Positions 1 through 64,000 of a stretch of DNA of 64,000 nucleotides are shown here, one piece after another (positions within the stretch are counted from its first letter, which is position 1; each line of letters opens with the position of its first letter). Both the position numbers and the translations under genes were made by a program. Source of the stretch: Candidatus Freyarchaeum deiterrae. Lineage in GTDB: Archaea > Asgardarchaeota > Jordiarchaeia > Jordiarchaeales > Jordiarchaeaceae. Where the stretch lies: NCBI GenBank assembly GCA_037305845.1, contig CP147778.1:2912001-2976000 (forward strand), given 5' to 3'. A model generated the notes under the pieces. That model searched no databases. It was not told where the DNA came from and worked only from the letters and a program-made list of their open reading frames with translations.

Positions 1-741
1 CCCGTGCTGTGGACAGCATTGGAAAAGAGGTTAGGTACTATAGGTATAAAAGAAGAATACGATTTCCTCAAATCACTGTCGCAACAAGAGAAGATTTGCA
101 TGGGTATAAAACGCGGACTCATGGGAGAAATGACAGGCGATTACTTCTGGTTCTTTGTTCCCATTTACAGTACAGATCCCAAAAAGCCTGGAAACGCGGT
201 AGCTATGGAGGCCTCCTCTGGCACGACAACATCTGGTGAGGAAGCTTCTAGTGAGGATACCTCCGGCGAGGAACCCCCTAGTGTGGATAATCCTGGTGGG
301 GGCGCATCTGGTGAGGAAGCTTCTAGCGAGGATACCTCTGAGGAGGGTGCCACTGGTGAGGGTGTTGGAAGAGCGACTTACTTCTTTAGAATAGTCAGCA
401 GAGACGATTATCCCCAGTATAAGAACGTAGAAGATTTGCACAAAGAATTTGACGAACTTACCAAAAAAATAAGTAGGTGCATGATTGATATAAACTTCAG
501 GCGAGAGCCAATATACTTGCCAGATGAACGATTGGATGAGCCGAAATACTTGAAGTACAAATTTGCAGTTTTGAGGTCGCCCTCTCTTCGAATTCTTCGC
601 ACCCGCTTCATAGGCAGAGTAATTCACAGTTCCCCTGAACAGTGGAAAAAAGACGTAACCGATTTGCTGAAGTTTAACGTGAGCGCGAAGGATGACTCCG
701 TGAGATGGAAGAAAGAAGCAAATGAAGGCGAAGAAAAATAA
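1..741 (+). CDS. Hypothetical protein (5' partial) with acidic low-complexity insert
   Basis: Frame is open from position 1; contains a SGEEASSEDTS duplication; first gene of an apparent operon with two zinc-ribbon genes. Confidence 0.75.
   Translation, partial: PVLWTALEKRLGTIGIKEEYDFLKSLSQQEKICMGIKRGLMGEMTGDYFWFFVPIYSTDPKKPGNAVAMEASSGTTTSGEEASSEDTSGEEPPSVDNPGGGASGEEASSEDTSEEGATGEGVGRATYFFRIVSRDDYPQYKNVEDLHKEFDELTKKISRCMIDINFRREPIYLPDERLDEPKYLKYKFAVLRSPSLRILRTRFIGRVIHSSPEQWKKDVTDLLKFNVSAKDDSVRWKKEANEGEEK
230..338 (+). repeat. 34-bp direct repeat (230-263, 305-338; 1 mismatch)
   Basis: catctggtgaggaagcttctag(t/c)gaggatacctc occurs twice, 75 bp apart and in frame. Confidence 0.9.
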
Positions 742-783
742 GAATAAGCAATTCATACATGAATAAAAGAAGGAGATTAAATC

Positions 784-1134
784 ATGACAGTAGGATATAA
801 GCACGCATGTAATTACTGCGGCAAATTAATCCCCCTGGACTCTACTGCTTGTCCGTTTTGCGGGAAGGTAAATCCAGTGGGACCATTAAGGTGCCCAAAG
901 TGCCGCAGTCCCGTCGAGAAAGGTTGGATAAAGTGTAACAATTGTGGATTATCCTTGGAAATGGTTTGCCCGTTCTGCAAACAGAAAACAGGCTTTGGAG
1001 ACTACTGCGAACACTGCGGTGAACTCATATCAGTTACTTGTGAAAAGTGCAAAATGACACAACCACGGCTGGGTGAGAAATGTTTAAATTGCGGCAAACC
1101 ACTACCAAAACTTAAGAAAGGAGGTAAAAAGTAA
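784..1134 (+). CDS. Double zinc ribbon (DZR) protein
   Basis: Eight CxxC pairs in 116 aa; SD aggag upstream. Confidence 0.85.
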   Translation: MTVGYKHACNYCGKLIPLDSTACPFCGKVNPVGPLRCPKCRSPVEKGWIKCNNCGLSLEMVCPFCKQKTGFGDYCEHCGELISVTCEKCKMTQPRLGEKCLNCGKPLPKLKKGGKK

Positions 1135-1841
1135 TGGTAAAAATGCAAGCGTTTACCAAAAATATGGACGACAATAGCACTGAGGCAGGTTTTCAGTTTA
1201 CATTCTTCTGCGACATCTGTGAAAGCGGTTACAAATCCGAATTTATACCCTCTAAAACTTACAAGAAAGGAGGTTTGATGCGCGGCCTTGGAAAAGCTAT
1301 GAATGTCGGAGCACAACTCGGAGCAGGCATAGCTAGCTATAAAGGTTTAGATAATATATCGAGCGCAGCTAGCAACATAGGAGGCGCAGCTTCCCAGGCT
1401 CCAGACCTACTTTCCGAACGTTTTCAAGGCATGCCTCCAGCATGGCACAAAGAACATGAAGCAGCCTTCGATATGGCAGTAAACGAGGCTAAGAGCAAAT
1501 TCCAGCGCTGCCCGAGATGTCATAAATGGGTCTGTGAAAACGATTGGAACTCAGAGGAAGGACTTTGCACTGATGACGCACCAAACGTAGCCACTGAAGT
1601 TGCAGCTGCAAAGGCACAGAGAGCTAAGGACCAGATATGGGAAAAGGCTAAGGAAGCTGATGTTTTCACTGGTAAAATTGAGTCGAAACAAACCCTTTGT
1701 CCTCAATGCGGCAAACCAGCAGGCTCAGGTAAGTTCTGTCAGAATTGTGGAGCACCACTTGCAATGAGTGCATGTCCGAAGTGTGGAGCAACAAATCCAG
1801 CAGGAACCAAATTCTGTGGCGAGTGTGGAGCTAAACTATAA
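1134..1841 (+). CDS. Zinc-ribbon domain protein
   Basis: CDIC, CPRC..VC..LC and C-terminal CPQC/CQNC/CPKC/CGEC; TAATG overlap with the previous gene; SD ggaggt. Confidence 0.85.
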   Translation: MVKMQAFTKNMDDNSTEAGFQFTFFCDICESGYKSEFIPSKTYKKGGLMRGLGKAMNVGAQLGAGIASYKGLDNISSAASNIGGAASQAPDLLSERFQGMPPAWHKEHEAAFDMAVNEAKSKFQRCPRCHKWVCENDWNSEEGLCTDDAPNVATEVAAAKAQRAKDQIWEKAKEADVFTGKIESKQTLCPQCGKPAGSGKFCQNCGAPLAMSACPKCGATNPAGTKFCGECGAKL

Positions 1842-2125
1842 ACTCGCACAATATCCACTTTTTTAATACTCAGTGAAAAACAAAGACCATTAATCTCCCA
1901 AGCGTAGTATTAACAATAACTTTTAGGAACTTGTAACGAAAAATTTTTTTCCATTTTTCTTTCTTCCCCCTTAATTATGTTTTTTTAATTTTATTCCCGA
2001 AGCCCTCTATTCAAAAGATTGATAGTTGCTTTCCAGCTTCTAGGTTGTTTTATGAGTTTTTCGTTAAAACCCTTTCTTCTCTCAATTGTTATTTTAAAAA
2101 AAGGGTGCTTACTATTGTGATTGGT

Positions 2126-3229
2126 TTAAGTTGTGAACATTGTTGTTGGTCGTAGTTCTTTTTCCATTACTCCTATGAGTATCATGGATAGGTTTGCGCT
2201 TGCGATCATTTTTGAGGGTTCTCCCAGTGGTCCTGCTGCTTTTTCGTAGTAGAATATTGGGAGTATGGCGTCGAATCTTCCTTTTTCTCTGGTCTTTAAT
2301 ATGAGTTGATTGAATTCCACGAATTTTTGTTCTATCTGGCTTCTTAGGTAGGATGAGGGGGCTTGAACAAATGCTGCTTTTATTAGCTCCGCATTGTAGA
2401 TGACCGTTTGGGCGGTGTCAATCGCTGTTAGGTAGTCTTCCTCCTGAAACGCTTTTTCCATTATTGGCACTAGGTAGTTTAATGTTTTTGTTAGTAGGGC
2501 TTCCTCCTCCTGATTGTTGACGTGCTCGGGTTGCACGGTTTTAAGGGTGCACTCAGCCTGCTGAATCATTTCGAAGGCAAAGTCTTTCATTGATTTTTTA
2601 AGGTCGGGAGCCTTCTCCGCCTTCTCGTCTAGGGCTTTTATTAATCCCACGAAGTCTGAGAAAACACTGCACAACTCTATTGCTAAGCAGGCTTGGAAGA
2701 ATAACTCTGAATCTTCGTCATCTCTCGCTCTTATGAGATTAACACTCGTTTCTGCTTCTTTAAAATACGTGTAAGCGAAAATCAGCCATTCAAAACCCAG
2801 GTAGGATCTTACCTTTCCATACGTTTCAGTCAGCAAAACCTTAGCTGAAGTCACCTTTTCCTCCGCTTCTGCTAGTTTGTCTTTGAAGTCTCTTTCAATC
2901 ACGCCGTCTATTTTACTCTTTAGAAGAGTGAGTAGAACAATGTTGGAGAGCAAAGCGGATACCGCTAATAAATCATATCCACAATCTAAGAGGGTATCAA
3001 CCATTTCCTTGTTTCCAAGAATATCCATGTAACAGTTAACCATACCCGATGGAAAATTCGGTCTGATAGAATCATTAACCTCTTTGAATAGAGAATCATG
3101 CTCCTTCTTCTTTTTTTCAATGAGCGTGTTAATAAGCTCATGCATTGCTGGCGAGTAAAAACCCAATTTTGCTTCCTTTATTTTGGTTCCCTTCTCTTCA
3201 TTTATAAGAGAAAAAGATAAGGTAAGCAT
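2126..3229 (-). CDS. Hypothetical all-helical protein (start uncertain, possibly 3145)
   Basis: 367-aa ORF with amphipathic helices; T-rich terminator-like region downstream. Confidence 0.7.
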   Translation of the reverse strand: MLTLSFSLINEEKGTKIKEAKLGFYSPAMHELINTLIEKKKKEHDSLFKEVNDSIRPNFPSGMVNCYMDILGNKEMVDTLLDCGYDLLAVSALLSNIVLLTLLKSKIDGVIERDFKDKLAEAEEKVTSAKVLLTETYGKVRSYLGFEWLIFAYTYFKEAETSVNLIRARDDEDSELFFQACLAIELCSVFSDFVGLIKALDEKAEKAPDLKKSMKDFAFEMIQQAECTLKTVQPEHVNNQEEEALLTKTLNYLVPIMEKAFQEEDYLTAIDTAQTVIYNAELIKAAFVQAPSSYLRSQIEQKFVEFNQLILKTREKGRFDAILPIFYYEKAAGPLGEPSKMIASANLSMILIGVMEKELRPTTMFTT

Positions 3230-3446
3230 TTAAAACTTTATCTCTTTGAGCACCGATTTTAAAAAATTTAGACCCTGCCTCTTAAAAGGGGGTCTAAGTG
3301 TCTTTTTAGTGACTTTTCGTTTCACATCCCTGATTTCTATTAATAATATTCATTTGTGGCTGCAGCCTTGATTTCAGTTCAAATTATGTATATTCGTTCA
3401 TTAAGTGTCATTATTGAGTTTGTGTGCCCTTTTTTTGTGGTTTGGT

Positions 3447-5018
3447 TTATTCTTCCATTTTTATTCTGAAGTGCTGGTCGTACGCGTTCTTAACTCTGGT
3501 TGCTGTATTTGAGTCGACTGCACCCAGCCTTTCGAGAAGGCTAATCCCCTTTGAGAACTCTTGAGCGATTTCCGGGTTTAGGAGATAATTGAAGTTTCTC
3601 AGGCCAACCTCAAAATTCTTGTTGGCATTACCTCTCTCAATCTCGTTCTGGTAGTCATTCGCTAGTCTACTGATTCCCTTTAGTCTTACTACCTGCCTCC
3701 TATCAGTTATGGTTACAGGAGACACCACTTCATAGGCTCTTCTCTGCCCCCTCCGATACTCTCCCACATAGAAGGGTACGTAAATTAGGAGGGTCTGGTC
3801 GTTTGGTAAGCGTTTCAGAGGGATGGTGAACTCTTCATACTCTATTATTGCTTTATCGGTTTTATCCTTCCAAGACTGGAAAGCATTGACTAACTGTTCT
3901 CTGAGGGCCTTTGCCTCTTCAATGGCGTCCTCGTACTCCTCTATCTCGGAAGCAAGGTTGTCAAGGTTTTCCTCGAGTTCCGACTCAATCTCATCCTGTC
4001 TCTTTTTGTAATCGGATTCGAGTCTCCTCGTCTCCCGATCCTTATCAGAGTAGAACTTGTCCACTTCTCTTTTATGAGATAGGTATTCTCCCTCGAGTTC
4101 TCTGAGGTAATCTCTCAGTTCATCAACAGTGTCCCTAAAATCACTTATCTCATCGAGCATTTCGTATACGTCCTCGGTTTCAACCATTGTCCTAACAGTA
4201 TCCGCATGCTCCGAAATGTCCTTTAATAAATCATAAAGAACACTTCCTGGTCCGGGCATCTTCAGGTCAGGTTTGGATTCCGCAAGATTGGAAGCTAGGC
4301 TTTCTTTCTTCACCTTCTCATCCTGTAATTTCTCCTGTGTTTCTGATTTCAGCTCCTCTTCTTTTTCTTTGTAATCGCTCTTAATGTTTTTGTACTGCTC
4401 AGTAGCGGCCTCGATTCGTGATTCTATGATTTCCAGGGTCGCCTTGTGTTTTTTCTTCTCTCTTTCAATAAGACCATTGGTGGGAAACCATTCAAGATAG
4501 CTTTCATCTAGAAACTCCTTGTCAATCGTGTAGGATGGCTCAATTACTTCAAACTGCTTCACGTTAGTCCACTCTTCAAGCCTGGGCAGGAGATCCTTAA
4601 TCTCCGAAGTGCAATCCTCACCCAGCCACCCCCTCATCTTCACCCCTTTGGGCCTCGACTGGTAACCCGACACCGCCGTTTTTACATAATCTTTGAGCTG
4701 TTCAACAAAGGCGAAAAAGTCCCCCTCATTGAGGTTAAAGGGAATATCAAAATCTAGGATCTGAAGATTAATCTTTGAGGATGAAAAGTCACTCCCATCA
4801 AAAACTAGTGCCTTGCTTTCATCCAGTGGGTGGACCCAGAGGGGGCAGGAAAACTTGGAAACTGAAACCAAGTCATCATCCCTTTTTCTCTCAAGTTCAA
4901 TCAAGAGTAAAGCGATAGCTGTCTCCACACTGTCCAAGTCCTTAGACGCTATCAAACTACCTGAGGGAGGCAGCATAAAGGGAACTGCAAAAATTCTATC
5001 AGACTTCATAGCTCTCAC
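3447..5018 (-). CDS. Coiled-coil protein with globular N- and C-terminal halves
   Basis: About 220 aa of E/K/L-rich heptad sequence between the CPLWVHP and YVPFYVGEY motifs. Confidence 0.8.
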   Translation of the reverse strand: MRAMKSDRIFAVPFMLPPSGSLIASKDLDSVETAIALLLIELERKRDDDLVSVSKFSCPLWVHPLDESKALVFDGSDFSSSKINLQILDFDIPFNLNEGDFFAFVEQLKDYVKTAVSGYQSRPKGVKMRGWLGEDCTSEIKDLLPRLEEWTNVKQFEVIEPSYTIDKEFLDESYLEWFPTNGLIEREKKKHKATLEIIESRIEAATEQYKNIKSDYKEKEEELKSETQEKLQDEKVKKESLASNLAESKPDLKMPGPGSVLYDLLKDISEHADTVRTMVETEDVYEMLDEISDFRDTVDELRDYLRELEGEYLSHKREVDKFYSDKDRETRRLESDYKKRQDEIESELEENLDNLASEIEEYEDAIEEAKALREQLVNAFQSWKDKTDKAIIEYEEFTIPLKRLPNDQTLLIYVPFYVGEYRRGQRRAYEVVSPVTITDRRQVVRLKGISRLANDYQNEIERGNANKNFEVGLRNFNYLLNPEIAQEFSKGISLLERLGAVDSNTATRVKNAYDQHFRIKMEE

Positions 5019-5142
5019 ACTTCAAACTGAATATTAAAGCCATTAATTTAATTACATCCTAGCAAGTCCTAATAATTCTAAACCAACTTAAATCAGTTAT
5101 TCTCGGAGGAGGGGGCCTGACTTCACAGGAAAGGTAAGTTTT

Positions 5143-5424
5143 TCACTGGGAGATTTCCACGGTTTTTACGTTTTCGGTCAAGTCGTGATCTATGATTATT
5201 CTCATTTTTCCTCCGGCTGAGTCGACGCTTGCCTTCTTGCCTATAAACCGGACACGGCAACCATTAACCGTTACTTGGTTCGCTACCTCTTCGGTAATTG
5301 TACGTTCTTCACCTTTACCAGACTCTTCTCCAGATAAAATTATTACCATTAGCCTCCAATTAACGTTTTCTAAGGTTAAATCAACCTTTTGGACACCCTC
5401 ATAAGTCGTCCTCTTCTTAACCAT
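5143..5424 (-). CDS. Small beta-rich hypothetical protein
   Basis: ATG at 5424 preceded by SD taggagatga; the ORF track start at 5493 is probably too long. Confidence 0.65.
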   Translation of the reverse strand: MVKKRTTYEGVQKVDLTLENVNWRLMVIILSGEESGKGEERTITEEVANQVTVNGCRVRFIGKKASVDSAGGKMRIIIDHDLTENVKTVEISQ

Positions 5425-5627
5425 TAAATCATCTCCTACAAATTTACTATACTTTAAAGTAAAAAGTTTTGTGCTTAGTGAAATTAGACCCATACACTGC
5501 CTCTCAAGAAATCTGCATCTATTCTTAAAGAAGCCTTGTTTTAAAGATGCCTAATGGCAAGATTCAATAGGAAGCTTTTCCTTTCTTTATTCTATATGCT
5601 TCTTAATTTTGACGAGAGGTTGTAATC

Positions 5628-7154
5628 TTGATTTTTCTGGAACTTACTGACGAGGCTAAAGTTAACGGTGGTACGCAGAGTGAACCGGGGGTTTCGGGAA
5701 GGACGTTTGGATTCTACGTTGCTGACGCTCACACTCATATCGGAAAAGAAGAAGTCTTAGAGTATGGAAGGAAAGCCTATAGGGAAAACAGTCCGAAACT
5801 TACTCTAGATTTCTATCAGAGGCTCCAGTTTGAGATTATTAACGCTATGAAAATAAATCCCAGCGGATACTGTTTTGTCCCAGCGAAACCTTTTACCAAG
5901 CCTCCAACTTTACAAGGCATGCTTTCCGAGGGCACACCCGATGCTCGAAGTATAGGCTGGACTGTTGACCAGTTCGTAGCCTTCCCCTTCAACGAAACCA
6001 CCGCCTATAAAACCAGCCCAAGCTTCCAGATACCAAACGACAGGGTTCTGAGCCGGGCAACAGTTCTCCCCTATTCCCTGAGAATGTTCGGCTTCGTAAG
6101 AGTTGACCCTCACGATGGAGATAAAGCTGTTCAGGAATTAATACGGTGCAGTCGCCAGAGAGCGAGAGGATTAAAGCTTCACCCCATTTCGCAAAAGTTC
6201 CTAAGCGAGATGCATTCCGAAAATGTGAAGAAAGTCGTGGCCACAGCAGCCAGACTCGGTTTGCCAGTCCTCTTCGACTGCAGATACCAGAGCACAGCCG
6301 AGGATATATACCGACTGACACAAGAAGTTAGAGACGAAATAGGAAGCAGCGACTTCGCCATAATAATAGGGCACTCGGGAATGGAGTACACGAAAGACGA
6401 ACTCTACGAATTCTTCAAAGACCCTAACGTCTACGCTGAAACCTCCGGAGTCAGAGGTTACGATGTTCCCCTCTTCTTCAAGAAGATGAAAAGCCATGTT
6501 CCCAACTGGTCAAGCAAGATCGTATTCGGAACAGACTACAATTACTTCAGCCTCCCCCAAGCCACAGACTTCCTCACCTACCTCTTCACAAAGGAGTTCC
6601 GCGACCAAACAGGAGGCACCCCCGAGGACATACAGCACATTCTTGCAGGAAACCTTCTATCAATAATTAAACCATTCATAATGTCACCAATCGAAGGAGG
6701 GAAAACTCCGAAAGACGGGAAACTTTACCGAGTAGGCTACGAACACGCAGATGCGTTCCTCAAAAACTTGTCACAGAGAATATCCTCCCTAATTGGGGGA
6801 AAAAAGCTAACCTACGTTACTTACGATGTCTTACTCTCCTCCGACTTCGGGATGGACTCCGAAAGCTTCCTCATAAACCTGTCCCGCGAGAAGGTCACAG
6901 CATCACAGGTCAATGAAGTCATAGTGGTTGCCAAGAGGAGGGATGAAGCAGGAGAGTGTCTGAATGTCTGCAATGTTACTGGGAAATTACTCCAAGTAGA
7001 GGAAGACTACAAGGAAGGGGGGACGCCGCAGAAAACAATACTCAACAATAAACTCTACACAAAGCTAATACACGAAATCGTCTTAAGCGCAAACCAAGAG
7101 AAAATCAAGACCAGAGAAGAAGCCGAAAAACTTCCAAAAATCCTAATCCTCTAA
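5628..7154 (+). CDS. Amidohydrolase family (TIM-barrel, amidohydro_2-like) protein with C-terminal extension
   Basis: DAHTH, GLKLHP, IIIGHSG and VFGTDY metal-binding motifs. Confidence 0.85.
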   Translation: MIFLELTDEAKVNGGTQSEPGVSGRTFGFYVADAHTHIGKEEVLEYGRKAYRENSPKLTLDFYQRLQFEIINAMKINPSGYCFVPAKPFTKPPTLQGMLSEGTPDARSIGWTVDQFVAFPFNETTAYKTSPSFQIPNDRVLSRATVLPYSLRMFGFVRVDPHDGDKAVQELIRCSRQRARGLKLHPISQKFLSEMHSENVKKVVATAARLGLPVLFDCRYQSTAEDIYRLTQEVRDEIGSSDFAIIIGHSGMEYTKDELYEFFKDPNVYAETSGVRGYDVPLFFKKMKSHVPNWSSKIVFGTDYNYFSLPQATDFLTYLFTKEFRDQTGGTPEDIQHILAGNLLSIIKPFIMSPIEGGKTPKDGKLYRVGYEHADAFLKNLSQRISSLIGGKKLTYVTYDVLLSSDFGMDSESFLINLSREKVTASQVNEVIVVAKRRDEAGECLNVCNVTGKLLQVEEDYKEGGTPQKTILNNKLYTKLIHEIVLSANQEKIKTREEAEKLPKILIL

Positions 7155-7262
7155 CATTCAAAACATTGGTAAAAGTTCCAAGACCTTATTGAAATTTTAA
7201 TAATTGCTGGGATTGGAAATAAAAAAGAGAAAAGAATGTTTTGTTTGTATTTTTACCATAGA

Positions 7263-7979
7263 TTACATGTTTCTGGATGAGTAGAAAACTACAGCCCAGA
7301 GAATGAAAGATATGAATATCAGTCCAAAGCCAACAATCAGTAGTACGTACCAAACACCGCCTAAAATGAAAAACATCGCACCTATGATGCTTAGAATCCC
7401 CGCAGCTGATGAAGCCCCTGGACTATCGGTCATATCACGCACCGAATAACTCGCCGAACCAACTAAGATGAAGGCAACACCCAGTATAAAGAATCCTATC
7501 CAGATAAGGGGAAAATTCGGCGTAGGCACAGGTAAAAAGGGAACCGCTTGCATTTCTACCATTAAATTTGCGTACATATACCCAGTTGTTAGGTTTCCCA
7601 TAATGATAAGCAAAGCTCCCCCTGCGATTACTATAATGCTGAAGATGAGACCCACTACACTCATCGCCCCTCCACCACTCTTGTGTATGCCGTAGAAGCC
7701 AATACCGATGAGAACACCGGTCACAATAAGGAGTATAGCCAATATAAAAGATGATACACTGAACGAAAACCAAGAAGGAGAATAAAGTGGGGGAGATGTG
7801 GGTTGTAATCCACCATATCCCGGTTCAAAGATAGGAATGAGGTAACTACTCCATTGCCCTAAGTAATTGTTCATGTCGGTTAGAAACGAGTAAGTTATAA
7901 AAACCCATATTATCCCAAAAGCTGCGGTTACTGTCCCTACTATTCCACCAACTGCACCAGATAGTAACGTTTTAGACAT
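7263..7979 (-). CDS. Multi-pass membrane protein
   Basis: About six hydrophobic segments; SD ggaggt. Confidence 0.8.
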   Translation of the reverse strand: MSKTLLSGAVGGIVGTVTAAFGIIWVFITYSFLTDMNNYLGQWSSYLIPIFEPGYGGLQPTSPPLYSPSWFSFSVSSFILAILLIVTGVLIGIGFYGIHKSGGGAMSVVGLIFSIIVIAGGALLIIMGNLTTGYMYANLMVEMQAVPFLPVPTPNFPLIWIGFFILGVAFILVGSASYSVRDMTDSPGASSAAGILSIIGAMFFILGGVWYVLLIVGFGLIFISFILWAVVFYSSRNM

Positions 7980-8246
7980 TCTCCAACCTCCTTAATTATA
8001 GCATGGAATTTTATTCTTACTTATTAGAAATCTTTAACATATTAACCTTGATGTCGAGGCAATTATCTAGATCAGTTTTTCATTTCGTAGGCGTCTGCAA
8101 ACAGTTCGTAGAAGGTATATAAAAAATCGTATAAAATTGCAAAAATCTTTTACCTAGAGTCGAACAAATCTCCATAACCTAAGGCTCTCTTAGGGTAAAG
8201 TTAATATGTCTCACTTTTGAAAGATTAAGTGAAAGGTGAATTTAAA

Positions 8247-9620
8247 ATGTCAATGATAAAGGTAGAAGTTATAAACGCTGGATCTGCTGAAGGAAGAGCT
8301 TTCATGAACAAGAATGACATGCAGAACATTGGCGCTGACGACTTCGACGTTATAGTTTTTATCAACCAGTACGAGGATTGGGGAGCGGCTCAGGTTATCG
8401 CGAGCAACGACTGCGCCGCCGGATACATAATGGTTGATGGATCGGTTCTCAACTCGGCAAACGTTTCAGAAGGAGACGCTGTCACCGTAAAGCGGAAAGA
8501 AGCGGTCGGTGGAGTTACTAACGTTCAAATCGGTGTGGAGCCGATGGCGGGTCAACCTACTGAGGAAGTTGTAGTTTGGGTTGCCGACCATGCTGACGAC
8601 CTTGCCCGTCTTTTGATGAAGAGGCCAATATACAGAAATCTTTCGATAGACTGGAGGGATGCAGAGATCGACCACATCAAGCTCAAAGTGCAGAAGACTA
8701 CTCCAGAACTCTACACGGAGGACGTAGCCATTATCGATCCTACTGGTAGAGAAGTAACTTTCGAGATTGTTCCCGCTGTAGACATGACGTTTAATGCCGT
8801 TCTTATGATTGATGTGTCTGGTAGTATGCAAAAGCAGGATATGAGAGTTATAAACGCTGATGGTGCGGTGGAGGGACTCAGAAGAGGGCTTAAGGAAACC
8901 CCTCAACTGAAGGACTTCATAGTTTCCATGGAAGAAGGAGCCATGGTGAGCAGAATAAAGAGTTCAGCACTGGCAACGCTCCTCTACCTCTCACTCAAAA
9001 TAGGTAGAGGATGGGGCGAAAACGTTCAGGTCATAACCTTCGCAGACGGGGCTGAGCCTCTAAGAGTAACGGACGCGGATGGAAACGTAAGCACAGTGAT
9101 AAAATGTACCGGTGAGAGCAAGGACATCGGACTTGAAACCATAGCAAACTATATCATAGAAAAGTGCAAAGAAGGAAGCGGACTAACATACATGAGCGGA
9201 GCAATAAAATTAGCCTCGGAAATCGCACCAGGGTTCCCATCAAACCCGAAAACCGGTCAACCATCCCCTATAATGTTCGTACTACTCACCGACGGAATGC
9301 CCAACAAGGGAGACTCAGGACAAGGGATAACCGTAAACCCCATACCCGCAATAAAGAAGTTCATGTCTGGGCAGACCGGCTGGGTGCTCTACTGCGTAGG
9401 AATAGGCGAAGCAGACGCTCAACTTTTACAAAAAATGGCGGAGCTTGGTAGAGGCGAGTTCCTCAAAGCAAGCGACTTCGGTCAGCTTTGGAAATGGTAC
9501 GACACTCTGGCTCAAAGGTTCGCCATCGCTGTTAAAACCACTCCCTCAACTTTCGTAGCCGAAGAAGAAGAAGTAAGAGAAATAAGAGAAGTAAGAGACG
9601 AAGGAGAGGATGCTGCTTAA
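8247..9620 (+). CDS. CDC48/VAT N-domain-like region fused to a vWA domain (no AAA ATPase)
   Basis: N-terminal pattern GYIMVDGSVLNSANVSEGDAVTV...LMKRPI...KVQKTTP resembles the CDC48 N subdomains; intact MIDAS (DVSGS, GLTYM, LTDGMPN); acidic C-terminal tail. Confidence 0.8.
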   Translation: MSMIKVEVINAGSAEGRAFMNKNDMQNIGADDFDVIVFINQYEDWGAAQVIASNDCAAGYIMVDGSVLNSANVSEGDAVTVKRKEAVGGVTNVQIGVEPMAGQPTEEVVVWVADHADDLARLLMKRPIYRNLSIDWRDAEIDHIKLKVQKTTPELYTEDVAIIDPTGREVTFEIVPAVDMTFNAVLMIDVSGSMQKQDMRVINADGAVEGLRRGLKETPQLKDFIVSMEEGAMVSRIKSSALATLLYLSLKIGRGWGENVQVITFADGAEPLRVTDADGNVSTVIKCTGESKDIGLETIANYIIEKCKEGSGLTYMSGAIKLASEIAPGFPSNPKTGQPSPIMFVLLTDGMPNKGDSGQGITVNPIPAIKKFMSGQTGWVLYCVGIGEADAQLLQKMAELGRGEFLKASDFGQLWKWYDTLAQRFAIAVKTTPSTFVAEEEEVREIREVRDEGEDAA

Positions 9621-12600
9621 GGCGCAGCTATTATTTCCCCTTTCTCTTTTTTTATTAATCGGTCAGAAACAGGCTGGCCATCTTCAGTCATTCTAAAGTC
9701 GAGAAGATATCTGGTACGGTATGGAATCTCTGGAATTTTCCAAGAGTAGGTACCGTAAATTTCTGTTTCTCTTTTCTGCTTAATGTTAAAGCCCGCAATT
9801 TTCATTTCTTCCCCTTGACTCGTGGCGTAAACATTGAGCTTGAGATCCTCACTATTATAGTTTTGTTTTACTACCACGTCGAAGTAAACTTTATCACCGC
9901 TATTCACCATATTGGGAATGCTCGGTGAACCCCTAATTTTAACTTCCAATGGTGCAACCTGTGGTTGAATAATTTGAAACCTGGTGGAAGATATCCACTC
10001 CTCCGCCTTACCCTTTTCCGCGTTATAGGAAAGCCTTGCAATGATGAAGCACTCTTTACCAAGGGTGTAAAGAGGTGGAGTGAAGACTTCATCTATTTGT
10101 CCCTGCTCCCCGGGCGTTAGCTTTAAACGATTACTTCTAAAGGTAGTCTTTTTCGAATTTAGGGGCAAGAGAGTGAAATCAACATCCACCTGGAGACTCT
10201 TCTCCGAGTTATTTCTAACTCTGAGTACATGCTTACCAGCCTCCCCCGCTTTCACGGCCCCCTGCAAGAGGGGAGGAGTAACATCAATAAGAGACTTTTG
10301 TTGCAATACATCAAAAGAGGTTTCCCTCGAGCCTATTCTTACATCTCCCACACTCAGACTAACTTCCAGCGAAGCCTTTTTCACTTCTGAGGGAATATCC
10401 CTGATTCTCATTGGTAGCGGTAGTAGATAGGTTCCATCCTCTCCTATAGTAAAGGAGTAAATCTCCTTCTGAATATCTACCTTTTCAGAAGAAATCTCTA
10501 GGTTAATGAAAAGATTCACTGGATCAAGCACATAGTTAACTTCAACCTCGATTAAAGGAACAATCCTAACTCCAGACATTATACCTTGCGGAGCATTAAC
10601 AAATCCATGAAGCCTCAATATTTTATTTACGTTGGGCGACTTTACAAGAATCTCTTCCGAGTCAAGCTTCTCTATAGCTGTTCCCTGGTAGAGAACCTCT
10701 GCTCTAAGCTTAAATCTTCTAGACTTGGGGAGATCTTTCATCTTGAATCTGTAACTTACTTTCTTTTTGTCTGATATGTTAAACAAGCTGTGGTCTACGA
10801 GAACTTCCTCCCCATTCACAGGGCAGTAATAAATATTCAACCCGTAAACCCCCGCCAAATCCGGATTAAGATTCCTGACCTCAATATCAAAATCGCAGTC
10901 CGAATCCAGAACCAATTCTTTCTCCTTAGAATGAACGTAGAGAGAAACCTTCGGCGGCTCAACAATCGAAGCCTCCACAGCCTTAGACTCCCTTACCCTC
11001 TTCGCAGTCACAGGCCTACTAACCACTGGCATACGAGCAGCACTAGTAGCTTCAGATGCTTCAGCAGTCCTTGGTAAACGCTGAACAGGCGGCTCCCGCC
11101 GTTCGGGAATCCTGGGCTCGGGTTTCGCAATTCGTTCCGTAAATGTTTTCCTCTCAGAGAATGTCTCCTCTCTACTGGGTATCCTTCTTGAAGCTTCAAC
11201 TGGAACTCTGGGCTCGGGTTTCGCAATTCGTTCTGCGGTCGGTTCTCTCGTAGTAAGTGCCCTCGCCTTCGTAGGAGTCTTCCTCGAAACTCCCGAGGAA
11301 ACCGCTGACTTAACGCCCCTCTTCTCAGCTTTCCCCATCCTTGAAGATGTAGACTTGGACTTCACTGTTGGCGTGACTGTTTTCAACTTCAGGGTGGATT
11401 TGGGATTTGCTTTGACACCCTGCTTAACTTTTTGAGACTGGGCTCGCATCTGTGTTTGAGTATATGCTTTGGGTTGAGCACGCTGAGGAATTTTTTGAGG
11501 TGGAGTTCTGATACTCGGCTGTGGTCTTCCCCTCTGGGTTACTTGCAGAGATTTGGTTTCAGTGGGCAATTTCGCCGTTACTTGAATTTCTGGTTTCATC
11601 GGTTCCGGTTCCGGTTCCTCTTTCGGGATGATTGATATGTTCGGGGTTCCATGCTCACCTACTACCCGCGACTTATAGAGAACCTGGGCTCTTATTTTCA
11701 GATACGCTTCCTTGGCGATTTCACTTGTTATTTTTAGCTTGTAGGGTATGTTTACTGTCGTGAGGCTGGTTAGATTCTTTTCTAGCTCAAGTTTGGAAGC
11801 TCCACTCGGAAGCCTTCGGTAAACGCGCAGCTGGTACCTTCCAGCGAACTGAGGAGTGTTGTTTGTCACTTGAATGTTTATATCGTAACTTCCGTCCTCA
11901 TCGACCTTTTTGGGAACGGGAGAAGTCTTAACCACGATGTTTGGTGTGGCAATTACCTTGAAGACATTGGTCTTTATTTCTGCTAACTCGTTTTTATTCT
12001 TGTCACGCACAGTAAACTGGAGAAAGCAGCTCTTGGTCTTGGAGAAGGCTCCAAAGGGCACTACAAGCGGGATAGCAGTCCCTCCAAATGTCGTCTCTCT
12101 ACCCGGCTTGAGTAAAACATCCTTTACCGCCGTGCTAACAACAGACTCCTCCCCGCCCACCCTAGATAAAACCTTTCCAAGAACTGTGACCCGTGTTTCA
12201 GAGTTGCTATTTGAAGTGAGACTCAGCTTGAAGGGAATCCGCTCCTGAGCAACAATCAGATTAGACTCCACCGAGCCGGAACCATTCACGGAGAGAGTAG
12301 GAGCAGCAGCAGCAACAGCAACAGTAGTAGGCGCAACGGCGTGCGCACGCTTAGCAGCAGCGGCAGGTGCAGCTGTGGGTACTCGCTCAGCAACAGCCGC
12401 CTTGGCAGTCTCTTCAGGGATTCCGAAGAGCTTGGTTATCGGGTCTTCTGTAAGGTTTGTGCAAAAATCCTCTGTTATCTTAATAAGGTTTGAAGTAACA
12501 CGAGCGAAGTCACCGCCTGAAGACTGGTAGAGGTAGAGAAGATAGTCCGCTGGGGAGCAGGGGGGCTCAAGTTGGCGGGTTCCCATTACAGATGTTAAAA

Positions 12601-13816
12601 CGGGGTTAAGGTACTCTTGGAACCCTAGTTCCTCAATTTCGTTTTGAATAAATCTCAGCATGCTTTGAACAGCTTCAAAAAGCTTCGTGTTCGGCTTACC
12701 AGAGTCGGGATTAGAATTATAGTACTTGGCGAACGACTTATCAGAACCGCTAAGATTCTCGTCCGGTAAGAATTTACCGAAGAGCCCAAACTCAACAGCC
12801 TTTTCCCGGTTGTCAACCAGAACCTCGGATTTCACAGCTGGCAACTTCTGACCAGATTTAACAAGCTTTGTAGCCTTGTATGCGAGGGTTTGAATAATTG
12901 CAATGAGAGCGAGTCTGCGTGCAACACTAAACTGGGTGTCAAAAACTCTCATCTCGATTGTTCCATAGTCGGTAAACGGCCACATATCAACAAACTTATC
13001 GTCGGGGGCCTCCCTGTTTACAACCTTATCAAAAATCCTCCTGTCAAATCTCTCAAGATAGGGGATGTAGTGATCCTTGTCTACAGGTCCCATCTGACCC
13101 TTGTTAAAACTCAGCCTCAGGCTTCTCACACTGTTCTGACTCAGAATGAAAACCTTAGGAGCTTTCTTTACTTTTACATTTCCTGTGGGTGCCTCATTTA
13201 TAAATGGTGAGTCTACAGCGAGCGCAATGAGGTGAGGTATAAAACATCGCAGCAGATTATATGCAGCTAGTCTATCCCTAGTGTCAGATATACCGATGTG
13301 GTAGTGGTCGCCGAAGGTAACTCCACTGCGGTACTCGGCTTCCCTTGGGTTAAAGCCAATTGATATAATTCCATACCCACTTGGCAAGGAATTCAGAGCA
13401 ACTCGGTAAAGAGACCTTATCCACCATCCCAGCTCTTCCATAGTCTCACACGGTGGGGTTACTAGTTCAAGAATCCAGGTGACTTGACTTATGTTCGGGT
13501 CCGGGCCGAAAGACATGATCTCAATGTTCTTACTGCCGTGCATCCTGTAGCTTACAGCAATGTAGGGCAGCCTTCTCCCCTGGCGTTCCTTCTCCACCCG
13601 CCACACACGAACAAGTTTCTCCCTCACGATGCTGGGGGCACCTTCGAGAACAGTTTTCTCCAGAATCGCTCCTGCACGTTTAAACAGGTTATCCCAAATC
13701 TTTATGAGGCGCTGACCCTGAAGAAGGGCACCACTCTGGTCTACTATCTGAAGCTCCATCTCAACACCCTGAGTAAAAGGAAGTCGTTTGCCACTACTAC
13801 TACTCAATTTAATCAC
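9617..13816 (-). CDS. GCS2/YbdK-family carboxylate-amine ligase fused to Ig-like beta-sandwich repeats and a basic disordered region (1399 aa)
   Basis: GVEMELQIVD, LELVTPP, FGDHYHIG, DSPF and GTIEMRVFD motifs in aa 1-465, followed by an Ala-rich linker, beta-rich ~110-aa units and a K/R/P/S/T-rich region. Confidence 0.85.
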   Translation of the reverse strand: MIKLSSSSGKRLPFTQGVEMELQIVDQSGALLQGQRLIKIWDNLFKRAGAILEKTVLEGAPSIVREKLVRVWRVEKERQGRRLPYIAVSYRMHGSKNIEIMSFGPDPNISQVTWILELVTPPCETMEELGWWIRSLYRVALNSLPSGYGIISIGFNPREAEYRSGVTFGDHYHIGISDTRDRLAAYNLLRCFIPHLIALAVDSPFINEAPTGNVKVKKAPKVFILSQNSVRSLRLSFNKGQMGPVDKDHYIPYLERFDRRIFDKVVNREAPDDKFVDMWPFTDYGTIEMRVFDTQFSVARRLALIAIIQTLAYKATKLVKSGQKLPAVKSEVLVDNREKAVEFGLFGKFLPDENLSGSDKSFAKYYNSNPDSGKPNTKLFEAVQSMLRFIQNEIEELGFQEYLNPVLTSVMGTRQLEPPCSPADYLLYLYQSSGGDFARVTSNLIKITEDFCTNLTEDPITKLFGIPEETAKAAVAERVPTAAPAAAAKRAHAVAPTTVAVAAAAPTLSVNGSGSVESNLIVAQERIPFKLSLTSNSNSETRVTVLGKVLSRVGGEESVVSTAVKDVLLKPGRETTFGGTAIPLVVPFGAFSKTKSCFLQFTVRDKNKNELAEIKTNVFKVIATPNIVVKTSPVPKKVDEDGSYDINIQVTNNTPQFAGRYQLRVYRRLPSGASKLELEKNLTSLTTVNIPYKLKITSEIAKEAYLKIRAQVLYKSRVVGEHGTPNISIIPKEEPEPEPMKPEIQVTAKLPTETKSLQVTQRGRPQPSIRTPPQKIPQRAQPKAYTQTQMRAQSQKVKQGVKANPKSTLKLKTVTPTVKSKSTSSRMGKAEKRGVKSAVSSGVSRKTPTKARALTTREPTAERIAKPEPRVPVEASRRIPSREETFSERKTFTERIAKPEPRIPERREPPVQRLPRTAEASEATSAARMPVVSRPVTAKRVRESKAVEASIVEPPKVSLYVHSKEKELVLDSDCDFDIEVRNLNPDLAGVYGLNIYYCPVNGEEVLVDHSLFNISDKKKVSYRFKMKDLPKSRRFKLRAEVLYQGTAIEKLDSEEILVKSPNVNKILRLHGFVNAPQGIMSGVRIVPLIEVEVNYVLDPVNLFINLEISSEKVDIQKEIYSFTIGEDGTYLLPLPMRIRDIPSEVKKASLEVSLSVGDVRIGSRETSFDVLQQKSLIDVTPPLLQGAVKAGEAGKHVLRVRNNSEKSLQVDVDFTLLPLNSKKTTFRSNRLKLTPGEQGQIDEVFTPPLYTLGKECFIIARLSYNAEKGKAEEWISSTRFQIIQPQVAPLEVKIRGSPSIPNMVNSGDKVYFDVVVKQNYNSEDLKLNVYATSQGEEMKIAGFNIKQKRETEIYGTYSWKIPEIPYRTRYLLDFRMTEDGQPVSDRLIKKEKGEIIAAP
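11112..11233 (-). repeat. 26-bp exact direct repeat encoding ERIAKPEPR twice
   Basis: ctgggctcgggtttcgcaattcgttc at 11112-11137 and 11208-11233. Confidence 0.9.
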
Positions 13817-14078
13817 TCTCTTGTTCCCTAGGACAGGTGGTGCAGAATCTCACACAACATATCCTTTATAACATATCTGGGAGTTGAATGATAAATTTCT
13901 TTCTTTGTCAGCAATTTCATAGATATACTTTAATTCGACTCTAAACTGGTTGCGGTGTGAAAATAGGATAAGGCAGCCGATTTAAAAGTGGAGTATAAAG
14001 GATATTCGTTGGGTTTTCTCCTTTAAATCGGGATATTAAAATAAATGTTTTTTTATTATTATGTTTTAGGTATGTATT

Positions 14079-15101
14079 CTAATCCTTTTTTTCCTTTGCT
14101 TTTCTTTTTTTAGTTCCTCCTTCTTCTTCTCCTTTGTCTTTGGTTCCGTCGATTGTGGAGAGGGTTTCGATTCTTTTGGCTACTTTCTGTACAAGTGATT
14201 CCAAGCTGCTTATCAGTTCCTCATCTTTAGGAAGCTCATCCCATTTCTTGGAGACAACCTCTCTTCTTTCTCTTAGAATCGTGAGGGGCTTCTGGAGAGG
14301 AAGCAGAGCACTGGCCTCAGTGATTGCTTTAGTTGGGCCTTTCTTTTTCAGCGTATCCACCAAACCGAGCACGATTCGATCAATTAGAATCTCGAAAAGG
14401 GCTCTTGAGCCCTCATTCATGATTGCTCTAATAAAGAGGAAGAACTCACTGTCTCCAATTTTTCTGAAACGCCATTCTTCGGATCCCGCTTCATGGCTGC
14501 TGGAAAACTCCAGTTTTAAATTCGATTTATTGGGCACGCTTTTGAGCATGTTTAAACAAGCGTAACGGATGCTGAGGTCTGGTTTGGCTTCCTTTTCCCA
14601 GCTGGCGGATATGCCTCCCTCTAGAGAAATCAGATAGACATTCTGTAGAATTATGTTTATCATTCGTCCCTCGGAAAGCCAGCCAATCTCTTTATCTATG
14701 TAGGATTGAAGCCTTTGGGGCACAACTTTTGCTTTAATAATATCCTCTATGCTTTTCCTTGTTTCATCGTCCAGCTCAATGGTTGCCTTCAATTCTTTTT
14801 CTAAATCTACATTTTTCTCGAGTAAACTAACTAATTCATCCAATTTAGAGTACATGATTTCCATATTGTCAGACACGTCAAAGATGCAGACCCAGAGACC
14901 CTTACCGGTCTCTTTAAGCAGAAGTGTGTATAATCCAAGCTGAATTTCTCGATAAAGGTGTTCTTTACTAAAAATCTGGGTAAGAAACTTGTTTAAAGCA
15001 CTCAACATACCCGAAAATAGGGTAAAATTGATGCCCAAACCATCATCATGTACCACGTGTCCTATTCCGTCCTGGGTAATGACAAGTAAGGCGTGTATCA
15101 A
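14079..15101 (-). CDS. Longin/roadblock-like domain protein
   Basis: N-terminal IHALLVITQDG...LFSGMLSALNKF pattern typical of Asgard longin-fold proteins; second NVYLISLEGG module; divergent from the GTPase. Confidence 0.65.
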   Translation of the reverse strand: MIHALLVITQDGIGHVVHDDGLGINFTLFSGMLSALNKFLTQIFSKEHLYREIQLGLYTLLLKETGKGLWVCIFDVSDNMEIMYSKLDELVSLLEKNVDLEKELKATIELDDETRKSIEDIIKAKVVPQRLQSYIDKEIGWLSEGRMINIILQNVYLISLEGGISASWEKEAKPDLSIRYACLNMLKSVPNKSNLKLEFSSSHEAGSEEWRFRKIGDSEFFLFIRAIMNEGSRALFEILIDRIVLGLVDTLKKKGPTKAITEASALLPLQKPLTILRERREVVSKKWDELPKDEELISSLESLVQKVAKRIETLSTIDGTKDKGEEEGGTKKRKAKEKKD

Positions 15102-15218
15102 ATATTATAACCCCATCATTATGAATGTTTGATAAAAACTCTTAAGGTACAAAAGCTATTTATTCTTAGCGGAACAAAAAATCTATGACCAAGAACCCTG
15201 TAAGTGAGGTAAAACTGC

Positions 15219-15767
15219 ATGCCAGACAAATACATATTCAAAGTACTATTACTCGGTGAAGGAGGCGTCGGCAAAACCACTCTAAAACAAAGGTACACAG
15301 AAGGGCTTGTTGACCCCATATACAAAACCACAATAGGTGTGGATTTTGGACAAATAGACACAAAACTCGCCGAGCAGGAAATATCTCTGCATTTTTGGGA
15401 CATTGGGGGTCAAATCCAGTTTCGCGATATTTCTGGCGCCTTCTATAAGGGTGCTAAGGCGGCTATTCTGATGTTTGATGTCACCCAGCCTACTACCTTT
15501 GATGGTCTCAGCGAATGGCTTAAATTGATGCAGGAGGAAAATGTTTACAATATTCCCAAGATAATAGTAGGAAATAAAATAGACATCAGAAAATCTGATA
15601 AAGGACATCATGTCACCTCCGAGAAGGCAAAGAAATTCTGTAATAACCTGAAAATGGAATACTTTGAAACCTCAGCTCTTTTCGGCGAGGGCACGGAGGA
15701 ACTATTAAAGAATCTGGTAAACATCATCGCAACGACCTACCTCAGTATAAGTAAAAAAGCGGTGTAA
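15219..15767 (+). CDS. Rab-like small GTPase (Ras superfamily)
   Basis: G1 GEGGVGKT, G2 TIGVDF, G3 WDIGGQ, G4 NKID, G5 ETSA; no C-terminal Cys. Confidence 0.95.
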   Translation: MPDKYIFKVLLLGEGGVGKTTLKQRYTEGLVDPIYKTTIGVDFGQIDTKLAEQEISLHFWDIGGQIQFRDISGAFYKGAKAAILMFDVTQPTTFDGLSEWLKLMQEENVYNIPKIIVGNKIDIRKSDKGHHVTSEKAKKFCNNLKMEYFETSALFGEGTEELLKNLVNIIATTYLSISKKAV

Positions 15768-15838
15768 AAAGAACTCTTGAAAGATAATTTTCATACTACA
15801 AATAGTTTAGAATATACTACGGACATCTGGCGGTTCCT

Positions 15839-16471
15839 ATGGAGATAAACTCTAAACTGGCTTTCCAAAATGTTTATACACAGTGTGGCTCTGGAAGACC
15901 GATTGGCGGAGCAGTGGTCACCACCTCTGGGAAAATCCTATACCAAGAAAACTTTAATGACGACGAAATATTAAGAGAACTCATTCCCCTTCTCCCCCAA
16001 TTAAGGGTAGGCGATTTTCTCTCAACCAGAAACTACCTAGTTCTACGAGCATCAACTGGCATATCCATAATTTTAAAATTTATCAATGAGCAAAAAGTTG
16101 CCTTAGCCCATCTCTCCCTAATTGGAAGATTCGCAGCCTTCGCAGGCTGGTTCGACTTTCTGGACGCTAAAGATTACAACATCAACCTACTGAAATTAAA
16201 CTACCCGGAGGGACGCAAAATCTATGACCTCCTGAGATGTGACTCCACAACTGCGACAGGGAAAATTCTGGAATTTATAGTTGAAAAAGGCGAGGTAACC
16301 AAGGATGATTTAATCCAAGAGCTGGGAATAGACGAACACACCGCAGAGAAAGCTTTAGACAAACTGGTAAAAACTGAAATATTGGAAGAAAATGATGGAA
16401 AATACATGATACACACCCGACTAATCACCATCAAACTATTACACCAGTCCAACCCTCTTCCAACCACATAA
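15839..16471 (+). CDS. Profilin/roadblock-like N domain plus C-terminal winged helix-turn-helix
   Basis: KILEFIVEKGEVTKDDLIQELGIDEHTAEKALDKLVKTEILEE wHTH pattern; N-terminal GAVVTTSGKILY. Confidence 0.65.
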   Translation: MEINSKLAFQNVYTQCGSGRPIGGAVVTTSGKILYQENFNDDEILRELIPLLPQLRVGDFLSTRNYLVLRASTGISIILKFINEQKVALAHLSLIGRFAAFAGWFDFLDAKDYNINLLKLNYPEGRKIYDLLRCDSTTATGKILEFIVEKGEVTKDDLIQELGIDEHTAEKALDKLVKTEILEENDGKYMIHTRLITIKLLHQSNPLPTT

Positions 16472-16702
16472 TAGCCCTCCTAGCAGCGAGAAAAAGACAT
16501 TCATCTTATTCTTGCTAAAAAAATGAATCATTACTTAAAATAATCCTAAAATGAATCAAATCCATTCTACTTTTTCATTTTTATGAGATTTCGGATTAAA
16601 AATCATTAAACTTATATACGCTAAATGGTACTCAATTTCATTAGTTTATTCTATTAACTGAAATGCTGGTTTGAAAATCTTATTAATCTTTGAGGTGTTG
16701 AT

Positions 16703-17848
16703 ATGAATTTTGAGCTAACCGAAGAGCAGGAACTAATTCGAAGTACGGTAAGAGAATTCGCTGAAACTGTACTAGCTCCTCGAGCCCGTGAGATGGATGA
16801 AAAGGCCGAGTTTCCTTGGAATGAAACAAAGAAGATGGCGGAACAGGGCTACTTGGGTGCCCAGATCCCCAAAGAATACGGTGGCTCAGAACTGGACAGT
16901 GTCAGCTACGCGATACTGATAGAAGAAATATCTCGTGTGGTCTGCGGAATCGGTTTAACCCTGCAGATTCACAACTCTGCCTGCGCTCAACCAATTGCAC
17001 AGTTCGGCAACGAAAAGCAGAAGAAACGATTCCTTCCCCGATTAGCTAAGGGTGAAATTATAGGAGCCTTCGCTCTAACAGAACCCGGAGCCGGAAGCGA
17101 CGCTCAATCTCTAAGAACTAACGCCACTCCTAGTGGAAACGAATACGTGTTGAATGGTAGCAAAATATTCATCACTAGTGGACCGGTAGCGGGAGTGGCT
17201 CTTGTCTTCGCAGTGACACCATCAGCCGAGGAGGGCAAAAGAAAGCCCATGAGTGCGTTCTTAGTTGAGAAGGGAACCCCCGGATTCAGCGCTGGTGCGG
17301 ATGAGGACAAGATGGGCATGCGTGCCGCGATCAACTCGGAACTAATGTTTGACGAATGCAAAATACCTAAGGAGAACCTTTTGGGAAAAGAAGGGGATGG
17401 ATTCAAAATAGCAATGACCATACTAGACTCTGCGAGAATAGGAGCCTCAGCCCAAGCCGTGGGGCTTTCACAGGCAGCCCTTGAAGAATCACTCAAATAC
17501 TCCCAGGAGAGGCAGCAGTTCAACAGACCCATCGCACAGTTCCAGGCAATCCAATTCATGATAGCTGAGATGGCGACCCAAATAGAAGCCGCCCGTCTCC
17601 TGACATATCAAGCAGCATTTCTAAAGGATAAGGGAGCCCGGTTCACCAAGGAAGTAGCTATGGCAAAGCTCTACTCTTCAAAAATCTGCACTCAAGTCGT
17701 ATCAAACGCCGTCCAGATACACGGCGGCTACGGCTACATGAAAGACTACCCGGTCGAGAGATACTACAGAGACGCTAAGGTACTCGAAATATACGAAGGA
17801 ACCAGCGAAGTTCAGAGAATGGTAATAGCGGGACAACTAATAAAATGA
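16703..17848 (+). CDS. Acyl-CoA dehydrogenase (short-chain/butyryl-CoA type)
   Basis: FALTEPGAGSD, NGSKIFIT, QIHGGYGY and IYEGTSEVQ motifs. Confidence 0.95.
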   Translation: MNFELTEEQELIRSTVREFAETVLAPRAREMDEKAEFPWNETKKMAEQGYLGAQIPKEYGGSELDSVSYAILIEEISRVVCGIGLTLQIHNSACAQPIAQFGNEKQKKRFLPRLAKGEIIGAFALTEPGAGSDAQSLRTNATPSGNEYVLNGSKIFITSGPVAGVALVFAVTPSAEEGKRKPMSAFLVEKGTPGFSAGADEDKMGMRAAINSELMFDECKIPKENLLGKEGDGFKIAMTILDSARIGASAQAVGLSQAALEESLKYSQERQQFNRPIAQFQAIQFMIAEMATQIEAARLLTYQAAFLKDKGARFTKEVAMAKLYSSKICTQVVSNAVQIHGGYGYMKDYPVERYYRDAKVLEIYEGTSEVQRMVIAGQLIK

Positions 17849-18072
17849 GGCTCTAAACTAATTACTCACTGAAAGCATGGAAAGAGGAATCAATAAAGAT
17901 AGAAAAATAAAAAGACGGGCATAAATTCAACCTTCCGCTTACTCAACTTATTTTTCATTCATTTTTAATTATTCACAAAGATTGCTCACCTTTTTTTTAA
18001 GAAATATAAAAAAAATATATTAACAAGTAGATATAAGTATAATATAACGATATTATAAGAGTTGAGAAAGCG

Positions 18073-19134
18073 ATGGTGTTGCTCAACACAAATTTGGAAT
18101 TAGCGGACTTTATGCCAAAATATTTAGATCAGGCACAACGATACAACAACTGGTATTTCACAGTAAGCTTTTCGCATAAGAAAAAAGAGTACATGGCGAG
18201 ATTCTCCATCACCGAAGGCACTCTTATGGGACAAAAAGACTTTTTAAATCTTTCAATGACTCCACTAAGGCTTAAGCAAGAAAAGGATGTGCAGGTATTA
18301 AAAGAGCCAACTAACGACATAGCTATAATTAACACGGTGGAACAGAAAGATTTCCAGCACCGCGAGGAGAAGGATAAAGTCATAATAGAAACGCCGAATC
18401 TTACTGCCATATGCAAGGTTGACGAACGCAAATTAATTTCGAAAAATGAAAACCTCGGATGTGAATTAACCTTTAAATCTCGCGGTCCGCCGACCTTTTG
18501 GGGTGAAGAAAAGTACAAGAAGTGTGAAATAACTGAGGGAACCGGTGTTTCTGGGATTGAGGCGCTGTGCAATGTTCAAGGAAGCATAAATGTCGAGGGA
18601 GAGCCTATCGAAGTCAACGGCATGGGTCTGTCTGAACGCACGTGGATTGATTCACTAAACTTCTTGGCAATAAGGATGGTGGACTGGATTTATGCGAATT
18701 TTGATCAGGCGTATATGTTCCTCTGCCATGTGGAATCGAATAAAAGTGATGGGTGCCTTTTCCATTTTGAGACTGGAACGGTTTACATGATGCAGAAGAA
18801 TGAGTACTTACCAATCAGAAAACTCGAAGTTACGCCCGAAAAATGGGCGTATCAAAAGTCAGCCTACCGATTCATACCACTGCAACAAAAGGTTAAAGTG
18901 AAAACCGATAAGGGAGACTTGGAGATGGACGTAGCCCTAAATATGTATCCACAAACGATCGAAGACGCTAGGCGAATCGAAAACCTAACCCTTAATAACA
19001 TAACCGGTTGGAATGCGATGTTTTATGACTCGCCAGTCGCAATCAAAGGGAAATTCACCTACAAAAATGGAAAAACTGTGGAACTGGACAATGGACGAGG
19101 AATGAACGAGACTCTGAGAATAGTTCCGTTATAA
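18073..19134 (+). CDS. Hypothetical beta-rich protein, possibly AttH/CrtC/tocopherol-cyclase-like fold
   Basis: NWYF...GMGLSERTW...VDWIY spacing recalls double beta-barrel lipid-binding families. Confidence 0.5.
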   Translation: MVLLNTNLELADFMPKYLDQAQRYNNWYFTVSFSHKKKEYMARFSITEGTLMGQKDFLNLSMTPLRLKQEKDVQVLKEPTNDIAIINTVEQKDFQHREEKDKVIIETPNLTAICKVDERKLISKNENLGCELTFKSRGPPTFWGEEKYKKCEITEGTGVSGIEALCNVQGSINVEGEPIEVNGMGLSERTWIDSLNFLAIRMVDWIYANFDQAYMFLCHVESNKSDGCLFHFETGTVYMMQKNEYLPIRKLEVTPEKWAYQKSAYRFIPLQQKVKVKTDKGDLEMDVALNMYPQTIEDARRIENLTLNNITGWNAMFYDSPVAIKGKFTYKNGKTVELDNGRGMNETLRIVPL

Positions 19135-19321
19135 TTAATTACTCTATTCCATTTTTCTTTTACATAACAACTAAAAAGGTATTAACCAAAATCACAAATG
19201 CCAAGATTTAAATCCATTAAATCCAAATATATACTTAACATAGATTAAAATAAATTATGACCAGCAACACTAAAAAGAGGAAAACATCTAATTTAAGATA
19301 TAAAGAGGGTGGCTCTGAACC

Positions 19322-20029
19322 ATGTCCAATAATAAGACCGTATCCGATAATAAGAATGAAATTCTTGTAGAAGGCGAACCCGATGTGCCGGCCGTTGTAC
19401 TTTTCGCAAAGACTGCAATTGATGAAACTTCGAAAATATACGGTCCCATTTTTGCTAGATTGGTTTCGGTGCACGCATTGAGATTTGAGGCGGAAAAACT
19501 GAAAGAAGAACCGCCTAACATTCAGGGATTAACTGATGTTTCCAACTACATCGTTACAAATATGAACAAATACACTCGAGGGTACTGCGCCGTAATCTAC
19601 GGAGTCGGCAAGGCAGAAGCTACTCTGCAAGGTTCCATGGGCGCAGGGGCTAAGAGATCCGCTTGGAGCGCCATGAGATCCATGCTTGAGAACACCGGTT
19701 TGCTAAACAACTTAGTTGGAACCACAGGAGACATATTAGAGGCCATCGATAAGTTCAATGTGATAGGAAAGCAACTTAAAACAGTTCTTACTGTACGCTT
19801 CATAAGGGACGAAAACAACCAGGTGAGAGAAGTAGTACCCAATTGTCCATTTAAAGACGCCTGCAAAGCTTTGGTGAAAGAAGGCGTAACACGCGTACGT
19901 GGAGGCATGGAGTGCATGTCTCTAATAGCCAACACCGCCGTTGCAGGAATAATTACAAAAAAAAGCCTCGACTATAACTTGGACGAGTTTGACAAACCCG
20001 AATGCAGAGGAAGAATATTCGAGCCCTAA
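19322..20029 (+). CDS. Cys-rich V4R-like family protein, paralog 1
   Basis: CPFKDAC...GGMEC...DEFDKPECRGRIFE; similar along its length to 41726 and 52519. Confidence 0.75.
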   Translation: MSNNKTVSDNKNEILVEGEPDVPAVVLFAKTAIDETSKIYGPIFARLVSVHALRFEAEKLKEEPPNIQGLTDVSNYIVTNMNKYTRGYCAVIYGVGKAEATLQGSMGAGAKRSAWSAMRSMLENTGLLNNLVGTTGDILEAIDKFNVIGKQLKTVLTVRFIRDENNQVREVVPNCPFKDACKALVKEGVTRVRGGMECMSLIANTAVAGIITKKSLDYNLDEFDKPECRGRIFEP

Positions 20030-20312
20030 ACACGCATTAAAGTTTCTTATTCCCTATATCATACCATAAAATTCGCCACAATTTCCCTCCAAGGATTATT
20101 ACAACCTCCAACTATGAAATAATAGAATTCCTTACACCTCAATTTATTTTTTAATGTTTTATAGAACTTCTTTTTCACAATGTTTAATTGACAAGAAGTT
20201 AATTTGACTTGAAGCAACTATTAATTCTGCTACGTTATCTTTAATATAGAACCGATATTACTGATTAATTTCAGCGTATCCTTGAAACTGAATTTTCTTG
20301 AAGGGTGATTTT

Positions 20313-20489
20313 ATGAGAATAGTGATCGATGAGGACAAGTGTACTGGTTGCGCTTTTTGTTTGTTTGCATGTCCTCTTCCCAATAAGGGTATCAGAATGG
20401 TCAAGGGAAAAGCAAAGGTAAAAGAGGAATGCACTGGATGCGGAAAATGCATCTCTGTCTGTACCGCGGGAGCTATCTTCACGGAGTAA
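20313..20489 (+). CDS. 2x[4Fe-4S] ferredoxin
   Basis: CTGCAFCLFACP and CTGCGKCISVC motifs; SD gggtga. Confidence 0.92.
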   Translation: MRIVIDEDKCTGCAFCLFACPLPNKGIRMVKGKAKVKEECTGCGKCISVCTAGAIFTE

Positions 20490-20663
20490 GAAAATCCCAA
20501 ACATATATACTATCCGATAACAGATTGTGATTGCGGAAACTGGAGAAATTTGGATTCAGTGTTTTTTGGGAAATATGGAGAAAGAATGATACAAACAATA
20601 ATTATTGTATCTGGTGATGTTGGCTCAGTTGCTTGGTTTTTTAATTTTTTAAAAATAAGGAAA

Positions 20664-21086
20664 TTATGAAATATCTGCAATCTTTATCTTAAAATTCAAT
20701 GCGAAACCGGCTAATGGATGATTGAAATCAACGGTCGCTTCTTCGTCAGTCATTTCTATTATTTGACCCGCTAATTTTTCTCCCTCGGGGGTTACGAATC
20801 TAATCATAACTCCTTCTTTTGATTCTTTTGGAAGTTTGTCTTTCGGAATTTTCATGACAAATTTGGGATTACGATACCCGAAGGCTTCTTTGGGTTCTAT
20901 CCTAATCTCCTTTTCTTCCCCCTTTTTCATTCCTATAACCCCCTGATCAACAGCCTTTATCACTTTTCCAGAACCAGCCTCAAACTCCAAAGGCTCTTTT
21001 CCCTCAGATGAATCAAAAATAGTTCCGTCATCCAAACTTACACTGTACTCCACTTTTACTTTATTTCCTTTCTGAACTGGCATCAT
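20664..21086 (-). CDS. slyD: FKBP-type peptidyl-prolyl isomerase (SlyD-like)
   Basis: DGTIFDSS, PKEAFG and VDFNHPLAG motifs; no His-rich tail. Confidence 0.9.
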   Translation of the reverse strand: MMPVQKGNKVKVEYSVSLDDGTIFDSSEGKEPLEFEAGSGKVIKAVDQGVIGMKKGEEKEIRIEPKEAFGYRNPKFVMKIPKDKLPKESKEGVMIRFVTPEGEKLAGQIIEMTDEEATVDFNHPLAGFALNFKIKIADIS

Positions 21087-21274
21087 TTCAACTCCATCTC
21101 ATTGAGAAAATAAAGAAAAAAATTATTTAAACTGCTGAAACTACTATCCATCTGGAATATTTTAGTGTTTGTCTTGTTAAGACTGTAGCTGATTGTCTCT
21201 GTCCAGTAACTATTTGAATGAGTTAGTTAAAATCGTTTCACTGAATTATTATCCGAATAGAATGTTTTGTATTT

Positions 21275-21676
21275 CTATTTTTTCTCCAGAAATTTCTTCA
21301 GTGGTTTCCAGTAGAAGTCATTCCAGCCTTGCTTGATATCTTCGTAGCATTCTTCGGGAACACCATCTTGATTAAATGTAAGCTTGGTTCCGCTGCTTTC
21401 TTTCTTCAACGTCATAGTGATTGTGGAGTAGTGGTCTTCGGGCCAACATTCTTCTTCAGCCCGCCAGGATTGAACGATCTTCTCGTCTGGAATAAGTTCC
21501 ACATTGACTCCCATAATGTAACCATCCCAGGCTGTAAACTTTCCATCTACTTCTCGGCTTACTTCTGCCGAGCTACCCGTAAACTGAGAATGTTTATCGG
21601 AATCCATTAATGCTTCATAAACCTCATGAGGGGGTGCTTTAAAAACTATGGACTGTTTAATAGTTTTGGTTTCCAT
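21275..21676 (-). CDS. SRPBCC/AHSA1 domain protein
   Basis: PHEVYEALMD, KIVQSWR and GWNDFYW motifs. Confidence 0.9.
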   Translation of the reverse strand: METKTIKQSIVFKAPPHEVYEALMDSDKHSQFTGSSAEVSREVDGKFTAWDGYIMGVNVELIPDEKIVQSWRAEEECWPEDHYSTITMTLKKESSGTKLTFNQDGVPEECYEDIKQGWNDFYWKPLKKFLEKK

Positions 21677-21862
21677 GATTACAACACCTGCCTAAACATC
21701 TTTGTTGCTGGTTATTAAATATAAATAGTCATTCATTTTTATTTAATATTATGGTTATGGTTGAATCTGAGCTTAGATTTCTCGGAACAATTAAATTTAT
21801 TTTAATACAGCAATAAAATAGTATCATAGTTCATTTTGTGAAATTCGGGTTTGAGGTGAAGA

Positions 21863-22441
21863 ATTTTAAAAAAACTTAAAGGCGTCGCATTTTTACTGCT
21901 TATAATCGGTTTTGCGGTAATCTTGCTCTCGGCCGCTTTAATGCGTTCTTACTCGTATGAAGCTCAACCAGTTAGCGGTGGGCAGGGGTGGGCTGAGGCC
22001 GAGAATCTCTTTTTACCCCCATACGGGTATTTCGTTAAAATTGTAAACACCACTCCCGGCCAAACTATTGGTGGTTCATACGAGTCGAGTACGCGTTTTC
22101 ACGTCTACGTTTTTGACGAAGAGAATTTTCTGAAATACCTTAGTGGCGCTCCCAATTATGCTCCCCTCTCATCCACTCTGAATTCTATGGCAGCCTGCTT
22201 TTATGCAGTCTCCCTAAAAGGGGGGCAGGTTTACATTGTGATACATAATCCCACCAATCAGCCTGCTTTTCTGCACTTCTGTCTGCACTTCTTCGATACT
22301 CAATCAATCCTCATCCCCAATAGTGAGAATTACGTATTCCAAATCTTCCTGCTTATCGGTGGATTGCTATCAGTCTCAGGATTGGTAACTGTAATTCTTT
22401 TAAAAATTCGGGAGAAAAAGGGCATTAGCCCGGCCCACTAA
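21863..22441 (+). CDS. Membrane-anchored protein with N- and C-terminal hydrophobic helices
   Basis: The frame extends upstream of TTG 21923 through KKLKGVAFLLLIIGFAVI to a stop at 21857; start codon uncertain. Confidence 0.65.
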   Translation: MLKKLKGVAFLLLIIGFAVILLSAALMRSYSYEAQPVSGGQGWAEAENLFLPPYGYFVKIVNTTPGQTIGGSYESSTRFHVYVFDEENFLKYLSGAPNYAPLSSTLNSMAACFYAVSLKGGQVYIVIHNPTNQPAFLHFCLHFFDTQSILIPNSENYVFQIFLLIGGLLSVSGLVTVILLKIREKKGISPAH

Positions 22442-22460
22442 ACGTGCCGATAACCAGCAT

Positions 22461-23306
22461 CTAGATGGATTTCTCCTGTTGAGTCAAAATCACTTTATTT
22501 ATTCTCTCGTAGAAAGATCTCTCTGTGTAAATGAGTTTGAAGGTCTTTTCAGACACGTTTACTTTGATGGATTGCCCTCCATCGATTTTCTTTCCGTCGC
22601 TCTCCGCCATCTGGCCATCCAGAATAACATAATTCTCTGAGGGCTTATATGTCAATACAAAAGTCACCTCGCTCTCGATAGGGACTATAAGTGGGAAAAA
22701 TCTGGTGGTATAAAACTGCGCCACACAGGTAATAGACATCGCCTCAAGCTTCGGATGTATTATAGACCCTCCCGCTGAGAGATTATAAGCGGTTGATCCT
22801 AAGGGTGAGGCTACAATCATTCGATCACCGCGAATGGATGAGATGAGGACATCATCAAGGAAGAGTTTTCCGTCAAGTATCCTTCCGTGTTCACCGCTGA
22901 TGACCACGTCATTCACCGCGAAACCTATGTACCTGCTGCTCAAGTAAACATCCAACACTCTGTGTACCTCTTCTTTGTACTGTCCATCCAAAATTTTTTC
23001 CAGCTCCGGTATTGCATCACACGCCCCCACCTCTGTTAGAAAACCGACTGTTCCCGAGTTAAGCGGGAAAATAGGAATCTCCTTTCCACTCTCAATAACT
23101 ATTCTAGCTGTTTTTAGAACGGTTCCGTCTCCTCCATTTGATATTATGAAAAAGGTATCATCCTGCACATCAACAGCAGCATCAATAGAGTAGGTAACAA
23201 ATCCTTTTTCCTCCAAAAATCGCGAAACGGTCTTAGTGGAAGATGAAGCTATCTGAGAACCCTTCCTAACAACCATTCCAACCTTATTAGCCATCTCTAT
23301 CATCAA
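22461..23306 (-). CDS. nadK: NAD kinase
   Basis: GGDGTVL, GFLT, ND and GSTAYNLSAGG motifs. Confidence 0.92.
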   Translation of the reverse strand: MMIEMANKVGMVVRKGSQIASSSTKTVSRFLEEKGFVTYSIDAAVDVQDDTFFIISNGGDGTVLKTARIVIESGKEIPIFPLNSGTVGFLTEVGACDAIPELEKILDGQYKEEVHRVLDVYLSSRYIGFAVNDVVISGEHGRILDGKLFLDDVLISSIRGDRMIVASPLGSTAYNLSAGGSIIHPKLEAMSITCVAQFYTTRFFPLIVPIESEVTFVLTYKPSENYVILDGQMAESDGKKIDGGQSIKVNVSEKTFKLIYTERSFYERINKVILTQQEKSI

Positions 23307-23506
23307 TATTTGTTTGTTATTATCTAGTAAATTAGAAAAGCACTCTATTTAAATTGCGCCCCAAAAGTACATTCTTCCATCTAATCTTTTATTTCAATTT
23401 TATTAACAAATTTCATGATGGTAGATTTACAATCCACAAAACAAGCGATGTATTACTGCTAGGAAAAGTTATATATTCAACCCTTCGATTTGTATCTTTT
23501 AAAATA

Positions 23507-24952
23507 ATGAGCATTGGTGATTTTTTGGATTCAGAAAAATTCGAGTACTTTGAGAGTCTCTTTCACCCCAAGTCTATGGCTATTATCGGTGCTAGTGAAA
23601 ACTCTATCTTCTATCTTTTTGCCCCCGGATCCACTGGTTTTAAAGGAAAAATCTATGCGGTTAATCCTAGCCGAGACAGCATTTTAAACTTTAAATGTTA
23701 CAAAAGCATTCTGGATATCGACGATGATATTGACTTGGCAACAGTTACTGTTCCAGCGAAGTACACTCCTGATGTTATGCGCGAATGCGTGGAGAAGGAA
23801 GTCAAAACCGCCCATTTCTTTACTTCAGGATTCAGCGAAACCGGAACCGAGGAAGGAAAAAAACTGGAGCAGGAACTTTTAAAAATTTCGAGAAACGGGA
23901 GCACCAGAATACTGGGACCGAACTGCATGGGTATTTACTGCCCAGAAAGCGGTTTATCTTTTTTGCCAGGTTTTCCCAAGAAGCCCGGACCGGTTGCATT
24001 CATAGCTCAGAGCGGCGCACTCACAGAGCAGGTGATTTATTCCGGGAGGATGAGAGGAGTCGGCTTCAGTAAAGTGGTCAGCTACGGGAACGCCATAGAT
24101 TTGGACAACCCCGACTTCATGGAGTATCTGGCTGAGGATCCAAAAACCAAAATCATCTCCACATATATTGAGGGAACCAAGAATGGAAGAAAATTTTATG
24201 AAACTATAAAAGAAGCGGTTAAGAAAAAACCAGTAATAGTATGGAAGGGCGGGCAAACCGAGAGAGGAGCTGTCGCCGTTTCCTCCCACACCGGCTCCCT
24301 AGCGGGTTCAGGAAACATCTGGAAGGCGGTTCTGACCCAGATAGGAGCTATAAACATTAGAGACCTCGAAGACCTCATGGACACTTATCTAGTTTTTCTG
24401 CATAATCCATTCCCGAGGGGAAGGAGAGGCTTAATAGTTTCTTTCAGCGGTGGAGAGAGCGTCACGGAAACCGACAAGGCGGTCGAAATGGGTTTAGAGA
24501 TACCACTCCTATCAAAGGAAACCAAGGAAAAAATCGAGGAGATGGTTCCGGTGGCTGGAATAAGTACCAGAAATCCTCTGGACATTCCTTATGCGTTTTT
24601 CCAATTCTCCAACATTGCAAAAGTCGTTAAAGTTGCAGCCTCTGAAGACAACATTGATTTCGTGATTTTCGAATTACTAGACCGTTACAGATCACTCGGT
24701 AAACGTTTCAGAGGTTTTCAATGGTACGTTGATCTCCGCAAATCCATACGAGAAGCAGCGAACTACATAAAGAATGAACTTGGGAAACCATTTGTGATAG
24801 CCGTACTACCAGCATTCAGCGAACAAGAAGCCATAAACCTAAGAAAATTCTACACTGCCCGCGGAATATCTGTGGTGCCAAGCATGACCAGAGCGTCTAA
24901 AGCCATAAAAAGAATGATCGAATACCGAGAATTCCTAGATAAACAGAAATAA
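23507..24952 (+). CDS. Acyl-CoA synthetase (ADP-forming) alpha subunit / CoA-binding protein
   Basis: IIGAS, GPNCMG, AQSG and SHTGSLAG (phospho-His); start is 23507 or TTG 23525. Confidence 0.9.
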   Translation: MSIGDFLDSEKFEYFESLFHPKSMAIIGASENSIFYLFAPGSTGFKGKIYAVNPSRDSILNFKCYKSILDIDDDIDLATVTVPAKYTPDVMRECVEKEVKTAHFFTSGFSETGTEEGKKLEQELLKISRNGSTRILGPNCMGIYCPESGLSFLPGFPKKPGPVAFIAQSGALTEQVIYSGRMRGVGFSKVVSYGNAIDLDNPDFMEYLAEDPKTKIISTYIEGTKNGRKFYETIKEAVKKKPVIVWKGGQTERGAVAVSSHTGSLAGSGNIWKAVLTQIGAINIRDLEDLMDTYLVFLHNPFPRGRRGLIVSFSGGESVTETDKAVEMGLEIPLLSKETKEKIEEMVPVAGISTRNPLDIPYAFFQFSNIAKVVKVAASEDNIDFVIFELLDRYRSLGKRFRGFQWYVDLRKSIREAANYIKNELGKPFVIAVLPAFSEQEAINLRKFYTARGISVVPSMTRASKAIKRMIEYREFLDKQK

Positions 24953-24997
24953 CAAAGATAAACTTTCGGTAGGTACAAAGAGATTTTGGAACTGGTT

Positions 24998-25450
24998 TTA
25001 ACTCTCCGATTTTTCAACCACCTCCGAGGGTGTTAGAACGGGGATACTCATATACTCTTTGAAATCTGCGGGATTCCAAGTGACTAAGGCATCAGAGTAA
25101 GTCTCTGCATGGGCCGCTACGAGGAAGTCTGGCAGAATTCTTTCTCTTTCTTTTCTCTTGCGGAGTAGATACTCGGAAAACATTTGTCCCGCGCTCTTTG
25201 CAACATCTAAAGAGCCACTGAGGTGTACTGATATATTGTTTGCGGCAATAAACTTTTGAACCCTGTTTTCTTCCTCATTAGGATTCCCGCTAAGAAATAT
25301 TCCCGTGTACAGCTCAGCATAAACTATCTCAGAGAGAACTAAACTCATCCTTTTCTCACCAGCCCACCGGAAAAATTTGAGTGTTTCACCAGAAAATTCA
25401 TCGCCTTTAAAATGGCTGATTATTACGCTCGTATCAAGTGCAAGCTTCAA
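24998..25450 (-). CDS. vapC: PIN-domain toxin (VapC)
   Basis: LDTSVI, YAEL, PDFLVAAHA and LVTWNPADF motifs; 4-bp overlap with the antitoxin. Confidence 0.9.
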   Translation of the reverse strand: MKLALDTSVIISHFKGDEFSGETLKFFRWAGEKRMSLVLSEIVYAELYTGIFLSGNPNEEENRVQKFIAANNISVHLSGSLDVAKSAGQMFSEYLLRKRKERERILPDFLVAAHAETYSDALVTWNPADFKEYMSIPVLTPSEVVEKSES

Positions 25451-25716
25451 TCCTTTTCCTCTCTTTCCGTTTTACCTCTAAGCCAGTGTACTACTTCAAC
25501 TGCGTTTTTCATTTTTCTAAAGACTGAATGGTCGCTCCAGGCCCCTGCGGTTTCAACCATAACTTTTTCCCAATCGCCACTAACCTTCTCTATAACGATT
25601 TTGCCGTCTTTGTATTGAACATTTACAATATCTCCAATACCTAATCCTAGTTTCTCCCTAATATCCTGGGGGATCGTTACTTGGAAACGGCGGGTAACTT
25701 TTACAAGCAAACCCAA
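25447..25716 (-). CDS. vapB: AbrB/MazE-type antitoxin (VapB)
   Basis: KVTRRFQVTIPQDIREKLGLGIGD motif. Confidence 0.9.
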   Translation of the reverse strand: MGLLVKVTRRFQVTIPQDIREKLGLGIGDIVNVQYKDGKIVIEKVSGDWEKVMVETAGAWSDHSVFRKMKNAVEVVHWLRGKTEREEKD

Positions 25717-25982
25717 TCACCAAATCCTATTAGGATGATAGGACTATTTAAAAGTAGTGAAAATCCCGAGGTCGCCCCCTAATTCTTTCAGGCTCTTAAC
25801 TTTCATGAATCATCATATTTCTCCTTGATTTTTTCTTTTTCATAATACCGCTTCAGCGTTGTATCTTCTTGTAGTGATACGATAAACTTCAAAGAAAAAA
25901 TATAAAAAAAAGAAAGCCCCGAATAAGGCTTTTCTCACTGAGTTATATCCTTGCTTTTAAGATTGAATATAGCTTCCTAGCT

Positions 25983-28403
25983 CTATATTCTCTCGTATTT
26001 TTTATAATCTGTCTCTTCTTCTCTATCCTGTTTTTCTTCCGTCTTTTCTTTCGTCTCACTAGTTTCTTTTTCTACGACCGTTTCCACTTTTCTGACGCGT
26101 TTGTGTTTCATTTCTTTTTCGGGTTCTTTTTCTAACTCACTAGTTTCTTTTTCGGGTTCTGGTTCTTTTTCTATGACTGATTTTCTGATGAGTTTGACTT
26201 TGCTTCTCTGTTTCTCTTCTTCTTCCTCGATTATCCGTAGCACGCCTGCGCTTATTTCACCAGAGACTCCCACAGATTGCAATAGTCTTTCACGGTCACT
26301 GGGAGTGGCTTTCAGAAGTTCTGTAACCAATGCGTTTGCTTCGTGATAACCAATTCCTGACTCCGCTAATAGAGGTACTAGTTGACCCACGAGTGGTAAA
26401 GGCACTAACACCTTGGTTCTAGGCTCCACACCAATGATACTTAGTTCATCTGCTAAAATCTTGGTTCTTACACTCTCGCGTGAAACAACATTCGCTTCAA
26501 ATTTTTCTCCGCGGCTCATAGCCACTATCATCTGGTCAATTCTCCGCACAATAGCGGGTATCCTCGCTCTCTTGACATATACGTATCCCGTAAACCCACT
26601 GGAAGGTATAGCTAACGAAAATAATGCGACTAGGAATATGGTTACGGGCACACGGACATTGGCGAATGGAATCAGGACTGAGCTCTCTTTCCCTTGCACT
26701 AGGAAGGTCAATTGCTGCGGCTGATTTAGCCCCGAACTGGCACTGACCTCTAAGACATAAGCTGACTGAGACAAACCAAGCGTCGGAACTACCACCGCGT
26801 AAGAGCCGTCTCCTAGAGAAATCACAGGCAATCCACCAGCGGAAATAGAAGCATCAGAAATCGGCGTTTCCGTAGCTCTGACAGTAGCAGCCGAAGCATT
26901 AGTAGTAGTAGCCTCAGCATATCTGAATGTGAAGATTAAAAATGGCACATCACTTTCAGTTTGTCCAAAGTTGCTTAACTCGAATGTCTTGGGACTCTTT
27001 AAATCGGAGGCATAGAAGGTTGAAGAATACAAAACAGTTGGTACACCCTGAACAAAAAGTAAAGTTTCATTGTATCCCGGATTGTAATTCTGCTTTTCGG
27101 CGTAGATTTCTACATAATAGGCCCCTGGGAGGTACGTGAGATTTAGATTGCCATAATATATACCATTACTATTGTTTGTGTCAATGAGATTACCATTCCC
27201 TACAAGAGATCCGCTGCTATTCCAGACTGTGTAACTAACATTTGCGCCTGTGACTGGCTCATTATGATAAGTGTCGTTTAGTTGAACACTGAAAGGCAGT
27301 TGTTCGAAGATTATACCATTAAGCGGTTTGCTACAATTTATTTCAATCGGAAGCGCTATAACCGATAAAATTGTACCATTAGCTGCAGGTAGGTAACCTT
27401 TACCTGCACCTGCTGTTGCGCTTATGTAAACCTGATACGTTTCACCTCCACTAAGTAGCGACGAAGAAACTGTGAGGAGATAGGACGCATTTGTTCCACT
27501 ACCTGTTTGAGTCAAAAGAGAGAAATTAGTTAAAGGTGTTCCATCAACGGATCTCAGAATCCAAGTTAAGTTTCCACCAAGTGCTGTAGCATCGAGGTTA
27601 ACGTTATTCGTTGAGTTTCTCCAGAATACTTGAAGACTCACATCTGTTCCCTGCATAGCTGGTACATAAGTTGCATTAGGTTGAACATAAGTGAGAATGT
27701 ATGCGCCTCCAGTAGTAAGGTCTACCGTAAAAGTATAATTGCTACTAGAATTAATGGACACATTTAGGTAGCTCCCGTCTAACTGAGTACCATTGGTCCA
27801 AAAGGTTTTGATATCATAATTAGTTCCGGAAACACTTGACCTAATTACGTGGAGCACCGCCCAACCATTAGAGTTGACATATTTTTGGTCAACGATTTGA
27901 TTCCCTGAACTTTTGGTTACATTAACGTAGGCGTTCGTTACAGGCACATAAGTTGTTGAATCTATCTTATATTGTGTTAGACACCATAATGTAACAATAT
28001 CGTTGAGCTTCAAGTTAACAGTTGTATCCGTATTAATTGTCTGTAATGTTGAAGTCTTTGAGTTTCCTAAAGTAGCGCTAAAGTTGTAGGTTCCCTTGTA
28101 CAAGGTGTATGTCACCAAACCGCTAGAATTGGTAATCTCCGGGTAACCACCGTTGTATGTTACAGTTACGCCTGCTAGGGGGTTTCCGTTATAGTCTGTT
28201 ACGTTAACAATTACCGAGTACTGGTACTGGCATTTCTCTCCAGAGAGGGTTATCCCACCTGCTGGGGCACTAGGCGCTGATGAGTATGTTGAAGCTACTG
28301 GTAGTACGGGTATGGACGAGGATTTTGGAATGACGGCTACCAAGAGAAAGATGGATAGAATAAATATACAGGATATGATTATGGCTTTTTTCTTCCTATC
28401 CAT
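25983..28403 (-). CDS. Single-pass cell-surface glycoprotein with Ig-like domains and a cytoplasmic tail
   Basis: Signal peptide; T/S/N-rich beta domains with many N-x-S/T sequons; TM near aa 590-610; charged tail with EKEPE/EKETSE repeats. Confidence 0.85.
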   Translation of the reverse strand: MDRKKKAIIISCIFILSIFLLVAVIPKSSSIPVLPVASTYSSAPSAPAGGITLSGEKCQYQYSVIVNVTDYNGNPLAGVTVTYNGGYPEITNSSGLVTYTLYKGTYNFSATLGNSKTSTLQTINTDTTVNLKLNDIVTLWCLTQYKIDSTTYVPVTNAYVNVTKSSGNQIVDQKYVNSNGWAVLHVIRSSVSGTNYDIKTFWTNGTQLDGSYLNVSINSSSNYTFTVDLTTGGAYILTYVQPNATYVPAMQGTDVSLQVFWRNSTNNVNLDATALGGNLTWILRSVDGTPLTNFSLLTQTGSGTNASYLLTVSSSLLSGGETYQVYISATAGAGKGYLPAANGTILSVIALPIEINCSKPLNGIIFEQLPFSVQLNDTYHNEPVTGANVSYTVWNSSGSLVGNGNLIDTNNSNGIYYGNLNLTYLPGAYYVEIYAEKQNYNPGYNETLLFVQGVPTVLYSSTFYASDLKSPKTFELSNFGQTESDVPFLIFTFRYAEATTTNASAATVRATETPISDASISAGGLPVISLGDGSYAVVVPTLGLSQSAYVLEVSASSGLNQPQQLTFLVQGKESSVLIPFANVRVPVTIFLVALFSLAIPSSGFTGYVYVKRARIPAIVRRIDQMIVAMSRGEKFEANVVSRESVRTKILADELSIIGVEPRTKVLVPLPLVGQLVPLLAESGIGYHEANALVTELLKATPSDRERLLQSVGVSGEISAGVLRIIEEEEEKQRSKVKLIRKSVIEKEPEPEKETSELEKEPEKEMKHKRVRKVETVVEKETSETKEKTEEKQDREEETDYKKYERI

Positions 28404-28527
28404 ATATGTCGCCCTCCAATTAGTAACGAGCTATTCTTGGTTTATGGTTGAATGTTTTCTAGCTTTAATTTTGGTATCTCTATCGGTTTTATTTATGCTT
28501 TTAATTTGTTTCTTTTTCGAAATTGTC

Positions 28528-28623
28528 TATTAAACTTATCTAAAGCATTTGCTAAATAAAGTATATAGTTTACATTCAAATTATTAAACTTATCTAAACT
28601 TTTTCTAGTATTAGATAAATTTT
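28528..28623. promoter_or_regulatory. Repeated 17-bp motif upstream of the surface-protein gene (candidate operator)
   Basis: tattaaacttatctaaa at 28528-28544 and 28582-28598, plus an imperfect inverted copy from 28611. Confidence 0.45.
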
Positions 28624-28665
28624 ATCACAAAACTATAATGGGAGCCCAAAAACTGAAACAGGAAC

Positions 28666-29292
28666 TCACTTTAAAAATTTTACACGCCTTCCCTCCACTC
28701 TCAGTCTCCCCTCAACAAAAAGCTTAACCGCCTCTACATATATTTCATGTTCCTTTTCCAGAATTCTGTCTGAAAGGGTTTCCTCCGTATCGTCATCATA
28801 AACCGGTACCACGTCCTGAAGTATAATGGGGCCGTGATCCATTTCCGCATCCACAAAGTGAATGGTGGCTCCGGTGTATTTGACGCCGTATTCCAATGCC
28901 TGCTTCTGGGCGTTCACTCCTGGAAAAGATGGGAGTATGGCGGGGTGTATGTTCATCATCCGGTTCTTGTACTTGTTCACAAAGTACGAGCTGAGCATGA
29001 GCATGTAGCCGGCGAGAAGCACCAAGTCCACTTTTCTCCTTTCAAGCTCCGCAATAATCTTCTTATCATACTCAACCCTCTTCTCCTCCCTATGCTCCTT
29101 ATCCTTCCAGAAATCCTGCGGATCAATAAAGACAGCCTCAATCCCGTAATCTCTAGCCCTCTGCAACGCCAGAGCGTCCTCTCGACTGCTAATGACAACA
29201 CTTATCTTTGCTTTGATGTATCCCGACTCCACAGCATCTATAATCGCTTGAAGGTTAGTACCTCTACCCGAAACAAGCACCCCAATATTCAT
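28666..29292 (-). CDS. purN: Phosphoribosylglycinamide formyltransferase
   Basis: SGRGTNLQAI, LAGYM, NIHPAILPSFPG and HFVDAEMDHGPI motifs. Confidence 0.97.
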   Translation of the reverse strand: MNIGVLVSGRGTNLQAIIDAVESGYIKAKISVVISSREDALALQRARDYGIEAVFIDPQDFWKDKEHREEKRVEYDKKIIAELERRKVDLVLLAGYMLMLSSYFVNKYKNRMMNIHPAILPSFPGVNAQKQALEYGVKYTGATIHFVDAEMDHGPIILQDVVPVYDDDTEETLSDRILEKEHEIYVEAVKLFVEGRLRVEGRRVKFLK

Positions 29293-29372
29293 TATAAACC
29301 CAACCTGAATTCTAAAAGTTAAATGCAACGCTTAATAATCTCAAATGTTCTTGCCTCAAATAAAAATTTTCA

Positions 29373-29930
29373 TTACTCGCCACTTTGCTTCCTTTTCCTC
29401 TTTTTAATCAAGTTATCAATTTTCTCCAACCTTTCTTTTATTTCGCTTAGTTCTTTATCCCCTTGAGGAATTGGGTTAGCAATTTTTTCAGTTTCTTCGG
29501 CGGAGGAAGCTTCTAGCACTTGTCCGGTACTTGATTCTTTTTCCGTCGCTGCTCCGCTTTCTTCATGCACTGGTGGGGCTGGAAGTTGTTCTTCTGGACT
29601 TCTAGACCAATCAGTATATTTTTCCTCTACACGTTTAGCGGCAGAAATTAGAACACCCTCTTTCTCGTAACTTTCCAATGCTAAGACAACATCGGGGGAA
29701 ACCTTATAGACCACCAAGTTGTTTTTCGCTAATTTTTTGACCTGAAAATCCCCCTTGTCGCAAACTGAAAAAACTTGAACTATTTTTTTAAGAGTTCCCT
29801 CTGATTCAGCCGAAAGTGTGGAATAAAGAATATTACCTGAACAATCAAGAAACGCTACATAAAATCTTCCCGGCAAAAACTGTGCCATCTTCTTCACGAT
29901 TTCACTGAAACCATTGTCCATAAGTTCCAC
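29373..29930 (-). CDS. Profilin/roadblock-like domain protein with acidic linker and short C-terminal coiled coil
   Basis: VAFLDCSGNILY...GDF...LVVYKVS resembles the N domain of 15839. Confidence 0.6.
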   Translation of the reverse strand: MELMDNGFSEIVKKMAQFLPGRFYVAFLDCSGNILYSTLSAESEGTLKKIVQVFSVCDKGDFQVKKLAKNNLVVYKVSPDVVLALESYEKEGVLISAAKRVEEKYTDWSRSPEEQLPAPPVHEESGAATEKESSTGQVLEASSAEETEKIANPIPQGDKELSEIKERLEKIDNLIKKRKRKQSGE

Positions 29931-30278
29931 CTTTCCGCGCTTTTATAAATGTTGGAGTTAAACTAAAAAAACTATGCTAATAAATCTTTTTAAAACTCTG
30001 AAAAACAAAACCAATCAAGCATACTTTCAGCCTGCAACCGCGTATTTTCTCAAATATTCTTGTGTGACACCTGCTCAGTTGAATCCATATAAAAAGACCT
30101 TAACCTTTCACTTATATCCGAAAGATGATGTCCGCCCTTCAGAATTGTAAAAATATCTTATTATACATTTTTTCGTTTGAAAAACCACTTTTAAACATGG
30201 AGGATATGAACTAAATAAAAAGAGAAAAGTATAGTTGCACCTATTTAAACAACTTATTATGCCTTTTCGATTTTTGCT

Positions 30279-30770
30279 TCAATAGAGAATCTCTGACCTT
30301 AGGCCAATTCTAATTAATCTTCCACCATAATAGGTGAGTGCTCCGCCCACAATGCCAAGAAATGGGTAAATGAATGAAAGGTATGCGAAATTAGCAGTTA
30401 TGTTATAAATCTGTAAATTCCAGAACAAAAAGATGAAAAATTCTAAGCCGCCAAGTATCAATAATATTCTACCAATCGCATTGATTCGGTTAAGAGGCTT
30501 CCTAGAAATGAGCGCTAGTAAGAGAACATATATAATAATCGAATCTATTAATCCAAAATACGCAATCAAAAGCCATTGCATGCTAATCTGTGAAACGTAG
30601 GGATAAAAATAAATCCAAAGCCCAGAAGTTAAATTATCAAATACGTTTGTGCCAAGTGGCTGAAAATTAAAAATGTTTGGCTGATACAAAAGCATCCAAA
30701 TAGATGCAATGGTCACTAGAATGACGCCGGCAATAGCCAACGAAATACCGTATTTTACACGTGAGTTCAA
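30279..30770 (-). CDS. Four-TM membrane protein
   Basis: Hydrophobic segments; SD ggggag. Confidence 0.7.
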   Translation of the reverse strand: MNSRVKYGISLAIAGVILVTIASIWMLLYQPNIFNFQPLGTNVFDNLTSGLWIYFYPYVSQISMQWLLIAYFGLIDSIIIYVLLLALISRKPLNRINAIGRILLILGGLEFFIFLFWNLQIYNITANFAYLSFIYPFLGIVGGALTYYGGRLIRIGLRSEILY

Positions 30771-31013
30771 CTTCTCAAACTCCCCTAAATTGTTTATGAA
30801 GTGGTACTCTTTCTAAAACTGTTTTTAATTTTATCTCTATCTAATAAAGGTTTCACTTTATGCAATTTAAAAACAAAAACATTCAAAAAAAGCACTAACA
30901 ACCTTTAGTAATTTGAAGAACTTTATGAAATTATAATCACAGAAAAAAGTAAGATGAATAAATCAGCAAACTATAAAATAAAAAGAGAAAAGGATGGTTT
31001 GGTCATTTAATTC

Positions 31014-31442
31014 TTATTTGGATTTCTTGGCTTTTGCTTCCTTAGTGGGTTTCTGTGGCTTTGCACCTGCTCCTGGACTCAGACCAATCTTAGCCATTAT
31101 TCCACCAATTACGGCGAGTGCTCCACCCAAAATCCCAAGGTACAGGAAACCGAAGATGTTTAGTGCCTCCAAGACTCCAAGGATAATCGCTAGTGTAAGA
31201 ATCGTGTTTATATGTTTTAAAAGCTTCTTAGCAACGAGCGCTAGAATTAGAACAACTATAATAACCGAAGCGGCGAAGCTCAAATACCCAAGCAAAACAA
31301 ATAACATGTTAGTCGATAGTCCAGCAAAAAGTGAAGTGAAAAAGCTTGGAGGAATCAGAAGCATCCAAAAGAAAGGAATGAGACCCAGAATGCCACCGAT
31401 AAGAGCCAACGGAATACCGATTTTTACGTATGTCAAATTCAA
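31014..31442 (-). CDS. Four-TM membrane protein with basic tail
   Basis: Hydrophobic segments; GILGGALAVIGG resembles GIVGGALTYYGG of its neighbour. Confidence 0.7.
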   Translation of the reverse strand: MNLTYVKIGIPLALIGGILGLIPFFWMLLIPPSFFTSLFAGLSTNMLFVLLGYLSFAASVIIVVLILALVAKKLLKHINTILTLAIILGVLEALNIFGFLYLGILGGALAVIGGIMAKIGLSPGAGAKPQKPTKEAKAKKSK

Positions 31443-31787
31443 TTTCTATAACTCCCTAACTTGCTTGTATAAATAAATAATTTAACAAAAAACAATTTAA
31501 ACATAGCCTGAATCAAATTAAGGGTTTACGTTAAATGACGTATTTAAACAAAAATACTATGAACAATCACATAACTAAACAAGAAAAGTAGAAAAGCACT
31601 CGAAAACCATGATTCAAAGATTTGGGAGGAAAACATTTGTGTCCCAAAAGAGCAAGAGAGGAAAAGGAACAATTAAAAAACAATCAAGTAAAATAGAAGA
31701 TATTTAACTTACCACTTATTGATTTTCGCAAATACTATGCAGTTAGTCGTGCAAAGCGAAACAATACCTACCCATGGGATGATTAAC

Positions 31788-33542
31788 ATGGCTGTGTCAC
31801 AAAAGGTTAGAGTAAATTGGAGGGATTGGAATGAGGAGGCCTTCAAAGTAGCCGAAAGGGAAGGCAAGTTGATACTACTCAATCTCTCGGCCACCTGGTG
31901 CTATTGGTGTCGTGTAATGGATGAAACTTCTTATTCCGATCCTGAGATTATTGATATTATTAATTCAAAATTTATTCCGGTACTGGTTAATATCGACCGG
32001 AGACCGGACATTGCTGAGCGTTACAATTTTGGTGGTTCTCCTACAACCGCTTTCCTAACTCCTGAGGGTGAAGTTGTTACCGGAGGTACGTATATTCCTA
32101 CGGAGAAGCTTAAACCCATGCTGGGGCAGGTTAGGGAATTTTACGAGACTAATAAGGCTTCTATTAAGGGGAAAATATCAGAGTTACAGAAGACCAGAGC
32201 TAGGGCGGAAACCACCGCGGTTGAGACGGGGGAGTTATCCGAATCCATAGTTCAGGACATAGTGGACAGGGTCGTTGATGGTTTCGATTCAATGTATGGG
32301 GGCTTCGGAACTAAGCCCAAGCTTCCTATGTCTGAGGCTATAGAGTTGGTGCTATCTCAGTACCAGTTGAAAAAGGATGATGTTCTCCTTTACATCGCGA
32401 CGAAAACTCTGGATGAGATGCGCCGCCGCAACATTTGTGATAGGATTGCTGGCGGATTTTTCAGATACTCTATGGCTCAGGACTGGTCGAGTCCCCATTA
32501 CGAGAAAATTTTGCAGAGCAACGCTCAGCTTCTCAGGAACTATATTCACGCTTATCAGGTTACGGGAAAAGCGGAATACACTGAAACCTCTAGGTCAATC
32601 ATTGGATATGTTAGTTCAACACTCTCTGACAAAGAGAACGGTGGATTCTACGGAAGCCAAGCCGCGGATGAGCAGTATTATAAACTGCCTAAAGATGAGA
32701 GAGTGAACGCAAGCTCTCCTCAGGTGGACAAAACTATTTACACCGACTGGAATGCACTAATGGTTTCTGCTTATCTAGAAGCCTATGCGATACTAGGAAT
32801 TGAGGAGTGCAGAAAATTTGCGGTGAAAACCCTCGAATTTATAGCGGATAAACTTTACCAGAAAGGTGTCGGCATGTACCATTACTTTGATGGCGAACCC
32901 AAAGTAGCTATGCTTCTTAACGATAACTTGTTTTTCTCAAGAACTCTTATTGATGCTTACCAGATCCTAGGCGAGAAGACTCACCTAGAGCAGGCAGAAG
33001 AGATAGCTGATTTCATTCTAGATAACTTTGTAGATATGCAGAGAGGCGGGGTATTTGACAGCTTGCCCGACGTAAACGCGATTGGATTACTTAAGAATAG
33101 AGGAAAAGTCATCATGCAGAATGGATTAGCAGCTGATATGTTTAACACGCTATACCACCTCACCGATAAAAAAATGTACCACTCTGTAGCCGAGGTTACA
33201 CTAACTGCTTTCGCAAAAACCTACCAATCCCATGAACTATACGCCACCGCGTATGCTCAAGCAGTAGATAGGTTTCTTAACCCTGCAGTCAAAATAGTAG
33301 TAATCGGACCCAAATCCGACGATAAAACCCACGAACTACACACCAAAGCACTGAACATATTCGAACCCAGGAGAATTGTGGAACTGCTGGACCCAGAAGA
33401 GGACAAGGAGAAAATACAGAAATCAAACTTTCCCGAAATCGCAGAGCCCGCAGTCTACGCTTGTATAGAAAACTCGTGCTCCCCACCAATAAAAGAGCCA
33501 GACAACGTTTTGCTAAAACTGAAACAATTCATAAGCAGATAG
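31788..33542 (+). CDS. Thioredoxin-domain protein, YyaL/DUF255/SPATA20 family
   Basis: WCYWCRVMDETSY, DRRPDI, GGFFRYS, PHYEK and YTDWNALM motifs. Confidence 0.92.
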   Translation: MAVSQKVRVNWRDWNEEAFKVAEREGKLILLNLSATWCYWCRVMDETSYSDPEIIDIINSKFIPVLVNIDRRPDIAERYNFGGSPTTAFLTPEGEVVTGGTYIPTEKLKPMLGQVREFYETNKASIKGKISELQKTRARAETTAVETGELSESIVQDIVDRVVDGFDSMYGGFGTKPKLPMSEAIELVLSQYQLKKDDVLLYIATKTLDEMRRRNICDRIAGGFFRYSMAQDWSSPHYEKILQSNAQLLRNYIHAYQVTGKAEYTETSRSIIGYVSSTLSDKENGGFYGSQAADEQYYKLPKDERVNASSPQVDKTIYTDWNALMVSAYLEAYAILGIEECRKFAVKTLEFIADKLYQKGVGMYHYFDGEPKVAMLLNDNLFFSRTLIDAYQILGEKTHLEQAEEIADFILDNFVDMQRGGVFDSLPDVNAIGLLKNRGKVIMQNGLAADMFNTLYHLTDKKMYHSVAEVTLTAFAKTYQSHELYATAYAQAVDRFLNPAVKIVVIGPKSDDKTHELHTKALNIFEPRRIVELLDPEEDKEKIQKSNFPEIAEPAVYACIENSCSPPIKEPDNVLLKLKQFISR

Positions 33543-33785
33543 CAAATTCACCCCGGAGGAAAAAAATCTTCTTCGCAATAGTCTCTCGCTTGGTTTTTGA
33601 TAGTATCTCGGGTGGTAATTTCAAAAATTCATAGATAATTGCGTAAAAAAATACCCTGATTTAAGCCTTTAATCAGCGCAGTAAAAAGACTTGTTTTCAT
33701 GGGTGATGCTAAAGAACTAGAAATAGAAATTAAGGACGATTAAAACAAGACTCGCTTTGTTTCTATGCCTATCTATTTTTTCTGC

Positions 33786-35054
33786 CTATCTAGTGTTTTT
33801 CGCCGCTTTTCTCTTTCTGGAAATTGTGGGTGCTACTTTTTGCTGTTTTTTACGCCTTTTCTTTTTCTTCATTATTTCCTGCATATAAGCCTGAGAGATG
33901 ATAACCACCACTACCAGTGTTACAGTGTAGAAATAGAACATTGACTCGAATCCCAAATAAGAACTCATTAGAGCTCCAATCACCGGTCCAACACTATATC
34001 CAACATAATAAGCCAAGTCGAAGAGTGAATTGGCGGTTGCGTATGCTTCGACGCCGCCTTCCTGAAGAGACTCTATAGCTAGGGGTGTCAAGGGTGTCCA
34101 GGCTATAGTTCCTACAGCTGAGTTGGCCATTATACATAGTGTTAAACTCACCGGGTCGTTGCAGAAGGGTATAAGCAGATTTATCACGGCGAGTGCAGCC
34201 ATTCCTCCCACTATGAACTTTTTTCTTCCGTATCTATCAGACAGTCTGCCAGCTAATGGTCGAAGTGCCGCATAGGTTAGAGATGCCAGTCCAAAAACTA
34301 AACCTATCTGTGAACTAGAGAGACTGAAACGCCCGGACAGATACGGTGGCATAAACGGCTCAAGGAATCCCCAGAAAATTGTTGTTAAACCATTTATTAT
34401 TATCAGTATGATCACATTTCTGATTCCGAGAGCCTTCCTTAGTATCTGTCTGTAAGGTAATGTCTCCACAACCGTTTTGCCTCTAGTCTCCCTCAATCTA
34501 AAAAACATGTAAACGCCCACAGCTAGAGAAAATGACGCACTTAGTAGAAAAGGATAATTAAAATTTAACTGAGCTAAGACTCCCCCCACCAATGGTCCCG
34601 CGATACCACCCACACCCGTTACTCCGGCTGCTATTCCTATTTTTTCTCCCTTATCTTTTCCAGGATATGTGTCTGCAACTAATGCTAGAGCTGAAGACCA
34701 AGTAGCCGAGGCCGCTAACCCCTGCACCGCCCTGCCCAACACGAGCAAGGGTACGCTTCGGGCTAGGGGATAGAGCAGCGAAGACACACCCAAGAGAATC
34801 ATCCCCGCAATCATGAAGGGTCTTCTACCGTAACGGTCGGACATCAACCCAAAGGGAATAACGGTTACCAACTGCACCAAGGCGTAAGAGGAGAAGATTA
34901 GTGCCAGGTCAAAATCAGTGGCACCTAGTGTCATTGCGTACTGGGGGAGAAAAGGAACTATGAGTCCGTATCCCAACGTATCTATAAACGCACTGAGGCA
35001 AACAATCACCAAGATCTCCGATGAGGGATTGAAGCGTCTCCGAGGTATCCGCAA
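33786..35054 (-). CDS. MFS transporter (DHA1/SLC18-like), paralog 1
   Basis: 12 TM; GLMSDRYGRR and GRLSDRYGRK motif A. Confidence 0.93.
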   Translation of the reverse strand: MRIPRRRFNPSSEILVIVCLSAFIDTLGYGLIVPFLPQYAMTLGATDFDLALIFSSYALVQLVTVIPFGLMSDRYGRRPFMIAGMILLGVSSLLYPLARSVPLLVLGRAVQGLAASATWSSALALVADTYPGKDKGEKIGIAAGVTGVGGIAGPLVGGVLAQLNFNYPFLLSASFSLAVGVYMFFRLRETRGKTVVETLPYRQILRKALGIRNVIILIIINGLTTIFWGFLEPFMPPYLSGRFSLSSSQIGLVFGLASLTYAALRPLAGRLSDRYGRKKFIVGGMAALAVINLLIPFCNDPVSLTLCIMANSAVGTIAWTPLTPLAIESLQEGGVEAYATANSLFDLAYYVGYSVGPVIGALMSSYLGFESMFYFYTVTLVVVVIISQAYMQEIMKKKKRRKKQQKVAPTISRKRKAAKNTR

Positions 35055-35323
35055 AAAAATCCGCCCTGAAAAACCTGTTCGAGTACACTCACAAAAATAA
35101 GTACCTTGATACTTTTTAAAGCTTTCAAATTATACTAATGAAGAATAGCTCGGTTACACTTACAAAAAAAAGAATTATACGCAGTTTTTTCCATAGAGAG
35201 CAGGGGAACCCGTTTTAGTATGGGGAAGAAACGGTAACAATAATCATTTGCAGGAATTGTTTTAAGGGATTTAACCGAGCATTGAGCAATCTTAACCTTT
35301 TCGTATATTCATTGCTTCAATTT

Positions 35324-36634
35324 TTAGATTGTTTCCACCTGTTCTTTGTGATTCAACCGTCTTCTCCGGGAAATTTCCAGCTCAACTATTGGTCTCTTTA
35401 CTCTCGCTTTCTTCTTTTTTATTTCCTGCATATAGGCCTGTGAGAAAATGAGACATATCACCAGTATCAAACTGTAAAAGATGAACATAGACTCAAACCC
35501 GAAATAAGAACTCATAAAAGATCCAACTACAGGACCGATACTATAACCCACATAAAATGCTATGTCGAAGAGTGATTGCACAGTGGCGTAGGCTCCAATA
35601 CCCCGGTTCTGAAGAGAATCTATAACTAAGGGTGTCAATGGCGTCCAAGCTACAGCTGCCAGAGCTGAGGAAAGCACCATGAAAAACGTTAAGCTAACCG
35701 TATCCCAGCTGAAGGGTATTATAGCGTTTACTAGTGCCATGAGAATCATTCCACCTATTATGAACTTCTTTCTCCCGTATTTATCCGATAGTCTGCCGAC
35801 TAGTGGCTGAATTATCGCGTAGGCGAAAGTCATCCCTCCAAAAACCAAACCTATCTGAGTGCTTGAGAGCGAAAACCTTCCAGACAGGTAGGGAGGCATT
35901 AACGGCTCAATGAATCCCCAGAAAATTGTTGTTAAAACGTTAATAATTATGATTATGAGTACGTTTCTAATTTTGAGGGATTCCCCAATCATCTTCCTAT
36001 AAGGAACTCTCTCCACCGATTCTCGTCTCTTTTCAACCTTCAGCCTGAAAGCCATATAGACGAACATGGCTATACAAGCCGAGCCGATTATCAGAAAGGG
36101 ATAGTTAAAATTTACACTTGATATGACTCCTCCCGCCAGGGGGCCAGCTATACTGCCCATATTGGTCACACCGCTTGCGAGTCCCAGTTTTGCACCCTTA
36201 TCTTTTCCCGGATACATGTCTGCAACTAACGCTGTAGCCGAAGACCAGGTTGCCGAAGCCGCTAAACCCTGCACAGCTCTACACAAAATCATCATTGATA
36301 CGTTTCGGGCTAGGGGATAGAGTAGCGAAGCAGCACCCAAAAGAAGCATTCCCATAATCATGAAGGGTCTCCTACCGTAACGGTCGGACATCAACCCAAA
36401 GGGAATAACGGTTACCAACTGCACCAAGGCATAGGAGGCGAAAATTATGCCCACCTCTAGGTCAGACGCGCCAAGGGAAATGGCGTACTGTGGAAGAAAA
36501 GGAATTATAATTCCATAAGCCAATGAATCTATAAACGCACATATACAAACTATCACCAGTATCTCCGTTGAGGGGGACATCTTCTTGAATGTTCTCTGCA
36601 AATGAATCGCCCCCAATAAAATCTTTTCGCCCAT
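35324..36634 (-). CDS. MFS transporter, paralog 2
   Basis: Same motifs; highly similar to paralog 1; true start probably slightly downstream. Confidence 0.93.
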   Translation of the reverse strand: MGEKILLGAIHLQRTFKKMSPSTEILVIVCICAFIDSLAYGIIIPFLPQYAISLGASDLEVGIIFASYALVQLVTVIPFGLMSDRYGRRPFMIMGMLLLGAASLLYPLARNVSMMILCRAVQGLAASATWSSATALVADMYPGKDKGAKLGLASGVTNMGSIAGPLAGGVISSVNFNYPFLIIGSACIAMFVYMAFRLKVEKRRESVERVPYRKMIGESLKIRNVLIIIIINVLTTIFWGFIEPLMPPYLSGRFSLSSTQIGLVFGGMTFAYAIIQPLVGRLSDKYGRKKFIIGGMILMALVNAIIPFSWDTVSLTFFMVLSSALAAVAWTPLTPLVIDSLQNRGIGAYATVQSLFDIAFYVGYSIGPVVGSFMSSYFGFESMFIFYSLILVICLIFSQAYMQEIKKKKARVKRPIVELEISRRRRLNHKEQVETI

Positions 36635-36728
36635 ATAGATTAGTCTTGAAATTTTTTTAAGGCTAACCCATTTAAAAGCCTAACCATCGAGGCATTTTGG
36701 ATTTGCTTTTTAGAAATTATTTGCTAAT

Positions 36729-37976
36729 TTACAAATCTTTCTTGGAAAGCTTTCTAGTGAATATTCCCTTCTCGATTATCAAGATTTGAGTGATTATTAT
36801 CATTATAACAAGTATTCCACTAAAAACCCAGAAGATGGATTCGAAACCAAAGTAAGAAGTTATGAGCACCCCCAGCATGGGACCAATGCTGTAACCCATA
36901 GTGTACGCGATGTTGAAGAGACCAGAAGCGGTTCCAAAGCTTTCCATTTTTTTACTCCTCAAGGAGTCCACCGCCAGGGGCATCAGTGGGGAAAAGGCCA
37001 AAGCCCAGAAGATTCCTGTAATCCCTAGTATTAGGAAAAGTAAGGGGACACTGGAAGCATAAGGAATTAATGGACTCAGTACACTTAAAGCCACAAGCCC
37101 GCTTACAATAAACACTTTTCTTCCATACCTGTCAGACAGCCTGCCCACAATAGGCTGGAAAACAGCAAATGTTAGAAAAGCCACCCCGAAAAATAATCCA
37201 ATCTCCGAACTGGGCATAAAAAATCTTCCATGCAAGTAGGGCGGCATAAGAGGCTCGGTGAATCCAAAAAATATTGCTATCATACTGTTAATACCCACAA
37301 CTATCAAAACATTCCTAACTCTGGTGGCTCTCCCCAGCATTTTCCGGTAAGGGATAGACGCTTCCACAGGTTCCTTTTTCGCTAAATGCAACCTAGCAAT
37401 CATATAGAGAGCTGCTGCTAGAGCTATGGAACCCAAAATGAAGAATGGTAAACCAAAATTGATGCCCCCCAAAATTCCGCCCACAACCGGTCCGGCAACG
37501 CTGCCCATACCAACGGCTCCGTTCGCAATACCCAGCTTTTCACCCTTATCACTTCCCGGATAGGTATCCGCTACAAGAGCCAAGGCGGAAGACCAAGTCG
37601 CAGAAGCAGCCAACCCCTGAACCGCTCTGCAAGCTACCAATGTCAAGACGCTCTTAGCGAAGGGATAATACAGGAAAGAAGCTGCCAGCAGAATCATTCC
37701 CACTATCATGAATCTTCTCCGCCCATATCTATCCGAAAGCAACCCGAAGGGTATCGTAGTAATGAGCTGTACTATTGCAAACGCGGAAAAAATCAGAGCT
37801 AGATCAAAATCCGAGGCACCCAGAGATAAGACGTATGTTGAAAGAATCGGAACCACTATTCCGTAACCAGTGGAATCTACAAAAAGACTTAGAAATGCGA
37901 CTCCCAAAATTTCTCTAGCTGAAGTAGTTGAAGTCACCCTGAGTTTCAAAGAATCCTCACCATAACCTTCCAGCAC
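36729..37976 (-). CDS. MFS transporter, paralog 3
   Basis: Same motifs, including AVQGLAASATWSSA. Confidence 0.93.
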   Translation of the reverse strand: MLEGYGEDSLKLRVTSTTSAREILGVAFLSLFVDSTGYGIVVPILSTYVLSLGASDFDLALIFSAFAIVQLITTIPFGLLSDRYGRRRFMIVGMILLAASFLYYPFAKSVLTLVACRAVQGLAASATWSSALALVADTYPGSDKGEKLGIANGAVGMGSVAGPVVGGILGGINFGLPFFILGSIALAAALYMIARLHLAKKEPVEASIPYRKMLGRATRVRNVLIVVGINSMIAIFFGFTEPLMPPYLHGRFFMPSSEIGLFFGVAFLTFAVFQPIVGRLSDRYGRKVFIVSGLVALSVLSPLIPYASSVPLLFLILGITGIFWALAFSPLMPLAVDSLRSKKMESFGTASGLFNIAYTMGYSIGPMLGVLITSYFGFESIFWVFSGILVIMIIITQILIIEKGIFTRKLSKKDL

Positions 37977-38155
37977 CGCAGCTGCCGCAAATCAAGTTAC
38001 AAACTTTACACTAAGCTATTATACTTTTCCTAACTCTTATCACTCGGACGATAATTTTTCAACTAGACAGCGGAGCGAAAAAATACCCTGTGTCCTTACT
38101 AAATTTTGATAGTGGAGAAATCTTGATAAAGGATTTAATGTCGTAATAAATCGGG

Positions 38156-38563
38156 GTGATAAATTTGAAAGGATATGTAGCCGTTATTGAGAAAGAAACG
38201 AAGAAAAACACTGATTTCCGCCGTGTACTGTACACTGGGAAGTACAGTCAGCTAGTACTCATGAGCCTTAAGCCTGGTGAAGAAATAGGTTCAGAAACCC
38301 ATGAGGATGTTGATCAATTCTTTCGATTTGAGGAAGGGGAAGGAAAAGTGGTAATTGACGATGTAGAAAGCCGTGTCAAGGACGGATACGCAGTCATCGT
38401 ACCAGCGGGTGCTAAACATAATGTAATCAATACCTCTAAGAGCGTTAATCTCAAACTTTACACGATTTACTCGCCACCCGAACACCAAGATGGCGTAGTG
38501 CGCCACACCAAAAAAGAAGCGATGGCTAGCGAGGAACATTTTGACGGAAAAACTACAGAATAG
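38156..38563 (+). CDS. Cupin domain protein
   Basis: EIGSETHEDVDQFF and VPAGAKHNVIN motifs; likely start TTG 38165. Confidence 0.9.
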   Translation: MINLKGYVAVIEKETKKNTDFRRVLYTGKYSQLVLMSLKPGEEIGSETHEDVDQFFRFEEGEGKVVIDDVESRVKDGYAVIVPAGAKHNVINTSKSVNLKLYTIYSPPEHQDGVVRHTKKEAMASEEHFDGKTTE

Positions 38564-39049
38564 CTCAATGTTCAATGTTCAGTGCAATATTTTTTTCTAT
38601 TATTTTTTCTTTTACGAAAAATCTATTATCTTCTCTCATTCCTACTACGTAAACAGGTAATGGAGTTTTAACGTTAGTAAAGACTTCTTTCGGTTTGTCA
38701 GAGTTTAAATAATCAGCCAGTCAGGTCAGCTTGCATTGAGATTAAGAGTTTATTCCACACTCAAACCTTAAAAGAACATGCGTCATAAAAATTTTTATTT
38801 AATGCTAAAAAATGGGTTATGCCTTCGGTTAAGAAAATGGCCCTAGACTAGCAGGGTAACTTTTGTTTCATCGCAAAAAAATGAAAAATAATTTTCTTTT
38901 AATTTTAATGCGCCCAGGGCATACGGGGCAAAAAACCCACCCCACAGTTTACTTATACAATGTCAATTAACATCATATAAAAAATCAATAACAAAAAAAA
39001 ACACAAAAATAGACAGAAGAGTGAGTAAGGGCAAACTCCCCTGTTTCCC

Positions 39050-39508
39050 TTACTTCTCTTTTACATCTACTTCTACAGGCTTATCAACCGGGGTCGGTTC
39101 CTTCTTCATAACTTTTACTGTTAGAATGCCGTTCTTAGCTTCTGCTATCACCTTATCAGCAATAACTTCATCTGGGAAGCAAACGGTTCTACCGAATTCA
39201 TAAGGTCGTTCTCTGAATAAGTACTTCTTGTCCCCCTCCTCCTTAATTTCGCCACTAATTTCCAAATAGTCCTTGCTGAGATTAACCTTTATATCGTCCT
39301 TTGAAAGTCCAGGAATTTCTGCAGTGATGGTATAGCTGTCACCATTGTCTTCCAAATCGATTCTCGGATAACAACCTCCAGATGATCGGTATTCTATGAT
39401 TCGTCTTGAAGGCAATACTTCAAGCAAAGGACCAAATACCCCGTAAGTGCTGTAGAGTACGTCATCTGGCTCACAAGCCACTACATCTCCATAGTCTACG
39501 AAACTCAT
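39050..39508 (-). CDS. Small heat-shock protein (Hsp20/alpha-crystallin)
   Basis: AEIPGLSKDDIKV and AEAKNGILTV motifs. Confidence 0.92.
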   Translation of the reverse strand: MSFVDYGDVVACEPDDVLYSTYGVFGPLLEVLPSRRIIEYRSSGGCYPRIDLEDNGDSYTITAEIPGLSKDDIKVNLSKDYLEISGEIKEEGDKKYLFRERPYEFGRTVCFPDEVIADKVIAEAKNGILTVKVMKKEPTPVDKPVEVDVKEK

Positions 39509-39537
39509 GTATTTTTCCTCCAGTTTACTTCATTTAT

Positions 39538-39590
39538 TAGTATACACAATCTAGTTGTATACTAGGAGTAAATATATATAAACCTTTCCA
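39538..39590 (-). promoter_or_regulatory. hsp20 promoter: BRE/TATA plus perfect 9-9-9 inverted repeat
   Basis: Minus strand ggaaagg-TTTATATA near 39575-39589; TAGTATACA-N9-TGTATACTA at 39538-39564. Confidence 0.65.
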
Positions 39591-39681
39591 CCGGCAAACC
39601 AATTATCCAAAAACTGTATCGAAAAAAGAAAGTAAAAAGAGCTATGCGAATCTCCAGATTCTATTCTAGTACAGGAGAATG

Positions 39682-41550
39682 TTATACATTAAAAATTGGT
39701 CTTTTCGACATGTGGATGGGTAGTGTTAATTGTTTAAAGGGCTTGTCGCCGATCTTGTTGCGAATTTCTTTTTCGAGTTCTTTTAGGTTCATTTCGGATT
39801 CTTCTCTGGTCTCTCGAACTCGAACTTTGAGTTTTTCGCCCTCCACCTCTTTGTCCCCTACAACTATTATGTAGGGTATCCATTCCTCTTCGGCCTGTTT
39901 TATTCTTCTCGCCACAGTTTCGCTTCGGTCATCGATGTCTGTGCGTACTTCTCTGATTTTCTCTGCAAGCTCTTCGGCGAATTTCAGGTGCCTTTCAGCG
40001 ACTGGAATTATTCGCAGCTGGACTGGAGCAACCCAGACCGGCAGCATTGGGGCTTTGCCCTCTTTCCTCATTTTTACAGCGGTGTCGAATAAAGTGAAGA
40101 GGTATCTCTCAATTGTGCCGATAACGGCTGAGTGCAGTATGAAGGGGAATTTTTCGTTTCCTTGAGCATCAGTGTACTTTATTCCGAACCTCTTACTGTT
40201 TCCGAAGTCTATCTGGACGGTGCCTATCTCTCTTGGTCGTTTGAGGTCGTCGGCTATGTGGTACTCGTTGTTTATTGACCAGTAGTAATTTATTCCTGGA
40301 GGATAGAAGCATATGAGTAGGTTCTTGTTCCTAGTTTCGGCGAGTTTGTGCAGGAAGTCCTTGTTTCTTTTATAGAAATCTTCCGAGGTCATGTTTATGA
40401 GCAGTTCATAGTTTCGCCCCAGTTCATCCAAAGCCTCGTAGATTTTTTCGTGGATTTTATAGAACCATTCCAAAGCTTCGTTCTCGTCTCTGCATAATAC
40501 ATGAAAGTCGGGCATGTGCATCTTTCTGGTTCTGAAACAAAGTAGCAGCTCACCGCTCTGCTCCATCCGGTAACTATCCGCAACCTCGAAAGCCCCAAAG
40601 GGAAGATTTCGGTAACTGATTATCCAGTCCTTCATAATGGCGAACTGCTGGTGGCAAGCCGCATACCGCATAACAAATTTCCTGTCCTCCACCTCTAGCT
40701 GGTATAAACGGTCACCGAAGAGTTCCGCGTGTTCCCTCACTGGCTTCATTTCCAAGTCGAACATGTTGGTTCCCCTAACAGAGTAGACCGGGATTCCCAG
40801 GCCTCTAATGATTCTCTCGGCGTATTCTGCTATGAGTTCGAACATTAGATTTCCCTCAGGACCGTACTTCATGTGGCCCCTATCCGAGAAACTCTCCCAG
40901 TTAATATTGTATCTTTTAACCACGCTGATAAATTCGGGTTCCTCATTAGAGCCGGGGCTCTCTCTGCCCAGAGCCTCTTTTTCGACTAGGAGCTTAAACT
41001 CGTCATCCTCACTGTTTTTTACGTACTCCTCTGCGCCGAATTCCTCACCCTCTTTAGTCAGTACCAAAAATCTCTTAGCAATTTTCTTCGGTAACTCTTT
41101 CTTAACTTCTTCCTCAGCCTCTTTCTCCACGGGGTGTATCTCCCGGGAAAGCTCTGACATAGGGTGACCCTTACAGCTTAATTTGAAAGCCTTGTAGAAT
41201 CCGAAGGGTGCGCGAATCACCGAGTACTCTTCTTTCAGCTTCTCGGCAACACTTTTGAGAATCTCCACAGCCGTTTTGGGATCAGAAAGATTGGGTGACA
41301 GGTGAGCGTAGGGATAAACCACTATGTTCTTGGCTCCCACTTGGTCCGCTACCTTTTTTATTTCTTCAGCGGTTTGGTCGATGACGTAGGTCTTGTTTAT
41401 TTCGTCACCTTTCTCAACTGCCGAAAAAATCACCAAGCATTCCTTGGAACTTCCCTGCTTGATTGATTCATCCGCTAGCTTCTCGGCAATCGGTGTCTTC
41501 TGAGTTACCCTGTACGAAAACTCGTCCGAGTGTATAAGTAGAATCCTCAT
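39682..41550 (-). CDS. thrS: Threonine--tRNA ligase, archaeal type
   Basis: MRILLIHSD editing domain, YPYAHLS, CKGHP, MRYAACH, EQSGEL and HSAVIGTIER motifs. Confidence 0.97.
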   Translation of the reverse strand: MRILLIHSDEFSYRVTQKTPIAEKLADESIKQGSSKECLVIFSAVEKGDEINKTYVIDQTAEEIKKVADQVGAKNIVVYPYAHLSPNLSDPKTAVEILKSVAEKLKEEYSVIRAPFGFYKAFKLSCKGHPMSELSREIHPVEKEAEEEVKKELPKKIAKRFLVLTKEGEEFGAEEYVKNSEDDEFKLLVEKEALGRESPGSNEEPEFISVVKRYNINWESFSDRGHMKYGPEGNLMFELIAEYAERIIRGLGIPVYSVRGTNMFDLEMKPVREHAELFGDRLYQLEVEDRKFVMRYAACHQQFAIMKDWIISYRNLPFGAFEVADSYRMEQSGELLLCFRTRKMHMPDFHVLCRDENEALEWFYKIHEKIYEALDELGRNYELLINMTSEDFYKRNKDFLHKLAETRNKNLLICFYPPGINYYWSINNEYHIADDLKRPREIGTVQIDFGNSKRFGIKYTDAQGNEKFPFILHSAVIGTIERYLFTLFDTAVKMRKEGKAPMLPVWVAPVQLRIIPVAERHLKFAEELAEKIREVRTDIDDRSETVARRIKQAEEEWIPYIIVVGDKEVEGEKLKVRVRETREESEMNLKELEKEIRNKIGDKPFKQLTLPIHMSKRPIFNV

Positions 41551-41725
41551 GCTTACAGCATCCCATCAAAAAATTATTCCTTGAAATCGATTCTCTGAAT
41601 ATCTAATAAACATATTTATAACTTGTGGTATCACCTGCAAGAACCATTTGCTAAACAATGAACAATCGGCAGCAAAAAAATTAATAACCTAGTCTTATAA
41701 CAATATTATAAGGAGGTTGGAAGGA

Positions 41726-42430
41726 ATGGGATTTAAACCCTCTGATTTTAAAATGTTAGAAGAAGCTCCCTACGAATATCCAGCACCCGCTGCCTATTTC
41801 GAACTAGTTATGAACGGGATAAAACAGGAAGAAAAAACGTTAGGTCCTGCGTTCACCTCCAGATACATAAAGTACGCCTTACAGTTTCTAGCCCAAAAAT
41901 ACGGAGAAGAACCCTCAGATATTAAAACACTGGATCAATTGAAAAATTATCTAATCGCGGCGTATGATAATTGCCCCGCTTGTTATCCTCCAGTAATCAT
42001 ATATGCCCAAGTTAGGACTGAAACTGAGCTTGAAGGCAGAGCTGGAGTTGCGGGAACCCGGTTTGAGATGATGGGTATTGCTAAAGATATTTCGGGTAGA
42101 TCAGCCAGTAAAGATAAAGAAGTTGACCTTGACGCCCTTGTGTTAAAGCTTCGCCAAGTCACACTTGGAATGAAAGTCGCTCCCCAAAAATGGGGATATA
42201 CTCTAGATGAAGACGGAAAAATAGTAATACTCCATCCCACTTGTTACCTCCTCGAAGGATGTCGAGCGGCTTTTAATGATGGCTTCTTAAAAAGGCCAAA
42301 CGGTGGGCTTAGATGTGGTATCACAGCGACTGCAATCCAGTACTTTACGCTAGTCACAGGTAATCAATGGGACTACGAACTCTTAGAATTCGATAAACCA
42401 TACTGCATAAGTAAAGCTTTCATGGTCTAA
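41726..42430 (+). CDS. Cys-rich V4R-like family protein, paralog 2
   Basis: CYLLEGC...GGLRC...DYELLEFDKPYC; SD aggaggt. Confidence 0.75.
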   Translation: MGFKPSDFKMLEEAPYEYPAPAAYFELVMNGIKQEEKTLGPAFTSRYIKYALQFLAQKYGEEPSDIKTLDQLKNYLIAAYDNCPACYPPVIIYAQVRTETELEGRAGVAGTRFEMMGIAKDISGRSASKDKEVDLDALVLKLRQVTLGMKVAPQKWGYTLDEDGKIVILHPTCYLLEGCRAAFNDGFLKRPNGGLRCGITATAIQYFTLVTGNQWDYELLEFDKPYCISKAFMV

Positions 42431-42498
42431 TCATTCATTCAGGAATAGTTTTCAGTGAAATCTCTACACAGAAAAGAAAAATAGTATCCTCACTTGCG

Positions 42499-43290
42499 CT
42501 ACTTCTTTTTCCCTAAAAATGCTTTTGCCCGTTCTATGTGTTCATCTGTTTGGAAGCATATCGCCTGCATGGTCATTTCGTAATCCAATGCTTCTCTCAA
42601 GCTCGTTGTCATGGCCTTGTTAATCGTTTTTTTGGCTGCTCCAACTGCTCTGGGTGGCAAATCAGCCAGTATCTTAGCATATTCTTTAACTGTGGACATT
42701 AAATCTCCTTCTGGAACCACCTTGTTGACCATTCCGAGTTGCTCCGCCTCCTTCGCTGGTACCAGCTTACCCATAAGAATGATCTCTTTGGCTTTCTGGA
42801 ATCCAACCAGCCTGGGCAGGAGCCAGCTTCCTCCACCGTCGGGTACCAGTCCAATGTGAATAAAAACCTCTCCGAACCTCGCATTTTCTGAGGCTATAAT
42901 GAAGTCGCAAGCTAAAGCCCAGTTGCAAGCGGCGCCCGCCGCCGCACCATTAACCGCTGCAATAATAGGTTTTTCGATATTCCAAATTCGATTGGTTACC
43001 TCCGATGTATAGTAGTACAAGGCTTGTCTTAGCTGCAGCTGGTCTGCTTGATAAAACTCTTTCATGCCTTCGATGTCTCCGCCGGCGCTAAATGCTTTGC
43101 CTGCTCCTGTTAAAATTATAACTTTGACATCATCATCCATACTCAGAGCATCTAATGCTTCTCTCATTTCCTCTTGCATCTCACGATTTAAGGCGTTCAA
43201 CTTTTCAGGGCGATTCATCGTTATGGTGGCGATACCGTTTTCCTTTTCAACAATAATATACTGGTAAGAAATAAATCTCACACTCCTCAC
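42499..43290 (-). CDS. Enoyl-CoA hydratase/isomerase family protein (PaaG-like subgroup)
   Basis: NRPEKLNAL, AFSAGGDI, AVNGAAAGAACNWALACD and GLVPDGGG motifs. Confidence 0.92.
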   Translation of the reverse strand: MRSVRFISYQYIIVEKENGIATITMNRPEKLNALNREMQEEMREALDALSMDDDVKVIILTGAGKAFSAGGDIEGMKEFYQADQLQLRQALYYYTSEVTNRIWNIEKPIIAAVNGAAAGAACNWALACDFIIASENARFGEVFIHIGLVPDGGGSWLLPRLVGFQKAKEIILMGKLVPAKEAEQLGMVNKVVPEGDLMSTVKEYAKILADLPPRAVGAAKKTINKAMTTSLREALDYEMTMQAICFQTDEHIERAKAFLGKKK

Positions 43291-43410
43291 GGACTTTAAA
43301 ATAATTTCAAATTAAAAAATTAAAGATAATCTACTTCTTTTATAACTTTCCATAAAAAGTTTGCTAGAAAAGAAAATAGAGAAATGTAATAAAAAATTAA
43401 AACTGATATC

Positions 43411-44205
43411 TTATTTTCCTATGGACACTCCTTGTGGGTCGAGCTCATGGAGTATCCTGACTTCTTCCCTAGTAGGTACAGGTGTTGTTTCAAGGTCATC
43501 TGCGATTAGCAACTCGAAGCCGCAATTCTCCTTTATCTGCTCCAGCGTGACACCGGGGTGTATGGATATCAGTCTCATTCTCTTGGTTTCTTTGTCGAAA
43601 TCGTATATTCCTAGTTGTGTTATTACTCTGTATGGGCCGGATCCTTCGGGTAATCCTGCTTTCTCTCTTGCCCCTGGTCCGGTGAGGTAACCTGGTGTTG
43701 TTATGAAGTCAACCTTCTTTACAAAGGTTCTCGGTACCTGGTTTCTCATTACGTAAATAGTTCTATTTGATAGTGAGCCGATATCATTCGCTCCACCACT
43801 TCCTGGGAAGCGCACACTTGGAGCATCATGATCTCCGATGCATGTGGTGTTCAGGTTTCCGTACATGTCTATCTGTGCTCCGCCAAGAAAACCGTAATCA
43901 ATGTAGCCCGCTTGGCAGGCTGACATGACATCGTGCATGCTTGAGGCTCCTATCGCTTTATAGAATGTTCTTGAGTCTCCCACGGAAATGGGTAAAGTTG
44001 GTATTTGGGGCCCCATGCCTCCAGCTTCGAAAATAATCAGCAGGTTAGGAGCGTGTGTTTTTTGGGCAAGCATAGTCGCAATCATTGGTAAACCGGTTCC
44101 CACGAAAACGGATTTTTTATCTTCAAGTACTTTGGATGCTGCAACTGCTAGGAGTTCACCCATTGTGTATTTGTGTTCTCCACTAATTTTGTGTAATTCA
44201 CTCAT
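43411..44205 (-). CDS. Family I CoA-transferase beta subunit (glutaconate CoA-transferase B-like)
   Basis: VFVGTGLP, IFEAG (catalytic Glu), GGAQIDMYGNLN and PGSGGAND motifs. Confidence 0.92.
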   Translation of the reverse strand: MSELHKISGEHKYTMGELLAVAASKVLEDKKSVFVGTGLPMIATMLAQKTHAPNLLIIFEAGGMGPQIPTLPISVGDSRTFYKAIGASSMHDVMSACQAGYIDYGFLGGAQIDMYGNLNTTCIGDHDAPSVRFPGSGGANDIGSLSNRTIYVMRNQVPRTFVKKVDFITTPGYLTGPGAREKAGLPEGSGPYRVITQLGIYDFDKETKRMRLISIHPGVTLEQIKENCGFELLIADDLETTPVPTREEVRILHELDPQGVSIGK

Positions 44206-44215
44206 TGACCTCACC

Positions 44216-45256
44216 TCACTTTTTACGCCAGGGCGCTACCATAGGTGCTCTTAACTGTTCGACTTTCCTAAGGTAGTTTAGTTTCTTCACTCCGCCTACC
44301 ACGCTTAGATATTCTTCGAAGTCCTCGGTGCCGAATACATACTTGTCGAGATATTGTGTTATGCCTTCGTCTGTCTTCGAGAGTTCAAGCCACTCAGCGA
44401 TTTGTTCTTCATCAAAGAAGTACAGGTAGGGCATTTCGCAGGGGTGGGAACCGAAGGGGACTTCACAAACCGCGTCGACACAGTAGAACGGAATTGAAGT
44501 GCGCCACGGCTCGTTTCTAATTCTCTCCTCTGGAATTATTTCCTCTGTCGTTATTATCAGTCTTCTTGCGGCTCTTGAGAGTTCGAAATCCTCAATTATT
44601 ATGCCGTCGATTTGGGCGTTACCATATTTGTCGCATCTGGGTACGTGGATGAAAACCACGTCCGGATTGCATGAGGGAATTAGACATATTGGTTTACCGC
44701 TGAAAGGATCTTCCACCACTATGGCGGAGCTGTAGTTAAATGTATCAGTACCCACGAGGTTTCTTGAAGGGATAAAAGGTACTCCCATCATTCCACCTAG
44801 AAAACGCCACTGATAACCAGCATTACTTATTTCACCGGTGATTTTGCATTTTCCTGTCTCAGCCATTCTTCTCGATGCTGGGGATAAGCCTCTCAGCTCG
44901 TGTGCAAACGAGTAAGCAATCTCCGCTTTGTTAACCGCACCGGAGCCCATAAGAATGTCTAAATCGTGAACAGCTGTCTTTCCTGCCATTGTTAGGTTCT
45001 TTTTCTTCTGTCTTACTATCTCATAAACTACAGACATGGCGACTCTAATGTGGCCGAAACCGCCTGAGGCGATGAAACTTCCGTCTTTGACATATTTTGA
45101 AACTGCTTCCTTCACCGTCATTGTTTTGTCTTCTAGGTCTCTGGTTTTGTTTTCTCTAATCCACTTTCGATGCTCATCTGGGTCGTGCCAACCTATTAGT
45201 TCGCCTTTCCCTTTAGCTAAAATTTTTAATTCCTTTTCAATTTTTAGTTTCGTCAA
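44216..45256 (-). CDS. Family I CoA-transferase alpha subunit
   Basis: YVKDGS..GGFG, GVPFIP, DKYGNAQI and PFGSHP motifs. Confidence 0.92.
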   Translation of the reverse strand: MTKLKIEKELKILAKGKGELIGWHDPDEHRKWIRENKTRDLEDKTMTVKEAVSKYVKDGSFIASGGFGHIRVAMSVVYEIVRQKKKNLTMAGKTAVHDLDILMGSGAVNKAEIAYSFAHELRGLSPASRRMAETGKCKITGEISNAGYQWRFLGGMMGVPFIPSRNLVGTDTFNYSSAIVVEDPFSGKPICLIPSCNPDVVFIHVPRCDKYGNAQIDGIIIEDFELSRAARRLIITTEEIIPEERIRNEPWRTSIPFYCVDAVCEVPFGSHPCEMPYLYFFDEEQIAEWLELSKTDEGITQYLDKYVFGTEDFEEYLSVVGGVKKLNYLRKVEQLRAPMVAPWRKK

Positions 45257-45492
45257 AACTAGTCACCCTTTAATGAACTGAACAACAGCGAATGGATTAA
45301 TTTATATCTTTTTTTCAAAGATTGTTTCTAATTAAAAGTAATAAATATTAAAATTTTCCAATAATATTTGTTATTATTAAAAAAATTAAAGAAAAAATAT
45401 ACAGAGCAACTAAGGAACTTTTCTACAAAGGACTTGCTTCTTAATTGGGACTATTTATTATGCGACTAATCCAAATTCTCTTAAAATTATTA

Positions 45493-46659
45493 TCATTTCC
45501 TACTAGGTTCTGATAAGCTTCTGTAAACTTCAACCATTTCTTTTGCAATGCTTTCCCATCTGAATTTGTCGAGTTTTTTTCGTCCCATTATACCCATGTC
45601 CTTCATAAATACGGGGTCGTTTAAACAGTAATTAACTCCCCATGCAATTGAATCGGAAGATACGTTTACTTTAACCCCATCCACAAAGTTGTTTATGTTT
45701 TCAGCGAGCCCGCCAACTTCTGTTGCAACAACACCTTTTTTAGCACTCCACGCTTCCAGCAAAACTAAGCCGAACGGTTCATTTCTGCTCGGGATAACCA
45801 CTAAATCAACGGATTTTAATACTCTTACAAACTCCATGTCGGGCAAATAGCCCAGAAATCTTACAGAATCACCAAAATCTCTTGCCTTACCATCAAGATG
45901 CATGCGCATATCTCCGTCTCCCGCGAAGAGGAATTTTGCATTCGATTGGTGTTCTAGGACTTTTGGTACGGCGTCAATCAACAAATCCGGTCCTTTCTGG
46001 TAAACAAGTCTACCCATGTAGAATACAATCGGTTCGGGAGGATTTACTCCATACTCTTTTTTTACTTCATCAGCATCAATATCTACGTCGAATTTTTCGG
46101 GATCTATGCCGTTAGGAATAACCTGTATTTTCCATTCTGGAATGTTATAAAGCCACATTGCTTCATCCCTTAAGGACTGAGAGATGGTAGTAATCCTTTT
46201 GCAAATGAAGGCGGCGTACCATTCCTTGCCGGAAATTTCTTTGAACTCCCACCAGCCTCCAAATTCATTACCGTTTCTTCCGTATTCCGTAGAGTGAAGA
46301 GTCAAGACAGTTGGTCGGTTCTGAAGAAGGTGTAAGGCTTCGGTTGGATGCCAGTCATGGAAGTGGAGGACATCGAATTTTCCATTGCTCTCTTCCTTCA
46401 AATAATCATCAACCATCTGTAAACTCATGTCTTTGGAGTATTCAATTATATTAGGTCCAGAGGGATGGCATCGATGATAAAAAACACCCTTTTTTTCAGC
46501 AATCTTCTTCTGAGTCGGTAAACCCGGAGTGAAGAAGTGAACCTCATGCCCTTCCTTTACCAACCTTTCAGCAAGATTAGTAGATGCCATTGCAAGCCCT
46601 CCGACCCTTACCGAATAAAGGGATTCCCAACAAAAGAAAGCTATTCTAAGAGTTTCCAT
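45493..46659 (-). CDS. Glycosyltransferase family 4
   Basis: VGGLA, HFHDWH, IPNGID, GRLVYQKG and EPFGLVLLEA motifs. Confidence 0.93.
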   Translation of the reverse strand: METLRIAFFCWESLYSVRVGGLAMASTNLAERLVKEGHEVHFFTPGLPTQKKIAEKKGVFYHRCHPSGPNIIEYSKDMSLQMVDDYLKEESNGKFDVLHFHDWHPTEALHLLQNRPTVLTLHSTEYGRNGNEFGGWWEFKEISGKEWYAAFICKRITTISQSLRDEAMWLYNIPEWKIQVIPNGIDPEKFDVDIDADEVKKEYGVNPPEPIVFYMGRLVYQKGPDLLIDAVPKVLEHQSNAKFLFAGDGDMRMHLDGKARDFGDSVRFLGYLPDMEFVRVLKSVDLVVIPSRNEPFGLVLLEAWSAKKGVVATEVGGLAENINNFVDGVKVNVSSDSIAWGVNYCLNDPVFMKDMGIMGRKKLDKFRWESIAKEMVEVYRSLSEPSRK

Positions 46660-47016
46660 AACTCTACACACCTTCTTCATACATCAGAACATAACTCTTA
46701 TCTGAATCTTCAAGCTTCACTGAATTGTTTTCTTAATTTCTTCTCTCTATGCGATTTCAATTCATTTTTCGTTTTTATCAACGTTAAGCTAAGTTCCACC
46801 CTCAATGTGTTTTCAGAACAACTTTGACCTATCTCGCACTCTAGTTTACCTAGAACATAAATGTATATAACCATTTCCAAAAATGCAATTTTTAATCTCA
46901 GAATCCGACTGCAGGCCGACTTTTTTCACAATAAGTGGGTCAAACCATCGGTATCCAAGAGGATATAAATTTTATAGAATCTCAAATAATAAAATAAAAA
47001 AGAATTGGCAGAATTT

Positions 47017-48861
47017 TTAGCTGTACATCGAGTCTGCTGCGTCTTGCAGTCCGAGTTCATCCAGCTTCTCTTTTGTGGGTTTGCCGGTTTCCCAATCCCA
47101 TTTTCTTTTTTCGTAGTATTCTTTTAGCATGGCTTCCATGTCTGGAGTTTTTCCGGCTGTGCTTCCCTCAGTCAGGGGTTGTATCGCAATTTTGGGCATT
47201 CGGTCGTCTTTTCTTGTTACCCCCCTCTTATTGTTTATAGTTCTTTTTAGGTTTGTAATTCTCTCACCGATTTTTAGAATGTCTCCTGGTGTGCAGTTCC
47301 ATCCCGTGATGGCGTTTAGCATATTTACGACTTGAGTTATGGTGGACTGTGTGAGATTACACATGAGCAGCGAATCATAGACGTGTCTCACGTCTTGAAA
47401 TTTTATAAAATCACCCGCTCTTCCTTTCATATTTAATCTATATCTCGGTCCAAATATTCCAAGCTCGGGTATTCCTAGGGAGATTTCTAATGAGAACCAG
47501 TCCGGTCTATTATGGTCGGCTCCTCTGGATGATGTCACATAGGCGAGTGCTTGGCCAAAGAATGCTCGAGGATCGTGCATGGGAATTTCCAGTCCCCTGA
47601 TATGTGCCGCCTCATCCGCGCTGACATTGTACTTCTTAGCTATTCCCTGGACGCCTTCAGCTAGTAAGTTTCCGAATCCCTTTCTATTGGCAATCATCTC
47701 TATCAGCTTATTTTCAGCATCAGCGTCTCCCCACTTTAACTTCATCCCCACATCTTTTTCTTTAATAGTTTTCTTCTCGAAAAGATAAAAGGCGAACGCT
47801 ATACTAACTCCCGTGGAGATGGTGTCGAGTCCATAAGCGTTGCAAAGATGGTTCCCATATAGAAGCTTATCCAAATCAAAGTTATCGCAGAGGGGACCCA
47901 GAGCTACCATAGTTTCATACTCGGGTGTGTCAACATCACTCAAACCCATTTTGTTGAACTCTATTGTCTTTCCGCACCCAATGGGACATCCATAACAGGC
48001 GTAAGCCCTCACCGGATACTGCTCTTGGATTTTTGTCATAACAATTTTTTCAATCGGGAACACCGCTCCCTGAAAGTACTTGTAAGGAACATCACCAAGC
48101 AATGATCCCAAGTCTAAATACCCCATGGTTCCGTACTCTTTCAGTAGGTGGTAAAAGGGAGCAGCTGATTGGGTTGCTATCGACTCATCATAAATCTTAT
48201 CCAGTTTTTCACCGTCAGCTATTGTGGGTTTTGTTTTACCGTAAACCGCAAGGGCCTTTAAATTTTTAGAACCCATAACGGCTCCAAAACCGGTTCTACC
48301 CGCAGCCCTTCCGGCATCATTTATCACACAGGCATATTTGACAAGGTTTTCGCCGGCAAGTCCTATGCAGGAAACTCTCGCCGCTGTTTCACCAAGATCT
48401 TTCTTGATTATATCCTGGGTTTCATAGCAGTCCTTTCCCCATAAGTGGCTCGCATCTTTTAATTCTGCTTCACCATCGTGTATCCACAGGTAGACTGGTT
48501 TGTCCGCCTTACCGGTTATAATAACCCCATCGAAACCAGTTCTTTTTAATAAGGCACCAAAGCCTCCCCCCGAAGTTGAATCTCCCCAATATCCAAGTGC
48601 TGAAAGCCCCGCTATCCCGAACCTACTTCCGGAAGGAACCCTAGTCGCGGTGAAGGGGCCGGTCATATAAGCAATGTAGTTTTCTGGAGAGAAGGGATCC
48701 AAATCCGGTGTGATATATTCAAAGAGTAATCTGGCAGCCAGCCCCGTTCCTCCTATGTACTCCTTCATCCACTCTTCTTTTAGTTCCATTAGTTCAAATT
48801 TCTTGTCAGTTAGGTTCACTTTCAATATTTTACCATTGTAACCATTCACCATTTCCATCAC
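47017..48861 (-). CDS. aor: Aldehyde:ferredoxin oxidoreductase (W/Mo-pterin)
   Basis: AAGRTGFGAVMGSKNLKA, CYGCPIGC, PEYET, GLDTIS and HDPR motifs. Confidence 0.95.
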   Translation of the reverse strand: MMEMVNGYNGKILKVNLTDKKFELMELKEEWMKEYIGGTGLAARLLFEYITPDLDPFSPENYIAYMTGPFTATRVPSGSRFGIAGLSALGYWGDSTSGGGFGALLKRTGFDGVIITGKADKPVYLWIHDGEAELKDASHLWGKDCYETQDIIKKDLGETAARVSCIGLAGENLVKYACVINDAGRAAGRTGFGAVMGSKNLKALAVYGKTKPTIADGEKLDKIYDESIATQSAAPFYHLLKEYGTMGYLDLGSLLGDVPYKYFQGAVFPIEKIVMTKIQEQYPVRAYACYGCPIGCGKTIEFNKMGLSDVDTPEYETMVALGPLCDNFDLDKLLYGNHLCNAYGLDTISTGVSIAFAFYLFEKKTIKEKDVGMKLKWGDADAENKLIEMIANRKGFGNLLAEGVQGIAKKYNVSADEAAHIRGLEIPMHDPRAFFGQALAYVTSSRGADHNRPDWFSLEISLGIPELGIFGPRYRLNMKGRAGDFIKFQDVRHVYDSLLMCNLTQSTITQVVNMLNAITGWNCTPGDILKIGERITNLKRTINNKRGVTRKDDRMPKIAIQPLTEGSTAGKTPDMEAMLKEYYEKRKWDWETGKPTKEKLDELGLQDAADSMYS

Positions 48862-50114
48862 CAGTCAACCATTTTTCCCTCGTAAGCATACTCGAAAATT
48901 CGTCTGAGTTCCGCCTCACTGGTAGGTCTCATGCTTTGAACAACTGTGGGGTCCTCTATGGCGTATTTGGCTAGATGGTCTAGCTGTTTTTCGAAATCGC
49001 TCTTACTTATATTTAAGTCCTTTAAGGCAGTAGAGACCCCCAGATTTTTCATGAAATCTATAAATTTATTCACAAGCTTGCTTAGGTATTCTTCTTTGGT
49101 TTTTGCTTCTATTCCCAAATTCTTAGCGAGTTCCACATAGTCTTCGGTCATCTTCGCCTCATACTTTAAAACGTATGGGATAAAGATTCCCACGGTTAAT
49201 CCGTGATGGACTCTGAAGATTTTGCCCAGTGAATGGCCCAACGAGTGTGTTAAGGCAGCACTCGCGTTTCCAAAAGCCAGCCCCGCCATGAATGCTGCCA
49301 GCTGCATATTAAACCGACCCTCCATACTTTTAGGATTTCTATAAACTATGGGTAAATAATTCATGATGGTCTTAATTGCCCCAATCGCCAGAGAATCGGT
49401 TAATGGATTTGTCCACTGTCTATTAATAAATGCCTCAAAGGCGTGAGACAACGCATCAAGTCCGGTTCCTACAGTGAGTGACGGGGGCATTCCCGCCGTC
49501 ATTTCTGGAATTAACGCGGCATAATCCGGCATGACCTCCGGGTGAGTTAAGGCTATCTTTCTAGGTGGCTCTGCTTTGAGATCTGATAACATCATTGAAA
49601 AAGTGGCTTCAGATCCGGTTCCCGCAGTTGTCGGTATAGCCATCATGAGAGCCTTACTTCTGAGACCAATCGGCAACAAAGGAATAAGGGACGCGAGATT
49701 CGTTCCCGGTTTCTCATACTTTATCCAAGCCGCCTTACAGGCATCCATCGCTGAACCACCACCCACCGCCACCAGTAAATCCGGTCCGAATTCTTCCATA
49801 TCTTTAGCAATTTCGTCTACAACGGGTATAGGTGGCTCCGGCACTGCTTTGCAGCACATATTGGTAATGAAACCTGCTTGCTCAAAAAGCGGAACTAAAT
49901 TCTCCGCCAGCTTCCTTATTGGTTCGTCGGTTACAAAGAAAGCACGTTTCTTTTCTCTCATCATTGCGATTGTTCCCAGACCCCTTATCAAAGACATTTT
50001 ACCCATGAAAACCTTTGGGCAAGAAAAAGTTCCAAGTAAACGCCGCATAGGCCTAGCTCCGAAAACAGTAAGCAAAAGTCTCAGTGGATATTGGTACAAC
50101 ACATAATCCGACAA
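48858..50114 (-). CDS. Iron-containing alcohol dehydrogenase
   Basis: GGGSAMDACK, PTTAGTGSE, DALSHAFE and HSLGH..HG motifs; TTG start after SD aggagg; 4-bp overlap with aor. Confidence 0.93.
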   Translation of the reverse strand: MSDYVLYQYPLRLLLTVFGARPMRRLLGTFSCPKVFMGKMSLIRGLGTIAMMREKKRAFFVTDEPIRKLAENLVPLFEQAGFITNMCCKAVPEPPIPVVDEIAKDMEEFGPDLLVAVGGGSAMDACKAAWIKYEKPGTNLASLIPLLPIGLRSKALMMAIPTTAGTGSEATFSMMLSDLKAEPPRKIALTHPEVMPDYAALIPEMTAGMPPSLTVGTGLDALSHAFEAFINRQWTNPLTDSLAIGAIKTIMNYLPIVYRNPKSMEGRFNMQLAAFMAGLAFGNASAALTHSLGHSLGKIFRVHHGLTVGIFIPYVLKYEAKMTEDYVELAKNLGIEAKTKEEYLSKLVNKFIDFMKNLGVSTALKDLNISKSDFEKQLDHLAKYAIEDPTVVQSMRPTSEAELRRIFEYAYEGKMVDW

Positions 50115-50268
50115 AAGCTGTCCTCCTAACATTTCAACAAAAACAGATGTATACTTTTTACACTTAACCAAAATTATAAGCATTTTGGCAATAACAGAAA
50201 TTCTGAAATGTATTAAAATAGGTTTTACACCAATAAAATGAATTCTCAAACCAAATAGATGATTCTGC

Positions 50269-50553
50269 TTATCCTCCAGCAGCTATTACTCCTATAGCCA
50301 ACTCAGTGTCCTCAGGAACTTCTAAGACTGTGTTCGAATCCCTAATCATCTCCCCATTAATTATCACCAGAGCATGTCTTTTTATGGTTCGGTTTATCGG
50401 GTCGTAAAGAAATCTGCTGAATTTTTCTCCGTATCTCTCCGCTAAAATACCGAACAAATCCTCTACGCTTGTTTTGTCTGGGATTTCAATTTCCTCCGTG
50501 GTTTTCCCCAGCGCGGAGCCTATTATATTGAGGTAACGGATTTTTAACTTCAT
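50269..50553 (-). CDS. MoaD/ThiS ubiquitin-like sulfur carrier
   Basis: Beta-grasp size, IING, C-terminal AAGG; upstream of adh-aor. Confidence 0.9.
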   Translation of the reverse strand: MKLKIRYLNIIGSALGKTTEEIEIPDKTSVEDLFGILAERYGEKFSRFLYDPINRTIKRHALVIINGEMIRDSNTVLEVPEDTELAIGVIAAGG

Positions 50554-50686
50554 ACTTCTGCCCCGCAAGCTCAGAATTCTCGTAGGAATTCTTACTTATT
50601 GTACCTTTCTGATTTCTTTAATTTGATTGATATCCCGAAATATTTAAGTACAACGTGGAATCCTTCAGGTTTTCGGAGGGTTAAGT

Positions 50687-51136
50687 ATGAGTTACAAAGG
50701 CAAGATTTTTCCCGAATTTAAGCTAGGAGACAAGCTGGTGTCTCACTCGATAACAGTTACGGAATCCCACATAACGCTCTTCGCTGGGTTATCCGGAGAT
50801 TTTAATCCTTTACACATGAATAAGGAGTTTGCGCAAAATACGCCTTTTAAAGAAAGGATTTCTCATGGCATGCTTACATTATCTATTGGATCTGGATTCC
50901 TAGGTATGCTTCTGGCAGGAACCGCCATAGCGTTTATGGAGACGGGATGCAGTTTCAAAGCCGCCGTAAAAATCAATGATACCATTCACACGGAGTTGGA
51001 AGTTGCGGAAATGAAGCCTGTGCAGAAGTATGATGGGGGAATAGTGAAGTTTAATATGAAGATAAAAAATCAGAGAGATGAAACTGTTGTTGAAGGCTAC
51101 GCAACTGTTATGGTATCCAATAAAAGACCAAGTTGA
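50687..51136 (+). CDS. MaoC-family dehydratase
   Basis: FAGLSGDFNPLH...RISHGML motif. Confidence 0.93.
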   Translation: MSYKGKIFPEFKLGDKLVSHSITVTESHITLFAGLSGDFNPLHMNKEFAQNTPFKERISHGMLTLSIGSGFLGMLLAGTAIAFMETGCSFKAAVKINDTIHTELEVAEMKPVQKYDGGIVKFNMKIKNQRDETVVEGYATVMVSNKRPS

Positions 51137-51203
51137 ACCGAGACGTATCTGGAAAGAATATTACTATTTCCCTCATATTTAGGCTTTCAGGTCGGTTTTT
51201 CTT

Positions 51204-51599
51204 TTACTTTGTAAGTGTTTTAGCTCTTCCAAAGCGCGAAAATCTCTGCACTAATTTGCGGCTCAGAACGCCGACAATTTTACCCTTTTCTGTTACCGCT
51301 AATCTTTTGAAACCAGTTTTCTGGAATATTTCCAACGCGTCTTTTAGAGAGGCATCTACATCCACCTCTTTAAGTGGTGTTACCATTATGTCCTTGGCGG
51401 TTTTTTTGTCCAAGTTTTCTCTATCAGCAACTAGTCTAAAAATCTGGCCGTCGGTAATCAGACCGATTACCTTTCCTTTATCCTCCACGAAAATTGACCC
51501 TACCTCTGCATCTACCATTTTTTTCGCTACATGGGGAATGTCATCCGTTACTTTACAGGTAACAACATTGAACCTAGCAATATCTCTCACAGTAGACAA
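51204..51599 (-). CDS. CBS domain pair protein
   Basis: VIGLITDG and KRLAVTEKGKIVGVLS motifs. Confidence 0.9.
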   Translation of the reverse strand: MSTVRDIARFNVVTCKVTDDIPHVAKKMVDAEVGSIFVEDKGKVIGLITDGQIFRLVADRENLDKKTAKDIMVTPLKEVDVDASLKDALEIFQKTGFKRLAVTEKGKIVGVLSRKLVQRFSRFGRAKTLTK

Positions 51600-51751
51600 A
51601 ATAATTCACCTCCTACAAAAGAAAAATTTCTATTTATCTTAATTTCGAAATTTATAAACTTAACCCATAAACTCCCAAAAATAGCAAGTGAATCATTTTT
51701 AAAGGACCCTAAATTAAGGGGGGGTGGTAAAAAATGATTACAATTTATATT

Positions 51752-52162
51752 TTACAATGGTATAAAAAGGAATTCTGCCCAAAGATGAACTACGGTGCAC
51801 ATTAACGTTAACACGAATGAGACTATAACAAATTCCAGCCAGAACAGGCTGATTTTTCTTCGAAAAACCATGTAGGGCACAGGTGCAACCGTAACAATGA
51901 ATCCTACTAGATAGGGGAAAACGGCGGACAGCCAGGAAACGCCTCTGAGGAGACCTAAAATGTAAGAACTCATGCAAAAGGTGCTGCTTGTGATGACGGG
52001 TACGCCGCCCAGAATTAGCGGTATTGAGTGTAGAAATTCGTGAAATGTAGTAAACATGAACACATAATTCAAAAGCAAAGCCGAGCTACCACCTATTATT
52101 AAAAACAAGTAGGAATGCCAAATTGGTTCTGTTCTCACCAGTCTTTCTTGAACGGTTTTCAT
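51752..52162 (-). CDS. Membrane protein
   Basis: About four hydrophobic segments; SD aggtga. Confidence 0.65.
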   Translation of the reverse strand: MKTVQERLVRTEPIWHSYLFLIIGGSSALLLNYVFMFTTFHEFLHSIPLILGGVPVITSSTFCMSSYILGLLRGVSWLSAVFPYLVGFIVTVAPVPYMVFRRKISLFWLEFVIVSFVLTLMCTVVHLWAEFLFIPL

Positions 52163-52518
52163 TCTCTCATCACCTTTAAAGGTTCAAGTCAACCGTCTAC
52201 GAACTGATTCGGCCTTGAAAGGTCTGAAAGGTCTTCGATTAAGTTCGTTAATTTGATGTTATGATAATACGCGTCGTAGTTGGTCTATGATATATATAAC
52301 CTCGATATAATATATAGTTTTCTCATAACCCCCTCGTTGAGCGTTTTCTCGACTGTTTCCCTAGTTACTTCCCCTTTGTCCGTTTAATCCATGAATCTTG
52401 GTTATGTTAACCATTGGAGATTTTGTACTAATGTTCCTCATAAAGAGGCCTTATAAAAAATGAATGCTTCTCGGGGAAAAGATAGAAAAACAGAAAGAAA
52501 TGAGAAAAAAAGGTGTGC

Positions 52519-53286
52519 TTAGGCTTCGAATATTCTCCCTCTGCAATCGGGTTTATCGAATTCGTCCAGCACGTAGTCGAAGCGTTTTTTTGTTATGATT
52601 TCTGTGCAAGCATTGGCCAGTATCAGATTTACGCATTGCAAACCTCCGATCAGGCGTGATATTCCCTCATTCAATAAAGCCCGGCAGGTGTCCTTGTATG
52701 GACAATCAGAGTATAATATGCTTACCTGATTTTTTCCTTCCACTCCGAAATAATGAATCCGCTGAACCTTTTCCGCTTTGCTAACGGACAACCCTCTAGA
52801 TGCGAATGCAGCACCAGCTTTAGCAGCAAACGCTTTGGCTGCTTCCAAAACATTTTCGGTAGTTCCGACCAAATCTTTTAGCAGGCCACCTTTCTCGAGC
52901 ATGCTTTTAGTAGCGGTGTAGGCGGCTCTTCTGGATCCCGACGACCCGGCGTGGCCCTGGAGCTTGCTCTCCGTTTTGGCTATTCCGTAGATTAGGGCGC
53001 AGTTTCCTCTTGGGTATCGGTTCTCATTTGCAATAAGATATTTTATTACTGCTTCCAGCCCTCGAATGTCTTCGGGCGGCTTCTCTTTAAGCATCCTTGA
53101 CTCGAATTCCAGTGCATACTCGGAAACCATCCTATTGTAAATGGGACCGTAAAGCTTCACGTTTTCCTCAATGGAAGCTTTTGATATAAGTATATTAATT
53201 TGGTCTTCGAGCTCACCATCTATTATACATTCATTTTCAGAATTAGGCGCGTTTTCAGAATTAGATAAATTTTCAGATTTAGACAT
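52519..53286 (-). CDS. Cys-rich V4R-like family protein, paralog 3
   Basis: CPYKDTC...GGLQC...DEFDKPDCRGRIFE. Confidence 0.75.
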   Translation of the reverse strand: MSKSENLSNSENAPNSENECIIDGELEDQINILISKASIEENVKLYGPIYNRMVSEYALEFESRMLKEKPPEDIRGLEAVIKYLIANENRYPRGNCALIYGIAKTESKLQGHAGSSGSRRAAYTATKSMLEKGGLLKDLVGTTENVLEAAKAFAAKAGAAFASRGLSVSKAEKVQRIHYFGVEGKNQVSILYSDCPYKDTCRALLNEGISRLIGGLQCVNLILANACTEIITKKRFDYVLDEFDKPDCRGRIFEA

Positions 53287-53815
53287 GGGAATCAACCACC
53301 AAATAAAAATTATTTTATTTCCTCACTGTCTTTGTTTGGTCAATAAATAAATGGTCTCTACTTAAAAGAGAGAGTTTTCAGTTATTTAAACATTATTAAT
53401 ATATTTTTGTGTTATACTTTCTTCTTCCTATTTCTCTCGAAGGATTTTCCATATCAGCACCGTTTGCGGTTTCCAATGATAAGGGAGAGCCATTTTTTAA
53501 TGTTTATCGTGATGATTTTTTCTAAAAGGAATCCATAATTTCTGTAATAATTTTTTTGTCCCTGGTTGCTGGATGAAACAATATGGGGGCTCTTTCTTAT
53601 CTATAATCAATTTGAACAATTCAAATATCAGCTGCTTAAACTAGACCAGACGAACCGAAATGCGAGTATTTTTAGAGTATACATTAAAAAGAGAACATTT
53701 ACTTAGTTTTTCTCCTAAGATGAGAACGTTCCAGATTTTCGGAGAGCGACGAATTTCATTCTTTTAAAAGAAAGGGTTTTACTCATTTAGATTTCTAAAT
53801 TTCCATTTTGATTTT

Positions 53816-54043
53816 TCACTGACTTCCTCTCTGTATTGCCGCGCTTTCATCAACAAGTCTTCCAATCTTCAAAGCTCTTCTAGAGATTTTCTCTGTATCT
53901 TCATTACTGAATCTGCAACTAGTGTATATTCCCCTAACTGGATTGAAAACAATCTTTTTCTCTATTTCTGGAAGCTCGCATATAAATGCACAATATCCCC
54001 CATCGACTTTTTTGTCTTGTATGCGACAAAAAACTTGAGGCAT
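53816..54043 (-). CDS. Small Cys-containing hypothetical protein
   Basis: SD caggagaagg before the ATG; four Cys; 75 aa. Confidence 0.6.
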   Translation of the reverse strand: MPQVFCRIQDKKVDGGYCAFICELPEIEKKIVFNPVRGIYTSCRFSNEDTEKISRRALKIGRLVDESAAIQRGSQ

Positions 54044-54160
54044 ATATCCTTCTCCTGAACATTCTTTTGTTTATTAAGCGGATGATTACATATTTATATT
54101 CGGTTAATATCCTGATATATTTGGTAGACACATTGAAGTATTATTTAACTATTACGGAGA

Positions 54161-54274
54161 TACTCCCCGCCCCGGAGGACTGAGGGTTCTACACTCCTAT
54201 CGTTAGTGTTAGAACTGTGGAGCACGCAACCGCCCTGTTGGCGGCTTCTGCATCCTTCTCGGGTGAGCAAGCTC
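54161..54274. ncRNA. Candidate structured RNA (three-way junction) or IS200/IS605 end remnant
   Basis: GC-rich island in an AT-rich spacer with two internal hairpins and a closing stem. Confidence 0.45.
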
Positions 54275-54512
54275 TATTATCCAAATTCCTTTTTTCAGTA
54301 TTTAGATTCCACACAATTCATTCTTTACTCTTAAAAGTGTATCGGCTTTCTTGCTAATCCTTGGTAACTGAAACGAGCAACCTTACAGGTTTCTGAGAAT
54401 GAATCTTGTTTCGGGGTTCGATTAATATTAGAGATTGACCGAAAGGAAAGAGTGAGGAGAGAATTGGGGTGTAGCTTTGCTTGGAATCTATTGTGAATGT
54501 TTTCTTCTGTTT

Positions 54513-54731
54513 TCACATCACTTCTGGTTTTAACTCGTCTAAGAATTCCTCGAGCTTCTTTGCGCTAGTGAAAACTTTTATCATATCCAACTCTTCTATT
54601 CTGACGATTGCCTGACCCGACTTTACTGTTACATACACTCCCCCGCACTTTTGATCATGGTTTAAATAAACCATGTCTTCGGAGTTTCTGCATCGCCAGT
54701 ATCTCTTTCTTCTTAGAACTTTTCTAAACAT
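54513..54731 (-). CDS. Small hypothetical protein
   Basis: Strong SD gaggtgg directly before the ATG; 72 aa. Confidence 0.6.
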   Translation of the reverse strand: MFRKVLRRKRYWRCRNSEDMVYLNHDQKCGGVYVTVKSGQAIVRIEELDMIKVFTSAKKLEEFLDELKPEVM

Positions 54732-55192
54732 ACCACCTCACCTTATCGAACCGCTTTTCAATGCAATTATCTTTTTGTGCGGATGTAACTTATTAGGGTT
54801 GCTTTGCTGAAAGTTGAAATCTGAATATAAGGAAATTGCTGAAAATGCAAAACTTAAATAAAATTTTTGGTTTTTTTCAAATACTAGTTAATACAAGGTT
54901 ATCAGAAACAGAATTTTACTTAGGGAAGCATCTGAACAAAAGTTTCAGTCTAAAGTTCAGGGCGCCACGATACAAACCAGAAAAAGCAACATTTAAGAAA
55001 AGATCAAAAACGATACCCCGTTAAAAGGCATTAAATTCGCTTCATTCTAAAAAATTGAATTAAACCCCTTTTACAAAAACAAGTTAAATATAAACGCAGA
55101 CTTCAAAAAAGATTGAACATATTCGACAAATGACAAGTCAAGTCTGAGATTCAAAAAAATAAAAATAAAGATTAAAAAAAAAGAGGGAAATT

Positions 55193-56896
55193 CTAAGCAG
55201 GCTTCATTTTCTGTATCTCTTGTTCTCTTAGCACTCTTCTCAGTGTCTTACCAACCATACTCTTAGGCAGCGCGTCCAAGAATTCTACGTATCTCGGATA
55301 TTTGTATGCCGCCATTCGTTCCTTGCACCAGTCAAAAATCTGATCCTCACTAACCTTACCCTTGAACTCGGGTTTCAAAACGATAAATACCTTAATCTGC
55401 TCACCCGATTCGGGGTCAGGTACACCTATCACTGTAGCGTCCATTACCGCTTCGTTTTCGAATAAAACCTCTTCAAGCTCCCTCGGATAAACACTGTGAC
55501 CCTTATACTTGATTATGTCCTTGGTACGGTCCATGATGTAGAAGTGTCCCTTCTCATCCATTCGCGCAAGGTCGCCGGTCTTCAACCACTTCTTACCTTC
55601 AACTTCAAAGAACACCTTCTTGGTTTCCTCGGGGCGTTTCCAGTAACCTTTCATAACCTGAGGACCGCTGACCACCAGCTCACCCAGCTCACCGATGGGC
55701 AAAAACGCGTTAGTATCGGGATCCACGATACCCGCCAGAGTATTCGGAACCGGAGGACCGATAGACCCAGGCACACCAATAAAAATTGGGGCGGGACGAG
55801 TGTGGGTAACCGGACTTGCTTCGGTTAAACCGTAGCCCTCACTAAGAGGATTACCCGATACCTGCTGCCACTGCTTAAAAAGTTCGACGGGAGCTGGAGC
55901 AGCACCCATACTGAGATACTTCAAGCTAGAGAAATCAATACTATGAGACTTGGGATGATTCAGTAAATAGATTAGGATAGCGGGAACAGCGAGAAGCGTA
56001 TTCGGCTTAAAGTTCTGGATTGCGTCAAGAACCTGAACGGGATCAAACTGGGTAAAACACGTACTGATACTATTCAACAAAGTAGCAGTAGCAATCTCGC
56101 AGGTCTGCCCGTATATGTGATACCATGGTAGCACTGAAATTCCTCTTGTTCTTTCATAGCCGTACTTTTTGTTTATGGTTTCTGTAATGGGCTTTATCTG
56201 TAAGGCGTTCGCTAAAATGTTGTAATGAGTAAGCATTGCGCCCTTAGGCAGGCCGGTTGTTCCTCCTGTGTACTGGAGCACCGCTACGTCTTCTGTGGGT
56301 TTTATTCTTATCTTCGGCGGCATTGGTGGAGTTTTTTCCATTAGTTCTTCGTATTTCACTATTTTGTCCAGGTCTTCTTTATCTATGTTAAGTTTCTCCC
56401 CGCCAATGCTGGTAACTATAATGTTTTTGAGCTGAGTTTCACCCTTAATCTGCTTAACGTTGTTGTAGAAAAGATCAATTGTCACTATGGTTTTTGCTCC
56501 GCTGTCCTTCAACTGGTAAGCTACCTCACGGGGTACAAATAGAGGGCTGATGGCGGTAACAGTGGCTCCAGACATTAAAATGCCGTAGTACGCCACCAGA
56601 AACTGGATGCAGTTCGGGAGGTAAATCGCAACTACATCATCCCTTCTCACTCCTAGATTGTAGAGAGCTGCCGCTAATTTCATAGCCCCGTCGCGAACTT
56701 GTTTGCGAGTGTACCCTTTACCATAAAAGAACATGAAAGCCTCGTCACCCCACTTTGCCACAGATTCATTGAGTGTATCGATCAAAGTCTTGTCTTTGGG
56801 AATTTTAACCTCTTTGGGATAATCCTTAGGATAGTAATTCAACCATATTTTCTTCTTGACATAATCAGGCAACTGAATATATTTTACGTTAAACAT
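55193..56896 (-). CDS. Long-chain fatty acid--CoA ligase (AMP-forming)
   Basis: YTGGTTGLPKG, EGYGLTE, TGDL, DRTKD and LPKSMVGK motifs. Confidence 0.95.
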   Translation of the reverse strand: MFNVKYIQLPDYVKKKIWLNYYPKDYPKEVKIPKDKTLIDTLNESVAKWGDEAFMFFYGKGYTRKQVRDGAMKLAAALYNLGVRRDDVVAIYLPNCIQFLVAYYGILMSGATVTAISPLFVPREVAYQLKDSGAKTIVTIDLFYNNVKQIKGETQLKNIIVTSIGGEKLNIDKEDLDKIVKYEELMEKTPPMPPKIRIKPTEDVAVLQYTGGTTGLPKGAMLTHYNILANALQIKPITETINKKYGYERTRGISVLPWYHIYGQTCEIATATLLNSISTCFTQFDPVQVLDAIQNFKPNTLLAVPAILIYLLNHPKSHSIDFSSLKYLSMGAAPAPVELFKQWQQVSGNPLSEGYGLTEASPVTHTRPAPIFIGVPGSIGPPVPNTLAGIVDPDTNAFLPIGELGELVVSGPQVMKGYWKRPEETKKVFFEVEGKKWLKTGDLARMDEKGHFYIMDRTKDIIKYKGHSVYPRELEEVLFENEAVMDATVIGVPDPESGEQIKVFIVLKPEFKGKVSEDQIFDWCKERMAAYKYPRYVEFLDALPKSMVGKTLRRVLREQEIQKMKPA

Positions 56897-57103
56897 CTGA
56901 AAAGTCCACCCTACTTCCATTTTATCTTAATATAATTTATCGGTTTACTAATTAATAAATACTATTACCCATTTTTACACAATTATCCCCTTTTCTTTTC
57001 GGCGGAATAAGCCCTTGTAATTAAATTTTCATGTCCCACATCCTTTTTTTCTTGTTTTCCGATATTCAGATATGTACTCCTTTTTAATTATTGTTCAGGA
57101 GGT

Positions 57104-58375
57104 GTGTTTTTGTCCTTAGAGGAGTTGGCTCTTAATTATCATAGAAATAATACCCCCGGCAATGGTAAATTCGAAGTCATTGCAAAGACGCCTGTGAGAA
57201 ACCTAAAAGATCTGGCTCTTGCTTATACTCCCGGAGTCGCCGAACCCTCAAGAGTGATAAGTAAAGACTTATCCAAGATTTACGATTTCACAGTTAAGGG
57301 AAACCTTGTAGCGGTTGTTTCAGACGGTACATCTGTTTTAGGATTGGGAAACATCGGGCCTTACGCGGCTGTACCCGTGATGGAAGGAAAAGCAATTCTT
57401 TTTAAGATGCTTGCAGGTGTGGACGCCTTCCCCATCTGTTTAGCAACAAAAGACCCGAGTGGAGTAGTTGAAGCAGTCAAAGCTATTGCGCCGGTCTTTG
57501 GAGGAGTAAATCTTGAAGACATTGGGGCCCCCTCATGCTTTGAGGTTGAATCACGATTAAAAAAAGAGCTGGATATTCCTGTCCTTCATGACGACCAGCA
57601 TGGAACCGCAGTAGTAGTTCTGGCGGGTTTAACAAACGCTCTAAAGGTTGTCGACAAAAAAATGGACGAAGTTCAAGTCGTGATTAATGGAGCCGGCGCA
57701 GCGGGTCTGACGGTGTCAAAGTTTCTATTGAAAGCCGGAGTAAAAGATTTGAGCCTGTGCGATAGTCAGGGAGCAATCTACGAGGGCAGAACTCAAAACA
57801 TGAATCCTTACAAGGAAGAAATCGCGCGTATCACGAATAAAAAGAGAATCGAGGGAAAACTATCAGACCTGATGAAAGACGCTGATGTATTTATCGGACT
57901 CTCTGTCGCGGGGATTGTTACTCGACAAATGGTGGAATCGATGGCAGACGACCCAATTGTTTTCGCAATGGCTAATCCAGTGCCTGAGATAATGCCCGAC
58001 GAAGCCTTAGAGGGTGGAGCAAAAGTCGTGGCAACCGGTAGATCAGATTTCCCAAATCAAATAAACAACGTACTAGGATTTCCCGGAATCTTTAGAGGAG
58101 CACTCGATGTGCGGGCTTCAGACATAAATGAAGAAATGAAAATAGCCGCAGCTCACGCCATAGCATCACTCGTTCCGGAGGAGAAGCTTTCAGAAAAATA
58201 CATAATCACCAGTCCCCTAGACCCGCGAGTTATGCCCGAGGAAGCCGCAGCGGTAGCCGAAGCAGCCATGAAAAGCGGAGTGGCTAGAACAAAAATAAAC
58301 CCCAGAGAAGTAGCAGAGCACACCAGAAAACTTGTTAATCTACAAAAGAAAAGAACACCCAAACTGTTCCCTTAA
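57104..58375 (+). CDS. NAD(P)-dependent malic enzyme
   Basis: AYTPGVA, VMEGKAILFK, NLEDI, HDDQHGTA, GAGAAG and NQINN motifs; likely start TTG 57110. Confidence 0.96.
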   Translation: MFLSLEELALNYHRNNTPGNGKFEVIAKTPVRNLKDLALAYTPGVAEPSRVISKDLSKIYDFTVKGNLVAVVSDGTSVLGLGNIGPYAAVPVMEGKAILFKMLAGVDAFPICLATKDPSGVVEAVKAIAPVFGGVNLEDIGAPSCFEVESRLKKELDIPVLHDDQHGTAVVVLAGLTNALKVVDKKMDEVQVVINGAGAAGLTVSKFLLKAGVKDLSLCDSQGAIYEGRTQNMNPYKEEIARITNKKRIEGKLSDLMKDADVFIGLSVAGIVTRQMVESMADDPIVFAMANPVPEIMPDEALEGGAKVVATGRSDFPNQINNVLGFPGIFRGALDVRASDINEEMKIAAAHAIASLVPEEKLSEKYIITSPLDPRVMPEEAAAVAEAAMKSGVARTKINPREVAEHTRKLVNLQKKRTPKLFP

Positions 58376-58591
58376 CCATTCTAAATTTTAACAATATTTC
58401 ATTATTTACTCAGCAATAGTTAGTCAAATTTTTCTAGCACATATATCCATTCCCAACTAAACAATTGGCACATAAATAGTGAATTTACGAAAAAAACCAG
58501 ATGCAAACTCAATCCCTGCAACTTTTCAACTCGCATTTTATCTTAAATTAAGATTAAAAAAAGAAGATTTTTTGATGAATTTTTCACGATT

Positions 58592-58756
58592 CTATCCTTT
58601 ATATTCTTCGAACATATCCTTTGCTGCTCCGCAAACCGGACAAGTCCAGTCTGCTGGAAGGACTTCAAAGGCTGTTCCGGGTGGTATGCCTTTCTCCGGG
58701 TCTCCTACATCTGGGTCATAAATATATCCACAAACTGTACATTGCCACTTCTGCAT
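58592..58756 (-). CDS. Rubredoxin (54 aa, absent from the ORF track)
   Basis: Manual translation [15 protein letters not shown]...WTCPVCG...EEYKG*; SD aggagg. Confidence 0.95.
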
Positions 58757-58971
58757 CCCTTTTCCTCCTTTTATAACTCTTTTCAGAATTTTTAATTGAA
58801 ATTAAGAAGAAGAATAAAAATATATTTCTTTCGTTAAGATTTTTAAAAAGGCAGTGAGTATATATAGATACATCATTCATGGAGAGATAGCCACTTTATC
58901 TTTGTGGCTTGTAAGCCGAGTCTTGTCTCATCAAATTAAAAGAGAGTATTTTTTGCACTTGTTTTTTGACT

Positions 58972-59136
58972 CTACTCTTCCAGGGGTTCAAACATATCTT
59001 TTGGTACTCCACAGACCGGGCATACCCAGTCATCTGGGAGGTCTTCAAAAGTGGTTCCCGGTGGAACGCCTCCGTCCGGGTCTCCTACATTTGGATCATA
59101 AATATATCCGCAGGATGTGCATTGCCATTTCTGCAT
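58972..59136 (-). CDS. Rubredoxin (54 aa, absent from the ORF track)
   Basis: Manual translation [15 protein letters not shown]...WVCPVCG...PLEE*; SD ggagg. Confidence 0.95.
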
Positions 59137-59854
59137 CACATTTTTCCTCCATCAATTTTTGACACTCAGTTCTTTTATACCAGATTTCTTTATATAATTT
59201 ATCGTTAAATTCTTCCCATTTTTCAATGGGTCGTCTTTTTACAAGAAACATACCGTGCGTTTATGGCTATTTCTTAATTTATCAAATTCATAAATATTGT
59301 GTTGAGTCTCTTTTCTTCAACTAAAAATTCCTTATAAATTCGTTTTTGAATACACTAATGTAATACACATCATTGTTTTTTAAGTGTCCTAAAACTGGGA
59401 ATTTTGGATTTTTTTCTACAAATTGATTGTCCAAAAATCTCTTAATCTCAATGTTGCAATTTTTGAAAATTAAAAATGTATTCAACAGTTTTTTATAAAT
59501 ATAAAATAATATTCTTTAGCGTCTTTAGCTAATTACAAAATATTTAACATCATTAAAATAACACAACCAGTGCATTCTATTAATGAAAGTCACCGAAAAA
59601 AAGCAGTCAATGTCTCCATGAAAGAAGAGATTTTATCAGTATTCACCTCAGCTAATCTGAGAGGCAGAATAAATGCTATGTCCGACTTCTGCGAACCTGA
59701 AAAATTCGTTGTCGACCAGGGTTGAAAGTTAGAAGATGGAATCCACTAACTTGAAATGTTTATTGGATAAGCAAACTCTAAGCGTTTTTATAAAAAAGAT
59801 TTAGTAAAAAAAGGGAACTATTTTTTTTCCATTTTTTTTAAACGGAAAAATCAT

Positions 59855-60064
59855 TTAAAATCTGGACTCTCTTCTTTGATAAGATCTTTTCGGTCGCTTT
59901 TTCTGGTAGCATTCTCGACAGTAAACCGGTCTAACGCCGTCTGGTTTGAATGGAACCTGAGTTTCCTTACCACAATCGGCGCAGGTTACAGTGTGCATCT
60001 CTCGAGGTGGACGTTCTCCACGTCCTCTTCTGTCCTGTCCAGAATCTTCGTCGTCTTCGCTCAT
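59855..60064 (-). CDS. CxxC-x17-CxxC zinc-binding protein
   Basis: CADCGKETQVPFKPDGVRPVYCREC; ATG at 60064 after SD aaggagga. Confidence 0.9.
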   Translation of the reverse strand: MSEDDEDSGQDRRGRGERPPREMHTVTCADCGKETQVPFKPDGVRPVYCRECYQKKRPKRSYQRRESRF

Positions 60065-60545
60065 ATTAATCCTCCTTGTCAGTATTAGGAACTCTTTTTT
60101 TAGAAAAAGAGCCACTGTCTGAAGTAAAACACTAAGAATATATAAACTGTATCCCTTCGCGCACAATTTTATGTCGATACGAAGGTTTAAACTTGATTTT
60201 TCCCCAAAACCTATTGGTTTTTGAAAAACTCCGTTATTTACAAAGAGATTTCTGGAGTATTTCCTAATTGCTATTAGGGTGTCTCTATTCCTAAATATAA
60301 TATGTTACAAATCACTATAATATATTTTCATTCACACTCAATTATTTAATTTACAAATTGAATTTTATAGATTATTTTTTGTTTATAATTATTGGGCGCG
60401 TTTTACATGAAGTTTCGGAAAAAAAAGGTCTTTTTGCAGAAAATTTTAATCTTTTGTTTATTTTTGCACACATATTTATTAGTGTTACATGTTTCTATTT
60501 TTCTAAGTTAATTTTGGATAAAGGGATGAGAGGTTTACACATACC

Positions 60546-60809
60546 ATGACAGATAAAGCATTTCAAACGATTTGCTCATTAAAAAATGGAGTTTGTGAAA
60601 AAACTCGAATAATAATTAATTTCGAGAAAAACGCCGCAACCATTAATCCGGAGAAATGCCTTGAATGTCCACTTTTAGAGGAAAAGGTAAGAAGATCGGT
60701 AATAATACTTTCTGGTTCTCCTATGACTGAGCTGTACAAAAAAATGCCCACATTTATAATAGGCTTTGATTTACAAATTCCTAAGAGAACCATAGAAACG
60801 GAACAGTAA
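60546..60809 (+). CDS. Small Cys-rich hypothetical protein
   Basis: C-x6-C...CLECP; SD gaggt. Confidence 0.55.
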   Translation: MTDKAFQTICSLKNGVCEKTRIIINFEKNAATINPEKCLECPLLEEKVRRSVIILSGSPMTELYKKMPTFIIGFDLQIPKRTIETEQ

Positions 60810-60932
60810 CTAATAGACCATCATGAAAAAAGTCTAAACAAACATCTTCAATATTCGAAACTCGGAAACTTACTTACTATGAGATTCTTGGGGAGTGGGT
60901 ACTAGAACAATTTCACAAAATTATATTTGGGA

Positions 60933-61724
60933 TTAAAATTTCACGTCCTTTTTGAGAATGGCCGTTTTTTTAGCGCAGGTTTTGAGCAGTGTTTTTGTTC
61001 CGCCTGCCTGGCTCACGATTTGTAGCATTTTTTGGGTATCGTAAATTTTTACTCCCATCACTGCTGTGGCACCTCTTCTAAATAGGGGTTGAGGAACGAA
61101 GCTAGCCGTGGGCCCCAGGAGCACCACTTCACGCTCCTCCGCACAGTTTTTTAGTATGTTGCCCACTGATCGATTAACTAATGTACTCCCGGTGATTATC
61201 GCGATATCGGCTTTGGAGCTCAGTTTCTTGAGCTGTGTTTCTTTGACAACCTTAACCATTGGGTTTTGAATATCTATTCTCTCTATAACTGTTATATCTG
61301 ATGTTTTTTCCATTAGTTTGGGGATTACCGGAGCCATGTATCCCACCATTAAAATTTTGTCTCCGGATTGGACTAGGTCTAATACATCTACTTCTGTGAA
61401 AGGGTAGAGGTGCGGCTTTTTATTGAAGGCGATTTGTGAAACAGCGTTAATAGTTGCGACGCCTATAGCTGCCGTTACTAGGTCTGGGGAAGTTGCTAGG
61501 TTCATCATGTCCCTAGCTTTTGAGTTTTGCAATTCTCCAGACTTTTCAATAATCTTACAATCAGAGGAATCTTCTCTAAGAACGTGTGCTAATCCTCCTT
61601 CTCCAGTTGAGAGCACGACTCCTGCATACTCAAGCCCTATTCTTAAATCGCTAACCAAGACTTCTTCTAGATGCGGAGCTAACTCATTTTCCAAATAGTT
61701 AATTAAACTCTTTGCAGAGTCCAT
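60933..61724 (-). CDS. DUF364 / Rossmann-like putative heavy-metal chelation protein
   Basis: AIGVATINA, MVGYMAP, IITGSTLVN and LLGPTAS motifs. Confidence 0.88.
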   Translation of the reverse strand: MDSAKSLINYLENELAPHLEEVLVSDLRIGLEYAGVVLSTGEGGLAHVLREDSSDCKIIEKSGELQNSKARDMMNLATSPDLVTAAIGVATINAVSQIAFNKKPHLYPFTEVDVLDLVQSGDKILMVGYMAPVIPKLMEKTSDITVIERIDIQNPMVKVVKETQLKKLSSKADIAIITGSTLVNRSVGNILKNCAEEREVVLLGPTASFVPQPLFRRGATAVMGVKIYDTQKMLQIVSQAGGTKTLLKTCAKKTAILKKDVKF

Positions 61725-61823
61725 AGATAAAAACTTCCAAACAATCACTCAAAATGGTATGTATGTGCACTGTATGGAAATCGTCAAGAAAATTAATTGA
61801 AGAGTGTTAATAAAAATTTGGTT

Positions 61824-63437
61824 TTAGCCGAGTGCCCCTCTAATTTTTCCCGCGTATAAAATTAGTTTCTGGGCGATTTCGACCATTTCCTCTCCTTGGA
61901 TAATGTCAAAGAGTCCCTCTTTTTTGATGTCTCCCTTTGAAAGAGTGCGTGCTGAGAGATAGTCCGATATCATTTTAACAACTATTTCATAGGATGGATC
62001 GAGATTTGCGTCCAGATTGATGAACTCTTTAATTTGTCTAAGGTCCTCTTTTACTTGCTCGGTGATTCTTTTTGGTAGTACTTTTTGCGAAGCGTCAATA
62101 CATAGAAAACGAGAGGCGTATTTCAGGGAGTCTTTTAGAGAAGAGCAATAGACGTCCAATAGTTTTTCCAAGGCTTCGCTCTTCCATTCATTAACCGCAT
62201 TTAATCCCCTACCGGTTCCAATGAATTCGGGGGGGAGGCCTATACTGTAAAGTGTGGCTGTGAAGGGAATAGCTTCCACTGGGGGTTCAATTTTGAGATT
62301 CTCCATTTTGAGAAGCTGCTTGGATACTTCTTTGTCTGTGCACATTTTTGCCAGCTGTGTTATCATTGTTTGACAAGATTGGTGGTTTGTGTTTTGAGAG
62401 CTTGTTGGCTGGTCTCGTCTTGGGGGAACGAGTTCAAATATTCTAGTATCGAGTAGAATTTCGTAGAGGCTTTCGTAGTAATTGGCTGTGAATATGCCAA
62501 TTATGTTTATGATTTCACTTTTATCTTTTTTTGAGAAGGTTTGTGGTTTTTGAGATTGTAGTTTATCTTTCAGTAGAAAAATCATCTTTTGAGCGTCTCT
62601 TCTATCAATATCATGTCTTATACTTGAGGGAATTGTTATTGTTCTTATTCCTGAATAATCGTTTAAAATTTTGTCGAGATTTTCGGGATTAACGAATCCT
62701 CTGAATGGTAGAGAACCTGCGTTTAATATGGGAAATGTGTGAGTGCTGAGTTCTTCATCAATTGTTGCAAGATCCGATACCGCAATTTTACTAGCGAGTG
62801 TTGATGGTACGAGTCCGCAGTGAACTGCGCAGTCGGATCTCCCGAGAAGTATTCTCAAATAGTCTAAAGGATTCCTAGAGGAGGAATATACTTTGAGATA
62901 TTCTGAAATAATATTTGAAGTGTTTAATAAGGACGGCAGATCCTTGATATTTGGAATAATTTGAACATCTTTGAGTTTAGCTGCTGCGTCTATCGTTTCC
63001 AAAATGTAATTTTTAAGTATGTTGAAACTCATTTCGATGCGTGCGAGTTCCATAGGCGGCTCTGTCAAGGGGAGGATGACCTCATAGATTGCCCCTCCAT
63101 TAGTTTCGTTTCTTAACATGTAATTTACTTCAATGATTTTTTGGAATATGGCCATCCTTCTGAAACCATGCTCATAATTACCAAATGGAACACTTGGTGT
63201 AATGTTAATATTAAAACTAGGGGTTAACCCCTTATCCATTAATCTCTTAACTACCTTCTCTATTTGTTGAAAAGGAGTCATTTTCTCTGAGAAGTCTATA
63301 ACAAGTTCCTCTGCTCCAACCCCTCCTTCTTCCTTCGAGGACAAGCAGTCAATTGCCTCATCTATCTCCTTGTCAAAACTAATGTAAGCGGTGGCAGAGC
63401 TCGAATCTTGAGTTGCCATAGTGGCTGGAATGCGCAT
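61824..63437 (-). CDS. ppcA: Archaeal-type PEP carboxylase homolog with degenerate active site
   Basis: IPATMATQ, GRSD, GSLPFRG, FTATLYSIGLPPE and C-terminal RGALG retained; the HPD and PRAI motifs are altered. Confidence 0.85.
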   Translation of the reverse strand: MRIPATMATQDSSSATAYISFDKEIDEAIDCLSSKEEGGVGAEELVIDFSEKMTPFQQIEKVVKRLMDKGLTPSFNINITPSVPFGNYEHGFRRMAIFQKIIEVNYMLRNETNGGAIYEVILPLTEPPMELARIEMSFNILKNYILETIDAAAKLKDVQIIPNIKDLPSLLNTSNIISEYLKVYSSSRNPLDYLRILLGRSDCAVHCGLVPSTLASKIAVSDLATIDEELSTHTFPILNAGSLPFRGFVNPENLDKILNDYSGIRTITIPSSIRHDIDRRDAQKMIFLLKDKLQSQKPQTFSKKDKSEIINIIGIFTANYYESLYEILLDTRIFELVPPRRDQPTSSQNTNHQSCQTMITQLAKMCTDKEVSKQLLKMENLKIEPPVEAIPFTATLYSIGLPPEFIGTGRGLNAVNEWKSEALEKLLDVYCSSLKDSLKYASRFLCIDASQKVLPKRITEQVKEDLRQIKEFINLDANLDPSYEIVVKMISDYLSARTLSKGDIKKEGLFDIIQGEEMVEIAQKLILYAGKIRGALG

Positions 63438-63662
63438 ACAGAAGCCCCTTTTAACCTCTTATATCCTAACTTTTTTGTACTCCTCGTTAATAATTACCGT
63501 ATATTAACAAAAAAACTTTACCTTAGGAAAACAGTTACAATAATTGAACATAATTAATTCTAATCCTTAAAATTAATCCATACACAATGCGTAACATTCC
63601 TAATTTATCTTTCCTTTTCACAGGGATACCTGTTTAAAAAACGACTGCAACGGTGTAATACC

Positions 63663-64000
63663 ATGTCTGAGGTCTGTATAAGGGAGTATAAAGTTGAGGA
63701 CGGGGATGATGTGGAAGAGCTTTTCCGTTTCCATACTGAAAAACACCTACGGAAAACCACCTCCTTCTTTTACAAAAAGGCTTTGGACGGAAAGCCGCCT
63801 GATAACGTAATAGCGGTAGTAGCAGTTTTTAAAGACAGAGTTATTGGCTTTAGTGGAGTTCAAATAGTTAGTAGCACAGTAACCAATCATCCGGTCACAA
63901 TAGTTCACAAAGATTTTAGAAGCAGAGGAATAGGCAAAATGCTTATGAGGAAAAAATTGGAAATAGCACAAAAGAAAGGGCTTCGGGAGTATAACTCAAT
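63663..64000 (+). CDS. GNAT acetyltransferase (3' partial, absent from the ORF track)
   Basis: Manual translation MSEVCIREYK...VHKDFRSRGIGKMLM contains the acetyl-CoA-binding motif. Confidence 0.85.
   Translation, partial: MSEVCIREYKVEDGDDVEELFRFHTEKHLRKTTSFFYKKALDGKPPDNVIAVVAVFKDRVIGFSGVQIVSSTVTNHPVTIVHKDFRSRGIGKMLMRKKLEIAQKKGLREYNS

Follow-up and report, generated by a model that had tools for sequence, protein, structure and literature searches.

Genes of the locus

The window, a stretch of 64,000 nucleotides from Candidatus Freyarchaeum deiterrae (contig CP147778.1, positions 2,912,001 to 2,976,000), contains a group of genes for which the positions, the domain assignments and a common TTAA stop, as given in a first-pass annotation, were all borne out by the ORFs, the Pfam matches and the plus-strand sequence. 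Numbered from the first letter of the window, the features are:

3447–5018, minus strand: gene for a coiled-coil-type protein of 523 aa (ORF call)
5143–5493, minus strand: gene for a small protein, 116 aa as called (tblastn and ORF maps of loci L021, L022, L025 and L027)
5628–7154, plus strand: Amidohydro_2 gene, 508 aa (ORF call, Pfam)
7263–7979, minus strand: gene for a multi-pass membrane protein of 238 aa, between the amidohydrolase and vWA genes
8229–9620, plus strand: gene for a Cdc48N-vWA protein of 463 aa, a putative docking protein (ORF call, Pfam, AlphaFold model)
9561–9607, plus strand: 9-nt (18-nt) tandem repeat within the vWA gene (repeat family D1, Tandem Repeats Finder)
9617–9620, either strand: TTAA common to two convergent stops (plus-strand sequence)
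9617–13816, minus strand: ligase gene, 1399 aa (ORF call, Pfam GCS2)

The plus strand at 9612–9622 reads GCTGCTTAAGG; the vWA gene stops at the TAA at 9618–9620 and the ligase gene at the reverse complement of 9617–9619. This overlap is incidental and carries no meaning, since the vWA and ligase genes are 74 bp apart in the paralogous pair, with no shared stop, and about 10 bp apart in the closest orthologous pairs, in which the TTAA overlap is not kept. A hairpin at the shared stop (9612–9628) was one of 17 terminator-like sites (10.7 ± 3.5 expected) and was not relied on; the scan for sigma-70 promoters and terminators gave no more than shuffled sequences did, and the sigma-70 model is uninformative for an archaeon. 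The probable true start of the vWA gene is the ATG at 8247, a few codons downstream of the called start at 8229, and the start of the 523-aa gene probably also lies a few codons downstream of the called one.

The membrane protein gene (7263–7979) was present only in loci L020 and L021 of the same genus and was not at that position in L025 and L027, and it is probably an interloper. The longin-like, GTPase and roadblock genes upstream of the ligase gene (14079–16471) were considered as further parts of the group and rejected, as their adjacency to the ligase is not kept even within the genus.

A recurrent set of three genes

Comparisons across genomes indicate a functional link between ligase, Cdc48N-vWA protein and amidohydrolase, as the first-pass annotation had proposed. 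We consider the linkage real because of a paralogous locus, gene fusions, recurrent synteny and matching phyletic profiles at the family level. The closed genome carries a second, paralogous set (L003:3818–11017), consisting of a 177-aa coiled coil, an amidohydrolase, a vWA protein and a convergent ligase, with 31–40% identity to the genes of the window, and it also encodes a catalytically dead amidohydrolase+Cdc48N-vWA fusion. Fusions of this architecture were identified at L017:9543–12224 (893 aa) and in L060 (876 aa), and the dead form is kept in two distant lineages. The vWA protein is also fused to the ligase (P0132, 962 aa); a metagenome scan with this fusion alone yielded no match, and an alignment-based rescan missed the contig of P0132 itself.

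In 160 ligase-anchored loci (80 from genomes and 80 from metagenomes, the latter checked for the module's own genes only), the three genes recurred in at least six gene orders. These include a same-strand amidohydrolase-ligase-vWA operon, in which stop and start are no more than 5 nt apart in the Hod-type loci. The amidohydrolase and ligase genes are also adjacent in Heimdall and Loki loci, and Thorarchaeota have the vWA and amidohydrolase genes side by side, with the ligase gene about 10 kb away. In Loki, however, the vWA gene is 5–23 kb from the ligase-amidohydrolase pair, which counts against a single complex of the three products.

Orthologues of the three genes were linked in every positive lineage. 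Over the same 301 Asgard genomes, 170, 171 and 171 were positive for the three genes, with the same 10 families positive for all of them and the same 20 other families at zero. Loci scored for all three genes were of type AAA (22) or BBB (12) and never mixed, and this genome has both types. The proposed check of synteny and co-occurrence therefore gave linked orthologues and matching profiles rather than unlinked orthologues and discordant profiles. Linkage, co-inheritance, co-duplication and fusion of these genes are direct observations: Asgard archaea keep, duplicate and fuse the set.

The genes of the window are not co-oriented and the membrane protein gene sits between two of them, features that would fit unrelated genes brought together in this genome by accident; it had been cautioned for the same reason that their linkage might be coincidental. 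This caution was not upheld, as co-oriented orthologues exist in the Hod/Hermod-type operons, as do fusions, and the paralogous locus, the fusions, the synteny in at least six arrangements and the identical family-level profiles refute an accidental association, to which we assign a negligible probability.

Satellite genes and the search for a tag

The middle of the 523-aa protein is helical, E/K-rich and coiled-coil-like, and the genome has no paralogue of this protein. In this genus its gene adjoins that of the small protein, but in L025, L026 and L027 it sits immediately upstream of the ligase gene and is co-directional with it. The family is widespread in other archaea, far more so than the three-gene module. 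The earlier inclusion of this protein in the system thus holds as linkage within Jordarchaeia, but only there, and it is a Jordarchaeia-specific satellite of the type-A module. The small protein (about 93 aa in orthologues) always adjoins the amidohydrolase and is a Jordarchaeia-only satellite of the same module; it had no Pfam match and its C-terminus is not conserved.

The genes had been viewed as parts of a reversible tag-and-extract system. The C-termini of the 116-aa, 523-aa, 177-aa coiled-coil, B425, B263, c33 and c24 families had no conserved motif, and no small protein with a conserved C-terminus (Gln/Glu) was found among the recurrent neighbours. No AAA ATPase or proteasome genes were found among the Pfam-scanned neighbours in the 80 genome loci, many recurrent neighbour clusters lying outside that scan. 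None of the arrangements seen has a linked AAA ATPase, and the extraction role is not supported.

The two enzymes

The N-terminal ~470 aa of the ligase (12400–13816) form a YbdK/GCS2-type carboxylate-amine ligase domain according to Pfam, NCBIfam and a PDB profile search. The ligase matched GCS2 (PF04107) with 34.2 bits (cut-off 21) and its paralogue with 33.4 bits, and the genome has no GCS2 gene beyond these two module ligases. Matches to YbdK-type NCBIfam models reached E-values down to 2e-19, but the best scores (35–69 bits) were below the equivalog and subfamily cut-offs (176–437), and the ligase is therefore an orthologue of no named YbdK/GCS2 member. The PDB profile search returned YbdK (1r8g, E 1.1e-14). 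In the ligase alignment A1, the presumed active-site residues E117, H173, E288, R290, D293 and Q295 are invariant, and E21 and H171 are at least 90% conserved. Given the profile match and the conserved E/H/R motifs, ATP-dependent amide formation would be expected. In the YbdK/GCS2 superfamily, ATP activates a carboxylate as an acyl-phosphate, which is joined to an amine to give an amide; to our knowledge, every characterised GCS2 ligase acts on small molecules.

The remainder of the protein (9617–12399) comprises an Ala/Pro linker, beta-sandwich-like repeats and a basic disordered stretch (about aa 760–880, net charge about +25 in the charge profile). This C-terminal part had no PDB sequence match, and the Pfam scan of the ligase (E up to 0.01) gave just GCS2 and, in the C-terminal part, a weak ASH match, with no match to Pup_ligase (PF03136). 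Loki and soda-lake forms lack both the Ig-like arm and the basic region, neither of which can therefore be essential to the chemistry. The ligase domain was also found on giant coiled-coil proteins.

The hydrolase matched Amidohydro_2 (PF04909) with 48 bits (cut-off 26.4), and consists of a TIM-barrel metal enzyme (aa ~28–350) and a C-terminal alpha/beta domain (aa ~366–508). Its predicted model (pLDDT 84, pTM 0.87) aligned with the PF04909-type structures 4dlf, 2dvt, 4l6d and 2hbv (Z 20–22.5, rmsd about 3, ~250 residues). The metal-binding and catalytic residues D33, H35, H37, K183, H185, D217, H249 and D303 are shared without exception by 33 sequences, whereas these metal-binding and catalytic residues are lost in the dead hydrolase-vWA fusions. 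The enzyme had been cast as an amide-cleaving eraser; this assignment loses ground, as no amidase is among the closest solved relatives, which comprise decarboxylases, lactonases and a C-C hydrolase, and all the named structural neighbours act on small molecules.

It is therefore conceivable, although we consider it rather unlikely, that the set serves a small-molecule pathway, in which the ligase would gamma-glutamylate or amidate a metabolite (a Puu/FluG-type amine, or cysteine to give a low-molecular-weight thiol), the Amidohydro_2 enzyme would catalyse a neighbouring metabolic step and the vWA protein would merely assemble or regulate the enzymes. The small acids used by the hydrolase neighbours, the YbdK proteins as closest solved relatives of the ligase, the genome's lack of further GCS2 genes and the lack of a tag protein among the recurrent neighbours are all consistent with such a pathway. 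FluG/NodGS-type pairs of an amidohydrolase and a gamma-glutamyl ligase are a known theme (PMC6478659), and GshA-type InterPro matches in Asgard have been tabulated in a review of thiols (PMC7278568). However, several features would be unusual for a plain metabolic pair: a ligase with a beta-sandwich and disordered arm of 500–900 aa, a MIDAS/Cdc48N protein dedicated to docking and fused to either enzyme, a dead hydrolase-vWA fusion retained in two distant lineages, and giant coiled-coil proteins with the ligase domain.

The Cdc48N-vWA protein

The third protein combines a double-psi barrel and beta-clam N domain (aa ~8–180) with a vWA domain (residues 183–432). Its match to CDC48_N (33.3 bits) is slightly below the cut-off of 35.1, that to VWA (24.6 bits) is above the cut-off of 23.8, and CDC48_N was matched in 46 of the 49 family members (best E 9.1e-11). 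Both domains were confirmed in the AlphaFold model (pLDDT 85, pTM 0.82), in which the N domain resembled isolated p97 N domains (Foldseek TMt 0.64–0.78) and the vWA domain had structural matches with Z 20–22. The MIDAS is complete (D195, S197, S199, T320 and D355) and invariant in 49 sequences. There was no AAA Pfam match, and the protein has no ATPase domain, the place after the N domain being taken by the vWA domain.

The chain ends about 30 aa past the vWA domain, with a disordered acidic tail (aa 445–463) whose E-V-R/E-I-R portion is encoded by the tandem repeat at 9561–9607. The first-pass annotation saw this tail as a Glu donor or acceptor, or as a partner of the basic region of the ligase. 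Neither role is supported, as the tail is not conserved within the genus and is partly a 9-nt tandem repeat: same-genus orthologues end in ...AEEPS or ...AEEEEF, and same-genus, Sigyn and Hod proteins have a different tail or none. Acidic tail and basic ligase arm are both strong in Heimdall-type loci, but the pairing does not hold in Jord type B, in Sigyn or in Hod-type loci, which combine a basic ligase with a vWA protein that has no acidic tail.

The top whole-chain Foldseek matches were DEPDC5/Iml1 chains (9o5a_B, 9v0j_C, 9o5e_H, 9xzy and 8ae6_W; TMq 0.36–0.37, rmsd about 10 over ~440 columns), with E-values tied with those of p97 and NSF; the p97 N-D1 match had a TMq of about 0.30 and an rmsd >20. 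These matches would fit a signalling scaffold, in which the protein would correspond, in archaea, to the NTD-SABA half of DEPDC5/Iml1 and the module would inform small GTPases of the nutrient status, in terms of amino acid or gamma-glutamyl compounds. The NTD of DEPDC5 is described as NSF-N-like and SABA as Sec23-like in a review (PMC8534245), Thor and Loki are reported to contain longin proteins that are NPRL2-like (bioRxiv 10.1101/2020.10.19.343400), and small GTPase genes occur near the module in four arrangements, such as a GTPase-c24-amidohydrolase-ligase-vWA operon; all three count in favour of the scaffold. However, besides the tied E-values, no IML1 Pfam match (E up to 1) was obtained in the 49 family members and no DEPDC5 chain in the PDB profile search (E up to 10). 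The SHEN, DEP and CTD parts are absent, and the vWA domain taken singly is a canonical MIDAS vWA closest to TFIIH p44, ITIH, Rpn10 and ArnB. The proximity of GTPase genes is a post hoc observation in genomes that, like other Asgard genomes, are GTPase-rich (28 Ras-type matches in this one). We therefore regard the scaffold as improbable, and hold equally doubtful the corresponding evolutionary view, with this protein as forerunner of the NTD-SABA half and the module as a GTPase-coupled nutrient-status device at a pre-eukaryotic GATOR1-type root.

Proposed function and implications

The three genes of the window are the type A copy of a module conserved in Asgard archaea, and it is fairly probable that the three products work together, most likely in one complex. 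The best reading is a three-subunit complex in which the metal site of the vWA domain would dock a substrate, on which an amide linkage would be made and processed; we infer the formation of this complex, the amide chemistry on the docked substrate and the direction in which the hydrolase acts. Against this reading count the small molecules used by characterised GCS2 ligases and by the named structural neighbours of the hydrolase, and the absence, among the recurrent neighbours, of a tag protein whose C-terminus is conserved. The ligase would use ATP to convert a carboxylate into an acyl-phosphate and couple this to an amine, as in its superfamily, and the Amidohydro_2 enzyme, with its metal and catalytic residues intact, would remove the linkage or prepare the substrate for it. 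The Cdc48N-vWA protein may be a non-catalytic docking subunit that holds a partner through its N domain and, through its MIDAS, the carboxylate of an Asp/Glu side chain or of a C-terminus. The beta-sandwich and basic arm of the ligase, which short-form relatives do without, would be an accessory binding part. As target, a macromolecule is slightly favoured over a metabolite, and a protein is possible.

No published description of an Asgard ligase-hydrolase-vWA module was found in the literature searched. About a third of the Asgard families sampled, with genomes labelled Jord-, Sigyn-, Heimdall-, Hod-, Hermod-, Thor- and Loki-, retain the module as a core gene set by vertical inheritance. Asgard archaea are the closest archaeal relatives of eukaryotes. 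If the module modifies proteins, it would represent a ubiquitin-independent, Pup-like, independently built tagging chemistry in the lineage leading to eukaryotes; if the resemblance to DEPDC5 reflects descent, it would bear on the origin of Rag/TOR nutrient signalling. The three proteins are soluble with intact active sites and the set is present in Lokiarchaeia, and its function is therefore directly testable in vitro.

Comparison with known systems

PafA and the GCS2 ligases belong to the same broad carboxylate-amine ligase superfamily. The Pup system (PafA ligase, Dop deamidase/depupylase, Mpa/ARC ATPase and proteasome) resembles the module in having a ligase and an enzyme that prepares or removes the linkage. 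However, the module has no Pup_ligase match, no Pup-like tag gene and no linked AAA ATPase or proteasome genes, and its second enzyme has a different fold. Both N-domain subdomains of Cdc48/p97/VAT and NSF are found in the first ~180 aa of the vWA protein, which has a MIDAS vWA instead of AAA domains. DEPDC5/Iml1 (Sea1) of GATOR1/SEACIT is the sole compared protein that may share the order of an N-like domain followed by a Sec23-trunk/vWA-like domain, but there is no sequence-level similarity, the archaeal vWA keeps its full MIDAS, and SHEN, DEP and CTD are lacking. The ArnB vWA of Sulfolobus ArnA-ArnB (8s05, 5a8j; Z 20.1, 22% identity, profile E about 7e-5) is also archaeal and cytosolic, but ArnB pairs with an FHA/zinc-ribbon protein and kinases and has neither a Cdc48N domain nor ligase or hydrolase partners.

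The ligase shares its profile and E/H/R motifs with YbdK/GCS2 (PF04107; E. coli YbdK 1r8g, Salmonella 1tt4 and haloarchaeal GshA), whereas its ligase domain is about 100 aa longer, it carries the non-catalytic arm of 500–900 aa, and its partners are a vWA protein and an Amidohydro_2 enzyme. FluG provides a precedent for the pairing of an amidohydrolase with a carboxylate-amine ligase, and in FluG/NodGS-type pairs, as in the module, a TIM-barrel enzyme of the amidohydrolase superfamily is coupled, by adjacency or fusion, to such a ligase (PMC6478659). The FluG/NodGS ligase is of the glutamine-synthetase-I type and has no vWA/Cdc48N partner, whereas that of the module is of the GCS2 type and has one; unlike those of FluG/NodGS, the module enzymes are not fused to each other, but each is fused to the vWA protein in some lineages.

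The window genes and their domains

ORF calls in the window agreed with the gene positions proposed in the first-pass annotation, and with its observation that the ligase and vWA genes share TTAA as both stop codons:

9617-13816 (-), ligase, 1399 aa
8229-9620 (+), Cdc48N-vWA protein, 463 aa
5628-7154 (+), amidohydrolase, 508 aa
3447-5018 (-), coiled-coil protein, 523 aa

The window corresponds to G000:C1:2912001-2976000. The genome carrying it is closed (3.58 Mb), and the closest database relatives of the window proteins are labelled Jordarchaeia or Freyarchaeota (Asgard archaea). The 1399-aa protein matched GCS2 in Pfam (34.2 bits, cut-off 21) and YbdK-type NCBIfam models (E-values down to 2e-19), with scores far below the equivalog cut-offs for the latter. 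The 508-aa protein matched Amidohydro_2, and the 463-aa protein matched VWA and, slightly below the cut-off, CDC48_N (33.3 bits). The Pfam search gave zero matches for the 523-aa protein, which contains a long central E/K-rich helical stretch. The plus strand at 9612-9622 reads ...GCTGCTTAAGG..., with the vWA gene ending in TAA at 9618-9620 and the ligase gene in the complement of 9617-9619. We do not retain this overlap as meaningful, since the gap is 74 bp in the paralogous pair and about 10 bp in orthologues.

A second copy of the module and fused forms

There are exactly two GCS2 genes in the genome. The product of the second (1191 aa) is 40% identical to the window ligase in the ligase domain, and its gene is convergent to that of a Cdc48N-vWA paralogue (31% identical to the window protein) with an acidic extension at the N-terminus in place of the acidic tail. 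Upstream of this vWA gene, on the same strand, are the genes for an Amidohydro_2 paralogue (37% identical) and for a 177-aa coiled-coil protein. We refer to the window copy as type A and to the second copy as type B. The related loci of this genome were as follows:

L003:3818-11017, second, type-B module, ligase convergent with vWA paralogue
L003:3818-13097 (G000:C1:2375817-2385096), whole type-B locus, in which a B425-B263-ligase operon converges with coiled-coil (177 aa)-amidohydrolase-vWA on the opposite strand
L018:8215-9516 (G000:C1:2444214-2445515), lone third intact Cdc48N-vWA paralogue, 35% identical
L017:9543-12224 (G000:C1:2361542-2364223), amidohydrolase and Cdc48N-vWA fusion, 893 aa; front amidohydrolase (E 2e-17), back Cdc48N-vWA (E 2e-9)

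The L018 paralogue is found amid unrelated metabolic genes, with neither a ligase nor an amidohydrolase nearby. An 876-aa counterpart of the L017 fusion was identified in L060, beside a Thor-type ligase arrangement. Both fusions have lost the hydrolase residues H35, H185, D217, H249 and D303 (H37 also in L060) and the MIDAS residues, and are therefore predicted to be dead fusions, retained in two distant lineages. The L017 fusion gene is divergent from an SPFH/Band-7 gene (L017:8350-9354), and an SPFH-NfeD pair lies between the ligase and vWA genes in Thor loci (L084:16889-18568).

Other fusions involve the ligase domain: a module-family vWA domain (E 8e-20) is joined to it in P0132 (962 aa), and it is located near the C-terminus of giant proteins of 2200-3800 aa (P0110, P0114, P0126 and P0127) from soda-lake and other metagenomes, one of which is labelled SbcCD-like by a source and one of which also has a helix-hairpin-helix domain.

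Synteny, phyletic distribution and co-diversification

A set of 80 ligase-anchored loci from species-representative genomes, analyzed by tblastn and ORF clustering, displayed the following arrangements:

Jord type A: ligase followed by convergent vWA and then by amidohydrolase, small protein and 523-aa protein
Jord type B: B425-B263-ligase followed by vWA-amidohydrolase-coiled coil in convergent orientation
Heimdall type: amidohydrolase-ligase; the vWA gene is located about 6 kb upstream
Hod/Hermod type: co-oriented GTPase-c24-amidohydrolase-ligase-vWA, in which the ligase starts within 5 nt of the amidohydrolase stop
Sigyn: vWA-ligase
Loki: c33-ligase-amidohydrolase, the ligase being about 570 aa long; a 720-aa Cdc48N-insert-vWA protein is encoded 5-23 kb away
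Thor: c3-ligase, with an adjacent vWA-amidohydrolase pair about 10 kb on

In a second genus with Jord type A, the 523-aa gene is instead found immediately upstream of the ligase. A further 80 metagenome loci added forms in which a short ligase gene directly converges with the vWA gene, and more cases of a vWA gene that immediately precedes a co-oriented ligase gene.

Across a single set of 301 genomes from the phylum, which are samples including partly incomplete genomes and related genomes that are not independent, the ligase domain was found in 170, the vWA protein in 171 and the amidohydrolase in 171. An identical set of 10 families was positive for all three genes (f1, 5/5; f2, 5/5; f6, 1/1; f7, 63-65/76; f9, 61-62/68; f21, 15-16/21; f23, 4/7; f26, 1/1; f27, 11/11; f28, 1/1), and 20 families had none of them (e.g. 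f5, 0/29; f12, 0/19; f14, 0/11). Coincidental linkage, which the first-pass annotation had allowed for, would imply unlinked orthologues and discordant profiles; this reading is clearly contradicted by the same 10 families being positive and the same 20 at 0. The proposed linkage of the three genes is thus borne out by the paralogous locus, fusions, synteny and phyletic profiles.

Each gene in each locus was also assigned to type A or type B according to whether it was closer to the window copy or to its paralogue. All three-gene loci were AAA (n=22) or BBB (n=12), the sole mixed calls involving two vWA fragments truncated at the edge of the locus. This pattern goes beyond species phylogeny, because both types occur in one genome. 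Judging from these sequence comparisons, the module was duplicated and then evolved as a unit.

Features of the three proteins

E117, H173, E288, R290, D293 and Q295 of the ligase were invariant in the ligase-domain alignment, and E21 and H171 nearly so. Profile searches of the PDB identified the YbdK structures 1r8g and 1tt4 as the sole solved relatives, and a PDB sequence search with the C-terminal arm returned no match. The basic disordered stretch of this arm is present in the window ligase, strong in the Heimdall and Hod forms and missing from the Jord B, Thor and Sigyn ligases; Loki ligases lack the entire arm. Within the basic region of the window ligase, a 32-nt direct repeat (11106-11137 and 11202-11233; 94% identical, 96 nt apart) accounts for the repetition of ...ERIAKPEPR... 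in the protein and seems to be a recent duplication within the gene.

In the AlphaFold model of the vWA protein (pLDDT 85, pTM 0.82), the N domain is two-lobed and is followed by the vWA domain and a disordered tail. The N domain resembles isolated N domains of p97 (TMt 0.64-0.78, rmsd 3.7-4.2), and the vWA domain those of TFIIH p44, ITIH1, Rpn10 and archaeal ArnB (Z 19-22). The MIDAS residues did not vary across 49 sequences. The suggestion that the acidic tail is a functional element fails: same-genus orthologues end in ...AEEPS or ...AEEEEF, the tail is absent from the Sigyn and Hod forms, and part of it is a 9-nt tandem repeat in the window. Heimdall forms have long D/E tails, often Y-ended, and in a 584-aa homologue (P0054) a long acidic linker is followed by a ubiquitin-like domain at the C-terminus, with ...STAG as the last residues.

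The hydrolase was modelled (pLDDT 84, pTM 0.87) as a PF04909-type TIM barrel with a C-terminal alpha/beta domain (aa ~366-508), and its putative metal and catalytic residues are all invariant. Structural scores were tied (Z 20-22.5) for a COG3618 amidohydrolase, the resorcylate, carboxyvanillate, ACMSD and IDCase decarboxylases, pyrone-dicarboxylate lactonases and LigY; there were no amidases among the named enzymes.

Neighbouring genes

Orthologues of the 523-aa protein, part of a much wider archaeal family, were found at module loci in Jordarchaeia only, at two different positions inside the module, which argues against the coiled-coil protein being a universal component. Homology links B263, immediately upstream of type-B ligases, to the Thor c3 family (hhalign, 97.7%, E 1.7e-12) and, weakly, to the C-terminal end of Loki c33 proteins. 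Genes of the family with a conserved D-x4-GGG-x3-Y motif often overlap the ligase start:

L003:11028-11819, directly upstream of the type-B ligase
L084:9322-9990, directly upstream of the Thor ligase
L090:7769-9697, directly upstream of the Loki ligase

The structural neighbours that B263 has in the Atlas, with peptidase-C15, FGase and PAC2-like alpha/beta folds, are offered as a lead only. In four arrangements, small GTPase genes are located no more than a few kb from the module (window 15219-15767; L003:17144-18307; L035:3603-4727; L054:6958-7551), and a GTPase and the 300-aa c24 head the Hod-type same-strand operon; this proximity may be due to chance, with 28 Ras-type matches in 3.58 Mb. 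In a Lokiarchaeial genome (L099), the module region encodes an MIT-domain protein (6204-7232), a Roadblock/LC7 protein (13030-13422) and an actin homologue (17349-18551), and the Roadblock/LC7 gene is directly upstream of a 721-aa Cdc48N-vWA gene.

Proposed function and relationship to known systems

The ligase, vWA and amidohydrolase genes are co-inherited, co-duplicated and sometimes fused, and are predicted from their sequences to be catalytically intact. As a member of its superfamily, the ligase is expected to form an amide via an acyl-phosphate; carboxylates are the ligands of MIDAS sites. The three proteins probably form one complex, in which the vWA protein would present a carboxylate-bearing substrate or clamp one enzyme, and the Amidohydro_2 enzyme would reverse or prime the ligase step. 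A macromolecular substrate is slightly favoured, because of the ligase arm, the docking protein, and the dead and giant fusions. Counting against it, all characterised ligase relatives, to our knowledge, act on small molecules, the named hydrolase relatives are all small-molecule enzymes, and a comparison of the C-termini of recurrent small and coiled-coil neighbours revealed no tag gene.

The first-pass observation stands and its interpretation holds in part: the linkage is kept; its points on the acidic tail, on the TTAA overlap and on a universal coiled-coil protein are not. The "extract" part of its tag-and-extract idea is without support, because no AAA ATPase was linked to the module among the Pfam-scanned neighbours at the 80 genome loci. 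Literature searches retrieved no description of the module, and a review of thiols merely lists GshA-type matches in Asgard (PMC7278568). The module is real and conserved in Asgard, and it is undescribed in the literature searched.

The top whole-chain Foldseek match of the vWA protein was DEPDC5, with E-values tied with p97/NSF, and published fold descriptions of the DEPDC5 domains agree with this match (PMC8534245). The NTD-SABA region of DEPDC5/Iml1 may share its two folds, and their order, with the Cdc48N-vWA docking protein. Pfam (49 members) and PDB profile searches gave no sequence-level support for such kinship, and an Asgard survey seeking GATOR1 parts reported NPRL2-like longin proteins, but not a DEPDC5 homologue (bioRxiv 10.1101/2020.10.19.343400). 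The modelled resemblance is offered as a lead. The vWA protein shares its N domain with Cdc48/NSF, but the ATPase is found only in the latter; the window ligase is a member of the YbdK/GCS2 family but not an orthologue of its named members. The Pup system is an analogy only, as its defining features were not found in the module, and FluG-type amidohydrolase-ligase pairs follow the same logic, but with a different type of ligase (PMC6478659).

Follow-up and report, generated by a model that had tools for sequence, protein, structure and literature searches.

The locus and its genes

The window, a 64,000-nucleotide stretch of Candidatus Freyarchaeum deiterrae DNA (GCA_037305845.1, CP147778.1:2912001-2976000), belongs to a closed genome of 3.58 Mb; the names given to its close relatives, Jordarchaeia/Freyarchaeota, place it in an Asgard lineage. 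The window carries a gene for a giant protein with an N-terminal carboxylate-amine ligase domain, together with genes for a Cdc48N-vWA protein and an amidohydrolase (Table 1).

Table 1. Genes and protein regions at the ligase locus, in window coordinates.
Feature	Position	Strand	Basis or remark
Coiled-coil protein, 523 aa	3447..5018	-	Retained next to the trio in Jordarchaeia
Amidohydrolase_2 TIM-barrel protein, 508 aa, candidate eraser	5628..7154	+	PF04909, E 1.9e-12
Cdc48-N (double-psi barrel) plus vWA protein, 463 aa	8229..9620	+	Stop overlaps ligase stop
Whole ligase gene	9617..13816	-	1399 aa; start GTG 13816, or TTG 13807
Carboxylate-amine ligase domain, YbdK/GCS2 fold, aa about 10-465	12422..13789	-	Sequence and AlphaFold
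Ala-rich disordered linker, aa 470-506, poorly conserved	12299..12409	-	Alignment and AlphaFold
Ig-like beta-sandwiches 1 and 2, aa 508-735	11612..12295	-	AlphaFold
Basic K/R/P/S/T-rich arm, aa 735-952	10961..11614	-	Presumed disordered
Ig-like beta-sandwiches 3-6, aa 952-1399	9620..10963	-	AlphaFold; unit 3 repeats unit 2

As a preliminary description of this DNA had reported, the 1399-aa ligase frame is open throughout, and all the motifs listed there are present (GVEME at residue 17, LELVT at 116, GDHYH at 169, DMWP at 277 and TIEMR at 286). The protein has neither a signal peptide nor a likely transmembrane segment, again as described: its N-terminus is not hydrophobic, and hydrophobicity peaks (KD 1.5-1.6) in two windows inside a helix of the ligase core. 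The AlphaFold models show a folded ligase domain at aa 12-449, followed by the disordered Ala-rich linker, two sandwiches at aa 508-733 and four further ones at aa 950-1399 (pLDDT 90.7), so that the earlier count of about six beta units was right.

The fusion of ligase and appendage is real. Among 24 long homologues, 23 have the same six-sandwich layout, complete or as far as a truncation, and one public contig covers positions 8639-14082 with zero differences, although the run behind it possibly derives from the same DNA; the assembly chimera against which the preliminary description had cautioned is thereby excluded. One RNA run yielded two short contigs at 12540-13010, which do not demonstrate transcription. 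In one other genome (G244, L039:5735-9337, minus strand), the ligase is split into frames of 792 and 408 aa, presumably by a stop or a sequencing error.

The ligase domain

The GS-fold superfamily is marked by a GhExE motif, acidic residues on strands 2 and 3, [HD]x[NH], Ex[RK]xxD and a loop Arg (PMC2588565). The ligase domain has the GS fold, and across 41 diverse homologues its catalytic residues are 100% conserved, the strand-5 Arg apart. E19 and E21 on strand 1, D106 and E117 on strands 2/3, and E288, R290 and D293 on strand 6 occur in 41/41, as does R234 in the long loop preceding strand 5, which is probably the equivalent of the YbdK loop Arg; on strand 4, H171 is found in 40 and H173 in all 41, and N238 and D277 are likewise invariant. 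Sequence and model together support the view that this is a YbdK-fold enzyme with a full ATP/Mg and glutamate site.

The ligase lacks the strand-5 Arg of YbdK and GCS2 proper. The unusual DMWP reading of DxRP proved to be family-wide, since the position of W279, which aligns with R228 of YbdK, holds Tyr, Phe or Trp in 41/41 and Arg in none; where YbdK/GCS2 proteins (PF04107; E. coli YbdK 1r8g, Salmonella 1tt4, plant GCL 2gwc) have WDxRP, the present family has R-x-x-D-x-[YF]-P. Its new Arg, at position 274 in 40/41 homologues, may compensate for the loss. The strand-5 Arg was counted as catalytic by Iyer et al. 2008, yet GatB/GatE are active despite missing it (PMC2588565).

The match to the GCS2 Pfam model (E 2.3e-8) exceeds its cut-off. 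That to the YbdK NCBIfam models, at an E-value of about 1e-19, is nevertheless far under the family cut-offs (68 bits against 176 for TIGR02050, 66 against 425 for NF010040), and the broad Pfam threshold is thus the only one of the YbdK/GCS2 thresholds that the ligase clears. The family also differs from YbdK/GCS2 in about 90 extra inserted residues, in its long fusions and constant vWA and hydrolase partners, and in forming a separate clade in the phylogeny.

The appendage and its variation across lineages

In the models, the appendage is built of tandem all-beta sandwiches of about 110 aa, and units 2 and 3, described earlier as internal repeats that bracket the disordered region, do repeat one another (BLASTP 28% over 80 aa, E 2e-9; hhalign 97.5%); no relationship among the other four is detectable by sequence. 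The basic arm between units 2 and 3 has the position previously assigned to it and a net charge of +29; its composition leads us to presume that it is disordered. In 22 homologues a net charge of +14 to +54 is kept but the sequence is not. The sandwiches match only generic Ig folds, with scores tied with those of unrelated Ig domains (Spo0M, TRAP, GH2), and have no sequence match under E 0.03 among solved structures. For a specific eukaryotic home of the array in TRAPP/ASH, complement MG or transglutaminase proteins, no match stood out from the generic ones: the arrays of animal transglutaminases/band 4.2 and of complement C3 MG domains resemble it in fold only, and the papain-like core of animal transglutaminases is missing from the present protein. 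Elsewhere in the genome (1449388-1450557; L032:7392-8558, minus strand), near a probable RtcB gene and translation genes, a separate gene encodes a 389-aa protein without a ligase domain that is paralogous to Ig units 4-6.

The ligase domain was matched in 179 of 301 Asgard genomes, mostly in one copy (E<=0.001, a threshold that includes a few weak, ordinary YbdK-like matches). Lengths differ by lineage: 1230-1400 aa in the present lineage, about 1150 in family f7, 990 in f21 and 1090 in f27. In f9, a family with mostly Promethearchaeota among its named members, they are 550-580 aa. The f9 ligases have no Ig array, carry a Lys-rich N-terminal tail and have an Ig-like gene upstream; those of Loki lack the basic arm and have a Lys-rich N-terminal tail in its place. 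In ligases from outside Asgard, the fusion partners are Zn ribbons or coiled coils as long as 3300 residues, and in Hydrothermarchaeota the domain is nearly stand-alone, at 468 aa. The appendage is, then, not the conserved part of the system.

A conserved trio

The conserved unit is a trio of ligase, Cdc48N-vWA protein and amidohydrolase. In the same 301 genomes, the three members occur in the same ten Asgard families in near-equal numbers, for instance (ligase/vWA/hydrolase) 5/5/5 in f1 and in f2, 65/65/65 of 76 genomes in f7, 62/61/62 of 68 in f9, 17/16/15 of 21 in f21, 11/11/10 in f27 and 4/4/4 of 7 in f23. The other twenty sampled families have no strong match to any member, among them f5 (29 genomes), f12 (19), f14 (11), f19 (7) and f3 (4). 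This co-occurrence is a pattern and would be overstated as a statistic, because kin share genes.

A partner gene lies at most 4 kb from the ligase in 15 of 20 loci, which were chosen before the partners were known (the hydrolase in 15, the vWA gene in 10); in f7, the vWA gene and hydrolase stand together about 10 kb away from the ligase. The ligase and vWA trees have the same main clades. The trio also occurs in Hydrothermarchaeota and in a clade grouping with named Thermoplasmatota sequences. Sequences and models thus support the interpretation that the vWA protein and the putative metal amidohydrolase were inherited with the ligase.

The F. deiterrae genome has two complete trios, the second at 2376351-2383016 (2.376-2.383 Mb; L031:4352-11017) with a 1191-aa ligase whose Ig array differs from that of the first and which lacks a long basic arm. 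Two genes from it lies a gelsolin-like gene (Pfam E 0.004, under cut-off). A contig labelled Heimdallarchaeota (L109:7587-21505) holds two ligases and four vWA genes; one of these ligases groups with the Thermoplasmatota-like clade, through transfer or misbinning.

The hydrolase has conserved residues D33-x-H35-x-H37, K183, H185, H249 and D303, and its metal ligands (HxH, His, His, Asp) are invariant in 16/16, as in the amidohydrolase superfamily. Loci of family f7 (L083:5134-6999, plus strand) have, beside the intact gene, a divergent paralogue that seems to lack the HxH ligands.

Other neighbours vary. The 523-aa coiled-coil protein is possibly an accessory and not a core component; its unnamed archaeal family also occurs in clusters of Bathyarchaeota and Thermoproteota, and a distant paralogue is found at 2258143-2260224 of the genome. 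The 238-aa hydrophobic gene at 7263-7979 is not conserved. A domain shared upstream of the Loki, f7 and second-copy Jordarchaeia ligases was considered as a universal fourth gene and rejected, being absent at this locus. Directly upstream of the ligase (14079-15767) are a weakly longin-like 340-aa gene and a Ras-family GTPase, and loci of f21, f27 and Loki likewise have small GTPase or roadblock genes close to the trio, which may be due to chance. In three related Jordarchaeia loci (L053, L054, L103), the ligase is preceded on the same strand by a 733-aa Cdc48/VAT ATPase-like gene and a probable HTH regulator. In the Thermoplasmatota-like clade, small proteins of ubiquitin-like appearance lie beside the trio (L063:3168-4122, L065:6100-6885), a resemblance for which Pfam gives a weak hint (E 0.036) in only one of them.

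The Cdc48N-vWA partner and its predicted complex

The vWA partner has an intact metal site (D195-x-S197-x-S199, T320, D355) and an invariant K257. In other vWA proteins, a metal site of this type grips an Asp/Glu carboxylate of a protein ligand. The modelled complex of this partner with the ligase domain scored 0.82 (best control 0.00). A score this high was attained by 58 out of 80 solved complexes and by 2 out of 110 mismatched pairs, a calibration that is only rough for the alignment and ligands used here; in a test of the same tool, 7 of 44 blindly picked neighbours passed. Contact agreement between runs was at least 62%, and partner pLDDT at least 82. In the model, residues 48-51 and 75-83 of the double-psi barrel dock on ligase residues 339-348, 225-228, 213-215 and 377-378, and partner residues 256 and 260, either side of K257, also contact the ligase; the predicted interface on the ligase is less conserved than the average (0.38 vs 0.51). 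The model supports binding between the two proteins. No solved complex resembling it came up in our searches. A natural Cdc48N-vWA-ligase fusion protein exists (P0205).

The N-terminal half of DEPDC5/Iml1 has a Cdc48-N and then a vWA-like domain. The domain order of the partner resembles it, but no sequence match was recovered with the IML1 models or the 60 best solved chains, and the one paper retrieved that covers both Asgard archaea and DEPDC5 makes no mention of such a possible link. MoxR-associated vWA adaptors share the intact metal site; in contrast to these, the partner has no constant AAA+ ATPase neighbour among the loci compared. A third Cdc48N-vWA paralogue (about 2444217-2445449; L096:6215-7468, plus strand) has no adjoining ligase or hydrolase. 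In Loki (L087, L089, L090, L091), the Cdc48N-vWA proteins reach 690-760 aa and include additional barrel domains as well as a Pro-rich linker; their genes adjoin a roadblock and a gelsolin-like gene.

A related bacterial cluster

More distant ligases have double-psi barrels within the same chain. A record named Verrucomicrobia (L111:1-17672) has four GCS2-like ligases in one cluster with barrel-vWA, barrel-transglutaminase-like and barrel-Macro genes, plus GATase_4 and GGACT; the cluster looks undescribed, and a second bacterial contig has the same core. Transglutaminase-like, GATase_4 and GGACT families are enzymes able to cut amide bonds. Their presence in place of an amidohydrolase supports a gamma-glutamyl amide chemistry with a make-and-break logic, be the target a protein or a metabolite.

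Possible functions of the trio

As the likeliest reading, at about even odds, we propose that the ligase is the catalytic subunit of a three-protein module that makes a glutamate-type amide on a protein or peptide, with the vWA protein selecting the target and the hydrolase reversing or priming the reaction. The ligase would phosphorylate the gamma-carboxylate of free glutamate, or of a peptide's Glu, with ATP and couple the activated glutamate to a protein or peptide amine. The vWA domain would select or present the target, and the amidohydrolase would recut the amide or, by deamidation, create the acceptor carboxylate. The preliminary description had the appendage dock the enzyme on its target. 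The appendage is lineage-specific, and we regard the Ig array and basic arm as an add-on that may localise the enzyme to a polyanionic or filamentous structure and probably not as the core specificity device.

A macromolecular target is favoured by the constant protein-interaction partner, the very large and variable scaffolds and the absence of any pathway enzyme or transporter travelling with the trio. The protein-modifying ligase proposed earlier is partly supported, indirectly, by the co-occurrence of the three genes, the predicted complex and the bacterial cluster; no Pup, no PafA and no conserved C-terminal Glu that could serve as a tag on any trio member were seen. The fuller reading, a reversible archaeal tagging system with a writer ligase, a Cdc48N-vWA adaptor or reader and a TIM-barrel eraser, which would glutamylate cellular proteins or cross-link them by isopeptide bonds and would have arisen on the GS fold independently of pupylation, falls in our judgement a little short of an even chance; in the ten Asgard families that have it, the trio is mostly single-copy.

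GS-fold protein ligation is known from the actinobacterial Pup system (PMC2588565), which we rejected for this locus. Neither the PafA family PF03136 (a positive control was detected) nor the Pup family PF05639 was found in the genome, none of the adjacent small ORFs with at least 70 aa is shared between lineages as a candidate Pup gene, and no proteasome genes were seen in the neighbourhoods. On strand 6, the ligase keeps ExRxxD and lacks the [QH]x4D of PafA. The candidate eraser is a TIM-barrel hydrolase and not, like Dop, a ligase paralogue.

The nearness of the fold to gamma-glutamyl ligases makes a small-molecule cycle the strongest alternative, although we consider it less likely: the ligase would gamma-glutamylate a metabolite such as cysteine, a polyamine or a cofactor, and the amidohydrolase would remove the group, with the vWA protein as activator and the arm as anchor. 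EgtA/EgtC and PuuA/PuuD are precedents for such gamma-glutamylation followed by removal. The closest structures are indeed the small-molecule ligases YbdK and plant GCL, the loop Arg R234 is invariant, the two trio ligases are the sole GCS2 matches in the genome, the Hydrothermarchaeota enzyme is so short, and the hydrolase's nearest solved relatives are, by weak matches, small-molecule decarboxylases and hydrolases. The genome has PF02955 matches of 285-307 aa, which may serve glutathione synthesis or may be RimK-like ATP-grasp proteins. The neighbourhoods of Iyer, Burroughs and Aravind 2008 likewise combine a GS-fold ligase with an amide-cleaving enzyme, the ligase-transglutaminase and ligase-GATase/GGCT sets resembling the L111 cluster, and those with a peptidase or GGCT were read as peptide-metabolite synthesis; the available text of that paper describes no Cdc48N-vWA partner, Amidohydro_2 protein or Ig arrays (PMC2588565). 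Against a metabolite stand the invariable protein-interaction partner, scaffold fusions of 1000-3300 aa, which are hard to explain for a metabolite enzyme, and the replacement of the YbdK WDxRP by V/Q/C/I-D-x-[YF]-P; moreover, the trio has no redox enzyme, transporter or precursor gene as a constant companion in the lineages compared, and gamma-glutamyl transpeptidase was not found in the closed genome.

Two further readings are weaker. In an improbable one, the GS-fold domain acts as a sensor that binds ATP and glutamate and turns them over, and the Cdc48N-vWA protein relays its signal to a small GTPase, a roadblock protein or the cytoskeleton, ligation being absent or incidental. All members have lost the strand-5 Arg, counted as catalytic by Iyer et al. 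2008, which would suit a sensor of this sort, but GatB/GatE are active without it (PMC2588565), all other catalytic residues are invariant, Arg 274 may compensate, and the metal site of the hydrolase is complete. Several lineages do have small GTPase, roadblock, longin-like or gelsolin-like genes close to the trio. Asgard genomes are rich in GTPase and roadblock genes, and their adjacency is for this reason weak evidence. Least probable of all is a nucleic-acid target, in which the ligase would act on a nucleic acid or its bound acyl group, as GatB/GatE do on Glu-tRNA, with the basic arm binding RNA or DNA: the shared strand-5 Arg loss (PMC2588565), the conserved charge of the arm and the cold-shock or HhH fusions of distant relatives point that way, but the appendage models contain no RNA-binding fold, the partners are a vWA protein and an amidohydrolase and not translation genes, and several lineages lack the arm.

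Significance

Our literature search, mostly outside subscription papers, returned no description of the ligase family or the trio. Both the chemistry and the writer-eraser logic have known counterparts; the way in which the parts are combined does not. If the protein-modifying interpretation is true, the trio would be a second, independent case of GS-fold protein ligation, with its own adaptor and eraser, and a new post-translational modification across much of the lineage closest to eukaryotes, in which the Cdc48 N-domain would be newly used as a docking module without an ATPase. Even a metabolic role would make these enzymes a new subfamily of ligases, one whose active site has been rewired and whose vWA partner is constant.
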